A stretch of 52,958 nucleotides of DNA from IMG/VR virus record IMGVR_UViG_3300025134_000002, positions 1-52,958 of that record; one strand, given 5' to 3'. The DNA is from a virus (taxonomy: Duplodnaviria > Caudoviricetes). The notes beneath the pieces are model-generated. The model had not been told where the DNA came from, ran no database searches, and saw nothing but the letters and a program-made list of their open reading frames with translations. Position 1 is the first letter of the stretch, and every line of letters begins with the position of its first letter. This document shows positions 1 to 52,958 of this stretch, one piece after another. Position numbers and translations under genes: made by a program.

Positions 1-112
1 CTTGGTAATCTCAGACCATTTCATGAGTTCCCCTCCAGCGACTTCAATCTTTCCAGGACACGCAAAATACCAATGCGAAAGGGTCGATGGCAGGAGAAGC
101 AGCGTACTTCCC

Positions 113-388
113 TCACGGCACCACCGCCTCGTGGCCCGCTTTCCATCGGAGGAACCGCAGGCGCTCCCACTCGGCAAGGGTGAATCGCCCATCGCAGAAC
201 ACGTTCTCAGGCTCGGCCATAGAGAACTCCCTGGCGCAGTGATTCGAGCAGAACGGCCCGACTCGACCATAGGCAACGGTCCGCCAGTACCACGTGCTCT
301 CACCGGGAACATTGCATTGCTCGCCCGACAGCGTGCCGCAGGTGAGGCAGCGGTAGGCTTCTGCCGTATGCGGTCGGTTGCAATTCAC
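113..388 (-). CDS. hypothetical small Cys-rich protein
   Basis: CxxC pairs and FCSNHC motif; start overlaps stop of 385..600. Confidence 0.5.
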   Translation of the reverse strand: MNCNRPHTAEAYRCLTCGTLSGEQCNVPGESTWYWRTVAYGRVGPFCSNHCAREFSMAEPENVFCDGRFTLAEWERLRFLRWKAGHEAVVP

Positions 389-600
389 GCCGACACCTCG
401 ATCTCACGCAGCTCGCCGATGAGATGGTCCGGACCGTGCTCATCCACAAAATAGAGGCGTCCGTCGATCACGCAGACTGGCGCTTCGAGTGCGCTACTAA
501 ACCAATTCGCGCAGTCCTGAGCACTCCAGCTAACGCCTTGTTTTCGATGCAGAGCAACGCCGGGATGATGCTGGAGGAATTCGCCGAGAGTCTGGCTCAT
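385..600 (-). CDS. hypothetical protein
   Basis: ATGA overlap with upstream gene stop at 597; same operon. Confidence 0.55.
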   Translation of the reverse strand: MSQTLGEFLQHHPGVALHRKQGVSWSAQDCANWFSSALEAPVCVIDGRLYFVDEHGPDHLIGELREIEVSA

Positions 601-1874
601 GATTCGACCAGTGGCCTCGCTTCGTCGGGCCGGCGCTCATAGGTCCAGTTCCACGCCTGCTGAGATGTCTGCATTTCAGGAGGGACACGAACCATAAAGT
701 CTCGGTACGACCCATCGGGCTCCGGCGTACTGTTGACGACCATCAGCATAACCAGTGGCTCATCGCCCGGAATCTCGCTCCGGAAGAGGGTGCCCCAGTC
801 ATCCTTGTGGATCTCTCGCGCCCCACTCTCTCGGAGATAGCGTTCCAGACCGAAGCGCTCCAGCATCACCCGGCGAACCTCAAGATTGGGCTCGTCGCGA
901 ATCTGTGGAATCGTAAGCGTGTTTGGGCACTCGATCACCTGCTGTGGGACACGCACGCCATGCCAGGCCCAGATCCCCCAGCCATCCGGATATTGCAACG
1001 CCGGTCCGGTTACACCGTGCAAGCGATGCTGATCATCACGGCGCAGCGTGTGGGGGCGGTCGGTCAGAACGACGGCATTGCGGAATGGCCACCACCAGCC
1101 GGCAGCCTTGGCCACGGTCACCATTCCCTCAAGCCGTTTCGGCGCAGCTAAGCCGCAGACGTCGTATAAATACCAGCCAAATGCTAGCCAATTTGAGTCA
1201 TGCTGCCCATAGGCAGGCTGATCCCAGACCTGATCCCAGACCTGAGCCCCGACCTGATCCCAGACCTGAGCCCCGACCTGATCCCAGACCTGAGCCCCGA
1301 CCTGAGCCCCGACCTGATCCCAGACCTGAGCCCCGACCTGATCCCAGACCTGAGCCCCGACCTGAGCCCCGACCTGAGCCCCGACCTGAGCCCCGACCTG
1401 AGCCCCGACCTGAGCCCAGACCTGAGCCCAGACCTGATCCCAGACCTGATCCCAGACCTGATCCCTGACCTGATCCCTGACCTGATCCCTGACCTGATCC
1501 CAGACCTGAGCCCCGACCTGAGCCCAGACCTGAGCCCCGACCTGAGCCCAGACCTGATCCCTGACCTGATCCCTGACCTGATCCCTGACCTGATCCCTGA
1601 CCTGATCCCCGACCTGATCCCAGACCTGATCCCTGACGGACCATATGGTCAGCATTGCTGACCCGATGGCGCCGCTGAAAGGAGACGGCAACCAAATGAC
1701 GATCTTTGGCGCGGCCAAGCCTGCCGCAGCGTATGCCAGCCTAACACCGCGTTCCGCCGCAGCTTGATCAGTTGGTGCCGTCGACAAGCCGTGTGCCAGC
1801 CACTCATCGCGGAAGCGGGGGAGTTCGGCTTCTTGCTCTGGCGTGAGGTGGTCAATAAGCTTAGTCGGCGGCAT
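597..1874 (-). CDS. DUF6745-like protein with internal V-[RWG]-[DA]-Q tetrapeptide repeat
   Basis: C-terminal [60 protein letters not shown] signature; start set at MPPTK (1874), overlapping end of partner gene. Confidence 0.8.
1218..1637. repeat. 35 tandem copies of a 12-nt unit, minus strand GTC[T/A/G]GGG[A/C]TCAG
   Basis: Counted from translation: 35 units x 12 = 420 nt; variation at two positions only. Confidence 0.95.
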
Positions 1875-2184
1875 ATCGCGGAAGCTTCCGAGGCTGGTAC
1901 TCACGTTGGATAGTGATCCTGTAGGCGCCGGGGGGAACCGAGATGGTCGCGTGCTCCTGGTGGCTAAGTGCTGTTTCTCGCTCCACGCGTAGATAGCGTT
2001 CAGCCTCGGATGCCGTCAGCATCTCGGCATCAGCGAGTGCTACCGAATGGTGGTGGCCGGTCACCTCTCCACGCTGGATAATGAGGCGCGCGCCCTCCTG
2101 CTTCTCTAACGCAGCGCCCTTGGGGATCTCATCCGCCGGCGTTAGAAGCACGTCTCCCTGCCTGTATGCAATTCGTCTATTCAT
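1861..2184 (-). CDS. small His-rich protein (YRQGDV / GEVTGHHH / HQEH / QREY), partner of DUF6745-like gene
   Basis: Motifs in translation; 3' end overlaps the DUF6745-like start. Confidence 0.8.
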   Translation of the reverse strand: MNRRIAYRQGDVLLTPADEIPKGAALEKQEGARLIIQRGEVTGHHHSVALADAEMLTASEAERYLRVERETALSHQEHATISVPPGAYRITIQREYQPRKLPRYAAD

Positions 2185-2531
2185 GTGACTTTCCTTTCTG
2201 GATTGAATTGTTCCCTCGTACGAACCGCGCCACGGACCTGACTCGACGATGTCAACTCCAGATCAGCGCTCACTTTCTGAGCAGTAGGTCCCTGAATCTC
2301 GACCCACCAACTCCCTCCATTCAGTCGTGACGATCTCCTTCGTTTCCGACCGTGGCAGTGCCGCAGAATTCCCGCTGCGTCGCGGTACGCCTCACCGTTT
2401 GTCGCCGCGCGCCACGTGAGAAATCCGGTCATAGCGCGCGCAATGCTCATCCTCGTGATTCCCTTGCCGCAGCCAGAGTAGTATGCAGTTCCGTCTGGCA
2501 GCGCTACCACGTTGGGATCACCGATGCTCAT
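2181..2531 (-). CDS. hypothetical protein
   Basis: ATGA-type overlaps at both ends. Confidence 0.5.
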   Translation of the reverse strand: MSIGDPNVVALPDGTAYYSGCGKGITRMSIARAMTGFLTWRAATNGEAYRDAAGILRHCHGRKRRRSSRLNGGSWWVEIQGPTAQKVSADLELTSSSQVRGAVRTREQFNPERKVT

Positions 2532-2833
2532 GGCGTTGCCAGCCACTCACGGATACGGGCTACGACGCGCATTCGTCCTTTTTCTCGACCCGTCGCGCTA
2601 TCGTAGAGGTTCACGAGTTCCCACATCGATGTGTGGCAGAATTGCAGAAATTCATCGAACGGTGTGAAGCCATAGAGGTCGCCAGGCCGAGCCATCGCAT
2701 CTTGCAGAAAGGTCACTGGACAGACGCGGCCAAGATCATCTCGAAACATGCGAGAGCGTGGTAGCGTCAGTTGCGTAACCGGCAATCGCTCCAATTCGGT
2801 GACAGCCTTCTCGATAGCGTCGACATCGTTCAT
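2528..2833 (-). CDS. hypothetical protein
   Basis: Coupled start/stop overlaps in operon. Confidence 0.55.
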   Translation of the reverse strand: MNDVDAIEKAVTELERLPVTQLTLPRSRMFRDDLGRVCPVTFLQDAMARPGDLYGFTPFDEFLQFCHTSMWELVNLYDSATGREKGRMRVVARIREWLATP

Positions 2834-3117
2834 GGTTTCGCCTCGATTCGGCCCTCAGCGCACTCCTCAAGCGCGAGGATTGCCGCTAGCTTCTCTTTCG
2901 ATGCTCGATCGATGGTTCTAGCAGCCTCAGCCGCCTGATGCGCGTATTGCGCCTGAATCCCAGAACGAGTTGCCAGCGCGATCACCAGTTCCTGTTCCGC
3001 GATGAAGGTACGAAGGCTGTCTGAGGTGCTCACAACACCCTCCCAAATTCGAGCGCCTTGCGACAGGCGTTCTCGTAGGAACTGAGCAGATTCTGATATA
3101 GCTGGAATTTCTCCCAA
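2830..3117 (-). CDS. hypothetical helical protein (start uncertain)
   Basis: Stop overlaps next start; fills operon gap. Confidence 0.4.
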   Translation of the reverse strand: MGEIPAISESAQFLRERLSQGARIWEGVVSTSDSLRTFIAEQELVIALATRSGIQAQYAHQAAEAARTIDRASKEKLAAILALEECAEGRIEAKP

Positions 3118-3368
3118 TATTCGGGCGTATGCATCTTTCGCCGCTCTTCCAAGTCCTGCAGTATGTCGAAACCACGGTCGATCCGTGCCGCCAACAGCAT
3201 TGCCATGAGCGGGAACTTGTTCTTCCGTATCACGTCGGCCAGCTCAGTTGTGACCTTCGCCTTCGGCGAGAGGAACAGTTTGGTCCCATCCGTGGATATC
3301 ATGATCCCTTCCTTCGCGACGTGTTTCAGGATGTGATCCGGAGTGAGGAGTCCGTAGGCGGAGGTCAT
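3030..3368 (-). CDS. hypothetical protein, N-terminus resembling TubC-N-like small phage domain
   Basis: GIMISTDGTKLFL..VTTELADVIRKNK pattern; TGATG coupling to helicase stop. Confidence 0.55.
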   Translation of the reverse strand: MTSAYGLLTPDHILKHVAKEGIMISTDGTKLFLSPKAKVTTELADVIRKNKFPLMAMLLAARIDRGFDILQDLEERRKMHTPEYWEKFQLYQNLLSSYENACRKALEFGRVL

Positions 3369-4768
3369 CAGAACGCCACCTCATCGTCGCCGGCTACGGA
3401 AAGCACCGCTGCTCTCATCGGTGCGACTGACGGCTCCTCACTGTGCCGCGTCCCGAGGTTGACGAATTGGGTGTATTCTCCGCGGAAGCCGACCAAAACG
3501 CGGCCAGTCTTCCCATGACGGTTTTTGCGGATGTCCAGGCGCTTCTTGACAACCTGCCGAGGAGACGACCAATTGTCATCGTCATTAGACAGCATGAGTA
3601 CAATGTCGGCGTCCTGCTCTGTTCCGCCCCACCGAAGGTCGGTGAGCTCCGGATCGCCTCCTGCCCGCTTCTCAGGCTCTCGGCTGAGCTGTGAGAGCGC
3701 CAACACCGGAGCGTCGCAGCGGCGAGCGATCTCCTTGGCCCTGCCACTAACGTATTCGGCCTGAGCAGTTCGGTTCTTCTCGCTGCCACGGTAGCGGCAG
3801 AGCTGCAGATAATCGATGGCGACCAGATCCATTCGTCCCTGCTGCGTTCGTTCATTGACATCGTTCGAGATGTCGTCGATCGTCCAGCCCGCTGCCGAAA
3901 CGATGTCAACGGGTGCCGCGCGGACCTTGGCACCGACATGGAGAGCCTTCTCCTGAACCGGTCCGTCTGGGAGCCGATTCTGGAGCGTACTCAGTAGGAT
4001 CTGTCCTTCGATGCAGGTAAGCCGCTGGTTGATCTCCTCAGCACTCATTTCGTAGCTGTACAGTATGCCTCGGCCAGACCGCCTAATCACCACATGATGC
4101 AGGATCGTCACGGCACACGCCGTCTTGCCGAGCGAGGGCCTGCCTCCGAGTACGATGAGGTGACCTCGGCGCATTCCGCCGTTGAGTGCCCAGTCCAGGT
4201 CTTCCAGCCCGGTCGGGATGAAGTCTTCCTCTACCCGCTCACCCCTCCAACCGGCCATAACGCGGTCCCAAGCTTCCTCCCGGCTCGACGCCGTCTTCTG
4301 CAGGATGACGAGTTCCTGGAGTTTGCCGAGTCGCTGCTTTGCGCTCTCCAGTTGATCCACGAGGTTGGCGGTGTCGAGGCCCAGCATGAGCTGTTCACCG
4401 ACCTGACCGCTCTGCCGTGCGACCGACTCCCGCAGCACGATATTGGCGTAGCGCAGAGCGTGTAGCGACGTTGGCACCTCGTTTGGCAGCGCTGCTACAT
4501 AGTTGTAGCCGCCTGCGGCATCTACGTCGCCTCGCTGTTCAAGCTCGTGGAATACCAGCACGAAGTCCGTGGGCGCATCTCGAGCCAGCAGGCCCTCCAT
4601 GACATTGAATAGGACCTGGTGCGGAGGAAGGTAGAAGTCGCTGGCTGAAAGAAAGGTGGCCACCTGTGGCATAACGTACGGATCGATCAGCAGTGAGCCG
4701 AGTACTACCTGCTCTGCGGTGATGTCGGCGTGGTCAATGGCCGGTGTCGTGGGAAGGCTATGAGTCAT
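3368..4768 (-). CDS. dnaB: replicative DNA helicase, DnaB family
   Basis: AEQVVLGSLL N-domain, Walker A GGRPSLGKT, DYLQL, LSQLSR, EQDAD, KNRHG; start set at MTHSL. Confidence 0.95.
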   Translation of the reverse strand: MTHSLPTTPAIDHADITAEQVVLGSLLIDPYVMPQVATFLSASDFYLPPHQVLFNVMEGLLARDAPTDFVLVFHELEQRGDVDAAGGYNYVAALPNEVPTSLHALRYANIVLRESVARQSGQVGEQLMLGLDTANLVDQLESAKQRLGKLQELVILQKTASSREEAWDRVMAGWRGERVEEDFIPTGLEDLDWALNGGMRRGHLIVLGGRPSLGKTACAVTILHHVVIRRSGRGILYSYEMSAEEINQRLTCIEGQILLSTLQNRLPDGPVQEKALHVGAKVRAAPVDIVSAAGWTIDDISNDVNERTQQGRMDLVAIDYLQLCRYRGSEKNRTAQAEYVSGRAKEIARRCDAPVLALSQLSREPEKRAGGDPELTDLRWGGTEQDADIVLMLSNDDDNWSSPRQVVKKRLDIRKNRHGKTGRVLVGFRGEYTQFVNLGTRHSEEPSVAPMRAAVLSVAGDDEVAF

Positions 4769-5801
4769 GGAATGCCGGCCTCCGGAGCGGCGATGGCGGA
4801 TGCATCGGTCGACTGTAGATCTCCTGCAGCGCCGCTCTCTCCTCCGGCGTGCATGTGATGACCTCAAGCGGCTCTGAAGTGGGTAGCGAATGGTGGCTGC
4901 TGCGTGCCCAAGCCGGTGGATTAGCCGCGTTTTTAAGCCAATTCCCGTAGGTGAGCACCCAGCTCTTCACCTTCGTCTTGTGGCTTCGTTTCCATTCGAC
5001 GCAGTCATACGCCGCGTTGACCGGGTGGATCGTGATACCCTTCTTCTCTGCTTCCGGTATCCATTCAGCGAGCTTCCTGGCAATGCCAGCGACATTCTCA
5101 GGCAATAACTCCATTGGATACGGTGTCGACTTGTCGGCAAAAATGACGGCTATGTCGCGCGCGGTGCCACTACCGTTCGGAGGAATCAGAGGTCGTTCTT
5201 TGATCGGCGGAATGGATTCCTCATCCTGCCTCGCGCGCGCTACCTCAGTGTTAGTAATAGCGACAGAATCGTTAGAACCGATAGTGGTAGTGTTCGGTAG
5301 GGTACTGTACGGTAGGGTACGGTTGGGTACGGTAGCGGGTGCACGTGCTGGTAACGTGTCCTGCACGTTACCAGCACGTGCACTGTACGCATCCTCTATA
5401 AAGGAAGAGTTTGACCCATCAGGCGTTTCCTCATGATGATGGGCGGTCGATTTTGCACGGCGCTGACGCATGCGCTCGGCATTCGCCTTGCGCTGCTCTA
5501 CGAGTTTGCCGGCGTAATCCCACCAGTCGTGGAGACTCATTGCCTCTGATGAGCGGTCTATCCAGCCCGCCTGAATGAGCGCCTCGACAAATTTATCGGG
5601 GTCCCCATGCCAGCGAGCTCCGTAGGCTACCTCATCTGACGTAAAGTCCGTTAAGTCGCCGTCCTCCGCATAGCTAATCGCCCAATGCCAGAGGACGTGA
5701 AGATGACCGAGCATGAGTATGACGTCAATGTCCAAGATCTTCGCGGCGCGGCGTGTCTTCGGATGGTCGATGAGGTTCTGATGCGACTCGATCCAGGCCA
5801 T
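4758..5801 (-). CDS. phage replication initiator / replisome organiser
   Basis: MAWIESHQ..HPKT..GHLHVLWHWA..LHDWWDY..NAERMRQRR N-terminus; directly upstream of DnaB; internal DNA repeats. Confidence 0.75.
   Translation of the reverse strand: MAWIESHQNLIDHPKTRRAAKILDIDVILMLGHLHVLWHWAISYAEDGDLTDFTSDEVAYGARWHGDPDKFVEALIQAGWIDRSSEAMSLHDWWDYAGKLVEQRKANAERMRQRRAKSTAHHHEETPDGSNSSFIEDAYSARAGNVQDTLPARAPATVPNRTLPYSTLPNTTTIGSNDSVAITNTEVARARQDEESIPPIKERPLIPPNGSGTARDIAVIFADKSTPYPMELLPENVAGIARKLAEWIPEAEKKGITIHPVNAAYDCVEWKRSHKTKVKSWVLTYGNWLKNAANPPAWARSSHHSLPTSEPLEVITCTPEERAALQEIYSRPMHPPSPLRRPAFHDS
5290..5383. other. probable replication origin inside initiator gene
   Basis: GGT(A/T)GGGTAC direct repeats, then perfect 20-bp inverted repeat 5339-5358/5364-5383 with 5-nt spacer. 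Confidence 0.6.
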
Positions 5802-6325
5802 TAACTCGCCCACTTTCTGCGATTACATGGACGGCACAGGACCTGGAGATTATCAGGCTCATTGCTCTCGCCGCGAACAATAGGAATGATATGGTCAATC
5901 TCGAGATGGTCCGTTGAGCCGCACTGCCGACATCTATGACTATCGCGTTCGAGAATTCTTGGACGAAGCAAATGGCGTGCACGATCCCACGGTGCTCTCA
6001 TCCACCGATTCACGCTGTACCGCTGATCTCTCCTCCACCGCACCGGATCAAACTGGATGGCCTTCTCTTCCTGATTCCATGTGATAAGGCCTAGTTTATC
6101 CATCGCGAGAAGCGCTCCGTATACATCCTGCTCCTCTTTGTCCCGTCGACCCGGGATTACCCGGCGCAAGATTTCGGATGGAGAGCCGTGTAGCGAACCG
6201 CCAGCAGTACAATGTGGGATCATCCAGGTATAGAGCAGTACGGCAAAACAACCGTGATTCCGAGCGAGAGCAGTGACTTGGACGTCGGTTGAAAGGTCGG
6301 TGCTAATAAACCGCCTGCGGCTCAT
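5801..6325 (-). CDS. initiator-like N-terminal domain fused to HNH endonuclease
   Basis: ILERDSHRCRQCG..LEIDHIIP..GESNEPDNLQVLCRPCNRRK; start 6325 supported by TGATG overlap. Confidence 0.85.
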   Translation of the reverse strand: MSRRRFISTDLSTDVQVTALARNHGCFAVLLYTWMIPHCTAGGSLHGSPSEILRRVIPGRRDKEEQDVYGALLAMDKLGLITWNQEEKAIQFDPVRWRRDQRYSVNRWMRAPWDRARHLLRPRILERDSHRCRQCGSTDHLEIDHIIPIVRGESNEPDNLQVLCRPCNRRKWAS

Positions 6326-6516
6326 CAGATCCCCACTTTCTGCAGCCGTGGATGCGGCGCGATACCCCGCTCCCACGGCTGCAGCGTCAACCAACATCCT
6401 GGACAGAGGATGCTTCCGTCGTAGCGTCCATGCTCTCTGCCGGGCACAATCCGATGCAGGCACACATGGCAGCGCTTCTGCGGTGGCGTCTTCTTGACCG
6501 TCGTCCGAGTAGTCAT
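6325..6516 (-). CDS. small Zn-finger protein
   Basis: CHVC..CPGC; stop/start overlaps at both ends. Confidence 0.55.
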   Translation of the reverse strand: MTTRTTVKKTPPQKRCHVCLHRIVPGREHGRYDGSILCPGCWLTLQPWERGIAPHPRLQKVGI

Positions 6517-6857
6517 AGTCCAAGTCCCTCAAAGGCGCGTGCCGCCGCTTCCTGTCCGAAGTAGTCGTTCGCGGATATTACCTCGCGAAGTTGGCGGAAG
6601 TTGGTGTCATACGCATTGGCTACGCAGGCCATGGCATGCCTGTCTATTTCGTCCCTGTTTGCTCCATCGAATCTGTGTCCCAAATATCGAGCAACGATGC
6701 CGATGGCGCAGTGAAATTCCGTGCCATGTGGATCGATGTAGCGGACTGAACCGGGTAGCCACCTACCGTTCGGCCACATCCTCAGCAGTTCTGACGGATT
6801 CAATTCCGTTGCCGGTATCTGCTCCGTTGTCGGTCGTTCCTCGATTTGAATTACCAT
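6513..6857 (-). CDS. hypothetical protein
   Basis: TGATG coupling to upstream gene. Confidence 0.6.
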   Translation of the reverse strand: MVIQIEERPTTEQIPATELNPSELLRMWPNGRWLPGSVRYIDPHGTEFHCAIGIVARYLGHRFDGANRDEIDRHAMACVANAYDTNFRQLREVISANDYFGQEAAARAFEGLGL

Positions 6858-8158
6858 CAGACGCTGACCTCCTCTGCATCCATGAGCTCCTGCTGCTCGG
6901 GCGGAACGATCGAGACGCCGCCTGAATCCTCATCCATGTTGATGTCGGTCGCGAGCGGAGCCGTCAGCCTGTCGATTCGACTCCGTATCTTATTGATGAC
7001 CTTCTGAATCTCTGCGGGCTCTAACTCTGTCCAGTCCCTGCCTGCCATATGGAGCACCTCTCGAATCTCCTTGTACGCATCAAGCGCCATCTGCCGCGGC
7101 CTCTGGAGATCGCCCAACTCCTTGAGCGCCTGAAGCATCTCCGGATCAGGACCACTGCTCTTCGCGGTGCTTGTTGACGGTGCCTGTGACGCGGGTTTCG
7201 GCGTCTGTTTGGTGTTCGGAGCAGGGTTGCTCTTCGCTTCGTTGTAGGCGCGGCTCAACTCCGCAATCCGCTCCGACGCCTCTGCACTCGTCATATCGCC
7301 CACATCCTCGGACCGTCCCAGGAGTCGGGTCAATTTGGATATCGTCGCCAGTTGGTCGGCGCTGGCCGGTTTGTATGACGATGCTTTGGGGGCCGGTGCA
7401 GATGCGGTGCTCTCAGGCTCCTGGTTGGACTGCGCCGCAGGCGTCTCCTCAGTTACCGTGTATTCCGCGGCACCTAGGTCGTAGATGTCTTCCAGATCCT
7501 GCGTGAACAGCTCCGAGAGGCAGCCCAGCCCAGTAGCGGCATCGACATACGCGCGCTTCTTCGCCATTTTGAGCACGACGTTGTGCAGGTCGTAGACATC
7601 CGGGTTCTCTACTCTGCCGGTCCTCTGCGACTCGATCTTCGGGTCGCCGTATTGGAACTTGCTGCCACAGCCGCCCTTTTTCCGATAGCAGATATAGCCG
7701 CCGCCGTACTCCTTCTTGCCTTCGATAATCGCCTCCTCATCGCAATCCGGGCAGCGCCTGCCTCCCTGCCGCCAGCGGTACTTGCTCTCCATCGTGCTGC
7801 AGTTACCGATGCCGGCTGCGACCGCGTTCTGACTAGCGCGTGACTTGAATAGAACCTCGACATCGTATTTAATGTGACCATCACCCAGGTCCTTCTCTCG
7901 GATGTGGAACTCTGGGTAGCAGTTGTAAAACATCGCTGCCTTTTGTGCGCCCGGCAAGAGCAGCGTCGGCCTGTCACCGGTACCGGGGATGGCGCCGAAG
8001 TCGACTCCCGGTCTCATTTCATTACGCACGAAGGTCCGCATCCATTTGAGCTGCTCCATCGTGCGCCGGACATCGAACTCCCCATACGGCACGACGCGGC
8101 TGGAGTCTTCCTGGGCAGCGGGCACCTCTCCCCGTTCCATAACAGCAGCTCCGTTCAT
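6857..8158 (-). CDS. putative ssDNA-annealing/recombination protein with Zn-ribbon insert
   Basis: GVDFGAIPGT..PTLLLPGAQK and KMAKKRAYVDA..SELFTQDLED motifs; CPDC..C..C insert; AGGAGGA RBS; replication-module position. Confidence 0.6.
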   Translation of the reverse strand: MNGAAVMERGEVPAAQEDSSRVVPYGEFDVRRTMEQLKWMRTFVRNEMRPGVDFGAIPGTGDRPTLLLPGAQKAAMFYNCYPEFHIREKDLGDGHIKYDVEVLFKSRASQNAVAAGIGNCSTMESKYRWRQGGRRCPDCDEEAIIEGKKEYGGGYICYRKKGGCGSKFQYGDPKIESQRTGRVENPDVYDLHNVVLKMAKKRAYVDAATGLGCLSELFTQDLEDIYDLGAAEYTVTEETPAAQSNQEPESTASAPAPKASSYKPASADQLATISKLTRLLGRSEDVGDMTSAEASERIAELSRAYNEAKSNPAPNTKQTPKPASQAPSTSTAKSSGPDPEMLQALKELGDLQRPRQMALDAYKEIREVLHMAGRDWTELEPAEIQKVINKIRSRIDRLTAPLATDINMDEDSGGVSIVPPEQQELMDAEEVSV

Positions 8159-8160
8159 GT

Positions 8161-8511
8161 CTATCCTCCTTGTGCGAATGTGGAAACTGCCGCGGCGATC
8201 GTCAGACCCAGGAGCAAAATCACCGCGACCCAGAGAAACGCCTCATGCCACGGAATATTCTTGATGTCGACGCGCCGGTCATCGTCATTCCAGTCCATGA
8301 GCTTCCTCCTCGGCCTGATTTCTCGTAGCCGGCCATGTCTAATCGTCCAGACGTAATAGCCGCGGTTGGAAATGATGAGTCCCGCCGGCTGTCCGCGGTA
8401 GCGCAGCCGGTGACATAGCGCCTCTGCTTGCTGTCGGTTGACGACCGTGCGCCGTGTTCGCTCGGTCATATGGCGCGCGATATGTCCCTCAGCGTGAAAC
8501 GAGATGGACAT
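8161..8511 (-). CDS. hypothetical protein with C-terminal TM helix
   Basis: AFLWVAVILLLGLTIAAAV; AGGAG RBS. Confidence 0.6.
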   Translation of the reverse strand: MSISFHAEGHIARHMTERTRRTVVNRQQAEALCHRLRYRGQPAGLIISNRGYYVWTIRHGRLREIRPRRKLMDWNDDDRRVDIKNIPWHEAFLWVAVILLLGLTIAAAVSTFAQGG

Positions 8512-8797
8512 GCCGCCGCTCCTTTCCTCGGACCTCGCCCGTCGCTAGGTCAATGGACCTCCCGTTCATATCCCAGAGGCCTCCGCCGATCGAGCAGTAG
8601 TAGGCGAGATGGTCTTTGCCTCGCACCTGCACTATGTGGGAGTGCATTACTCGGTATGGGTGAAATGGGCAGAACGTCGCGCCGTCTTTCGTGATTGCGT
8701 CCGGGTGCTCGGACGGCCTGACAGTCGCTTCGTGACTAGCGGCACGAGCGAGCCCTTCGCGCATTATCGGCTTCGTCATACTTCGTGTTCCTTTCAT
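8489..8797 (-). CDS. hypothetical protein
   Basis: Operon position; CPFH..YYC residues. Confidence 0.5.
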   Translation of the reverse strand: MKGTRSMTKPIMREGLARAASHEATVRPSEHPDAITKDGATFCPFHPYRVMHSHIVQVRGKDHLAYYCSIGGGLWDMNGRSIDLATGEVRGKERRHVHLVSR

Positions 8798-9441
8798 CAG
8801 CGCACTAGCCTGAGGCGCTCTTGGCTATCTGGTGCCGCCAGAATGTTCGCCATGCCGGTCTGCGAACGGCCGAGGCGTATCATCCAGAATCCTGCCTTGT
8901 CGTACTCCTCGAATTCGACGTAGTAGAACCATGCGCGGCTGTTGTGAGGCGGCGTCACAGCCTGCCGCTCCTGTGGATGGGTGAGAGCGTACTGCACCAA
9001 CTCCTTTGTGCCCGCAATGCCGCCGTCGACCAGGTGTCCAGTCCGGCTATCCACGTACAGGTGGTAGTGGTACCAGGGGCGCAGTCGCTGAGCGTGACCC
9101 TCATTAAGGGCTAGCCGCAACTTCTGTAGTTCCGTCTTTCCGCCGGACCGAATGCGCGAGCGAATTGTCCATGTAGAGAATCCATCCCACGGCTGTGCCC
9201 GCGCGGCGATGGGGACGACAAGGTCTTGAAGTGGGCTCTTCACGAGGTAGTCAATGCAGGCGCACGTATCAAGCAGACACAGAGTCGGGTGTTTCTCCAC
9301 CTCGACCGGAAAAAGACGGAGCGGCTTCTTACCGTCGCCACCAAGCGGCTCGCTCAGTTCCGGCAATTCGTTCCACAGGCGCATAAAGTTTTCTTTGCTC
9401 CGGCGTGAATCCCCGTCTGGGTCATCATTGAGAACGTTCAA
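8797..9441 (-). CDS. methylase-associated protein, possible restriction-endonuclease-like fold
   Basis: Overlaps end of methylase; LD..CIDY..IAARAQ..TWTIR..SGGKTELQK pattern. Confidence 0.5.
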   Translation of the reverse strand: MNVLNDDPDGDSRRSKENFMRLWNELPELSEPLGGDGKKPLRLFPVEVEKHPTLCLLDTCACIDYLVKSPLQDLVVPIAARAQPWDGFSTWTIRSRIRSGGKTELQKLRLALNEGHAQRLRPWYHYHLYVDSRTGHLVDGGIAGTKELVQYALTHPQERQAVTPPHNSRAWFYYVEFEEYDKAGFWMIRLGRSQTGMANILAAPDSQERLRLVR

Positions 9442-10789
9442 TCACGCAGCCCCTTTCTTCAGCAATAGTCAGGATCTCATCGTCAATCTCGCAGCCAAGT
9501 CCGACACGTCCAAGGCGCTCGGCTGCTAGCACCAGTGCCCCCGTTCCCGCGAATGGGTCGAGGACGAGGTCGCCCGGCTTTGTGGCATGCCGGACGAGGC
9601 GCTCGGCCAACTCGTCGGGCTTCTGCCACTTGTGGTAGTGGTCTCCTACTCGTGGGTCGGGTACATTGACCACATGAACGCTGAACTGCTCCATGATGTC
9701 CGGGCAGTCAAGCGGGGGTGCATGGGGCCCAAAAAAATAAAGGATTGCTTGCCAATTCATCTTGTAGTCCATCTTTGGGCTGGGCCCGAGTCGGTTCTGG
9801 TATGTCCAGACCAAGATGTTCACCAACTCCATGCCCGCCCGATCTGCCGTCAGGTATGCCAGTAGTTCGTCTGGATATGATCCGATGAAGATGTATGCTC
9901 GGCCGGTGGGCTTCACTTTGGCAAGCGCAACAGGCATCCACCGATGCGCGAGAGCTTGAATGTCCGGAATGTCCGTCGAATACGGCGGATCGGTCAGCAG
10001 GAGGTCGCATGGCTCTTGCTGCGGTAGCCAATCTTCAAATGACTGATGCCATATGCGAGCGCGGCGCGGGAGTGAGAGTACCTGATCTCTGGCGTACTGC
10101 TTCCGCCGCTCTATCAGCAATTCGTGCTTGCGGCGTTTTATGGCGCTGGAATGCGGTACCAGCGTTCCAGCCAGTACCTCATCAATCAGCGTCGTCCGCT
10201 CCTCCTCGTCATTGGATTTCAGAATTTCACTGGCGGCCGGCAGAGAGAGCCTATCGGCGCGTATCACCTCAATAAGCTCGGGTGCCTCATTTGTCACCTT
10301 CTTTGCCAGTCCGATGTAATCGCCGCTTACCCCCGCCAGTGCTCCCGCAATATCTGCTGCCTTACCGAGATCGATAGCCGATTTATCGGCTATCGATTTG
10401 CCCGGAGCGGTGTACTCTCTGCGCTTGCGGGCTGCGGCTTCGATGGCAGGTAAGACTTTATCGGCATAGGTTATCGCCCATTGGCTCTGGCTCATGTGCC
10501 GGTGGACCTTATTCAGGCCAACGACAAAGCCGATGAGTTCGAGTTCGTCAGTTCCTTCCCATACAGAGAACCGAGGCTCAATACCTGTTACCAGACATGC
10601 TTCATAGCGATGGCGTCCATCTACGATCTGGCCCTGGTAGAGCCATATCGGCATGAGTAGTCCCTGACGACGGATGTCCTCTACCAGGTCCTCCATCTGC
10701 TCATCCGGCAAGTCCGGAAACATGAGGCAGATGGGATGATAGGGATAGCGCTGTGCCGCTTCATCCGAAGCCGCCTGTACCAACGTCAT
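9425..10789 (-). CDS. ParB-like domain fused to N4/N6 DNA methyltransferase (beta order)
   Basis: IVDGRHRY ParB-like motif; LTDPPY, then HKWQKP and VLDPFAGTG; GAGGAG RBS before 10789. Confidence 0.9.
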   Translation of the reverse strand: MTLVQAASDEAAQRYPYHPICLMFPDLPDEQMEDLVEDIRRQGLLMPIWLYQGQIVDGRHRYEACLVTGIEPRFSVWEGTDELELIGFVVGLNKVHRHMSQSQWAITYADKVLPAIEAAARKRREYTAPGKSIADKSAIDLGKAADIAGALAGVSGDYIGLAKKVTNEAPELIEVIRADRLSLPAASEILKSNDEEERTTLIDEVLAGTLVPHSSAIKRRKHELLIERRKQYARDQVLSLPRRARIWHQSFEDWLPQQEPCDLLLTDPPYSTDIPDIQALAHRWMPVALAKVKPTGRAYIFIGSYPDELLAYLTADRAGMELVNILVWTYQNRLGPSPKMDYKMNWQAILYFFGPHAPPLDCPDIMEQFSVHVVNVPDPRVGDHYHKWQKPDELAERLVRHATKPGDLVLDPFAGTGALVLAAERLGRVGLGCEIDDEILTIAEERGCVIERSQ

Positions 10790-11150
10790 GGACTCCTCTT
10801 GACCGATCTGGTAAACTGTGTGTAAGAGACAGCTAATCCCTGCCTCTTGGCTTCTTACTGGCCCGGCCATGTGCCGGGCCTCTTGCTTTCCTCGGAACCC
10901 GTGAGGAGGGCTGCGGGGTCTTCGATCCAGCAGTCCCCGCTTGATGCAACCCGATTGAATAAAGCGCCCCGCAGCTCCTCAGGGGTTGTGCCGCCAGCAG
11001 ATTCAACTCCACCGACGCGCTATGACGAGAACCGACTCCCCGTATTTACAGGCTTCTCCTTTCGAGATTCGCTAGCCGTCATAACAAGAGCCGGCGAAGT
11101 CGTGACGGCGTTCGACCATCCGCTGGCTACGAGAGAACTTCGGTATGTAC

Positions 11151-11405
11151 TCATCGATCCTGCTTCCGGACCCGCAGGTAGTCCTCAGAGACTCCGAGCA
11201 CTTGCGCATAGGCGCGCCGTGTTGGGCGCTGCAAGCTCCGCGTGTCGCCGCGCTCAATGCGGTATATCTGCGTGAGACTGACGCCAACGCGCTCAGCTAC
11301 TTCTTGCGCTGATAGGCCAAGTGCTTCGCGGCGACTCCGGATCCGGTCCTTCAGCGGGATGGCCAAGACATCCTCATCGGGAATCGAAATACCTGCGATG
11401 ACCAT
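11151..11405 (-). CDS. Cro-like XRE HTH regulator
   Basis: RIRSRREALGLSAQEVAERVGVSLTQIYRIERG; GGAGGAG RBS; divergent from repressor. Confidence 0.85.
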   Translation of the reverse strand: MVIAGISIPDEDVLAIPLKDRIRSRREALGLSAQEVAERVGVSLTQIYRIERGDTRSLQRPTRRAYAQVLGVSEDYLRVRKQDR

Positions 11406-11417
11406 TGCTCCTCCATC

Positions 11418-11471
11418 TGCTACGCATTACTGTAGCAAATGCATTATTGCACGACCATGCTATAATGTCAA
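11418..11471. promoter_or_regulatory. divergent promoter/operator region of genetic switch
   Basis: Minus-strand TTGACA-17-AATAAT; plus-strand TGCTATAAT 11458-11466; inverted repeat TGCTAC..GTAGCA 11418-11437. Confidence 0.55.
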
Positions 11472-11554
11472 CAGTGAATACTAAAGCGTCAGGACTCGAC
11501 TGTGATAGCAACTGCTCTATTCCCATCCTTCCAGATTCGGTGTACGGTTGTACT

Positions 11555-11932
11555 ATGGAAAAGCGTGAGACGGCAGGGGATCGGTTGCGTCGTGTGCGCG
11601 AAGCCCGTGGCCTTTCGCGCGCCAAGCTGGGCAGGTTTGCAGGCGTCGATGACGGAGCGATTTACCAGGTCGAAACCGGTAGGCGCCAGGGATTTCTTGA
11701 TGAGACATGGGAACGTCTTGCTGCAGTGCTTGACGTTAGTGCGGCCTACCTCAAATACGGGCGGGAATTCAAGGATGGGGCGGAATACGCAAGCATCGCG
11801 TTGACGCTCCGCCATACCTCGTCCCTGACGGAGGGAGACATCGCCTCCGTGGAGAAAATCATCCGTGCGCTTGAGCTTCAGCAACATGCTGAACAACTCC
11901 AACAGGAGAGGCACGAGAGAGATGCAGACTGA
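11555..11932 (+). CDS. CI/ImmR-like XRE repressor
   Basis: RLRRVREARGLSRAKLG..IYQVETG..LAAVLDVSAAYL; followed by ImmA-like gene; no SD, possibly leaderless. Confidence 0.85.
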   Translation: MEKRETAGDRLRRVREARGLSRAKLGRFAGVDDGAIYQVETGRRQGFLDETWERLAAVLDVSAAYLKYGREFKDGAEYASIALTLRHTSSLTEGDIASVEKIIRALELQQHAEQLQQERHERDAD

Positions 11933-12398
11933 TGAGCGCGCGGCCGCTTCCGACCTAGCGCGCCAGTCCCGTGCGCTGACAGCTCCAATCGATCTCCATC
12001 GGATAGCAGATCACTGTCGGCTGCGCATCACACGCTGGGAAACCTGCCCAGGAAAAATAGCAGGGTTGCTGTACCGAGGAACGTTTCGGGATGAGATCGT
12101 CGTCAACGGCAGGCACTCGCTCTTTCGCAGGCGCTTTACCATCGCCCACGAAATTGGGCATTGGTATCTGCGACATGAGGGCGCGCTATTCCTTCTGGCC
12201 GGTGAGCGGAACTGCCGCGATGACCAGGAGCGGTCGTCAAGCGTTTTCGCGGCGGAGCTCTTGATGCCTGGGCCGTTGCTCCGCGCGGAAATTCCGCTCG
12301 CTCACGATCTCAGGACGCTCTGCAGGCGGTTCCAGGTATCCGAGGTCGCTCTGTCTTACCAGTTGTCAGATCTCGGCCTGGACTTCCCGCAGAATTAG
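11922..12398 (+). CDS. ImmA/IrrE family metallopeptidase (anti-repressor)
   Basis: RRRFTIAHEIGH and FAAELLMP motifs. Confidence 0.92.
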   Translation: MQTDERAAASDLARQSRALTAPIDLHRIADHCRLRITRWETCPGKIAGLLYRGTFRDEIVVNGRHSLFRRRFTIAHEIGHWYLRHEGALFLLAGERNCRDDQERSSSVFAAELLMPGPLLRAEIPLAHDLRTLCRRFQVSEVALSYQLSDLGLDFPQN

Positions 12399-12530
12399 AC
12401 CGCCGCGGGGCCGCTCCTCCCCTCCGGGTGCGCCAGACAAGCGGCCCTTCCCGCGCGAACCTTCATTCACCTCCAGCCCGCGCCATTGCCTCATCATAGC
12501 GCACCGTCGCGTCTGCGTCGATACCAAAAT

Positions 12531-12710
12531 TCAGCGCGACCGTCTCGTCAGCCTGCAGGTCGGGCAAAACAGGTACGTGAACCGGCAACCGGCGTAGAGA
12601 AACGGGATGCCTCCGCACCGCGGGCAGCGGTCCCGCTCGAACTGCGCGGACGGCTTCTGCCGTCTTGGCCGCACCGCGTCCTCTCGCTCTCGCGCTTCCA
12701 TATGCTCCAT
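12531..12710 (-). CDS. small Zn-ribbon protein
   Basis: CPRC..CPTC; GGAGG RBS. Confidence 0.5.
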   Translation of the reverse strand: MEHMEAREREDAVRPRRQKPSAQFERDRCPRCGGIPFLYAGCRFTYLFCPTCRLTRRSR

Positions 12711-12804
12711 TATGCCTCCCCCATGTCTCGGAGTTCTACATTTGTAGTAAACTTCCACAGAAATAGTCCCGTCAAGAGCAGGGAGGCGCATCATAGCAGG
12801 AAAA

Positions 12805-13251
12805 TTGGGAGAGAGGGACCGCGAGAAGGTGAAGCGCCCGCCAGATCTGGATCGCGTCTATTACCTCTGTCAGTCGCTCATCGGCACTAGACCAACCGCT
12901 GAGGAAGCAGAAGAGCGGGTCCAGGAACAGGCTCGCGTGGATCGGGATGCTATTGAGGCGGTCGCACTCCGATTCCTGCGCATGATCGACCACGCCACGC
13001 CTGAAATGGTGGAGTTGTGGCGATCCGCAGGCGACCTGGATGAGGGCGTGGTTCTTGGCGACATTGACCGGCGGATGCGCGCCGAAGTAGCGAACATCTA
13101 TGGCGATTTCCACGAGCTTCTGCCGACGCGGCCGGAACGTGTGAATCACTATCGCTGGACCCAAACGCTGCTACAGGCCGGGGGAGGCGTCGTCGCTTTC
13201 CGAGACCGTCACGGCACGCGCGGGTCCGCCCCGTATTCCGCACCGGCCTAG
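12805..13251 (+). CDS. hypothetical protein
   Basis: 148-aa ORF with globular composition. Confidence 0.5.
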   Translation: MGERDREKVKRPPDLDRVYYLCQSLIGTRPTAEEAEERVQEQARVDRDAIEAVALRFLRMIDHATPEMVELWRSAGDLDEGVVLGDIDRRMRAEVANIYGDFHELLPTRPERVNHYRWTQTLLQAGGGVVAFRDRHGTRGSAPYSAPA

Positions 13252-13653
13252 CATGAAAATACCCGCTATCGTGACCATCAACATCTGGACTATTGGTCCG
13301 GCAGTCCTGCTACCGAGCATCTCCGTCTGGCAGGTTCCGAAGCAGCGTCCGACCGAGAGCGAAGAAGCAGCGCGCGGGTCGAGATATCAACACGACGTAA
13401 CGCTACGTGATACACTTGCCATAATAGATGACTGATTAACAACGCAACACGTTATGGCAACGTCCGGGATTTGGCCCGGACGCCACGGATCTTAGTTAGG
13501 GTCAACGCTCTAACACATGTAGGGTCTAGCCGTCAGCCTCGATGAGAGCCGCGGGGATCGCCCGTCTCGGAAGCGCAGAGCCGCTTCCGAATGAGCCGCC
13601 AGAGAGACACAGCTGGCGACTCGCACGCCTTCTTTGAACAGTAAGCCGCCGGC

Positions 13654-13670
13654 ACAGCTGGCGGCCTTTC
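13654..13670 (+). terminator. 3' arm and T tract of GC hairpin (stem GCCGCCGG/CTGGCGGC, 13645-13665) ending a structured leader
   Basis: GCCGCCGG-CACAG-CTGGCGGC followed by CTTTCT; weak U-tract. Confidence 0.35.
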
Positions 13671-13689
13671 TCGTTCCAGGAGGTGGGGT

Positions 13690-13941
13690 ATGACCGAACA
13701 GCGAGATCAGGGAGATGAGGCGAGTCTGGAGCGCGGTAGGCGGTACGCGCCGCTCTACGATCCAGCATTGACCGAAGAGCGGATGATTGCTCTCGGGAGT
13801 CCGGCTGAGTATCCTCCTCGGCACCGGCGAGGCCGGCACAACGAGTACTCGCGCTGCGTCGGGCCGTCCTACGGTATTACGGGACGATGGTTCGAGACGC
13901 ATGAGGACTTCGTATCCTTCCTGGCCGGGGAGGTGTCGTGA
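13690..13941 (+). CDS. hypothetical protein
   Basis: AGGAGGT RBS. Confidence 0.6.
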   Translation: MTEQRDQGDEASLERGRRYAPLYDPALTEERMIALGSPAEYPPRHRRGRHNEYSRCVGPSYGITGRWFETHEDFVSFLAGEVS

Positions 13942-14150
13942 TGGAGGCTGCGCCTTCGATGCGCTGTCCGTATTCCAAGTGTCGCCGGCGGTCCTACCTC
14001 GCGAATGCGGTCACGATGACCAGTCAAGGGGCGATGCCGGATCATCCCGGATCATCGACTTACGCCTTCGTCTGCTCTCGCCATCACGTCTTCACAGGGC
14101 ACACCGACGAAGCCCTTCAGGACCACTTAAAGAGATTGGGGGTGTCATGA
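13938..14150 (+). CDS. small Zn-binding protein
   Basis: CPYSKC..CSRHH; GGAGG RBS, coupled start. Confidence 0.55.
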   Translation: MMEAAPSMRCPYSKCRRRSYLANAVTMTSQGAMPDHPGSSTYAFVCSRHHVFTGHTDEALQDHLKRLGVS

Positions 14151-14222
14151 TGCCGCCTGATGTCATCGTGCTCCTCATCCTCACGTATGCCGTCTGCACC
14201 TATACCCGCGCGGATCATCGCC

Positions 14223-14981
14223 ATGAGTAGCAAGCAGGGCTCAGTCGTCTCATTTGTGGAGCGAAAGACGACGCACCATGTTGTTATCGCACGCTGGAAC
14301 GGCGACCCTGATCGGCAGATGGTGCTCATGGACCGCAACTGCACGGTCTATATCCGCTTTGAGACGCAGGTCGTTTTACCCGGCAACGATTGGTTTGGGC
14401 TCGTTCTCCTCCAACCGGCAGACGCCCTCGCACTGGAAGAAGACTTCGCGCGCATCCTGAAGAGCAAGCAGGCCAGAGCAGTGCTCAAGGGCGACTGGTG
14501 GCATCCCACGGAGCGCCAGGATAAGCGGACCGGGAAGATGGTGCCGCTCGTTGCGGAGGGCTACACGAAGCCGGGCGAGGCCATCACGGATACGCGCGGC
14601 AAGCCGGTGCGCCCGACTGGGCGCGGTGCGCTGCCCTCCTGCCAAGAACCACTGTCACTGACGGAGCGTGATCGACCGTCCCTGGTCGGACCCCAGTTCG
14701 AGCGATTCCTCGACCGCAATTTCGGGCGCTTACCTGGGGAGAAGAGTCCGGCGGAGATCGAGGAAGAGGACATTATCCGGCGGGAGCGAGCTGAAGAGAT
14801 CTGCCGGCTCCGCTACCCGCAGTTCTGGGAGGTATACCAGCCCCATTCTCACGACCTGGACAAGCTCACGGCGATTGCTGATCGGCTCGGCATCACCTAC
14901 GAGGCGACGAAGAAGCGATGGCAGCGCGGACACCAGTTCGTGGAGTCACGTATTGCGGCCTATGCCGGAGGCGGTACGTGA
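14223..14981 (+). CDS. putative late-gene activator with C-terminal sigma region-4-like HTH
   Basis: LTAIADRLGITYEATKKRWQRG; followed directly by TGTCCCC repeat motif. Confidence 0.6.
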   Translation: MSSKQGSVVSFVERKTTHHVVIARWNGDPDRQMVLMDRNCTVYIRFETQVVLPGNDWFGLVLLQPADALALEEDFARILKSKQARAVLKGDWWHPTERQDKRTGKMVPLVAEGYTKPGEAITDTRGKPVRPTGRGALPSCQEPLSLTERDRPSLVGPQFERFLDRNFGRLPGEKSPAEIEEEDIIRRERAEEICRLRYPQFWEVYQPHSHDLDKLTAIADRLGITYEATKKRWQRGHQFVESRIAAYAGGGT

Positions 14982-14992
14982 TCGGCCAGAAT

Positions 14993-15046
14993 GTTGTCCC
15001 CTTTTTACCCATGTCCCCTTCGATGTGTGGTATGGCTATGGTAGAG
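14993..15046 (+). promoter_or_regulatory. late promoter motif copy 1
   Basis: GTTGTCCCCTTTT..CCCATGTCCCC..GTGTGGTAT..GTAG, matches 20694-20747. Confidence 0.65.
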
Positions 15047-15292
15047 ACACTGGAACGAAGCTACCTTCCCTATCGCTGCTCCCGTTGCCGGAGGGGGAAC
15101 CTCTGCCTCGAGGCGCACCGCGAGCCGTATAAACGGACAGTCTTTGCCTTTCGCTGCCTCCAGTGCGGTCGCTGCGAAGGTGGGAGAGACGGCTACTGGC
15201 CTCGTGAGTTCCTGCTCGAGTTAGGCGTGTCAGCCGGTCAGCTTAATCGCGTAGAGCGCGGCGCGATCATTCCGCTCTGGCATGGTCCATGA
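15038..15292 (+). CDS. small Zn-ribbon protein (start uncertain)
   Basis: CSRC..CLQC. Confidence 0.5.
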   Translation: MVETLERSYLPYRCSRCRRGNLCLEAHREPYKRTVFAFRCLQCGRCEGGRDGYWPREFLLELGVSAGQLNRVERGAIIPLWHGP

Positions 15293-15311
15293 GTGTGGGA
15301 AGGGCTAGGCC

Positions 15312-15608
15312 ATGATGGTTCAGGGGAACTGCTCGAAATGCGGATCCAAAGATCAGCGCTATTGGGACCATGACGGAAAATTCAACTTCGCAGCCCTTCG
15401 GTGTCTCCAATGCGGGCAGATCGCGCAGTACGAGGATCGGCGAGGGAATGTGGTGGCTACCGTGCCGATGCCGCCAGAGTCAGGCACGAGCGTCGTGCCT
15501 GACGAGCGACGCTGGCGTCGTCTCGAAGAGAAGGTAAGCATTGCTGACCCGCTCACGCCGCGATTGCGTGAAGTCTATGAGCGCACGATGCCCAACTCGC
15601 TTCCTTGA
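15312..15608 (+). CDS. small Zn-ribbon protein
   Basis: CSKC..CLQC. Confidence 0.55.
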   Translation: MMVQGNCSKCGSKDQRYWDHDGKFNFAALRCLQCGQIAQYEDRRGNVVATVPMPPESGTSVVPDERRWRRLEEKVSIADPLTPRLREVYERTMPNSLP

Positions 15609-15724
15609 ACGGAAGAAGCCCCGCACATGGCAGGGCCTCCACTCGCACACCAGGCGCCCATCCGAACGCCCCTCTAGACAGCATAGCCGTCCACCTGGGC
15701 GGCATGTCAAAGGAGGCGCTCGCT

Positions 15725-16300
15725 ATGAAGCGCGTACTACTCATTTTCGGTCTGCTGTTTGTGGCGCTGGTCGCATTGCCGGCGACGGCTCACGCGGCCT
15801 CGAAGCATCGGGGAGGACACCTGCTCACGTGGTCCATCGAAACGGTTCACCTCGACTGGTCGACGATGACACGGGTCACGCACCGAGAGCGGCATGTCTA
15901 TGTGATCCACTACCCGAAGGGTCGGGTGATTGGGTATTGGAGCAGGCTGCGCCATTTGAGCCCACATATCCAGATCCAAGTCACCTATCCGCGGTACTGG
16001 ACGGCTCCCCGTTCGGTTCAACCGATCCGACCCAGCGGCGGTCAGCCCATGACCGTCTACACGACCGGCTATGACGACGTTGGACTCACCGCTTCTGGTT
16101 TGCCGGCGGGTTATGGCCGGGTCGCTGTCGATCCATCCGTGTTTTCACTGGGGACGCGATTCTGGATTCCGGGTTACGGGGATGCAGTCGCCGCTGACAC
16201 TGGCGTAGCTGTCATTGGTATGCGGTTAGATCTCTGGTTCCCCACTGCGAGCGAATGTTTCGCGAACACGGGGTATCGAACCATTTACGTGCTGCGATAG
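15725..16300 (+). CDS. secreted 3D-domain (MltA-like) cell-wall hydrolase
   Basis: Signal peptide MKRVLLIFGLLFVALVALPATAHA; TASG..VAVDP..LGTRFWIPGYG..AADTG..RLDLWF; AAGGAGG RBS. Confidence 0.88.
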   Translation: MKRVLLIFGLLFVALVALPATAHAASKHRGGHLLTWSIETVHLDWSTMTRVTHRERHVYVIHYPKGRVIGYWSRLRHLSPHIQIQVTYPRYWTAPRSVQPIRPSGGQPMTVYTTGYDDVGLTASGLPAGYGRVAVDPSVFSLGTRFWIPGYGDAVAADTGVAVIGMRLDLWFPTASECFANTGYRTIYVLR

Positions 16301-16324
16301 GAGCAGTTTCCTCAGAGGGTTTCT

Positions 16325-16564
16325 ATGAACTTCGAGTCGTTCTTGCGTCGACCTGACCTTGGCTCCGACTTTCGGCACGCTGACGGGTATTCGGCCAAGC
16401 AGAAGGCCGGCCAGCGCTGCCCGCAGCGCCGCTGCTCCGGCATGCTCGTTGCAGATCGCGGCTTTCGATTCCAAGATCGGGACCCAGAGACGGGCACAAC
16501 TATGGAGTGCGATAAGTGCCGCACGCATGTGTTCGTCCCTCATCCGACGAAGACTGTGAACTAG
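16325..16564 (+). CDS. small Zn-ribbon protein
   Basis: CPQRRC..CDKC. Confidence 0.5.
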   Translation: MNFESFLRRPDLGSDFRHADGYSAKQKAGQRCPQRRCSGMLVADRGFRFQDRDPETGTTMECDKCRTHVFVPHPTKTVN

Positions 16565-16582
16565 CCGCCGAAGGGTCTGATC

Positions 16583-16822
16583 ATGCCGCTTTACCGCGTC
16601 GTAGTCTTCAACTCGGATACCGGTGAGCGGCAGGTCAGGAACTGTTTGGGAGCGACGTTTGCCGATGCGCAAGAGCGTGCTTTGCTCGTCTCTTTTCGGA
16701 AACGTCATTGGAGGCGCGCCGTCGCCCAGGCTCAGGTTCCTGCATCCGCTTGGTGTGAACGCGACCGGTTCCACTCAGAGCATGCCACCCAACAGTGGGC
16801 GCGCTACCGGATGGTTGGCTGA
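16583..16822 (+). CDS. hypothetical protein
   Basis: Last ORF of rightward block. Confidence 0.4.
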   Translation: MPLYRVVVFNSDTGERQVRNCLGATFADAQERALLVSFRKRHWRRAVAQAQVPASAWCERDRFHSEHATQQWARYRMVG

Positions 16823-17289
16823 CTGATCTTAGCTTCGATCGCATCCAACGCCAGCCACAGCATCTCGGGATGCTCGATGCGCAACTCGCCGCGTTCCCAG
16901 CGTGCGAGCGCATTCGGATGAAAGCCGATCCGCTCAGCTAATTGCGCCTGAGTCAGTCCAAGAACGCGCCGGCGCAAGCGCAGCTTCTCCGCATCCTTGG
17001 TCGTGGCCTCTTCGCCCTCTGTTTCTGGCGATGGGATCCCAAAAAACGCTCGGAACTCCTCGATCAGTCCACCCGGAGGCAAGGGGCTCGGTGCATAGTT
17101 GTTCTCGATATTGCGCCACGCGGTGGGCGATGTGATCTTCTGACCGTCGATCATGAGGATATAGCCGTAGTCCTCCATGTCTGGGCGAACGGAAACGACG
17201 CGGACCTGGAGGTCCGCGTATTCCCGATGAATGTCCCACGCCAGATTTTCAGCGTGCTGGCGCTTCACGTTCCTGATCCCAAATCCCAA
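16804..17289 (-). CDS. protein with C-terminal XRE HTH
   Basis: LRLRRRVLGLTQAQLAERIGFHPNALARWERGE. Confidence 0.8.
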   Translation of the reverse strand: MGFGIRNVKRQHAENLAWDIHREYADLQVRVVSVRPDMEDYGYILMIDGQKITSPTAWRNIENNYAPSPLPPGGLIEEFRAFFGIPSPETEGEEATTKDAEKLRLRRRVLGLTQAQLAERIGFHPNALARWERGELRIEHPEMLWLALDAIEAKISQPTIR

Positions 17290-17513
17290 CCATAGGATTC
17301 TACGACCATGTCGTTCGGATCAATCGCTCCGCTACGGAGCAGTTGAGCGACGAGGTCGGCCTCGCTCGCCGCGTGAAATTGACCCGTGCCGAGCGTCTGA
17401 TGGTAGACGCCCTCGCGCTCTCCGCGCGAAAATAGTCCGCTGCCATCACTGTTGACGGCGTAGACGCGGATCACATCATCCTCGGCTCGCTTGACTTCAA
17501 TTCGCTTCATCAT
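17265..17513 (-). CDS. hypothetical protein
   Basis: GAGGAG RBS. Confidence 0.6.
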   Translation of the reverse strand: MMKRIEVKRAEDDVIRVYAVNSDGSGLFSRGEREGVYHQTLGTGQFHAASEADLVAQLLRSGAIDPNDMVVESYGWDLGSGT

Positions 17514-17536
17514 CGCGCTCCTCTTCTTTCTGGGCG

Positions 17537-17758
17537 TTATCGCCCGTATCCATCGCCGTCATTGTCGGTTTCCCAGCAGGTCGGGCAACACGTGCCGAGC
17601 GACTCATTCATCAGGTTGCTGCGGTAGGTCGGTCGGCCGCAGTTCGAGCAGTCGATGACCTCGGCTCGCGGCATGTGCCGTGCGGCCTCGATCTCAGCGA
17701 GCGCTTCTTTGGTTGTGTCAACGTCTGCGGGGACTCGTCCTATTCCGTACTCTGTCAC
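17537..17758 (-). CDS. small Zn-finger protein
   Basis: CSNC..CPTC; AGGAGG RBS before GTG 17758. Confidence 0.55.
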   Translation of the reverse strand: MTEYGIGRVPADVDTTKEALAEIEAARHMPRAEVIDCSNCGRPTYRSNLMNESLGTCCPTCWETDNDGDGYGR

Positions 17759-17768
17759 CTCATTCCTC

Positions 17769-18227
17769 CTAGTGGCAGTTCTCGCACGTAGCGAGCCTAA
17801 ATTGTCGGTTCCAGAACATCGTGTCGCCGATGTTGATCGGTTGACTGCACCGGCTGCACTCACCGGCGTACTTCGCGGGCATCTTCACATCCGCCTTGTC
17901 GATAGACTCTCGCATCCGGCGAACCGCTTTGAATCCAGCTTTGCTGCCCTTACCGTAGAGTCCCTCGACGAGCTGCCGGTTGACCTCGGCCACGAGCTCC
18001 GAGCGCGTCATACTCTTGCAGGAGCCGGAGAGGTTCCCACCGTTGACATACTGGCGGAGGTCCTCACGGTCCTGCGCGTTACGGGCGCGCTGCTCGATCT
18101 CCTGATCGCTCATCGGGTTGAAGTTCTCAGATCGCGCCTTCGCAGCGGCTTGCGCAGCTGCCTGAGCCGCTTCGCTGACCGCGCTCCAGGAGACCATCTC
18201 CTCGGTGATCTGCGTTCCCTTTCTCAT
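17769..18227 (-). CDS. hypothetical protein with C-terminal Zn-binding motif
   Basis: AKYAGECSRC..INIGD..CENC; directly downstream of promoter 18251-18279. Confidence 0.65.
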   Translation of the reverse strand: MRKGTQITEEMVSWSAVSEAAQAAAQAAAKARSENFNPMSDQEIEQRARNAQDREDLRQYVNGGNLSGSCKSMTRSELVAEVNRQLVEGLYGKGSKAGFKAVRRMRESIDKADVKMPAKYAGECSRCSQPINIGDTMFWNRQFRLATCENCH

Positions 18228-18250
18228 CTCTATCCTCACTCTCTACCTCT

Positions 18251-18297
18251 AGTATACACACTCACGGATAGTTACGCAAGTGACAACGGGAGTGTAG
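18251..18297 (-). promoter_or_regulatory. sigma70 promoter TTGCGT-17-TATACT with upstream CTACACTCCCGT box
   Basis: -10 at 18251-18256, -35 at 18274-18279, box at 18286-18297. Confidence 0.7.
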
Positions 18298-18476
18298 ACG
18301 GAAATGAGGCTGTGAGCCGAGTGTGGGCGCGCCGAAATGCGGCGGCGTCCCAAGAAACCGATGAAATCCTCCGGTTGTCAAGTAGGCCGCAGTCGCAGAG
18401 CGCGGTAGGGATGCGCTACAAAGCTGAAGCCGCCCGAAGGCGGCTTCGCAACATTCGTCACATTGGCCAATTTTGA

Positions 18477-18836
18477 TCAGTCGCACTCCTCAACGAGTTC
18501 CTCTTCCCATGTCCAGTGACGGATTCCAGGTTCTACCTGCGCCCGCTGAACGTCGACTCGCTTGTAGATCATCGCGCCGAGGCCGAGACTCCGACACCCG
18601 AGCGCTATTTGACTAGCGTGTCGATAGTCGGTGGCATTGAAATGCCGCTCACAATCGCGAGGATCGACATATTCATCGCCGCCTTTCCTCTTCGCCTCTC
18701 CGACCCACGCCGCATCATCGACATAGCTGACGTAGTAGTCGGTTGGGCGATGCGCGAATTGCCATCGGTCTATGAGTTCGGCATACTCAACGCCGCGCTT
18801 GACGCCTTTCTTGGGCTTGACTTCCGTAGCCATCAT
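18477..18836 (-). CDS. hypothetical protein
   Basis: GGAGG RBS; ATGA overlap. Confidence 0.6.
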   Translation of the reverse strand: MMATEVKPKKGVKRGVEYAELIDRWQFAHRPTDYYVSYVDDAAWVGEAKRKGGDEYVDPRDCERHFNATDYRHASQIALGCRSLGLGAMIYKRVDVQRAQVEPGIRHWTWEEELVEECD

Positions 18837-19162
18837 GCCGCCTCCATCCTGAATAACTGATCCCTCATTGTCCGTTCCGTCTCGACTACCTCCAGGACAG
18901 GGTGAGGCGGGATGAGAATCCCGCGCTCGCGGAGGAGCCGTCGAGCGACGCACGCGGCATGCAAACAGGGCGATGGTCGGCCTCTCCAGCCCTTGCAATC
19001 ACAGAGCACGATGTGTCCTCGCGTGTCGAGGTACACGACGTGCTTGGTGCCGGGACACGAGACCGATCGGACGACGTAGAGCCGATCGTTCACCTTCTCT
19101 GCGTGCAACCGATGGCTCAGCGCGCGGTCGCCGGCTCGTTGCCAACTGCTCGGCAGGTTCAC
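18833..19162 (-). CDS. SWIM zinc-finger protein
   Basis: YVVRS..HVV..CDC..CLH; GTGA overlap start. Confidence 0.7.
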   Translation of the reverse strand: MNLPSSWQRAGDRALSHRLHAEKVNDRLYVVRSVSCPGTKHVVYLDTRGHIVLCDCKGWRGRPSPCLHAACVARRLLRERGILIPPHPVLEVVETERTMRDQLFRMEAA

Positions 19163-19593
19163 TGCGTCGCTCCTGCCGTGTCGTATTTGCCGTCCAGCAT
19201 CATCTCGAAATGACGCTCGCGGGCCCTGCTGTATCGCATTCCGTATGTGGCAGCCGCCCGGAATAGCGCTTCGGCTTCGGCGCTGTCCTCGCCGTAGCGC
19301 GCAATCACAGCATCCAATTGGCTCAGGCAACGCTCCTCTCCCTGTCGGTCTCCCTCTACTCGCATCCGCGCGCCTTCGTGAGTCGCCTCGAACCGATCCG
19401 CCAGAATGTCTTCGATCGTCGTCTGAACCTGGGTCCAGACCAACATGCCCGCGCGGTTCTCGTGCTTCTTATCTTCCTCCTTCTCTTTGAGGATCAGGGC
19501 GTACATCTGCCGGAGAGTCGGCGTATCCTCAGAGCGGAGCGCCTCACATCTGGCGGCTAGTTCTTTCTGGATGGCGTCGGGGCTTCGTTTCAT
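19159..19593 (-). CDS. hypothetical helical protein
   Basis: Coupled overlaps at both ends. Confidence 0.6.
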   Translation of the reverse strand: MKRSPDAIQKELAARCEALRSEDTPTLRQMYALILKEKEEDKKHENRAGMLVWTQVQTTIEDILADRFEATHEGARMRVEGDRQGEERCLSQLDAVIARYGEDSAEAEALFRAAATYGMRYSRARERHFEMMLDGKYDTAGATQ

Positions 19594-19790
19594 CGCCATG
19601 TCTCCAAGTTCTCGCACCGATGTCGGAGCGTGCGCTGAACGTTGCCGACCAGTCGGCGATTCTTCTCCCGGAGCTTTGGCACTCCGTCGCGCCGAAAATC
19701 GTCGCGAACGTAGCGAGCGCCACAGCCGTGGCAGACGATCTCGTTTGCCGTCGGATCGAGGTACATCCCGCTGGTTTCCATCTCATGCAT
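19590..19790 (-). CDS. small hypothetical protein
   Basis: CHGC..HRC; coupled overlaps. Confidence 0.5.
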   Translation of the reverse strand: MHEMETSGMYLDPTANEIVCHGCGARYVRDDFRRDGVPKLREKNRRLVGNVQRTLRHRCENLETWR

Positions 19791-20055
19791 CCTTCCTGCA
19801 GACCGGGCACACCCTTGCGTGCCCGCCGCGATTCTTCAGTTGACGTTCGAGCTTGCGCGTTCCCTTCCAGGTACGCACGAGCTGAAATCCGATTCCGGCT
19901 TCCTTGATCACTTCCATGAGCCGGGCTCCGGTTCCGTTGCGGTGGGCGGCCAGCCGGCTATCGAGGTCGCTGGTCCAGCCCAAATAATGTCCTGCATGAC
20001 GATAGGGCCGGTCAAAATGGGTCAGATACACGGTGCCCGTGACGCTGGTCGTCAT
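19783..20055 (-). CDS. small GIY-YIG family nuclease
   Basis: VYLTH..HYLGWTSDLDSRLAAHRNGTGA..LERQLK. Confidence 0.8.
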   Translation of the reverse strand: MTTSVTGTVYLTHFDRPYRHAGHYLGWTSDLDSRLAAHRNGTGARLMEVIKEAGIGFQLVRTWKGTRKLERQLKNRGGHARVCPVCRKDA

Positions 20056-20297
20056 GGTCGTGTCTCTGGACTGATGGTGGCTGCAATTTGGTCGATCACT
20101 GAGCGCACCATCTGTCGCTGGTACATCGGGTAGGTCTGCTGCTGAGCGAGTGTTAGCTCTTGCAGCCACTTGGTTAGTAGCTCCACCGGCACGTCCACAG
20201 TAGCGGACGAGTCATCCTGGCAGACGTTGTCGCCGGTGGTGCCGATCGCTCGGCGCATGTTCTGGTGCCTTCGCTGGTTCGCTTGCCCGCTTCGCAT
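20052..20297 (-). CDS. hypothetical protein
   Basis: AAGGAG RBS; first gene after promoter. Confidence 0.6.
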   Translation of the reverse strand: MRSGQANQRRHQNMRRAIGTTGDNVCQDDSSATVDVPVELLTKWLQELTLAQQQTYPMYQRQMVRSVIDQIAATISPETRP

Positions 20298-20326
20298 CTC
20301 TGACTCCTTGCTCTCTATCTACACTC

Positions 20327-20373
20327 ATCATAGCAGCATAGCGTCATGGTGTCAAATAGAGACGGGAGTATAG
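20327..20373 (-). promoter_or_regulatory. near-consensus sigma70 promoter TTGACA-17-TATGAT with upstream CTATACTCCCGT box
   Basis: -10 at 20327-20332 with TG extension, -35 at 20350-20355, box at 20362-20373. Confidence 0.8.
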
Positions 20374-20438
20374 CGCGCACGGATCGCTTGTAAGGCTAGT
20401 GCTGGCGCGGAATCGGCGAGCGTGTTAACGCGAAGATT

Positions 20439-20627
20439 TCATGACTTGTCAAGTAGTAGGCCAGGCTTGAGGCAGCGTGCCAGCACTGCCACGAGTTCGG
20501 CGTTGATGCTCCGCTCATGCTCCTGAGAACCATGTACGAGCGCCTCCATCATCCACCGCGGGATACGCGCGTTGAGCCGCTCTACTTCCTCGCCCGATGC
20601 GAGTCGGTACTGTTTGCGAACTGGCAT
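20439..20627 (-). CDS. Arc-like ribbon-helix-helix regulator
   Basis: LNARIPRWMMEAL..RSINAELVAVL; TATAAT and GGAGGAGG upstream. Confidence 0.75.
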   Translation of the reverse strand: MPVRKQYRLASGEEVERLNARIPRWMMEALVHGSQEHERSINAELVAVLARCLKPGLLLDKS

Positions 20628-20674
20628 AGTCCTACCTCCTCCCTTCATTATACGCGCCTTTGCGTCATCGCGCT

Positions 20675-20747
20675 ATGTCCCTGTGATAATTTCGTTGTCC
20701 CCTTTTCGCCCCATGTCCCCGAAAAGTGTGTTATCGATAGAGTAGCG
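20675..20747 (+). promoter_or_regulatory. late promoter motif copy 2, head of packaging/structural operon
   Basis: Three TGTCCC repeats; matches 14993-15046. Confidence 0.7.
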
Positions 20748-20758
20748 GGAGCTCAGGG

Positions 20759-20968
20759 ATGCCGCATGGCTCGTTCTACTGCATAGCGTGTAAGCGGGCC
20801 TTCGAGGCCCTCGGTCCGAGCGCTCAGATGGTCTTGACCCACCGTTGCCCGCAGTGTGGCGATGCCATGGCGCTGCGCGGCCTCACTGGCGGTTGCTTCC
20901 TGCAGGAAGAGTTCAGCGGGCCCGAGGGGTTCAATCCGAACCAGTTCGCGGCCCTGATACCGCAGTAG
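20759..20968 (+). CDS. small Zn-ribbon protein
   Basis: CIAC..CPQCG. Confidence 0.55.
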   Translation: MPHGSFYCIACKRAFEALGPSAQMVLTHRCPQCGDAMALRGLTGGCFLQEEFSGPEGFNPNQFAALIPQ

Positions 20969-20978
20969 ACGGCGATCG

Positions 20979-21356
20979 GTGGCTGTCTATCGCGCTGTCC
21001 TGCCGCTTCCCCCTAGCGTCAATCACATGTATGCTCGCCAAAGGCGCGGCGTCTACCTAACGCCGAAGGCTCGGCAGTGGTGGAGTGACGCGCTGATCGT
21101 GCTCCGGCAAGCGGGCTTTCATCCGCTTCCTGTCGGTCGATATCGCGTGTCACTCGAATTGCATTTCTACCTCGCGTACCGATCTGATGCCAGTAATCGA
21201 ATCAAGTTCGCTGAGGATGCCATCGCGGGAAGTCTAGGGCTGAATGATCGCGACGTATTCGATGGGCGCTGGCACAAGACTGTGACACCGAGGATCAAGG
21301 ACCGTCGTCTGGAGTTGTCCTGTACGGTTGTCCCAGTGGAGGCTCCACGTGGCTGA
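20979..21356 (+). CDS. rusA: RusA-like Holliday junction resolvase
   Basis: LPLPPSVNHMY..DASNRIKFAEDAI..NDRDV. Confidence 0.85.
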   Translation: MAVYRAVLPLPPSVNHMYARQRRGVYLTPKARQWWSDALIVLRQAGFHPLPVGRYRVSLELHFYLAYRSDASNRIKFAEDAIAGSLGLNDRDVFDGRWHKTVTPRIKDRRLELSCTVVPVEAPRG

Positions 21357-21882
21357 AAAGAATGATACGGCACATATCCGCGATCTCAAGCCTGATCCGA
21401 CGAATGCCCGTCGCCACAACGCCAGAAATATCGGTACCATCGTAGACAGCCTGCACGAGGTGGGCGCCGCCCGATCCGTGGTGGTGGATGAGGATCTGAA
21501 AATCCTCGCCGGCCATGGGACGATTGACGGAGCTGCGGAGGCCGGCATTACCCGCGTCAAGATCGTGGACGCGGATGGAGAAGAGATTGTCGCCGTCCGC
21601 CGGCGCGGACTGACGCCGGAGCAGAAGAAAAGACTCGCCTACTTCGACAATCGAGCAAATGAGCTGTCGGACTGGGATCCTGCACAGTTAGCGCTCGACG
21701 TATCTGCCGGCCTGTCGCTGGACGGCCTCTTCTATGAGAACGAGCTAGCGGACATACTGGCGGGTGTCGAGACGAACGGCGACGTTCTGTCACCTGAAGA
21801 CTTTCCGTCATACGGTGAAGATATTGAAACGGAGTATCGCTGCCCGTCTTGCGCTTACGAGTGGTCCGGCAAGCCGAAATGA
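21349..21882 (+). CDS. ParB-like N-terminal domain protein with C-terminal Zn ribbon
   Basis: LKPDPTNARRH..ILAGHG..DNRANELSDWD; CPSCAYEW. Confidence 0.85.
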   Translation: MAEKNDTAHIRDLKPDPTNARRHNARNIGTIVDSLHEVGAARSVVVDEDLKILAGHGTIDGAAEAGITRVKIVDADGEEIVAVRRRGLTPEQKKRLAYFDNRANELSDWDPAQLALDVSAGLSLDGLFYENELADILAGVETNGDVLSPEDFPSYGEDIETEYRCPSCAYEWSGKPK

Positions 21883-21912
21883 CGCTCTGGTTTTGTTGAC
21901 AAAACCAGAGCG
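21883..21912. repeat. 30-bp palindrome (14-bp perfect arms, 2-nt centre)
   Basis: CGCTCTGGTTTTGT-TG-ACAAAACCAGAGCG. Confidence 0.9.
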
Positions 21913-21953
21913 GATACTATCGCGGTGAAGTTCGGCGCGTCAATCTTGATCAG

Positions 21954-23189
21954 ATGCCGTTGCCGACGCTTATGGCCGTTGGAATCGGCGGCGACAATAC
22001 TTCGCACTACTGGCTGGAAGAGGATGCAGGCGTGAGTGCTGCTCAGATTGATAAGCCGCCGTATCGCGTGCCGACTATGGCAGATATCAACGCGATTCCG
22101 TGGAACGGCCTGAACGTCGTCAGCCTCTTCGCCGGAGGCGGTGGCTCAACGACCGGTTATCGCATGGCTGGGTGCCGCGTGCTATGGGCGAATGAATGGA
22201 TCAAAGCAGCACGTGAGACATATGCCGCTAATCATCCGTCAACGGTCCTCGATGCGCGAGATATTCACGATTTGGATGCGGATGATATTTTTGCCGCAAT
22301 TGGTCTAAAGGAAGGAGAACTCGATATTCTCGATGGTTCGCCGCCATGCCAATCATTCTCTATGGCCGGTCAGCGCGAGCGCGGTTGGAACAAGAAGCGA
22401 GATTACGGTGACGGTCATGAACAGCGCAATACGGATCTGTTCTTTGAATACGCGCGGATTTTACGTGATCTTCATCCGAAGGTCTTTATTGCTGAGAACG
22501 TGTCCGGGCTGATACGAGGTATCGCGAAAGGCTACTTCAAGAAGATCCTGCAAACGCTGAAAGAGTGCGGTTATCGTGTCGAAGCGAGACTGCTGGATGC
22601 TCAGTGGCTTGGGGTGCCACAGCACCGTGAGCGCATTATCTTTGTTGGCGTGCGGAATGGCTTGGATGCGCGGCCGGCATTTCCGAGGCCGCTGTCCTAT
22701 CGCTATAGCATGCGTGATGCTTTGGGCGTAGCTCTTCGGACGAAGAGCTACAGTACTAACGGATGGATTGAAGGAGATGCTGCTGCTGCGACGGTCGTAA
22801 GGAGCGATAGGTATTGGACGGATCGTCTCATAAATGACAGTAGCGGCTTTATGCGGAACAAGGACATGACAGATGGATATGATCCGCCTACGGTGTCAGC
22901 AAGAGTCGGTTCGCAGTTTCACAGACGGACTGTGGAACTAGATGATGCGTGTAATACGATTGCCGCGAACGGTACGATGCAACGCTTTGAGGTTGATGAA
23001 CTGAAGTTGCCGCTAGAACGACGAAAGCTGACCATCGCTGAGCTGAGGCGCATCTGTTCCTTTCCTGATGATTATGTGCTGACCGGTTCGTATACTGAGC
23101 AATGGGCGCGTTGCGGTGATGCCGTGCCGCCGGTCATGATGTCGCATATCGCCGCAACCGTGCGTGATAGCATCTTTGCAAGGCTCTAA
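21954..23189 (+). CDS. C5 cytosine DNA methyltransferase (start may be GTG 22032)
   Basis: SLFAGGGG, GSPPCQSFS, ENVSG, PQHRERI, GDAVPP. Confidence 0.93.
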   Translation: MPLPTLMAVGIGGDNTSHYWLEEDAGVSAAQIDKPPYRVPTMADINAIPWNGLNVVSLFAGGGGSTTGYRMAGCRVLWANEWIKAARETYAANHPSTVLDARDIHDLDADDIFAAIGLKEGELDILDGSPPCQSFSMAGQRERGWNKKRDYGDGHEQRNTDLFFEYARILRDLHPKVFIAENVSGLIRGIAKGYFKKILQTLKECGYRVEARLLDAQWLGVPQHRERIIFVGVRNGLDARPAFPRPLSYRYSMRDALGVALRTKSYSTNGWIEGDAAAATVVRSDRYWTDRLINDSSGFMRNKDMTDGYDPPTVSARVGSQFHRRTVELDDACNTIAANGTMQRFEVDELKLPLERRKLTIAELRRICSFPDDYVLTGSYTEQWARCGDAVPPVMMSHIAATVRDSIFARL

Positions 23190-23193
23190 GCTC

Positions 23194-23814
23194 ATGTCCT
23201 CAAAGCCGAAGAAGGAGTCAAGCAAGGCGCTCTCCATGTTCGATTTGTATCGGGACATGGGGAACAACAGAAGTACAGCAAAACTACAGCAAGAACTGGG
23301 TCGACCAAAGTCGTATAAGCGGCAATTGGACGAGTGGTCACGTCTCCATAACTGGGTTGCTCGCGCCAAGACCCACGATCAGGCCATCTCCGATGCCGCT
23401 GCTGAGGCGGACAAGCAGGCGCGGATCGAAGAGAAAGAGAAGCTTCGCACCGAGCGACTACAGGATGATCGACTCATCCGGCAGGTAGCGCGTGAGGTAC
23501 TGGTAGACCGCGCTACGCGCAAAGTCAAGCGCGTCGTCGGTACACGTGGCGACAGACTTGCTAAGGACGAAATCACGGCACGCATGTTTGAAGTCGCGGT
23601 CAGTGGCCTTCGGACTGCGGGCGATGAGGAACGCAAGGATACAGGCGAGGCGACCAACCGGCTGGAACTCTCCGGACCTGGCGGTGCGCCGATTCCGATG
23701 AGCGGTGAGCACAGAGTTGATCTGAGTGGGTACACCAATGATGAACTCCGCGACTTTATTACCCGCACTGGTGGAAGCGGCGAAGGCGGAGCTCGCGTAC
23801 CGCAATCTCCTTGA
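23194..23814 (+). CDS. terS: terminase small subunit
   Basis: FDLYRDMG..RS..WSRLHNWVARA and LELSGPGGAPI..DLSGYTNDEL patterns; directly upstream of TerL. Confidence 0.7.
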   Translation: MSSKPKKESSKALSMFDLYRDMGNNRSTAKLQQELGRPKSYKRQLDEWSRLHNWVARAKTHDQAISDAAAEADKQARIEEKEKLRTERLQDDRLIRQVAREVLVDRATRKVKRVVGTRGDRLAKDEITARMFEVAVSGLRTAGDEERKDTGEATNRLELSGPGGAPIPMSGEHRVDLSGYTNDELRDFITRTGGSGEGGARVPQSP

Positions 23815-25198
23815 CTTCTGCCGCGCGGTCTATCCCAACTTTCAGTCCGCGCGTCATCATATCGCGATCATTGATGCGCTCGAAGCCGTTGAGCGCGGAG
23901 ACATCCGGCGGCTACTGCTCGAGTTACCGCCGCGTCATGGGAAGAGCACGCTTGCCTCGCATCTCTTTCCCTCCTGGTACCTCGGACGGAATCCGGATCG
24001 GCGCGTCATCGCGTGCTCCTACTCCGTCGACCTCTCGTTCGACCTCTCGCGCAAGGCTCGGAATCTCCTCTCCTCGCCGGAGTATGCGGCAATCTTTCCG
24101 AACGTGCGCCTGGCACCCGACCCGCGATCCGTAGGTCAGTGGAATCTCTGCGAGCCTCATCTCGGAGGATATGTCTCCGCCGGCGTGGGAGGGGGGATAA
24201 CCGGTCGCGGCGCACATCTCTTGCTTATTGACGATCCTCTGAAGAATGCAGAGGAAGCTGCATCGTCCACCATCCTCGATGCGCACTGGAACTGGTATAC
24301 GAGTACGGCCTATACGCGGCTTGAGGGCGAGGGCGCTGTCATCCTGATCACAACCCGCTGGAGCGAAGCTGACCTCGCGGGTCGCCTACTACGCGCTCAA
24401 GCGGAAGGCGGTGATCAGTGGCATGTGGTGCATCTGCCGGCCCTAGCAGAAGAAAATGACCAGCTTGGCCGAGCGGTCGATGAGGCACTCTGGCCAGAGA
24501 AGTACGATGAGGGCGCGCTCGCACGAATTCGCGCCGTCATAGGCCCGCGTGACTTCGCCGCGCTCTATCAGCAGCGGCCGTCACCACCCGCTGGGACGAT
24601 CTTCCTACGCGAGTGGTGGAAGCGATTTGCCACGTTCGATCGTTCTCAAGCCCAGCAGATTATCCAAGTATGGGACACCGCATTTCAGGCGAAGCAGACG
24701 AATGACTATAGTGTCTGTTCGACGTGGGCTCAGACTTCAAGCGGGGTCTATATCTTGGATGTCTTCCGCGAGCGCGTTGAGTTTCCCGAGCTCGTCCGCG
24801 TCGCCAAAGACCTCTACGCCAGATGGAATCCCGTGGCTGTCGCCATTGAGAATCGTGCGAGCGGTCAGTCTCTGATTCAGACGCTTCGCCGTGAGACGGA
24901 CATTCCGGTCATCGCGGCTCCCGCTGATACGGATAAAGTGTCTCGCGCGACGGCAGTCACGCCCTATGTGGAATCTGGCCGCGTCTTTCTTCCCGAGTCG
25001 GCGCCGTGGGTAGCCGAGTGGATTGAAGAACATGCGTCATTCCCGATGGGCGCGCACGACGATCAGGTAGATACGAGCAGCATCGCGCTCAAGCGCCTCT
25101 TTGGCGATCTCCGCGCCTTCCGGCCAGAAGATATAGCACGAGCTGCGTCAGATGAGCTGGAGCGCGCTGATTGGCTCCTGGATGGTGAGGCGTCGTGA
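23738..25198 (+). CDS. terL: terminase large subunit
   Basis: PPRHGKS Walker A, LLLIDDPLK Walker B, ITTRW, WDTA, HDDQVD. Confidence 0.95.
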   Translation: MMNSATLLPALVEAAKAELAYRNLLDFCRAVYPNFQSARHHIAIIDALEAVERGDIRRLLLELPPRHGKSTLASHLFPSWYLGRNPDRRVIACSYSVDLSFDLSRKARNLLSSPEYAAIFPNVRLAPDPRSVGQWNLCEPHLGGYVSAGVGGGITGRGAHLLLIDDPLKNAEEAASSTILDAHWNWYTSTAYTRLEGEGAVILITTRWSEADLAGRLLRAQAEGGDQWHVVHLPALAEENDQLGRAVDEALWPEKYDEGALARIRAVIGPRDFAALYQQRPSPPAGTIFLREWWKRFATFDRSQAQQIIQVWDTAFQAKQTNDYSVCSTWAQTSSGVYILDVFRERVEFPELVRVAKDLYARWNPVAVAIENRASGQSLIQTLRRETDIPVIAAPADTDKVSRATAVTPYVESGRVFLPESAPWVAEWIEEHASFPMGAHDDQVDTSSIALKRLFGDLRAFRPEDIARAASDELERADWLLDGEAS

Positions 25199-25884
25199 TC
25201 AACATTGACGAGCTTGCCGACGGCAGATTTATCCTCCCTCCTCCTCCGCCGAAGCCTCCGAAGATGACGGTCCTTGGCATTGCCTGCGGCGACCACGCGA
25301 CGGCCCCAGCGTTCTGTGCCGTGCGTCTCGATGCGACGCTTCTCTCGCCCGGCGATCTGCTCTTTGGCGAGAACCCCATCTTTGAGACGCACTATACGGT
25401 GCTCCTGTCCGAACTACTACCGATCGGTACAGCGTATCCCGCCGTCGCTCTGCGCACCAATATCCTGGCGCGCCGCCTGTACAGCCACGATGACCGTGGT
25501 GACTATCATGCGGTGGTGGATGCTTCCGGCATTGGTCGTCCGGTCGTCGCCGCAATCCGTGATTCCGTCGTCCCTCAGTGCCATATCACCGGCGTGACAA
25601 TCAGCTCCGGCGATGCCGGCGACGATTCGCTCTTGTGGCGGAATGAAGCGAAGATCGGGCTCGCCTACCTCATCAGTCGGCTACAGGCTATCCTCGGTGG
25701 TGGCCGCCTCCATGCCATCAAGGATGCGGGCACGGGCGCGCTCTTTGCTTCGCTCGCCGACTATGACATGACGACCGATCGCGGGCCGGATCTGGTGCGC
25801 GCACTCGCTCTGGCGTGTGTTTGCGACTATCAGCCCGTCAGATATTCGATCCCGCCTGATAGCCTACCGTCGGCGCGCATATAA
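25195..25884 (+). CDS. stand-alone terminase-nuclease-like (RNase H fold) protein, acidic residues degenerate
   Basis: LPIGTAYPAV..VVDASGIGRPVV..LISRLQ..DLVRALALA. Confidence 0.55.
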   Translation: MINIDELADGRFILPPPPPKPPKMTVLGIACGDHATAPAFCAVRLDATLLSPGDLLFGENPIFETHYTVLLSELLPIGTAYPAVALRTNILARRLYSHDDRGDYHAVVDASGIGRPVVAAIRDSVVPQCHITGVTISSGDAGDDSLLWRNEAKIGLAYLISRLQAILGGGRLHAIKDAGTGALFASLADYDMTTDRGPDLVRALALACVCDYQPVRYSIPPDSLPSARI

Positions 25885-25894
25885 AGGAGGCCTC

Positions 25895-27286
25895 ATGTCC
25901 GATCTCGATTCAGTCGGTCAATTCGCCGATCACGAGCGCGCGAGTATCCATCTGCGCGCGCTCCGCGCCTACTCCGGCCATCCGCAAAATCCGCTCCAGA
26001 TTCGAAACGGCATTGACGACAACCTCATCATCTCACTGGCGCGCCTCGTCGTGGACAAGGGCGCCTCATTCCTGTTCGGCCAGCCGGTTACATCTGAACT
26101 CACCGGCGATCAGCCTGAGCCGAAACAAGACTGGTTAAACGAGTGCTGGCGCCGCAACAAACGCCAGATCACCCTCTTGAAGCTCGCGACCAACGGCGGC
26201 ATCTTCGGTCATGCGTTCGCGCGCCTGATCGATGTGAATCCCTATCCGCGCGTCATCATCGTTGACCCGCAGACGGTGCAGGTGCTGACTGATCCAGACG
26301 ACTGCGACACGCCGTGGAAGTTCACGATTACGCCTCCGCCCGCGCCGGTCGAGCAGGGAGACCAGCCGATCAAGCGCCGGACGATCATTGCGAACCCGTC
26401 CGGTATAGCCGGCTATCGCGTGGACGCAGACGAGCCGTGGACGATCATCGATCAGCAGGTCGGTGGCGGCGCGTGGGTCAACGTCGCGCAAACCACCTGG
26501 CCGTACCCGTTCTGCCCCATCGTCCATTGTCAGAATATCCCCAAGCCCAACGATTTCTGGGGCGAGAGCGATCTACCGGAAGATGTCCTCAAGATCCTGA
26601 ACGGCATCAATCGTATTGCATCGAACTACGGAAAAATTGTTCGTCTGCACGCGCACCCGAAAATCTATACGACGGGCATGGGTAAGGCGACGATCGATGC
26701 TGCCATTGATAGCATCATCATGTTACCTTCCGAGACCGCGCAACTGCGCGCCCTCGAAATGCAGTCGGATCTTTCGAGTACCATGGCGCTGCTGGAGAAG
26801 CTCCTATCCCTCCTCTCATACATGGTCCGCATTCCGCTGGTTGCTATGGGTGAACCGGATAATCTCGGAGCCATCAGCGGCGTCGCGCTCCAGATTCGCT
26901 ATCAGCCGCTGATCGAGAAGACGGAGGCGAAACGGTTGACCTACGGTGATGCGCTAGTCGAGCTCGACCGCTGCCTACTTGCCATGGCGGTCGGCCGCGA
27001 CTTCGGAGATGCGGCCATCACCCATCTGACGTGGCCGGAACTCCTCCCATCGGATCCACTGCAGGAGCGGCAGGTAGCGCTGATCGATGATGAGATGCAG
27101 ATTGCGAGCAAAGAAACGCTGGCAAAGAAACTGGGGTACAGCCTCTCCGAAGAGCAGGCAAAGCGCATCACCGAGAATCAATCAATGATTGCCGGCGGAT
27201 TGACGCCTGATCCGATGCTCCAGAAGGAAGAAGGCAAGCTTGAACCCGTCGCTGATACTGGCGGGAAAGCGCAGGTTAGCCAGTAG
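25895..27286 (+). CDS. portal protein, SPP1 gp6-like
   Basis: Position; NLIISLARLVVDKGASFLFG, PIVH..FWGESDL, SGVALQI; AAGGAGG RBS. Confidence 0.88.
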   Translation: MSDLDSVGQFADHERASIHLRALRAYSGHPQNPLQIRNGIDDNLIISLARLVVDKGASFLFGQPVTSELTGDQPEPKQDWLNECWRRNKRQITLLKLATNGGIFGHAFARLIDVNPYPRVIIVDPQTVQVLTDPDDCDTPWKFTITPPPAPVEQGDQPIKRRTIIANPSGIAGYRVDADEPWTIIDQQVGGGAWVNVAQTTWPYPFCPIVHCQNIPKPNDFWGESDLPEDVLKILNGINRIASNYGKIVRLHAHPKIYTTGMGKATIDAAIDSIIMLPSETAQLRALEMQSDLSSTMALLEKLLSLLSYMVRIPLVAMGEPDNLGAISGVALQIRYQPLIEKTEAKRLTYGDALVELDRCLLAMAVGRDFGDAAITHLTWPELLPSDPLQERQVALIDDEMQIASKETLAKKLGYSLSEEQAKRITENQSMIAGGLTPDPMLQKEEGKLEPVADTGGKAQVSQ

Positions 27287-27293
27287 GAGCCCT

Positions 27294-27476
27294 ATGAACA
27301 TCACCGAACAGGAGATTCTGCGTATCCGACTCCGCGCAGCGCATCTCGAGTATGAGGCGTCGAAGCTTCGCCTCGACACCGCGCGGCACGAGTCTGAATC
27401 AGCGCAGCGCACCCTGGCCATGGCCGATGCCGTGGCCTCAGCGATGTACAAGCGAGAGATGGGGCCGCAGAACTGA
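27294..27476 (+). CDS. small coiled-coil protein
   Basis: AGGAG RBS. Confidence 0.5.
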   Translation: MNITEQEILRIRLRAAHLEYEASKLRLDTARHESESAQRTLAMADAVASAMYKREMGPQN

Positions 27477-27524
27477 CTAGGCCTCCGCCAATCTCACCAA
27501 GGTTGAGTCTTTGGAGAACCGTCG

Positions 27525-27797
27525 ATGAGCAATCTCACCCAGAAGCAGCGCATGCAACTGCCGCTGAGTTCCTTCGGACAACCCGAAGACCGTAAATTCC
27601 CGATTGTTGACGCATCCGACGTAGCGGATGCGGCTTCCCTGATCGGCAAGGCCAAAAACCCCGCGAAAACCAAGGCGCGCATTATCGCCATCGCACGCCG
27701 CAAGGGGTTCGCGATTCCCGCCGCATGGGAGGCGGACGCGAAGGAAGGAGCGAGCAAGGTCCGCTCCGCCCTCCGCACGGCGACCGGTGGCACGTGA
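27525..27797 (+). CDS. small head-region protein (R..L..S.F..P..RKFPI.D motif)
   Basis: Motif recalled from phage head-gene clusters; GGAG RBS. Confidence 0.6.
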   Translation: MSNLTQKQRMQLPLSSFGQPEDRKFPIVDASDVADAASLIGKAKNPAKTKARIIAIARRKGFAIPAAWEADAKEGASKVRSALRTATGGT

Positions 27798-28365
27798 GTC
27801 CGCGCTTTCCGATGACGACCGGCAGAAGCTCGAAGCCGCATTAGCAGCGGCCATCACGCTCATCTACCAGCACCACCAGACCGAAGCGTTCGCTCAACTG
27901 AACGCGCTTGAGCGCAGCCTGCACCTGACGCCTGCGGCCATGCAGAAGATCAACGCCAAGGCGCGCGAAGTTGCCGACAGCGTGCAGGCAGGCATCAATA
28001 GTCGCATCGCGGCGGCTTATGACCAGGCAACGCAGGACGGATCAAACCCAACAACCGCCGCCGCTTCGGCGCGTCAGAGTATCCACGGCTACAACGACAC
28101 GACGCTGACGCCGTACCTCGTCTCATGGGCTGCGCAGCGCGGTGTGATTGATGCGTACTCTGCCGTACCTAACCCAGATCTCCAGGGCCAGTCCATGCGA
28201 GACGCCGTTCAATGGGAATGGCAGCAGCTCGCAGACTATCCGGACGAATGTGCTGAGGCAGCTGCGGCTAGTCCCGCGAGCTATGACGAGTTGACCGGCA
28301 TTACTGGAGGTGACCCGCCAATTCATCGGAACTGCGGTTGCTCTCTGACGCCGGTTGGAGCATAG
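27787..28365 (+). CDS. minor head / MuF-like morphogenesis protein
   Basis: WEW..C..PPIHRNCGCSLTP C-terminus; after portal. Confidence 0.65.
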   Translation: MARESALSDDDRQKLEAALAAAITLIYQHHQTEAFAQLNALERSLHLTPAAMQKINAKAREVADSVQAGINSRIAAAYDQATQDGSNPTTAAASARQSIHGYNDTTLTPYLVSWAAQRGVIDAYSAVPNPDLQGQSMRDAVQWEWQQLADYPDECAEAAAASPASYDELTGITGGDPPIHRNCGCSLTPVGA

Positions 28366-28368
28366 TCT

Positions 28369-29061
28369 TCAGTCCTCCGTGTCTAGGCATTTCCAAGTCT
28401 TGCGCCTTATGAGTTGATCGATGCAGGCTGGACTGACGCCGCAATCTTGAGCCAGTTGCGATCTTGTTCGGGTTCCCGCTTGATATTGCACAAGAGCTTT
28501 GCGCGCCAATGTCGCCGTGAGTTTCCTGTTCTGATTCTTGTCGCCCGACCGCTCCGAACCTCGTCCCCACATGCCGTTCCTTGAGCCCGCTGCCATACGA
28601 TGCTTTCGGGCTGCATCTGCCATATTGTCTGCCGCAGTTCCCAGAAACAAATGGCTGGTGCGGACGCAGAGTCGATTATCGCAGTGGTGGCAGACGAACT
28701 GGCCGTCTGGGACCGGGCCGTTGCAGAGTATCCAAGAGAAGCGATGCGCGAAGTATTGCTTGCCGCCCTTCCTGCCAGAGCCCGAATAGACGTGGAATCG
28801 GCCATAGCCTAGTGGCGTTTGGCGACCCGTCCAGACCCAGCACTCTCCCGACTTATCAACGTAGGACCAGAACCGAGCCTCAGGCGTAAGGCCGCGCCAA
28901 CGTTCAGGCCTGGGCATAGGCGGGCGGATGCGGGGGTAGTGATAATTGATATAGCGGACGAACTGACCCTTGATGTGGCCGTAACGCGCATCATCATTGG
29001 TGGCAATGCGCGTGCGCCCACCACACCCGCAGCCACAGTATCCGTACGGAATAGAATCCAT
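28369..29061 (-). CDS. free-standing HNH homing endonuclease
   Basis: CGCGCG N-terminus, [46 protein letters not shown]; C-terminal HTH; GAGGAGG RBS. Confidence 0.92.
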
Positions 29062-29175
29062 CGTAAGTAACCTCCTCGTTAGGTTGCTTGCCACGCCTCG
29101 GGTGTTTACGCACGCCGAGGCACTTCTATTGGACGAAATTACGCTTGTTCCCTGAGTCCCGTATAAGGAGCCATC

Positions 29176-29619
29176 ATGGCGCTTGAAAAAGCCTATCCCG
29201 GTAGCGGAACCGAGGCAATTGAGGTCGTCAACGTCGATCCGGTGACCGGCGCGACCGTTGGGCCCGGCCAGCCTTCCGCGGCGACCGTCTATGTGCTGCC
29301 GAGCGCGGCACAAACTGTGACGCTCGTAACGGCTGATCTCGCAGTTGCCACCTACCGCGAGCTTCAGCTCCTCGTGAACGTGAGCGCTGTTAGTGGCACG
29401 ACGCCATCCATGACGCTGACGCTCGATAGCAAAGGCGCCGACGGCGTGTACTACACCGTCTACACCAGCAGCGCGATTACGGCAGCCGGCAAGACGCTTG
29501 CTCATATCGGCGTCGGCGCTGCCACGAACGTCGCGTTTGGTAGCACCGTTCGCCTGACCGCGACCATCAGTGGAACGGCGCCGTCATTCACGATGAGTGC
29601 ATCGCTCATCGGCAAGTGA
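29176..29619 (+). CDS. probable virion structural protein (Thr/Ala/Val-rich beta protein)
   Basis: AAGGAG RBS; composition; head module. Confidence 0.65.
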
Positions 29620-29658
29620 GACGCTCCAGGGGCGGTAAGCGCCCATGACGAGGCTGCT

Positions 29659-29937
29659 ATGGATGAGCTGGTAGGACTCGGAGAAGACGTGACGGATCGA
29701 TTCATCGTTCGCACACCGGTGGCTATGGTTGACCGGCGGGTGCGGCCCAGCCGCCTCGCTCATCTGCAGGCCATCGAAAGCCTCGAGGACTGTATGGAGC
29801 AGATCGTCCAGACACTCGCCGACACCGATGATCCGGAACGAGCGGCAGAGCTGTCCGATCGGCTAAGCGATCTCGACACGGGGCACGACATCGTGCAGGC
29901 CTTGCTGCGCGGCATCAATCCTAGCCTCAGTCTGTAG
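29659..29937 (+). CDS. hypothetical protein
   Basis: GAGG RBS. Confidence 0.5.
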   Translation: MDELVGLGEDVTDRFIVRTPVAMVDRRVRPSRLAHLQAIESLEDCMEQIVQTLADTDDPERAAELSDRLSDLDTGHDIVQALLRGINPSLSL

Positions 29938-30286
29938 CGGAACTAGAGTTGCAGAGTGAACTGCCAGTATCCGGCATTGACTATATAGCAGAGACCTTCC
30001 AGGTCCCAGCGCTTCCATCCCCAGCATGGATGAATATCCGTTCCCCTGAGACACAGCGCCTCAAAGAGGATGCTTTGCCCGCGGTTCAGTACCAAGACGA
30101 AGAGCCACCCAAAGATCCTACCCGTCACTTCTGAGCGGACAAAGCTGCTCCGTGGTCGCCAGGGCTGCGCCTCATGCATGCCGCATTCTAGAGGATCTCT
30201 TTGTGACGGGCGTACGAGATGTGCATCCGTCCCGAGCATGACCACATCAACGTACCGCGTCCAGGCGACGCAGGAGGACTTTTCCC

Positions 30287-31060
30287 ATGGCAGATGATGC
30301 CGATGTGACCAAGGACCAGGAGTCTGCGGACACGGATACCGACACCGAAGAGAGTAAAACTCCCCCGCCTACCGAAGAGAAGACAGAGCGCACTGAATCC
30401 GAATCGAAGGCTCGCAAACCGTCACGAGCAGTTTCCAAGACGGAGATTGTTCCTGATGTACCCGCGGACTCAGAGGACAAGGTGTCCGATGACAAGACGC
30501 CGGAGGACGAGGAGCCATTCGACAAGGGTCGCGCGCTCAAGACCATCCAGAAGCTACGCGAGTTCGAGAAGCAAGCGAAAGAGCAGGCTCGGCGTCTTGC
30601 GGACTATGAGAAGCGCGAACGCGAGGCGGAAGAAGCCGCGATGAGCGAGCGCGACCGGTTAGCAGCCCAACTCAAGCGAGCAGAGGCAGAGCTGAAGTTC
30701 GCGCAGGAGTCGGCGCGCGACACGCAGAATCACCACGAGGTCGAACGCTTGGCTACTCGCCTGAACATCGTCGACCCGGAGGCTGCGGTCAAGCTCCTCG
30801 ACTGGGGAAGTCTCGACTACGACGATGACGGCAGGCCACAAGACGTCGAAAAGGCGCTCAAGACACTGATTCACGACAAACCCTATCTGCTGAAGGACGC
30901 GGGACGTACGTCGAATACGAGTACGGGCAATCCAGCAACGCGGAGTAGCGCGCCAGGTCAGCGGATGTACACCATGGCCGAGATCAACGACTACCAGTTC
31001 TATTCGAAAAACCGTGAGGACATCAAGCGCGCCTACACGGAGGGACGAATTATCGAGTAG
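30287..31060 (+). CDS. capsid scaffolding protein
   Basis: Acidic disordered N-terminus, coiled coil, DKPYLLK; AGGAGG RBS; directly upstream of capsid. Confidence 0.85.
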   Translation: MADDADVTKDQESADTDTDTEESKTPPPTEEKTERTESESKARKPSRAVSKTEIVPDVPADSEDKVSDDKTPEDEEPFDKGRALKTIQKLREFEKQAKEQARRLADYEKREREAEEAAMSERDRLAAQLKRAEAELKFAQESARDTQNHHEVERLATRLNIVDPEAAVKLLDWGSLDYDDDGRPQDVEKALKTLIHDKPYLLKDAGRTSNTSTGNPATRSSAPGQRMYTMAEINDYQFYSKNREDIKRAYTEGRIIE

Positions 31061-31084
31061 CTCATCTCGGATCGCGGCCCCATG

Positions 31085-31120
31085 ACCTCCCAATGTCAGG
31101 ACGATGTCGGGAGGTTTTTT
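31085..31120 (+). terminator. terminator-like hairpin between scaffold and capsid genes
   Basis: ACCTCCC..GGGAGGT followed by T5. Confidence 0.5.
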
Positions 31121-31143
31121 CACGTTCCTAGGAGACATTTGAC

Positions 31144-31191
31144 ATGGCCGACATCAAGTTGACCACGGCTGATACCGCTGGATTTATCCCT
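31144..31191 (+). CDS. major capsid protein, exon 1 (MADIKLTTADTAGFIP)
   Basis: AGGAG RBS; 16 codons ending in T at the P1 U-G pair; joins in frame to 31865. Confidence 0.88.
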
Positions 31192-31864
31192 TGGTAAGAC
31201 CGTCCATTTCTGGCTTCTGTAAGCCAAATATGAGATAATTGGGGGATGTAAAACTAGGCTCAAATGCTGGGACTTCCTAAAGCCTCGCCACTCATTAGGT
31301 AACAGTGCGACGGATGCAACAATGGACAATCAGCAGCGTAAGACAGAGATCGACCTCGCCTGGCTAGGCGGGTTTCTCGACGGCGAAGGATGCTTACACC
31401 TACGAAAGCAGGTGGGCGCACGCCTTAGAGCGATGGGTAAGGTATACTACCGTCCGACCCTTCGCATCTGTAATACCCACGAACCGACGCTCCAGGTCGT
31501 TCGCAGAATCTTTGAAGCGAATGGCTTCCCCTGCCACGTCTCACACCGCGATTACGACAACATTAATCCGTCGTATAAGCGGGCCTGGGACGTTGAGGTA
31601 AGCGGCATTAAGCGTATGGCTCGGATATTGCCCGTCCTGATCCCGTATCTACATACCAAGCGAGAGCAAGCGGAAACGATGTTGGAGTTCTGTGAATCGC
31701 GCTTGTCGAAAGCGCCATCGGCTCCCCTGACGGAGCACGAGACTGCGCTTCTCCGCACGTTCCGACCGAGTCTCTGATCGCTCACAGACTACACGCCTAG
31801 CTAGCCTCGTTATGGCTAGATGGTATAGTCGGGCCTTCGGTGAAAGCCGAGGGATGCCCAGGCG
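31192..31864 (+). mobile_element. group I self-splicing intron (673 nt)
   Basis: IGS ATTGGGGGAT 31238-31247; P3 CTAGGC/GCCTAG; P AAATGCTGGGA, Q AATCAGCAG, R TCACAGACTAC, S ATGGTATAGTC; P8; P9 with GAAA; terminal G. Confidence 0.93.
31322..31777 (+). CDS. intron-encoded single-motif LAGLIDADG homing endonuclease
   Basis: LAWLGGFLDGEG; PYLHTKREQA; lies between Q and R elements. Confidence 0.92.
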   Translation: MDNQQRKTEIDLAWLGGFLDGEGCLHLRKQVGARLRAMGKVYYRPTLRICNTHEPTLQVVRRIFEANGFPCHVSHRDYDNINPSYKRAWDVEVSGIKRMARILPVLIPYLHTKREQAETMLEFCESRLSKAPSAPLTEHETALLRTFRPSL

Positions 31865-32962
31865 CAATACTGGGCCAACCGTGCCCTTGACGTACTGCGT
31901 CAACAAATAGTCCTCGCCAATGTTGTTGCGAAAGACGTGGACTTCGGCGAGGTGGGATGGCAGGGCAAATCAATCACCGTGCCGTATCCCGGCACCTTTT
32001 CGGCGGTTGACAAATCCGCCGATACTCCCGTCACGCCGCAAGTGCCGGTCGGCGGCAATAGCGTGACGTTGACGCTCAGCAAGCACAAAGTGGTTCCGTT
32101 CCTGGTTGAGGACTTCGGCGCCGCGCAGGCCAATATGGCGCTGATGGACCGGTACCTGGAACCCGCCGTCATCGGCATCGCGGAGCAGTTCGAGCTCGAC
32201 CTGTGGATGACCGCCATGACCGCCGGCTCGATCGCCGCAATCGGCACGGTTGGCAGCGACATGACCTCCACGACAGTCCGACTCGCCAACCGCCGACTCA
32301 ATGAGGCGAAATCTCCGGTCTCCAACCGATCGCTGGTCGTGTCGCCGAAGGATCAGATGGGTATCCTGGGTGACACCAATCTGGCCAGCTTCTTCGCATA
32401 CTCTCAGCCGGACAGCGTCCGTAACGGTCAGTTCGGACGCCTCTACGGATTCGATGCGTACTGGTCGCAGATGGCTCCGCTTGGGTACAACGTCGCTCAG
32501 GCGGCCGCCTCGACGTATACGTTTAATGCGCAAACGACCGCGAGCGTCCCGACCGCCGGTCTGACCGCTGCGGTCCTGCAGGCGGCGCTCGTAGGGCTGT
32601 CCTCGGTGGGTACGGGCGGCGTCGTGGTCAGCGGCCCCGCCGGCGGGCCGTTCAACGTAGTCTTCACCCCGACCATCGACGCCACCGGCACCCTTACGGC
32701 TTCGACGGCGACCATTTCTGCGCATACGCAGACCAATATCGCGCTCCATCGGGATGCGGTCATGTTTGCCGTCCGCCCCTTCCCACAGACCCCGTTCGCC
32801 GCAGGCGTGTACACCGCGCAGGCCAACGACCCTGAATCGGGCCTCTCCATTCGGATATCGGCCCAATACGACATCAATAATATCGGTGTCCGGGTCAACC
32901 TGGACATGCTCTACGGCGTGCAGGTACTACGCCCGACCCTTGCGGTGATCATCGAGGCATAA
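31865..32962 (+). CDS. major capsid protein, exon 2 (P22-coat-like; spliced product 381 aa)
   Basis: QYWANRALDVLR..GKSITVP..RSLVVSP..GQFGRLYGFD..DMLYGVQVLRP; frame open from 31865. Confidence 0.9.
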   Translation, partial: QYWANRALDVLRQQIVLANVVAKDVDFGEVGWQGKSITVPYPGTFSAVDKSADTPVTPQVPVGGNSVTLTLSKHKVVPFLVEDFGAAQANMALMDRYLEPAVIGIAEQFELDLWMTAMTAGSIAAIGTVGSDMTSTTVRLANRRLNEAKSPVSNRSLVVSPKDQMGILGDTNLASFFAYSQPDSVRNGQFGRLYGFDAYWSQMAPLGYNVAQAAASTYTFNAQTTASVPTAGLTAAVLQAALVGLSSVGTGGVVVSGPAGGPFNVVFTPTIDATGTLTASTATISAHTQTNIALHRDAVMFAVRPFPQTPFAAGVYTAQANDPESGLSIRISAQYDINNIGVRVNLDMLYGVQVLRPTLAVIIEA

Positions 32963-32978
32963 TCGTCTCGCATGGAAG

Positions 32979-33013
32979 AAAAGGAGGGCGGTCGGGATGA
33001 CCGCCCTCCTTTT
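32979..33013 (+). terminator. intrinsic (bidirectional) terminator after capsid gene
   Basis: AAAAGGAGGGCGGTC-GGGAT-GACCGCCCTCCTTTT. Confidence 0.85.
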
Positions 33014-33050
33014 CCTCACCTCGATTTACGCACGATTACAGGAGATCCCC

Positions 33051-33380
33051 ATGGCCTATATTGTGCAGCCCTTCGTCGACCTCTTCTACGTTGATGATAG
33101 CCTGGTCACACTCTACGTGACCGCCGGCTGGGTCCAGGCTACCGCCGCGCAAATCACGACGTGGCAGCAGAATGACCCCTACGTCGGACAGCAGAGCGCT
33201 CCTCCCGCTCCGCCGCTCATCAGTCCGACTCAAGCACCCGCTCCCATTGGGAAGGCCGCCATAGAACGACCCGAGAAAGCTCATTCCGGATCAGCGAAGA
33301 AGTCCGGTGCACGGCCCCAGCGAAAGAAGGGTACCGGCTCCGACGACGCAGCACGTCCACGGCACGTGATCCATGCCTAG
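33051..33380 (+). CDS. hypothetical protein
   Basis: AGGAG RBS. Confidence 0.55.
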   Translation: MAYIVQPFVDLFYVDDSLVTLYVTAGWVQATAAQITTWQQNDPYVGQQSAPPAPPLISPTQAPAPIGKAAIERPEKAHSGSAKKSGARPQRKKGTGSDDAARPRHVIHA

Positions 33381-33978
33381 TCTGCGCACGACCATGGCCG
33401 ATCTGATCACGCAGGTTCGCACGCTGATCGGTGATGCCGGAGCGACCCACGTCTTTGATGACCAGGTGATCCAGGACGCGCTCGACTGCGTGCGCATCGA
33501 GCAGCGCTGGATAGCGCTTCGTCCCGTACAGAGCTTTCTGCCCGACGGTACGATGCTGTTCTATGACTACTACTCAGACACGCCGAATTGGGAGTCTGAC
33601 ATCAAGCTCCAGGACATGTCGTACAACGACATCACCGCCAATGTCGATCTGTCTGAAGACATCGTAGGACACTGGCACTTCCCGACGCAGCCGAATGGTA
33701 TCGGTGTCCGCGCTACCGGCAAGACCTACGATGTCTACGGTGCGTCCGCCGATCTACTCGACTCGTGGGCAGCGCAGTTGAAACTGGACTTTGATTTCAA
33801 GTCCGGCACGGACCAGTATACGCGGCAGCAGAAATACCAGATGGTGACCGATCTGGCCAAACGGTATCGCGCGCTGGCGCGTCCGCAGCGCGGCACCCTC
33901 TACCAGAGCGACGCCGCGCTGGACCATGCGGGCGGCGGGGTTGTATACCCCGACGTGAGTGGAACATATGGCAATTAG
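33373..33978 (+). CDS. head-tail adaptor
   Basis: LITQVRTLIGD..FDDQVIQDALD..DVYGASADLLDSWAA; position after capsid. Confidence 0.7.
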   Translation: MPSLRTTMADLITQVRTLIGDAGATHVFDDQVIQDALDCVRIEQRWIALRPVQSFLPDGTMLFYDYYSDTPNWESDIKLQDMSYNDITANVDLSEDIVGHWHFPTQPNGIGVRATGKTYDVYGASADLLDSWAAQLKLDFDFKSGTDQYTRQQKYQMVTDLAKRYRALARPQRGTLYQSDAALDHAGGGVVYPDVSGTYGN

Positions 33979-34627
33979 CCTGTCCGATCTCGTCAGCATG
34001 CGGACAACCGTTACGGCCTTCTGTGCGGAGTCCGCGACCATCGCTCGAACCAACATCACGGTTGCGGCTCGGGTCGAGTGGGGCATACGCGAGTTTCATC
34101 CCGAGGGGATGACGACCTCGCTCCGCTTTCGCATCTGGCGCATCATCATGCCCGATCCCAGCGATGCTTCATGGTCCGGCACCGCCGTCCGCGCAGGCGA
34201 TAGCATCACGATCACCGGCAAAGGCACATACGCCGTGCTGGATAGTATCAGGCCGACCACGTATTCGATGTCGACCGAGGTCACCGCTATCATGACGCGC
34301 GCCGCAGACGGCACGTACCCCATGCCGACGAACGCAACGGTGACGTTCGAGCAGACCGGCCTGAACGCAGCACCAAAGAAGACGGCAAACGTCTGGATCT
34401 ATTGCGCGAGCTGCCAGCCACGCCTCGACGCCTACGCCGCTCAATGGAAGTGGGGCGCATACGTCGATCCGCTCTTCACCTACACAGGCGGTGGCGTCTT
34501 GCAGGCCGGCGACAAGATCCGGTGGCCGGACATCGTGCCGAATGGTGAGGCGACGATCGCGCGGCCGCAGCGCATCTATGGGATGTTTCCATTCTGGAGA
34601 CTCTATTTCGTCCAGGTTGACGGCTAG
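33968..34627 (+). CDS. putative head-closure protein
   Basis: Position; two AGD-x-I beta modules. Confidence 0.5.
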   Translation: MAISLSDLVSMRTTVTAFCAESATIARTNITVAARVEWGIREFHPEGMTTSLRFRIWRIIMPDPSDASWSGTAVRAGDSITITGKGTYAVLDSIRPTTYSMSTEVTAIMTRAADGTYPMPTNATVTFEQTGLNAAPKKTANVWIYCASCQPRLDAYAAQWKWGAYVDPLFTYTGGGVLQAGDKIRWPDIVPNGEATIARPQRIYGMFPFWRLYFVQVDG

Positions 34628-34647
34628 AAACGAAAGGAGCTCAGAGC

Positions 34648-34725
34648 ATGATCTATGAGCTTCTGGTAATCCTGCTGGTCATCATCATCATCGTCGTCAT
34701 CCTGCGCGTCGCAGGCATTCTCTAG
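34648..34725 (+). CDS. 25-aa single-TM peptide MIYELLVILLVIIIIVVILRVAGIL
   Basis: AAAGGAG RBS; translated by hand; below ORF-track size cutoff. Confidence 0.65.
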   Translation: MIYELLVILLVIIIIVVILRVAGIL

Positions 34726-34836
34726 GCTCGTGGACGGATGGCGGGCGAAGGCGGGCCGCAGGCAGGAATGGACGCGCGAGGACTGGGAGGCCTACTTCGC
34801 CTGGTGCGAAGAGCGCGCCGCTGAGGGATTCGCGCG

Positions 34837-35058
34837 CTACCCGGAGCTGCGTGACGTCTCTGTTGCCCGACAGCAGCAAAAGACATCATAGACCTGATAT
34901 CCCGAGGTCAATTCATCCAAACACGAGTTGCAGCACGGCTCAGGATGCATAGAGAGGACACCGGGTCGCTTGCACGATGGGCAGTCTCTTTGTCCCTGTC
35001 CATTCCACCCACATGCGTGACACCATCGTGGGCCTGGTGGCAGTTCGTCCTCATCCAT
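34837..35058 (-). CDS. antisense small Cys-rich protein, probably leaderless
   Basis: CHAC, CPSC, CCNSC; TATACT 6 nt before ATG. Confidence 0.55.
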   Translation of the reverse strand: MDEDELPPGPRWCHACGWNGQGQRDCPSCKRPGVLSMHPEPCCNSCLDELTSGYQVYDVFCCCRATETSRSSG

Positions 35059-35080
35059 TGCTCCAGTATAGGATCTCATT

Positions 35081-35608
35081 ATGCGCCTCATCGTAGTCGA
35101 CAATTTCGCGGACATCGCCGGCCATTTTGCGCATGCCGCCGAAGCAGTCAAGCCCGCAGTGCTCGTCGGCATGGCTGCTCATGCCCCGATCATCGAGCAG
35201 ATCATGATCGACTCGGTGCGCAATTTTACTCCCGTTGGTGAGACTGGTCAGCTCCGAGACTCCACGGAAGGCCATACTGACATTCTCGCAGACGGCGCGC
35301 TCGTATCCGTCGATCAGCCGCTCACGGTTCCCTGGCGCGATCATGGAGACACGCCGCTAGCGTGGTTCATTATCGAGGGCACGGCAGAGCATCCGATTGA
35401 CGCTCATGAGGGCGGCCCACCGCTACATTGGGTTGGTGGTAGCCTCGGTCCCGGAGACCACTTCGCGCGGCACGTCACGATTCCAGAACGACCGGCTGAT
35501 GACTACGTCGCACGAGCCATGGAAGCCGCAAGTGGAATGATCGAGGCTGACATCGCCATCGCCGGGTACGAGATTACTGAGGCTGTGGCGACGGCGCTGA
35601 AGCTTTAG
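35081..35608 (+). CDS. HK97 gp10-like neck/tail-completion protein
   Basis: TPVGETGQLRDS..FIIEGT..HPI..FARHV. Confidence 0.75.
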   Translation: MRLIVVDNFADIAGHFAHAAEAVKPAVLVGMAAHAPIIEQIMIDSVRNFTPVGETGQLRDSTEGHTDILADGALVSVDQPLTVPWRDHGDTPLAWFIIEGTAEHPIDAHEGGPPLHWVGGSLGPGDHFARHVTIPERPADDYVARAMEAASGMIEADIAIAGYEITEAVATALKL

Positions 35609-35843
35609 GTTCTTCCGCTAACTCTTTCAGCCAACGGTCGGCCGCAATATACATGGCGTCAGCGCCATCCATGTCGGGATTACGCCGCTCAATCGTCGCC
35701 ACCCGTCTGTTGAACTCTCGGGCAGTTACCTCGAAGACAAGTTCTTCCACATGACCTGGCGCTCCCGATGACCGTCGGCCTCGAAGTTCGTATCGTCCTC
35801 CCGTGATAGGGTGCATGGCGTACGCCTGATATTGCATCGACAC
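35574..35843 (-). CDS. antisense small hypothetical protein, probably leaderless
   Basis: TATACT 5 nt before GTG. Confidence 0.5.
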   Translation of the reverse strand: MSMQYQAYAMHPITGGRYELRGRRSSGAPGHVEELVFEVTAREFNRRVATIERRNPDMDGADAMYIAADRWLKELAEEPKASAPSPQPQ

Positions 35844-35866
35844 GACCCAGTATAAGCGAGTGATGC

Positions 35867-36067
35867 ATGACGGTTCATACAGAGAGGGTGATCGGGCGTG
35901 GGCGATTTCCTAGCGCTGAGTGGTTCTACTGGCACGTTCCGCCATTCTGCCGAATGCTCGACCGATCCTACCTCAAAGAGTATGGATTTACCTGGGCGGA
36001 AGTTGCCGAAGATTTAGACCGTCTGCGCGATGAGTCTAGGATGTCTCGTTCAGCGGGTGGCTCATGA
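35867..36067 (+). CDS. hypothetical protein
   Basis: ATGA overlap with next gene. Confidence 0.45.
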   Translation: MTVHTERVIGRGRFPSAEWFYWHVPPFCRMLDRSYLKEYGFTWAEVAEDLDRLRDESRMSRSAGGS

Positions 36068-36795
36068 CCGCCGACAGCGCGGTCATTACCGCACTCACGG
36101 GCCTGATACTCGACACTGGAGTCGTTCGTAAGACCACGTGTAGCGGAGCATCGCTACCCAATGCAGGCGCTGTGACCGTCAGTGTTACCAGCGCGGCGGG
36201 ATTTGCGCCTGACGGTGTCGCATTCTTCGACGACACGCTGGGGGAAGAACCGCTCCATATCGCGTCGGTCGACTATGTCGCCAATACGATCACGTTCGAC
36301 TTGCTCGGAGTCGGCTATACCGGTCTGCAGTTCACGCACGCCGCCAACGTCACCATCTACACGAACCTATTCGGCTACGTTCCGAATGAACTGGGGCCGT
36401 TGCTCAATCTGGGTGATGCGGTGATCTGGGTGCATGGTCAGTCCGAGGATGACACGCTCGCCACGATGAGTCCCCTGGCAAAGTTTATTGAGCAGTTCCG
36501 AGTACAGATCGTCTACTGCAGACTCCTCGTGCAGCGCACGCCCACCATGCCGTCGAATATCTGGGCCTATCGCCAGCAAACGAAGGCGCGAGCTGATCTT
36601 GAGACGATCGCTCAGGCCTTCAAAACCAACCGCCATCTGGCGCGTCCCGCAGGCACGGTAGGCGTCGTAACAGAATTGGGACGGCATGGCCAGACGGCTC
36701 CATCGCTCACCAAAGGATTCATGCGGCTCACCGACAAGATCGATGTTTCTCTCTTCGCGGCCACCATGACGCTCGAAGCCTACTCATTCGGATAA
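36064..36795 (+). CDS. putative tail terminator with inserted beta domain
   Basis: Position between gp10-like and tail tube genes. Confidence 0.5.
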   Translation: MTADSAVITALTGLILDTGVVRKTTCSGASLPNAGAVTVSVTSAAGFAPDGVAFFDDTLGEEPLHIASVDYVANTITFDLLGVGYTGLQFTHAANVTIYTNLFGYVPNELGPLLNLGDAVIWVHGQSEDDTLATMSPLAKFIEQFRVQIVYCRLLVQRTPTMPSNIWAYRQQTKARADLETIAQAFKTNRHLARPAGTVGVVTELGRHGQTAPSLTKGFMRLTDKIDVSLFAATMTLEAYSFG

Positions 36796-36807
36796 AGGGA
36801 ATTACGC

Positions 36808-37137
36808 ATGGCAACGAAGTATATCAGCGTGACCTTCCACCATAGCCACGGCGATCAAGCCACAGCGAGAATGATCGCTTCAGACCCAGTGCCCTGGAGG
36901 CCTGGCGAGACACGGCGTAAGACGGCAGAACAGGCCGATGAGATTCGGACTCACTTCGCCAGCCATCTCGACGGTCCTGAACCATGGTTTACCTTCAAGG
37001 CCGACGTTCAGTCGAACGCAAAGCCGAAGGCGGCAAAGCGACGTGTCCGGAAGGCGGCGCCAAAGCCCAAGCCGGCGCCCGCTGCAAAGGATGTCGTCGT
37101 ACCTCAGCCGGAGCCAAGTAAGGACGAAATCATCTAG
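36808..37137 (+). CDS. hypothetical protein, Lys/Pro/Ala-rich C-terminus
   Basis: AAGGGA RBS. Confidence 0.55.
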   Translation: MATKYISVTFHHSHGDQATARMIASDPVPWRPGETRRKTAEQADEIRTHFASHLDGPEPWFTFKADVQSNAKPKAAKRRVRKAAPKPKPAPAAKDVVVPQPEPSKDEII

Positions 37138-37225
37138 CGACGGACTACTCTAGCCGTCCCGCACAACCGCTCACCCATGCCCCAGGCGCTGCCGCGGGGC
37201 TTTTTCCATTTCTGGAGATACGAAC

Positions 37226-38521
37226 ATGGCCCCACAAGCTGCCTCCGGAGCCTTTAGTGTTAACGGCGTCGGGCTCGAAACCATCTTTAATACCTACGCT
37301 GCACCCACCTACTGGCTCTTCCCTGAAAGCGATACGACCGCCGTGATCTTCGATCAATTGGCGAAAGATGTTCAGAGCGGGAGCCTCAATGCGGCCAGAA
37401 TTTTCCGCGTCCTGAAGGGAAAGATCACCGGGACATGGACCTACCCGCTCTTCGCCACGCATGGCGCACCCATCCTCCTCTGCGCGATGGGGAATGAGGC
37501 GACCTACATCGCGGCAGGCGCCGCTGATACCGTGCTCGCTGCCACTCCGGTCACGACCACTGCCGGCATAAGCACCATCAAAGTGACCAACACGGCAGGC
37601 GTGACGAACTATCAGTCGGGGAACTGGATTACCATTAATACCTCGACGGCGTCCGAAGCGCGTCAGGTGCTTACCGGCACCAATGCAGCGGGCGGGACGA
37701 TCACGGTCGGCGCGCTCAAAGGGAATGCCACAGCCGCAGCCGGAACCGCCGTCCAGCTCATGGGACAACACAAACTGATCCAGAATCCTACGTCCCTCAC
37801 CGTCAGATCATTCAGCCTTGAAGGGCAGTATGCCCTCCAATGGGCTTGGCAACTGGCCGGGTGTCTGGTGTCGAAGTGGAACTGCAAGGTCACCAACCAG
37901 CAGTTCCAGGTCACGACCACGTGGTCCGGCTCCAAGATCAACGGAACCATCACCGGCGCAACCGGCCTCACCGCCGTCAACCCCTCGACTGAAGAGAATT
38001 CGGACCTCATCCGTCCATTCGCGATCCCTGATTCCATGTTTGTGGGATATCAGGATCCGCTGCAAGCAGGCGGTGTCACCGGTACCTCAGTACAGGAGTC
38101 GATGGGCACGTACCTGACGGACTTTGAACTGGATATGTCGAATGCGCTCATCGAGGTCCCCTTCCATGATGGCTCACAGTACTACCGTGTCTTCCCCGGT
38201 GTCAAGGGACCGTCAACGATCAAGTACACCTACGTCATGGCCTCGGGACGCTTCTCAGAATTCCAGGATTACGTTGCCAACACCGCGAATACGACGATAC
38301 CCTTCTTCGCGGGCGCGGCTTACAACACCGCGAATACGGGCGCGATGAACTGGAGGGGCGTGGGATTCTACGTCCCGAATTTGTTCCTGACCGTTGGGAC
38401 GCCGCAGAAGGTAACCAACCAACTGCACACCTGCCTGGTCGAGGGCAAGCTAACCCCGCCATCAGGTTCCGGGGATTCCATCCAGACCTTCGTCATGAAT
38501 GAAAAGTCAGTAGTTTACTAG
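37226..38521 (+). CDS. major tail tube protein
   Basis: VGLETIFNT N-terminus, SFSLE..LAGCLVSKW..DFELDMSNAL; upstream of chaperones and tape measure. Confidence 0.75.
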   Translation: MAPQAASGAFSVNGVGLETIFNTYAAPTYWLFPESDTTAVIFDQLAKDVQSGSLNAARIFRVLKGKITGTWTYPLFATHGAPILLCAMGNEATYIAAGAADTVLAATPVTTTAGISTIKVTNTAGVTNYQSGNWITINTSTASEARQVLTGTNAAGGTITVGALKGNATAAAGTAVQLMGQHKLIQNPTSLTVRSFSLEGQYALQWAWQLAGCLVSKWNCKVTNQQFQVTTTWSGSKINGTITGATGLTAVNPSTEENSDLIRPFAIPDSMFVGYQDPLQAGGVTGTSVQESMGTYLTDFELDMSNALIEVPFHDGSQYYRVFPGVKGPSTIKYTYVMASGRFSEFQDYVANTANTTIPFFAGAAYNTANTGAMNWRGVGFYVPNLFLTVGTPQKVTNQLHTCLVEGKLTPPSGSGDSIQTFVMNEKSVVY

Positions 38522-38698
38522 GGTATGCGACATGCGTGTCATACTAGTGGCTGAAGAGTTTGGGTTGTGGCCCCACGCGGTCATGTGGGCACAGTCCATA
38601 CCTTGACCACGCAGCGTGACATGAGCCACAGAGGAGCGCATAACGGCCGGTTGCCGCGCCCTCGCGGATCATCCACTGGTACCACTCAAGGAGCCGTA

Positions 38699-38914
38699 AT
38701 GGAATATCCTTGCCCGAATTGTGGGTACTGCCCGACGTGTATGCGCTCGAATGTAGCGCCCTACCGATACGTGCCGACGCTGCACCCGTGGTACCCCCTT
38801 CCGTACTGGTGGACTACCCCGCCTATCCATGGGAGCGGGTCCGCCGTTCCCGCCGTCACGATTCCAGTCTCTACGACTGTGACCTACCGAGCGAACGAAC
38901 CGACTGACGCGTAG
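38699..38914 (+). CDS. small Cys/Pro-rich protein
   Basis: AAGGAG RBS; CPNCGYCPTC. Confidence 0.55.
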   Translation: MEYPCPNCGYCPTCMRSNVAPYRYVPTLHPWYPLPYWWTTPPIHGSGSAVPAVTIPVSTTVTYRANEPTDA

Positions 38915-38971
38915 TTATGAACCCCTGCCGACCTGGCAGGGGCTCGTGCATTTCAAAGAGGAGAGAACCTC

Positions 38972-39580
38972 GTGACTGACCCGATAGACACCTGGATACG
39001 CGATCCAGACAACGTTGCCACCGTCGCGATTCGCGATGAGGGCAACCCTATCTTCGTCGACGTGAACGGCACCGAGACGCGCATCATGGGACCACACAAG
39101 GCGTGGCCGGAAGACCACTTCGTCCATGTGAAGCGCTACGCCACCGAGGGCGACCGCCGCGCGGCCTCGGAGATCACCTGGAAGTCGGAGCGCTTGCAGA
39201 CAACCGCCGGCGGCAACGCTGAACAGGTGAACTTGTTCATGATCTCGCTTGCGACGCTTGCCTCGTGTGCGTCGTCCATCGTCCGCTTCGAGGGCCGCGG
39301 CTTCACCGACCCCAAAACCGGTCGACCGTTGGAGCTTCCGCCCGAGGACCACAGCAGTGAAGCGGCGCTCAAAACGTCCATGCAAGCACGCATCGCCAAA
39401 CTGGAACTTGTGCCAACGGACATTACGCAGTTCGTCGGGGCCTGGGTAGACCGAAACAGCAGCCCTTTCGCGCTGACAGCGAACGCGAACGGCTCAAAGA
39501 GCGTATCCGACTACCACACCATCGAGACCGCGAAGGCCGTCCGGACTTCCAAAACCGACGCGACCTCCAGGACGAGTTAG
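38972..39580 (+). CDS. tail assembly chaperone (G-like)
   Basis: GAGGAG RBS; position; contains C CCT TTC slippery heptamer. Confidence 0.65.
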   Translation: MTDPIDTWIRDPDNVATVAIRDEGNPIFVDVNGTETRIMGPHKAWPEDHFVHVKRYATEGDRRAASEITWKSERLQTTAGGNAEQVNLFMISLATLASCASSIVRFEGRGFTDPKTGRPLELPPEDHSSEAALKTSMQARIAKLELVPTDITQFVGAWVDRNSSPFALTANANGSKSVSDYHTIETAKAVRTSKTDATSRTS

Positions 39581-39870
39581 CGCGGCTTGGTGGCCCTGTC
39601 CATATCGTCAACGACCACGCAGTGTGCGAGTGGTTGGGCCTCCCGACGTGGGACCTCGACCGCAATCGGCCGGTCGCACCCTACCTGCCAGAGACGCTCG
39701 TGTCTGAGGTAGTCTGTGCCCTTGAAGTGCAGGACGAACTGATGACCGCGGCAACGGGTGATGCGGGCGCTACGGACATTCGAGGCCGTACCGGTCCGAT
39801 CAAGCCGATGACCATGCTGGAGCACATCCAGGAACTGCAACGGCAGCAGGCAGCGCAGCAGGAGACCTAG
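39463..39870 (+). CDS. tail assembly chaperone frameshift extension (T-like, -1 frame)
   Basis: -1 frame open from CCCTTTC 39463-39469 to TAG 39870. Confidence 0.6.
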   Translation, partial: PFRADSERERLKERIRLPHHRDREGRPDFQNRRDLQDELARLGGPVHIVNDHAVCEWLGLPTWDLDRNRPVAPYLPETLVSEVVCALEVQDELMTAATGDAGATDIRGRTGPIKPMTMLEHIQELQRQQAAQQET

Positions 39871-40043
39871 GACTGATTGCGGTTCGATGAAATGAACAGC
39901 ACCGCGACCAGTGCGAAGACGCCGAAAATGAAGCCGCCGACCGTCCAGGCCACCATGTCCCGGCCCTTGATGTGCGCGACCATCCCAGTGAGCGCCGCGC
40001 AGATCACCGCGAAGGCGATCAGCACGCTCCAGTCAATCGTCAT
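39867..40043 (-). CDS. 58-aa two-TM membrane protein (moron-like)
   Basis: MTIDWSVLIAFAVICAALTGMVAHIKGRDMVAWTVGGFIFGVFALVAVLFISSNRNQS; AGGAGG RBS; translated by hand. Confidence 0.75.
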   Translation of the reverse strand: MTIDWSVLIAFAVICAALTGMVAHIKGRDMVAWTVGGFIFGVFALVAVLFISSNRNQS

Positions 40044-40113
40044 CCCTTGCCTCCTGCTTCCTCCTAAGCAGACCCTACACCGTTTCCGCGCGCTTGTCTA
40101 GCCTGGAGTCTCC

Positions 40114-43100
40114 ATGAACATCATCGGCACTGTCGCACAGATTACGTTTGCTGCTACCGGTGCCGACGCCGTCGTGGGTGACTTCGCCAAGGTCGCTGGG
40201 GCTGCCAGTGCCGGCGCGGCTTCAGTCGAGGCGAGTACGGCCAAGATGAACGCCGGCGTGGCGTCGTTTGCGAAGCTGGGTGCGGCCGTTGCAGCGGTGG
40301 GCATTGGTATCGGGCTTGTGTCGATCGACATAGCCAGCAAGTGGGAAACCACGATGCAGACGGTCCAGGGGAATACCCACGTCACCACGGCTGAACTGGA
40401 CTTCATGAGTCAGCAGGTGATGCGGCTGGGCCGCGAATACCCCAAGAGCTTAAGCGACATCGCCTCAGCCTACGAACACGCTGCCAACCTCGGCTACCAC
40501 TACCAGGACGCGAACGCGCTCGTGCTAGCCGGGATGAAGGACGCGGTGGCCACGGGCGCCAAGGTGGGCGATACCGTCAATACCCTCGGCACCATCATGA
40601 AGAATCTGCATGATCCAGTGAGCATGGCTGGGAGAGATATCGCGATTCTGTCGCAGGCCGCCGCGGAAGGCAATATCCGTCTCCCTGAGATGGTAAACAA
40701 CTTCAACAAGGTGGGCGAGGTTGGGGGATCCATGCATCAAAGCCTGACCGAGGTGGCCGCCGGCTATTCGGTCCTGACCAAGGCAACGGGTGATGCGGGC
40801 GTCGCGCAGACTCAGTGGGTCAACATCCTGATGCATATCCTTGACCCGACCGCCAAGGCGAAGACGCTGATAGCCGAACTTTCTCAGACGACCGGCGTCG
40901 ATCTGGTGAAAGCGCAGCAGGAAGCAGCATCCGGGCAAATGTCCCTCTCGCACTATATGGACCTGACGCGCGAGGCGACCCATGGCAATGCCGCCGAACT
41001 CTTCACACTCTTTGGTGGGCTACGCGGCGGTGCCGGTGCAGTCGCTCTCCTGGGTGCCCACTGGGCAGACTATGGCAAAACCCTGGCGGATTTGAACTCG
41101 AAGCAGATCCAGACGGGCTCCATCATGGACGACCTGTCCAAGAAAATGGGTTCTCAGCTCACCTCTCAGGTCAAGGTGCTTGGAAACGACGTGCAAGAGG
41201 CCGCGATCGCCTTCGGCACGATCTTTGTCCCGGCAGTACAGCAGGTCATCGAACCGCTTGCCAAGGCGGCGGGCGGAGCGACCGATTTCGCCAGAGCCCA
41301 CAAGACGCTGGTCGGCGACATCGGTAGCGGCGCCGCCGTTCTTCTTGGCCTCGGCGTCGGTATCTGGGCCATCGAGAAAGCGCTCAAAGCGGTAGAAGCC
41401 GCGACTGTCGCAGTCCGAGCGATCATGGGCGCCGGCTGGATTCTCGACGTAGCGCGCGGCATGCTGGGCCTCGAAGCAGCCACAGCGGCAACAGCAGTGG
41501 GCGAAGTCGCGGTCGGCACGCAAGCAGCGGCAGCATCCGTCGAAGTCGCCGGTCTTGGGACCATGGTGGAGCGAACCAGCGGACTGCTCGTGCCGTATCA
41601 GGCGAATCTATCAGCGGCAGCAGTCGAAGAGACGGCGGTCGGCGCCGCAGCAGATACTGCGGCGATCAGTGTTGGCGCTCTCGCCGTCGGTCTTGGTCTC
41701 GTCACCGCCGCTATCGGTGGTGTGGTTATTGGCTGGAAGCAGCACGAGGCTGCTATGAGCTCGAACAAGATGCAGATCGGAGAACTGGATGCAGCGATTG
41801 CGCGCGGTGACACGGGACTTACGGGCTACCGCGATGCGATCGTTGCGCTTGGTCCTGCGTCCGCCGGAATGGCGTCTGGCCTGCAGAAGGTGATTGAGAA
41901 AGCAGATGACCATCGAGAGGCGATGAAGAAGCAGGCCGATCAGGCCGTCGCAACCACGATGCGGTTTGGCGATCTGAGCATCGGCTTGAAATCTACTGGC
42001 GACGCCGCGCAGACCATGGCGAAGTCAATCGACCCGTCAAGCGTCGCCGCGCTGGACAAACTCGCCAAAGCCGCGACTGATAGCCGTGACAAACTAGCGG
42101 CAGCGCTCTATTCGGGCGATACCGCTGCGCTACCTGCACTGACCAAGGCTGCTATCAAGGATGCAGAAGCCGCTCAGAAATGGGCTGATGCGCGGACGGC
42201 GGCAGACAAGTTGGTCGCCGGTTCATCGACCAACTCCACGGCTGAAATCCTCTCGAACCTCAAGCGGCTTGAGTCGGAGGGCTGGGCGCGGCAGGTGGAC
42301 AATGTGACGGCGATGTCCACGGCCGTTATCGACCGGGTCAAGACGATGCGCGACTCCGTTGTTGCCTCGCTGCATGATGTTACAGAGGCGCTTGATGTCA
42401 TGTCTGCTGCTATGGCTGTTCCGGCCTCATTACCGGCGCTTACGATGCCCGGCGGCTCCGCTATGGGCGCTGCGCCGCACGGCGTGAACGTTGCGGGCAG
42501 TCAAGCGTCCAGCGGTCCTGGAATGGCATCGGCGCTCTTCCCACCGGAAGCTATCGCCGCCATGGCTGCGTTTAAGGATGCTGTTGCCGCGCTCCCCCCG
42601 AATCTGCAAGGCGCCATGTCCACATTCACTGACGAGTTCGTCGCCAAGGTAACGGCGCTCCATAACACCGAGGTCGAAAAGCTGGCCGCTGAGAATGCCC
42701 GTGACCAGGCCAAGCGTGTTGAGATCAATTCAAAACTAGCGTCTGACCTCACGAAACTGTATGAGGCGGCAAACGCCAAGCGGCAGGCGGCGGATAGCGC
42801 ATATTACTCGAAGATCCAGTCAATCAATGACGCTCATAATGCCCGTCTTGAGCAGATACTGACGACCTTCACGGCCAACTTCCAATTAGCGCTCACCACC
42901 TATTCCGGAGCCGTCGCTGCGCTTCAGACGAAGGCGCAGCAGGATATGACGGACCACAACGACAAAATGGCAGCCATCCTGGCGAAGGCGAATGCCGAGC
43001 TTGCCGCCGTCCACGGCAAGAATCAGCAGCAGCAGCGCGCGAATATCGAGGCATGGGCGGCCAACGCCGATGCGGCGGAGACCAAGAGATATGCGGGGAC

Positions 43101-46100
43101 TGAGGCGAACATCAACCACCAGCTGTCGGGTTTGGGCGTGGTGCTTACCAATCACGTGACCGGCTATCAGAATACCGTGAAGACGCAGACGGCTGCTGCT
43201 GACGCTACTTGGCATAAAGGACTTCAAGGCGCGGCAGATGTACTCCTCAAGGCAAATACGGCCACGCAGACCACGCTGACGACGCATGTGCAAGCGACTC
43301 GGGATGCGGCACAGGTCGCGCTTGATAAAGAGACGGCCATGCACGAAAAGAATGTGGCCGCCATCCAGAAGGTCTTCGGCGACGCCGTTGCGAAACTGAC
43401 GACGGGCATGGCCGCAATGACGACGGGCGCCGGCCTCTTCGATGCCGTCAAGAAAGCGGCGGATGATCTCGCCAATACGAGTCTCAAAGCGTTTGCGATG
43501 GCGCTGCTCGAAAATACGCAGTCCTTGGCGAATTTCGGGAACGGCGTGACGGAGACCGGTTCCGCCCAGCGCCATGAATGGGCAGCGAGCCGGCAGTCAC
43601 TGGCCGATCTTCGAGACAAATCCATCCAAGCAGCCTGGGCATCAAAAGAGGTTGCCGATGCCATGACGCGCGCGACGCTCATCGTGGCGAAGGCGTCAGG
43701 CGACTGGTCGGTGGTCCTAGCTGCCGGCGCCAAGGCGGCTACAGACGGCATGAAGAACGCGCTTGACGGGCTCACGCTCGCGTTCATGGGCGGGAAGCAG
43801 AACGTCGAGGTACTGATCGCGTCATATCAGAAGTACCAGGCGCAACAAGATCGGCAGACTGCCGCGACGATCCAAGCCGAGCTCGCGCTGGGTCAATTCT
43901 CCGCCGCGCTGTCGGCGATCACGAGCAAGGTCAACGCGGATGTGACGAATGCTCTTGATGCCCTGGTCCTCCGGATACTCCACAAAACCTCTCCAGACCT
44001 TACCGGAATGCGACCGGCTGATACGTCCGCTTCGACCGCCGACCTCGTAGCTTCCTATGCAGCCGCCAAGAAAGCGCAGGATGATCTCACGCAAGCTCAG
44101 ATCATGGCCGATCTTGCAACCGGTCAATTCTCCGCCGCGCTCAGCCTGATCACTTCCCAACTCACGTCCGACGTTAGCAATGCCTTTGACTCCATCGTCA
44201 TATCCATCCAGAAAGGCATCCCGGTCACGCAGGATCAGATTGCTGCTTACAACAAGGCAAAGGCGGCAATCGATCAGAACACCGCCGATACGATTAAAGC
44301 TGATCTTGCAACCGGTCAGTTTTCAGCGGCGCTCTCTGCTATTAGCGGCCAGATCACCGGAAACGTCAACAACGCGTTTGACTCCATCGTGGTGTCGATT
44401 CAGAAGGGCATCCCCGTTACGCAAGCACAGATTGCGAGTTATGCCGCCGCGAAGGTGGCGCAAGATCAGTTGACGGCTTCGACGATTCAGGCCAATCTCA
44501 AAATAGGGAATTATGCCGCGGCTCAGTCGGCTACGGCGTCTATCCTCTCGAATAACGTCAACAATGCGCTGGCCAAGTACGCCTATGACCTCCAGAACCA
44601 TACCGGCGACCTGAACGCCGATCGACAAGCCATTATCAATGCGAGCGCAGCCCAGAAGCAGAATACCGACGCATTGAAACAGGGAAGCGATCTCCTGCTC
44701 ACCGCGGGCCAGCAATTTAGTCAAGGCCTTTCTGCTGCTACCGCTCAGCAGAAGGAATCGACCGGCGCCCTCTCGCTCTACTTCTATGACCTGGCAAACA
44801 ACATCGCCTATACCGGGCCTCCGCTCTCTACGCTGGTCGATAACGTCAATTCAGCGAACGCTGCTACCGCTCAATATACGCAGGCGCAAATTCAGGCGGC
44901 GTATGCAGCCGGGAACGTCTTTGATGCGCAGCAGATGCAGGCCAAGGCCACCTATGACGCGGCGCTAGCGGCCTATGAGAACGCGAAGGCTGCCGGCGTC
45001 TCCGGAGCGGCCCTTGACACGCTCTTCCAGGCTGCGGTCACTGCAGGAACAGCGCTCGCCGCATTCTCCGATGCGACCAAAGAAGTCACGGACGCGATTA
45101 ACAAAAATATCGCGGCCTTGGACCCGGCGACCAAGGCTCTGGGCGGCGTCGCTGCCTGTGGCAAGGGCGCTGCGACCAGTCTGTGCGCTTCATCGAACGC
45201 GAGCGCTGCCGGTGGCTACGGCGTTAGCCTGAGCGTTGGAGCGGGATCGGGAAACCCGCAGGTACCGGGAATGCCGAGCATCAGCGTGCCCAGCACGACC
45301 AGCGGTGTCCCCGGCGGGTACAAGCCGACCACAGATCCCTCTACCTCTGCGCCAGTGAATCAGATCAATCCCTACTGGGTTGGCAATTACAGCATGCCCG
45401 GCTACACCGTCATCACTGGGGGCGGCGGCGTGCAGGACTACGCTCCTGGCCAGCAGCTTCCAGCGGCGTACAAGAGTTTTCAGGGAGCTGATCAGGTTCC
45501 GGCGAACATGTGGCAGACGACGCCGATGACCTGGAGTGGGACCAGTATGACGCCGACGCCGCCATCCGGCTACGGCATCATGAACCAGTACGGCGGCTTC
45601 TACACATCTCCGAACATGTTCCCGCTCGGCGACATCTACAACGCGTCGCGTGCTGCGACGGTCGGTATCAACGTTGGGCCTCCAGGGCAGCCATACCTCG
45701 ACCAGTTCGGAAATCCGATCGGTCCAGCACCTGCCGGTTATATGCCGCCTAATGTTCCTTATGGCGGCTCAGGTCAAGCAGGCGCGGGCGGCCCATTCCC
45801 GTATCCCGGCTACAGCACGGCTGGCGGCGGGCAGTACGGGACTGCCACTCCCTCTATGAACGCTGGCAGCCTGGGTGGTGGCCTGGGTGGGACCTTGCCG
45901 AGCACCGGACCGCCCTCGAGTACTGGTGGCGTCATCGGGACCAGCTCCACCGACCCAGCACTCGCGATCCTGCAGCAGCTCCTCGCGGTTGCGCAAAAGC
46001 AGCTGCTCGCCGATGAAACGGCTCTGAAGGATCAGCAATATGCGACCACGCTCCTGGCGCTCATGGCGACCATCAGCAAGATGGCCCGATCCGGACGCGG

Positions 46101-46170
46101 TCAGACGGTGGGCGGATTCTTGCCCTGGCTCAACGCGGGTGGGGACCTCGCGGCCTTGCAAAATCCGTGA
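40114..46170 (+). CDS. tape measure protein (TP901-like core)
   Basis: 2018 aa, Ala-rich helical, TM-like segments, follows chaperones. Confidence 0.93.
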   Translation: MNIIGTVAQITFAATGADAVVGDFAKVAGAASAGAASVEASTAKMNAGVASFAKLGAAVAAVGIGIGLVSIDIASKWETTMQTVQGNTHVTTAELDFMSQQVMRLGREYPKSLSDIASAYEHAANLGYHYQDANALVLAGMKDAVATGAKVGDTVNTLGTIMKNLHDPVSMAGRDIAILSQAAAEGNIRLPEMVNNFNKVGEVGGSMHQSLTEVAAGYSVLTKATGDAGVAQTQWVNILMHILDPTAKAKTLIAELSQTTGVDLVKAQQEAASGQMSLSHYMDLTREATHGNAAELFTLFGGLRGGAGAVALLGAHWADYGKTLADLNSKQIQTGSIMDDLSKKMGSQLTSQVKVLGNDVQEAAIAFGTIFVPAVQQVIEPLAKAAGGATDFARAHKTLVGDIGSGAAVLLGLGVGIWAIEKALKAVEAATVAVRAIMGAGWILDVARGMLGLEAATAATAVGEVAVGTQAAAASVEVAGLGTMVERTSGLLVPYQANLSAAAVEETAVGAAADTAAISVGALAVGLGLVTAAIGGVVIGWKQHEAAMSSNKMQIGELDAAIARGDTGLTGYRDAIVALGPASAGMASGLQKVIEKADDHREAMKKQADQAVATTMRFGDLSIGLKSTGDAAQTMAKSIDPSSVAALDKLAKAATDSRDKLAAALYSGDTAALPALTKAAIKDAEAAQKWADARTAADKLVAGSSTNSTAEILSNLKRLESEGWARQVDNVTAMSTAVIDRVKTMRDSVVASLHDVTEALDVMSAAMAVPASLPALTMPGGSAMGAAPHGVNVAGSQASSGPGMASALFPPEAIAAMAAFKDAVAALPPNLQGAMSTFTDEFVAKVTALHNTEVEKLAAENARDQAKRVEINSKLASDLTKLYEAANAKRQAADSAYYSKIQSINDAHNARLEQILTTFTANFQLALTTYSGAVAALQTKAQQDMTDHNDKMAAILAKANAELAAVHGKNQQQQRANIEAWAANADAAETKRYAGTEANINHQLSGLGVVLTNHVTGYQNTVKTQTAAADATWHKGLQGAADVLLKANTATQTTLTTHVQATRDAAQVALDKETAMHEKNVAAIQKVFGDAVAKLTTGMAAMTTGAGLFDAVKKAADDLANTSLKAFAMALLENTQSLANFGNGVTETGSAQRHEWAASRQSLADLRDKSIQAAWASKEVADAMTRATLIVAKASGDWSVVLAAGAKAATDGMKNALDGLTLAFMGGKQNVEVLIASYQKYQAQQDRQTAATIQAELALGQFSAALSAITSKVNADVTNALDALVLRILHKTSPDLTGMRPADTSASTADLVASYAAAKKAQDDLTQAQIMADLATGQFSAALSLITSQLTSDVSNAFDSIVISIQKGIPVTQDQIAAYNKAKAAIDQNTADTIKADLATGQFSAALSAISGQITGNVNNAFDSIVVSIQKGIPVTQAQIASYAAAKVAQDQLTASTIQANLKIGNYAAAQSATASILSNNVNNALAKYAYDLQNHTGDLNADRQAIINASAAQKQNTDALKQGSDLLLTAGQQFSQGLSAATAQQKESTGALSLYFYDLANNIAYTGPPLSTLVDNVNSANAATAQYTQAQIQAAYAAGNVFDAQQMQAKATYDAALAAYENAKAAGVSGAALDTLFQAAVTAGTALAAFSDATKEVTDAINKNIAALDPATKALGGVAACGKGAATSLCASSNASAAGGYGVSLSVGAGSGNPQVPGMPSISVPSTTSGVPGGYKPTTDPSTSAPVNQINPYWVGNYSMPGYTVITGGGGVQDYAPGQQLPAAYKSFQGADQVPANMWQTTPMTWSGTSMTPTPPSGYGIMNQYGGFYTSPNMFPLGDIYNASRAATVGINVGPPGQPYLDQFGNPIGPAPAGYMPPNVPYGGSGQAGAGGPFPYPGYSTAGGGQYGTATPSMNAGSLGGGLGGTLPSTGPPSSTGGVIGTSSTDPALAILQQLLAVAQKQLLADETALKDQQYATTLLALMATISKMARSGRGQTVGGFLPWLNAGGDLAALQNP

Positions 46171-46191
46171 TGTCCAGAGGGATAGTTCACT

Positions 46192-46470
46192 ATGGCATGG
46201 AAGATTCACGTCAAGCGCAAGCCGCCTGAGCCGACAACCGTTGAACTCCTGCAGGAACAGGTCAGATTCCTTCGAGAATTTAACGCCGCTCTCCGGAAGC
46301 GGATCGCTGATGAGCGGGCCAGGAGCGCTTATGCGGAAGAGGAACTTCTTCCACTGCTCCGTACCCTTGTGGACCTGAGCGACAGAAGACGTGACCGCGC
46401 CGCAGCGCAAAGCTCCTCGTTTTCCGCTTGGCTAAACGAGGGCAGCGTGGAAGGTCTGACGCAGTCCTAG
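46192..46470 (+). CDS. hypothetical protein
   Basis: GAGGG RBS; coiled-coil-like. Confidence 0.5.
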   Translation: MAWKIHVKRKPPEPTTVELLQEQVRFLREFNAALRKRIADERARSAYAEEELLPLLRTLVDLSDRRRDRAAAQSSSFSAWLNEGSVEGLTQS

Positions 46471-46534
46471 TCGAGCGGTCCCATGCACAGTTCGGCCATG
46501 CGCCGCCATATAGTCCCCTGCGCGGAGGGCCGCC

Positions 46535-49189
46535 ATGGCTAATCCTGGAACACTCATCTCTAGTTCAACGCTGCCAGCTGGCGGTGCTCCCTGGGGAGCG
46601 CACGATGTCCAAAGACATCTATTTCAGCTGTCGGATCTTTATTACCTAGCCCTATGGTCCAGTGGGACCAACTTGTACCGCAGTCACTCCGCAACCGGCG
46701 CATCTTGGGCAACGCCTACCAGCATTATCGCTACCCCAGCGACGACGCTCCCCCACTGTATCGCCCTCAAGAGCGCCAATGTCATCAGCATCTTCTATCT
46801 CAGTGGCGCGCAACTCTATGAGATTCAGATCACCTGGAACGCCTCGACGCATGCCGTCACGTCCACGATCATCACACCGAGCCGCGCCCTTCCCGCCAAT
46901 GTCGTCATGCCCACCTACATCGACGGCGTCTGGGATGCGACGCGTTCGGTCTGGCACATCGTCTACGCCGCCACGACCACCACGAGCGCCCTCCACAACA
47001 TCTTTCTCAATGCGTTCAGCGATGGCACGGCAAGCGTTGCGCCCACCGTCCAGTGGGCCGCCTACCCGGTCATCTCAACCTACGCCGCAGTCAACGTCGG
47101 CGGACTCGGCGTATCCGCTTCCAAGCGCCTCAGAATCCTGCTCTCCGGCGCGAAGATCTACCTCACCTACGGCAGCGATTCGGGCACGGGAACGATACTC
47201 CTTCCCATCACGGTGGGCACCTCGTCCTATGCGGTTGGTGTGCCGGAGGTAGCCTACGCGGTCGGTTGCGAGCACACCTCCGAGTTCGACATCAACGGCA
47301 ACGTCGATCTGGTGCTATTTGACCCCAGTGGAAGCGGCTACGGTGTGCAAGGTTCTGCCGGCGTCTGGAGCGGCGGTTCGACCAATCAACCATCAGTTGT
47401 TACCCGTAAGAGGAGTGGGAACAATTTATATTCGTCGATTTCCTCGCTCTACGGGAACACGGTCACTACCACCGTGCATCCCGGCACGGCCTATAACGCG
47501 GCCACCGGCGACCTCTACGTCTTCCACGAAGTCACGGCTTTCCAGAGCAATGGTGAGATTTACGAGGAGGCACGGGCCAGCGGCCTGCTAATCGCCGCTC
47601 AAAACATCGCAGGCGGCGACGCAGGCGGCTACAGCCACGTTTCTGTGGCAAAGAACACGGATTCCAGCGGCAATGCCGCCATTCTCTACGTTACCGGAAT
47701 CGCGGCTCCTTATAGCCTCTATTTTTACAAGGTCACGGGCACTGGGAGCGTGCCGAGCACGCCGGTCAATACCGCGCCCGCGAACGCCGCCGCGACCAGT
47801 ACCACGCCGTCGTTTGCCTGGACCTATGGTAACCCAGTCGCCAGCGATGTCCAGCTCGCGTATGACCTCCGCGTGACCAGAGTCTCGGATAGCGTCGTCA
47901 TGTGGCGCTCCGGCAAGGTCACAAGCGCCCTCTCATCCGGCATCGTCTACGGCGCGGTGAGCAATACCGGCGATGGGAACTACGTGGCGCCGGCGACGCT
48001 CGTCACCGGCATCCAGTACAACTTCCAGATCATCACGTACGACACCGCGAAGAACCTCGCAAGCCCACTCTCAGCCGCCACGACCTTCACGCCGGCAGCA
48101 GCACCGACTACTGCCGTCACCGCCATTATCACCGCGCCCGACGGCACGCTCTCCAGCAGCCCGAGCGCGATTACGACCAATGTGCTGGACATCCAGTTCA
48201 CCTACACGCAGACGAGCGGCAATGCAGGCGACCAGTGGCAGTGGACGCTCTACGACGTGACCGGCACCACGCAGATTGCGCAGAGCGCGTGGATTCCACT
48301 GGCCATGGCCTCGGGCAACACCTATACGAGCGCGGACCAGACCATATCGCAGTTCATTACCGCGACGAATTATCAGCTCGTGGTTACGGTGCGGGATGGA
48401 ACGACGCTCCTGACCGGTGCCTCCGCGCAGTGGCAGATCAACGTCGCCTTTGCGCCGCCCGGCATCGCCACCGGCCTCACGGTCGTCAATCAAGACGATC
48501 TCGGCTACATGCAGCTTGCTTGGACGAATGGCGCAAATACCGCCAGCGTCAATGTCCTGACGCGGCCCAGTGGTACTTCAGCGTGGGTTACCATCCCGGC
48601 ACCGGCCGGCGCGGCTCAGCCGCTTACCTCGCTCAAGGTGTTCGCCTACGTCAATCAGTCCTATGACTACGGCATCCAGACGGTGAGCGCCCTTGGTGCG
48701 ACCGCGGCGATTACCATCTACACCAACACCAAGCTCGGCCTCAAGGCGGGCGGCATGTGCGGGCACTGGTACAACCTCTCCACCGACCCACTGGGCACGA
48801 GCGTAGCCTTCGGCGGCGTGGTCGACTGGACCAGCGTCTCTCAGTGGACGCACGTCGAGGATGCGGCGCGTGCACTGCCACAAGGTCGCTCCGAACCCAT
48901 TACCAGTTATGGCCTGGCTGATTTCTGGACGGCGATCGGCCGCAAATACTGGATTCCACAAAACGACCTGTGGAGCACGCCGACGCTCGCCAGTACGGTG
49001 CTGGCCACCATTCAGAAGATCAGCCTATCACACGTCGAGGCGCTGCACCGCGACCCGACCGGCAACTACCGCTACGTGCTGGTGGAGAACTTTCAGCCCG
49101 AGGTCGCTGATGCGTTTCATTCAGTCATTACGATGGATCTTCACGGGAGCGGAAACACTATCCTACCCGTGATCCTTTCGGCGCTGTAG
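46535..49189 (+). CDS. minor tail protein with Ig/FN3-like modules, distal-tail-like C-terminus
   Basis: Thr/Ser/Ala/Gly-rich; PSTPV..P..TTPSFAWTY; after tape measure. Confidence 0.75.
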   Translation: MANPGTLISSSTLPAGGAPWGAHDVQRHLFQLSDLYYLALWSSGTNLYRSHSATGASWATPTSIIATPATTLPHCIALKSANVISIFYLSGAQLYEIQITWNASTHAVTSTIITPSRALPANVVMPTYIDGVWDATRSVWHIVYAATTTTSALHNIFLNAFSDGTASVAPTVQWAAYPVISTYAAVNVGGLGVSASKRLRILLSGAKIYLTYGSDSGTGTILLPITVGTSSYAVGVPEVAYAVGCEHTSEFDINGNVDLVLFDPSGSGYGVQGSAGVWSGGSTNQPSVVTRKRSGNNLYSSISSLYGNTVTTTVHPGTAYNAATGDLYVFHEVTAFQSNGEIYEEARASGLLIAAQNIAGGDAGGYSHVSVAKNTDSSGNAAILYVTGIAAPYSLYFYKVTGTGSVPSTPVNTAPANAAATSTTPSFAWTYGNPVASDVQLAYDLRVTRVSDSVVMWRSGKVTSALSSGIVYGAVSNTGDGNYVAPATLVTGIQYNFQIITYDTAKNLASPLSAATTFTPAAAPTTAVTAIITAPDGTLSSSPSAITTNVLDIQFTYTQTSGNAGDQWQWTLYDVTGTTQIAQSAWIPLAMASGNTYTSADQTISQFITATNYQLVVTVRDGTTLLTGASAQWQINVAFAPPGIATGLTVVNQDDLGYMQLAWTNGANTASVNVLTRPSGTSAWVTIPAPAGAAQPLTSLKVFAYVNQSYDYGIQTVSALGATAAITIYTNTKLGLKAGGMCGHWYNLSTDPLGTSVAFGGVVDWTSVSQWTHVEDAARALPQGRSEPITSYGLADFWTAIGRKYWIPQNDLWSTPTLASTVLATIQKISLSHVEALHRDPTGNYRYVLVENFQPEVADAFHSVITMDLHGSGNTILPVILSAL

Positions 49190-49191
49190 CC

Positions 49192-51390
49192 ATGCAGAGC
49201 ACTACAATCGCCGCGCAGCACAACCCGGCTGGTTTTTCCGGTACCCAGGTAGCCAACGTCATCAACCGAGTAGGAGGCTCGGCAGTAACCGAGTCCTTCC
49301 GCATCCAGGTCGTCAACCCCTTGACGCTCAATCCTGTCAACCTCGGATCGTGGGGGACTGCCGGCGCCGATATCACCGCGCTGACGGTGGACAATGACAC
49401 CACGCAGGGCGTGCATCGCAGCCTTTCCATGACGCTGCGCGAGCCTTCGCTGACGGATCTGAATCCGCTCCTTCACGCCATCCAGATTTGGTGGCAGTAC
49501 TATTCGAACGACGGCAAGACGCTCTTCTTCGAGGCCTGCATCGGTACCTTCCTGATTAAGGGATTTCAGAGAACGCTGACCGATGCCGTCAACTGGTGGC
49601 AGCTCTCGGGCCTCGACCATACCGTCCTCTTTTCGCAGATCAATTTCCTCAACGGGTTCGCCATCCCGCAAGGCACGCTCTTCACGATCATGGCGAATAC
49701 GATGCTGATGCAGGACGCGACGCCGCAGAGCTTCGGCGGCCGGCTCCTGGGCAAATCCTCAATCTCCGCCTTCCCCGTTAACATACTTCCCACAGAGCCC
49801 GCGCCGACCGTCGCGCTCGTTGCGGGCGGATCGCTTGCGGCTGCGACCTGGAATTACGGGTACACCTATACGACACCGCTGGGGCAGACGTCACTCAGCA
49901 CGGTCTCGGCAAATATCACGACGTCGGGCACCAACCTCTCGGTTGCCGTGTCGGCCATACCGGCGCTTCCAGCGGGTACGTCGGGCGTCAATATCTACCG
50001 CCGTCAGGGCACCGGCGCCTATGGCCTGGTGCAGGCGCAGGCAACAAACGCGAATTGGACCGATATCGGGGCAACGGCCGGCGTAGCCCCTCCTGCCGGA
50101 GATAGCTACGCCTACTACGTCGTTATGCCCGGTGACGGCGCACGCTTCTCGGTCGGTGCGAAAGTTTTGTTCACCTATACCACCCCGATACCGGCACCGT
50201 CTACGGCACCGACCGCAACGATCACGGCAGGCGGAGTCCTAGGCGTCTACGGGTTCGAATATCAGGTAACCTTCCTCACTTCAGCCGGCGAGACAACAGC
50301 GGGCCCAACGACCGTCGAGCGCGATATCAGCGGCAGCGGGCAGAACGCGATCGCACTAACCAACATCCCGACCAGCATGTTCTCGCAGGTCATCGGACGC
50401 CGCATCTACGGGTCGCAGGCACCTTACGGCGGTCCCTTTGCCACCTGGAACATCGTCACTACTATCAACGACAATACGACGACGGCGTATACGGACTATG
50501 GCGCGTGGCAAAAATCCAACGTTGCTCAGCCCCCGCCGACGACGAACACGACGCCCGGCGGCACTGAGACGCTCACCATTGCCGCTATCGGCGGTGACTA
50601 TATCGCGTTCACCACGACTCCGATCGCCGCCCATGCCATGGGCGACATTATCACGACCATCTGGCCGGATGCGCATAATCCGGGCGCAACGCCGGCAGGT
50701 CTGGACGACAACGGCCCAAACATCCCCGCCTCACGGATCGCCATAACGCCGTCGACGCTCTCCACGACAGCGCCGCTCATCTATGACCGCAAGGCGAACA
50801 AGCTCGCGACCTTCAACGCCATCACAGCGGCGTTCAACTACTGGCCACTCTGGTTTGACGAGGTGGCCGTTGCCCGCCTCCAACCGCAGCCCTACTTCTC
50901 AGCAGCATTGCCCGCTATCGGTTGGACGTACCACACCGATCAGAACAGCGTCATCATCCCACCGACGCAGCAGGTCATCGATTTCTCAAAGCTCTGGAAT
51001 GTGGTCGTGGTGGAGTGTGAGCCGGCAGGCGGCGGCGCGCCATTCGTCAGCATCAAGGCCAACATGTCACAGCGGAGCATGATCAGCCTACCGATCTACG
51101 GTCAGGCTCAAGACCGCTACGTCAGTGATAACGCAATACCAGACCAAGCGAGCGCGGACCTACGCGCGTTCCTGGAGCTCCAAGCCGGTGCTCTTGCGGC
51201 AGACGTTGTTACCTTCCAAACCGTCATAAATCCACTCACGCAGTCCCATGATGTCTACGATTTTTCTGTCACACGGCAAGGAGTCGTCGAGATCACGAGT
51301 GCTGGGCTTCCTTATCTTGAGGAAGCCTGGACGATCGATGCAATTGCGCGACAAATGACGCATCGTTGCGGCCACGCGATTCCTGTATGA
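49192..51390 (+). CDS. tail tip/hub protein with inserted beta domains
   Basis: RSLSMTL..IGTFLI..GLDH N-terminus; LWFDE..WNVVVVE..NP..DVY C-terminus. Confidence 0.7.
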   Translation: MQSTTIAAQHNPAGFSGTQVANVINRVGGSAVTESFRIQVVNPLTLNPVNLGSWGTAGADITALTVDNDTTQGVHRSLSMTLREPSLTDLNPLLHAIQIWWQYYSNDGKTLFFEACIGTFLIKGFQRTLTDAVNWWQLSGLDHTVLFSQINFLNGFAIPQGTLFTIMANTMLMQDATPQSFGGRLLGKSSISAFPVNILPTEPAPTVALVAGGSLAAATWNYGYTYTTPLGQTSLSTVSANITTSGTNLSVAVSAIPALPAGTSGVNIYRRQGTGAYGLVQAQATNANWTDIGATAGVAPPAGDSYAYYVVMPGDGARFSVGAKVLFTYTTPIPAPSTAPTATITAGGVLGVYGFEYQVTFLTSAGETTAGPTTVERDISGSGQNAIALTNIPTSMFSQVIGRRIYGSQAPYGGPFATWNIVTTINDNTTTAYTDYGAWQKSNVAQPPPTTNTTPGGTETLTIAAIGGDYIAFTTTPIAAHAMGDIITTIWPDAHNPGATPAGLDDNGPNIPASRIAITPSTLSTTAPLIYDRKANKLATFNAITAAFNYWPLWFDEVAVARLQPQPYFSAALPAIGWTYHTDQNSVIIPPTQQVIDFSKLWNVVVVECEPAGGGAPFVSIKANMSQRSMISLPIYGQAQDRYVSDNAIPDQASADLRAFLELQAGALAADVVTFQTVINPLTQSHDVYDFSVTRQGVVEITSAGLPYLEEAWTIDAIARQMTHRCGHAIPV

Positions 51391-51409
51391 CGTCTTCTGA
51401 GTAAAGGCG

Positions 51410-51499
51410 CAGGTAGGCAATGGCGGCTTTCAGTCGCTCAGGGTCATCGCGGAATGACCCAAGCCCGACATTGCACAGCATGCCACGTACTCTGTGACG
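51410..51499 (-). pseudogene. endonuclease VII-like remnant
   Basis: VRGMLCNVGLGSFRDDPERLKAAIAYL, lacking the DH motif and one Cys of CxxC. Confidence 0.6.
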
Positions 51500-51547
51500 C
51501 TCAAACTTTGGCGTCTGCAAGCCAATTCTACCACGAGGATAATCTAC

Positions 51548-51754
51548 ATGCCAGCTATAGAGAACACCACCCTGTCCATCAAAGTTCATCTCGATACAGA
51601 CGAGGCGCTGCGGAAGGTCGCGGAGATCCGGAGAGCGCTCGGGCGAGTGCTCACATTAGCTCAAGCCTGCACGTCGAACGGCTACCTGTCCGGCATCAAG
51701 TGCCCGCACTGCGCGCAGTGGTTTAATCCGACGCAACCACAGGAACTGGCCTAG
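51548..51754 (+). CDS. small protein with CPHC motif
   Basis: GAGGA RBS. Confidence 0.5.
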   Translation: MPAIENTTLSIKVHLDTDEALRKVAEIRRALGRVLTLAQACTSNGYLSGIKCPHCAQWFNPTQPQELA

Positions 51755-51784
51755 GAATCTCCGCTAGCGCTCGCCATCTACCCA

Positions 51785-52015
51785 TCACTTGCTGCGCGGC
51801 TGCCAAGCACGATCCAGCTGCAACTGCATCAGAGATTCTTCCATGCGGATCAGGTGTTTGAACACCGCGCCTAGATCCTGCATCGGCGCATAGATAGTCG
51901 TATGATAATCGCCGTCCTCATGCGACAGAGTGAGCACCATTTCGCCGTCTGCAAGACCTATCGTCAGATCAACTGTGCGTCTATTGCCGTCGTGTGCCGT
52001 AACGTGCTCGACCAT
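51785..52015 (-). CDS. antisense small hypothetical protein, probably leaderless
   Basis: TATACT 7 nt before ATG. Confidence 0.5.
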   Translation of the reverse strand: MVEHVTAHDGNRRTVDLTIGLADGEMVLTLSHEDGDYHTTIYAPMQDLGAVFKHLIRMEESLMQLQLDRAWQPRSK

Positions 52016-52041
52016 CACTCCCAGTATAGAGGGGAACCTAC

Positions 52042-52710
52042 ATGGCCGGTCCTGGCAATCTTCCCGTTGGCGCTGAACCAGATAACGTCGGAACGCCGGT
52101 TCCTCACGGACCACCGCGGTATCTCGGACCGCCGACGAAAAGCCACCTCGCACAGGTCGGGCCGTACGTGGAAAAGAAGTTTCTGCCACAGCTCCATCCC
52201 TGGAGACGCGGCACACTCATAACGCAGGGTCCCACAGCGACAACCGTCCTGGTCGCGGGCGTGGGCGAGCAGGTGGCGGACGGCTATCCCTACGACGTGC
52301 TCTGCACCTATAGCTCACCAACGGTCGGAGCACTGGGCGGACCGCGAGTGGGCGATGATCTGCACATGGGTCACACCGGGACTGAGAAGCAGTACATCGC
52401 GGGCTACTTCCCCAAGAAAGGGACTATTCCTGCCCCACTCGTCATCCCGCACCTCGAACACGGCACGGTGTCTGCAACGGTCACGAGTGGCAACTGGGTG
52501 AGTCAATCCGTCACCTTTGGCACGTCATTCCTCACTGCCCCGAGCGTGACGGCGACGGTCGTGACAACGGTCTTACAAGTGACGACGGCAGGCGCCAGTA
52601 CGCAGGCCATCACCATTAGCCGGAGCACCACCGGCGCGGTCATCGGACTCTATAACCCGACCGGTGCTTCGCTGATTATCACCGCTGATTGGATCGCCGT
52701 AGGAATTTGA
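52042..52710 (+). CDS. tail fibre/tip protein with C-terminal beta-sandwich (H-type-lectin-like)
   Basis: EHGTV..VTFGTSFLTAPSVTAT..DWIAVG; GAGGGG RBS. Confidence 0.65.
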   Translation: MAGPGNLPVGAEPDNVGTPVPHGPPRYLGPPTKSHLAQVGPYVEKKFLPQLHPWRRGTLITQGPTATTVLVAGVGEQVADGYPYDVLCTYSSPTVGALGGPRVGDDLHMGHTGTEKQYIAGYFPKKGTIPAPLVIPHLEHGTVSATVTSGNWVSQSVTFGTSFLTAPSVTATVVTTVLQVTTAGASTQAITISRSTTGAVIGLYNPTGASLIITADWIAVGI

Positions 52711-52725
52711 TGTTACGCCGGCCTC

Positions 52726-52958
52726 TTACATCGCAGGTCGTGCCGGAGTCGGCGTGCAGGGATAGATGCCGCACCGCAAGTCGATGGTTGGCACGGTTGC
52801 TACCGGCGTCCACGTCGGCACGGCGGTTGCTGTCGGGCGAATCGATGTTGCCGCGATCCTGACCTTCGCACCGATGGTCGCCGTCGCTCGGACACGAAAG
52901 CTCAGGAATCCCGCGCCGTGACTCGCCGCTGGCTGTGTGGCCAGAACCACAGTGATCG
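52726..52958 (-). CDS. partial convergent ORF, Thr/Pro/Ala-rich
   Basis: Open toward the window edge. Confidence 0.35.
   Translation of the reverse strand, partial: ITVVLATQPAASHGAGFLSFRVRATATIGAKVRIAATSIRPTATAVPTWTPVATVPTIDLRCGIYPCTPTPARPAM

Follow-up and report, generated by a model that had tools for sequence, protein, structure and literature searches.

A siphovirus-like phage with a probable mobile group I intron, encoding an I-CreI-like endonuclease, in its major capsid gene

The locus described here raises the question of how its phage makes its major capsid protein, as the reading frame of the gene meets a stop codon shortly after its start. We analysed one IMG/VR phage record of 52,958 bp, the whole of which we call the window, with positions 31144-32962 in focus; all of the features discussed are on the plus strand. 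A ribosome-binding site (AGGAG, 31131-31135) is followed 8 nt downstream by an ATG at 31144 and by 16 codons (MADIKLTTADTAGFIP, 31144-31191), with TGG TAA directly 3' of position 31191. The rest of the gene is found at 31865-32962, where 365 codons and a stop begin with QYWANRALDVLR. A preliminary description had proposed that an intron divides the gene, and its ribosome-binding site, start codon, 16 codons with the TGG TAA after them, and 381-residue product were all recovered at the same positions. We consider it very probable that 31192-31864 is a group I intron of the mobile kind, here interrupting the gene for the major capsid protein in a siphovirus-like phage; we infer its splicing and homing from the sequence.

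The assignment as a major capsid gene was borne out by profile matches of exon 2 to Pfam P22_CoatProtein (PF11651; 67.9 bits against a gathering score of 24, E 9.3e-19) and to phrog_283, annotated as 'major head protein' (E 3.2e-41, profile positions 10-381 of 385). The capsid profiles from Pfam and PHROGs align to exon 2 only from position 10-11 onward. The gene just upstream (30287-31060) encodes a scaffolding protein (Pfam PF06810, E 2.6e-11; phrog_194), and no second capsid gene was found among the 34 ORFs scanned in the record. Positions 31100-31950 had no blastn match in 50,697 phage records, and tblastn against the same records gave distant matches only, with at most 39% identity for exon 2 and at most 32% for the endonuclease ORF discussed below. 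The record's own capsid gene call in the protein collection (P0001) has 336 amino acids and starts at GTG 31952. Another capsid gene call in the collection, P0045, is also short at its N-terminus.

The 16 residues of exon 1 match the first 16 residues of the homologues P0003, P0004 and P0016 (58-59% identity), whose N-termini read MADIKLT[TN]ADTSGFIPQYWANRALDVLR. Among the 18 capsid homologues fetched, 15 have the unbroken N-terminus GFIP-x-x-W-A-x-RALDVLR, which argues that CCT|CAA is the correct junction. The joined N-terminus is therefore the one seen in intron-less homologues, and the earlier proposal that removal of 31192-31864 restores the gene agrees with this. The predicted ligated junction is TTTATCCCT|CAATACTGG, giving FIP|QYW in the protein and LTTADTAGFIPQYWANR as the spanning peptide. 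Fifteen related capsid loci all lack an intron at this position, where L161 reads GGCTTTGTGCCT|CAATTTTGGGCCAACC without interruption. Such a patchy distribution is expected of a mobile element.

The intron is 673 nt long, has an in-frame UAA at 31195-31197, and ends in G31864. Exon 1 ends in U, and its last seven nucleotides (UAUCCCU, 31185-31191) form a 7-bp P1 with GGGGAUG at 31242-31248, placing the 5' splice site at a U31191.G31242 pair within the helix. The internal guide sequence (31238-31248) consists of this strand preceded by AUUG (31238-31241), which can pair with CAAU at the start of exon 2 (31865-31868) as a 4-bp P10; the equivalent P10 in the relative L009 has 6 bp (GAUUUU/GAAAUC). 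The guide covaries with the exon: P1 is UAUCCCU/GGGGAUG in both the window and L009, CAGCCCU/GGGGCUG in L002, and CACCGAU/GUCGGUG in L027. The P1 loop is 49 nt long, whereas it is short and free of hairpins in L002 and L009, which are relatives at the same site, and in L006. The minimum-energy and centroid folds both contain a hairpin in this loop (31211-31226), in which TGGCTT (31211-31216) pairs with AAGCCA (31221-31226) around the loop CTGT, in agreement with the long P1 extension and extra stem noted previously. The gain in local folding of P1 over shuffled sequences is modest (z -1.78, with 8/200 shuffles folding equally well).

Downstream of the guide, the intron can be folded into two core domains separated by an ORF. 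The 5' domain (31250-31339) contains J1/3, the 5' strand of P3, P4 (31265-31270/31330-31335), P5 (31275-31277/31324-31326) and P5a (about 31282-31313), with a receptor-like motif, CCUAAAG...AAUGG, in P5. P3 is formed by CTAGGC (31254-31259) and GCCTAG (31795-31800). The 5' strands of P6 and P6a (31336-31350) were placed from the sequence, with GCG (31336-31338) pairing with CGC (31779-31781) in P6 and CAGAGAU (31344-31350) with GUCUCUG (31770-31776) in P6a. The best P6a stem in the window is 7 bp, and family support for this helix is weak, the best stem averaging 7.4 bp within sequences and 6.1 bp between them. The 3' domain (31779-31864) comprises the 3' strand of P6, the R element (31782-31791), P7, the 3' strand of P3, P8 (CTAGCC 31801-31806/GGCTAG 31814-31819), P9 (31834-31841/31846-31853, closed by a GAAA loop at 31842-31845), and a tail to G31864. 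In P7, C31785 and GACUA (31787-31791), separated by a bulged A31786, pair with UAGUC-G (31826-31831); GACUA/UAGUC is invariant in 21/21 relatives, and the G-C pair beside the bulged A is presumably the guanosine-binding site. Strands for a putative P9.0 are present (GGGC 31831-31834/GCCC 31856-31859), and would compete with C31834-G31853 and G31831-C31785. The helices previously listed as marks of a complete group I intron (P1, P10, P3, P7, P8, and P9 with its GAAA loop), together with the terminal G, are thus all present, and helices covary among relatives.

In introns of subgroup IA2, the extra helices P7.1 and P7.2 lie between P7 and the 3' strand of P3. Only CAC (31792-31794) separates these elements in the window, leaving no room for P7.1 or P7.2, and P2 is likewise absent, with the guide followed by UAAAA and then P3. 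As judged from this layout, the intron does not belong to subgroup IA, and the earlier view that it is not of the IA2 type is upheld. According to a database paper, IA2 accounts for more than 50% of viral group I introns (PMC11835236).

Covariation among relatives is strong in P1, P3, P5a, P8 and P9. With the window left out, RNAalifold predicted P4, P5 and P5a from 20 relatives, with compensatory changes in 12/19 pairs, and P7, P8 and P9 from 21 relatives, with compensatory changes in 11/17 pairs. In a whole-intron MAFFT alignment, P3 was one column out of register for the window, L002 and L006, so the pairs of P3 and P6 were counted by script and not from this alignment. All six P3 pairs form in 19/22 sequences, which have 19 different strand sequences, and only 55/462 cross-pairings between strands of different sequences were fully paired. 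The covariance models R1 (from the 20 relatives) and R2 (from the 21), neither of which includes the window, were searched against both strands of all 52,958 bases. Each found a single match in the record, R1 at 31250-31339 (69.7 bits, E 6.4e-16) and R2 at 31779-31869 (57.5 bits, E 2.1e-16). A GCGA loop on P9 may go with an altered P5 in three sequences, a hint drawn with a script that mis-called several of the L9 loops.

A search with a general group I model, which the preliminary description had suggested as a check, did not detect the intron. Rfam RF00028 gave no match in the window at the gathering score, at E values up to 10 in 31100-31950, or record-wide, and the Rfam model had no match in 20 ORF-carrying relatives either. 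This failure is likely caused by the 456-nt ORF in P6a. Several ORF-less introns that are matched by R1, R2 or both exceed the RF00028 gathering score of 50 bits (L060 at 92.2 and 73.9 bits, L042 at 83.5, L017 at 69.7, and L043 at 61.8). Because the Rfam model is silent on the window and on the ORF-carrying relatives, the group I assignment rests on R1 and R2 and on this indirect linkage.

The ORF (31322-31777) encodes 151 amino acids with a single LAGLIDADG motif, LGGFLDGEG, and with conserved residues E22 and K113. In a family of 43 sequences, G17 and E22 never vary, and D20, G21, G23 and K113 almost never do; the closest relatives are P0070 (76%) and P0071 (66%). A profile of the ORF matched I-MsoI in the PDB (E 8.6e-18), as well as I-CvuI and I-CreI-derived chains. 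An AlphaFold2 model had a mean pLDDT of 94.3, and its best Foldseek matches were I-CreI, I-CvuI and I-MsoI (E about 1e-7, TM 0.60-0.67, identity 17-23%). Two features by which we recognize LAGLIDADG enzymes are present, namely the alpha-beta-beta-alpha-beta-beta-alpha fold and, in the motif helix, an acidic residue that is conserved. By profile and modelled fold, the product is a single-motif LAGLIDADG homing endonuclease of the I-CreI/I-MsoI kind, which supports the identification made earlier. Pfam LAGLIDADG_1 scored 13.4 bits on the ORF (E 0.15), below its gathering score of 23.1; the homologues P0073 and P0074 have precomputed PF00961 and/or PF14528 assignments, and the PHROGs label for the family is 'HNH endonuclease'. 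Inspection by eye of the intron-less L161 allele near the junction showed no pseudo-palindromic target centred on the insertion site.

The ORF overlaps the ribozyme, with codons 1-5 in the 3' strand of P5, J5/4 and the 3' strand of P4, codons 5-10 in P6 and P6a, and the TGA stop in the 3' strand of P6a. The ORF had previously been described as starting within the catalytic core with its ATG overlapping the Q element. The start is indeed in the core, but the ATG (31322-31324) lies in the 3' strand of P5, 6 nt upstream of Q, and it is codons 3-5 that correspond to Q and the 3' strand of P4.

From what is known of group I introns generally, the late transcript would fold as a P1-P10 ribozyme. Free guanosine would attack after U31191, at the U.G pair with G31242, and the freed exon 1 would then attack after G31864, joining CCT to CAA and giving the 381-residue coat protein. 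The P9 GAAA loop probably docks in the receptor-like motif of P5. With the capsid frame closing two codons into the intron, ribosomes would not reach the ribozyme core. Since P5 and P5a also contain the endonuclease's start codon and a possible ribosome-binding site, GGA(U)G, ribozyme folding is expected to compete with synthesis of the endonuclease. By analogy with known homing enzymes, the endonuclease encoded in the P6a loop probably acts as a homodimer, cleaving capsid alleles without the intron in related phages that infect the same cell, and the intron would then be copied into these alleles.

The gene structure could also have been caused by an endonuclease cassette that split the capsid gene without being spliced out, leaving a shortened coat protein to start at GTG 31937 or GTG 31952. 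The frame from GTG 31937 is open, and gene callers give exactly such a product (P0001, 336 amino acids). Against this, the 72 nt at 31865-31936 encode QYWANRALDVLRQQIVLANVVAKD, which includes eight positions that do not vary among 13 capsid proteins (W19, A20, R22, A23, L24, D25, L27 and R28), and this invariance would be unexplained if the segment were not translated. Exon 1, with its own ribosome-binding site, matches the first 16 residues of homologues, and the RNA structure has been kept across relatives. We therefore regard an unspliced insertion as highly improbable.

The element could instead descend from a group I intron that is now dead or protein-dependent, in which case the capsid protein would be made only with help from the LAGLIDADG protein as a maturase or from a host factor, or at low yield. 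Some LAGLIDADG proteins are maturases, and both the lack of a direct Rfam match in the window and the 49-nt P1 loop, which is unusually long beside the short loops of L002, L009 and L006, could be read in this way. The core helices, the bulged A and G-C pair of P7, the U.G pair and the terminal G are nevertheless all intact, and with a single capsid gene in the ORFs scanned, loss of splicing would kill the phage. This makes such a degenerate intron unlikely, although somewhat less so than an unspliced cassette.

A splicing, mobile group I intron, our preferred reading, can be compared with several known systems. The T4 td intron belongs to subgroup IA2, has P7.1 and P7.2, and encodes the GIY-YIG enzyme I-TevI. 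Like the intron in the window, it has an ORF looped out from P6, an early stop after the 5' splice site, and ORF translation signals buried in RNA structure. The window's intron differs in its 3-nt spacing between P7 and the 3' strand of P3, its lack of P2, and its LAGLIDADG enzyme, the first codons of which lie in P5 and P4. I-CreI is encoded by an intron in the chloroplast 23S rRNA gene of Chlamydomonas, and I-MsoI and I-CvuI are its relatives. These enzymes and the window's ORF product are all single-motif LAGLIDADG proteins of about 150-170 amino acids encoded in group I introns, but in the I-CreI group the introns interrupt rRNA genes of organelles, and in the window the intron interrupts a protein-coding gene of a phage.

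A close parallel in gene context is LittleE, a Cluster J mycobacteriophage (a siphovirus), whose major capsid gene contains an intron of the group I type, with splicing shown in late expression (PMC3706429). Compared by description, both introns follow a U as the last base of exon 1, both have G as their own last base, and both carry an I-CreI-related LAGLIDADG ORF (PMC3706429). The LittleE ORF, gp14, is on the opposite strand and has 177 amino acids with an HNH-related C-terminal part (PMC3706429), whereas the window's ORF is on the same strand as the capsid gene and overlaps the ribozyme core. The LittleE capsid protein is HK97-like with a delta domain, and the window's is a P22-type protein whose scaffold is encoded by a gene of its own. 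Group I introns, up to four per gene, are described for capsid genes of crAss-like phages (PMC7886860), and PMC3706429 cites a capsid-gene intron in lactococcal phage Tuc2009. These phages belong to groups other than the window's, and the likeness lies in the described placement of an intron in a capsid gene.

Among the endonuclease relatives sampled, a capsid gene was the host or neighbour in 59/80 viral loci. With the LittleE precedent (PMC3706429), this contradicts the earlier statement that capsid-gene introns are uncommon; the arrangement is neither rare nor new, and represents a known kind of selfish element. The lineage of introns and endonucleases occurred in capsid genes at 34/36 viral loci sampled, compared with 3/77 flanks in an endonuclease-independent control. 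Its insertion sites in the sample are many and different, across at least nine families of major head proteins, and free-standing relatives of the endonuclease are located between scaffold and capsid genes. The chances seem to us about even that the element is part of a large lineage, apparently not described before, which is specialised on capsid genes and in which a single type of RNA goes together with a single type of endonuclease. The RNA would lack P2, P7.1 and P7.2, carry a receptor-like motif in its P5, and have P9 capped by a GNRA loop, and the endonuclease would be I-CreI-like with its start, MDNQQ, encoded in the ribozyme's P5 and P4 strands. On this reading, given so many sites and capsid families, a single conserved target site could not be what confines the lineage. 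Candidate explanations are endonucleases whose specificities range over different parts of the gene, reverse splicing with the most abundant late mRNA as its target, and a role as a weapon against other phages in the same cell.

These results change the annotation of the record, in which the coat protein would have 381 residues from two exons and not 336, and the phage would need RNA splicing to produce its main virion protein. This class of element escapes standard tools: Rfam in the window and in 20/20 ORF-carrying relatives, Pfam with a sub-threshold score, and PHROGs with an HNH label. The capsid genes of many uncultivated phages have therefore probably been mis-called as truncated. If the restriction to capsid genes holds, the lineage would offer a natural system for studying why a homing element stays within a single class of gene, and whether capsid-targeting endonucleases have any role in phage-phage competition.

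An AGGAG at 31131-31135 stands before the ATG of the capsid gene at 31144 on the plus strand, and a first exon of 16 codons (MADIKLTTADTAGFIP) extends from there to 31191 and is followed by TGG TAA. The open frame of exon 2, beginning QYWANRALDVLR, runs from 31865 to a stop at 32962 on the same strand; all sequence features described in the preliminary description are present. The Pfam profile P22_CoatProtein aligns to exon 2 from its position 11 onward (67.9 bits, where the cut-off is 24). For phrog_283, labelled "major head protein", the match (E 3.2e-41) starts at position 10 of 385, so exon 2 lacks about ten N-terminal profile positions. With exon 2 as query, 68 relatives were found in the protein collection, and 18 of these were fetched. 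The N-terminus, GFIP then x-x-W-A-x-RALDVLR, is unbroken in 15 of the 18, as expected from the proposal that removing the insert restores it. Three homologues with 58-59% identity (P0003, P0004, and P0016) start MADIKLT[TN]ADTSGFIPQYWANRALDVLR, which is window exon 1 plus exon 2, save one or two exon-1 residues. Of the remaining three, P0001 (336 aa) is the shortened call of the window's own gene, and P0010 and P0045 are calls short at the N-terminus. At the DNA level, cutting after T31191 and after G31864 is the sole junction giving both a final U in exon 1 and a final G in the insert. The capsid protein could instead start at GTG 31937, within exon 2; the 72 nt of exon 2 preceding this codon encode eight residues invariant in 13 capsid proteins, which argues against that start.

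The preliminary description had looked to group I covariance models for support of the intron, but the Rfam group I model matched nothing in the window at its gathering score, and nothing in 31100-31950 when E values up to 10 were allowed. Relatives were therefore sought: an alignment of seven homologues of the 151-aa ORF served to fetch 80 viral and 80 genomic loci, the best of 285 and 107 candidates, respectively. The motif AAUCAGCAG, which we take to be the classical Q-like motif, lies on ORF codons 3-5 in 27 of these 160 loci, as it does in the window, with an R-like motif (UCA-N-N-GACUA) 400-490 nt downstream. Alignments were made without the window from 20 and 21 loci for the parts upstream and downstream of the ORF. 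Unguided RNAalifold returned P4, P5, and P5a in the upstream part, with compensatory changes in 12 of 19 pairs, and P7, P8, and P9 in the downstream part, with such changes in 11 of 17. The covariance models of the 5' and 3' core built from these relatives (R1 and R2) each match the window exactly once, R1 at 31250-31339 (69.7 bits, E 6.4e-16) and R2 at 31779-31869 (57.5 bits, E 2.1e-16). All positions of P3 pair in 19 of 22 sequences, with 19 different strand sequences, and cross-pairing strands from different sequences gives full pairing in only 55 of 462 combinations. P6a is less clear, the best stem averaging 7.4 bp within a sequence versus 6.1 bp between sequences.

P1 covaries with the exon, being UAUCCCU/GGGGAUG in the window and L009, CAGCCCU/GGGGCUG in L002, and CACCGAU/GUCGGUG in L027; in all four the splice site is a U.G pair, and UAAAA and P3 come immediately after the guide. 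One insertion site is common to the window, L002, and L009, lying after the Pro codon of F-x-P and before x-x-W. None of 20 ORF-carrying relatives matched Rfam. In the same locus set, ORF-less introns matched by R1 and/or R2 exceed the gathering score (50 bits) of RF00028, the Rfam group I model: 92.2 and 73.9 bits in L060, 83.5 in L042, 69.7, 54.5, and 53.2 in L017, and 61.8 in L043. R1 spans the P3-P6 part of these introns and R2 the P7-P9 part, and through such relatives the window element is tied to the curated group I family. Its direct miss by Rfam is likely explained by the 456-nt ORF within P6a.

All helices lie on the plus strand. P1 pairs 31185-31191 with 31242-31248 around a 49-nt loop holding a hairpin (31211-31226), and its local fold is only modestly better than shuffles (z -1.78). 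P10 pairs 31238-31241 with 31865-31868, and the window intron has no P2 helix. P3 (31254-31259 with 31795-31800) spans the ORF and is followed by P4 (31265-31270 with 31330-31335), P5 (31275-31277 with 31324-31326), P5a (about 31282-31313), P6 (31336-31338 with 31779-31781), and P6a (31344-31350 with 31770-31776). P7 pairs C31785 and 31787-31791 with 31826-31831, leaving A31786 bulged; P8 occupies 31801-31819, P9 with its GAAA loop 31834-31853, and the terminal G is 31864. Only CAC separates P7 from the 3' strand of P3, leaving no P7.1 or P7.2 helices, which places the intron outside the IA type; the preliminary description had likewise noted that it does not look like IA2. The P9.0 pairing proposed in that description is possible.

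The ORF (31322..31777) was said to start within the catalytic core with its ATG overlapping Q. The first part stands; the ATG itself is in the 3' strand of P5, where G31324 pairs with C31277, and it is codons 3-5, forming the 3' strand of P4, that are Q-like. Codons 5-10 fall within P6 and P6a, and the stop overlaps the 3' strand of P6a. Nearly all homologues start MDNQQ, a conserved start that we attribute to its doubling as ribozyme strands. The P5 motif CCUAAAG...AAUGG is similar to the 11-nt receptor of GAAA tetraloops. The three relatives whose P9 is capped by GCGA (L019, L057, and L082) differ from the other 19 aligned relatives in their P5 motif, lacking CYUAA, and have no AUGG start at that place. 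This possible covariation hints at a tertiary loop-receptor contact between L9 and P5.

Pfam LAGLIDADG_1 scores below threshold on the ORF (13.4 versus 23.1 bits). A profile made from 43 members of the family matches I-MsoI (E 8.6e-18), I-CvuI, and I-CreI-derived chains, and the AlphaFold2 model (mean pLDDT 94.3) finds I-CreI, I-CvuI, and I-MsoI as its best Foldseek matches (E about 1e-7, TM 0.60-0.67), bearing out the LAGLIDADG assignment made from the sequence. The family alignment shows no variation at G17 and E22 and very little at D20, G21, G23, and K113; E22 occupies the position of the catalytic Asp of I-CreI. Profile, fold, and residue conservation together identify the product as a single-motif LAGLIDADG enzyme, which would be expected to act as a dimer. 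PHROGs places the ORF in phrog_5046, whose label, "HNH endonuclease", is at odds with the profile and fold comparisons.

Among the best 80 of 285 viral candidates, 36 have R1 and R2 around the endonuclease ORF. The downstream flank matches "major head protein" PHROGs (E up to 1e-5) in 32 of the 36, with nine different PHROG families as top match, and upstream flanks assign two more to capsid genes, L042 firmly and L078 weakly, making 34 of 36; L025 and L045 have no recognised flank. A capsid flank also occurs in 25 of the 44 other viral loci. The capsid gene is thus host or neighbour in 59 of these 80 loci, a sample chosen by likeness to a capsid-resident endonuclease, with flanks taken by a simple open-frame rule and near-duplicates (L002/L003, L016/L022, and L021/L024) counted. 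Of the best 80 of 107 genomic candidates, chosen in the same way, 12 have both R1 and R2; a capsid gene is the site in seven of them, and no other gene was recognised as host. The other genomic loci are mixed, including integrase-adjacent genes in candidate-phyla bacteria, double-motif proteins in archaea, and methyltransferases. In seven candidate-phyla, Patescibacteria-type bins (L091, L093, L101, L119, L129, L131, and L144), the endonuclease relatives adjoin integrase-like genes (phrog_1), not capsid genes, and neither R1 nor R2 matches.

As a control, IMG/VR was scanned for Q...R...S motifs at ORF-less spacing, without use of the endonuclease. Capsid genes were found in only 3 of 77 control flanks, which included tail sheath, large terminase, ribonucleotide reductase, thymidylate synthase, RNA polymerase beta, and many endonucleases. 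It is thus the endonuclease-bearing lineage, and not phage group I introns generally, that is associated with capsid genes.

In at least seven of these 25 further loci with a capsid flank (L011, L012, L014, L020, L028, L065, and L079), a free-standing gene for the endonuclease directly precedes a complete capsid gene, and neither R1 nor R2 matches. The upstream neighbour is a scaffold-like gene (phrog_13678 or phrog_19777) in six of them, L028 having no scannable upstream flank. Such free-standing genes may represent a stage before or after intron residence. The site of the window intron is free of any intron in all 15 related IMG/VR capsid loci. In L161, whose capsid is 50% identical and whose scaffold is homologous, this site is intact and an ORF-less group I intron (L161:2761-2989; RF00028 50.8 bits, E 7.9e-12) lies about 80 codons further on, after ...VPLTLD, indicating that related capsid genes have been invaded at different sites. 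With four R1 and four R2 matches on the same strand within 3.9 kb, L025:1108-4933 appears to hold four introns of the family one after another; PHROGs did not recognise the host gene.

The window phage is siphovirus-like. Its record, which the window covers in full, has 52,958 bases and is linear, with a CheckV completeness of 72% and a G+C content of 59.5%, and the 50,697 deposited phage genomes include no close relative. By PHROGs, the minus strand carries a replication module (helicase, replication initiator, HNH gene, and methyltransferase), and the plus strand ParB, a methyltransferase, small and large terminase, portal, scaffold, the split capsid gene, a 2,018-aa tape measure, and tail proteins. 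There are two HNH endonuclease genes, one in the replication module (5801-6532, minus strand) and one in the head module (28369-29505, minus), where it lies between portal and scaffold and runs opposite to them. Because the latter ORF, as listed, overlaps one on the plus strand (29176-29619), it probably begins further in. Directly 3' of the capsid stop codon, a G+C-rich inverted repeat (AAAAGGAGGGCGGTC...GACCGCCCTCCTTTT, about 32968-33012) followed by a T-rich stretch looks by eye like an intrinsic terminator.

The observation of a capsid gene split by a group I intron with a LAGLIDADG ORF is confirmed, and its interpretation is supported by the junction, covariation, R1 and R2, and the fold; splicing, cleavage, and homing would be expected of the element. 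Elements of this kind are already known, and the window adds a member. Pope et al. (2013, PMC3706429) demonstrated that a group I-type intron is spliced from the capsid gene of mycobacteriophage LittleE, where the I-CreI-related ORF lies on the opposite strand, and they cite lactococcal phage Tuc2009 as having an intron in its capsid gene. Yutin et al. (2021, PMC7886860) describe crAss-like phages whose capsid genes and other core genes contain group I introns, and in jumbo phages small group I introns are reported to be numerous, chiefly in terL, nrdD, and polymerase genes (PMC12880540). IA2 accounts for over half of the group I introns of viruses according to a database paper (PMC11835236), in which a term search found no mention of capsids or phages. 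Full-text search found no main text naming a capsid-restricted intron/LAGLIDADG lineage, and supplements might list cases. The element is of interest mainly for how standard libraries miss this class and for a possible specialisation of its lineage for capsid genes.
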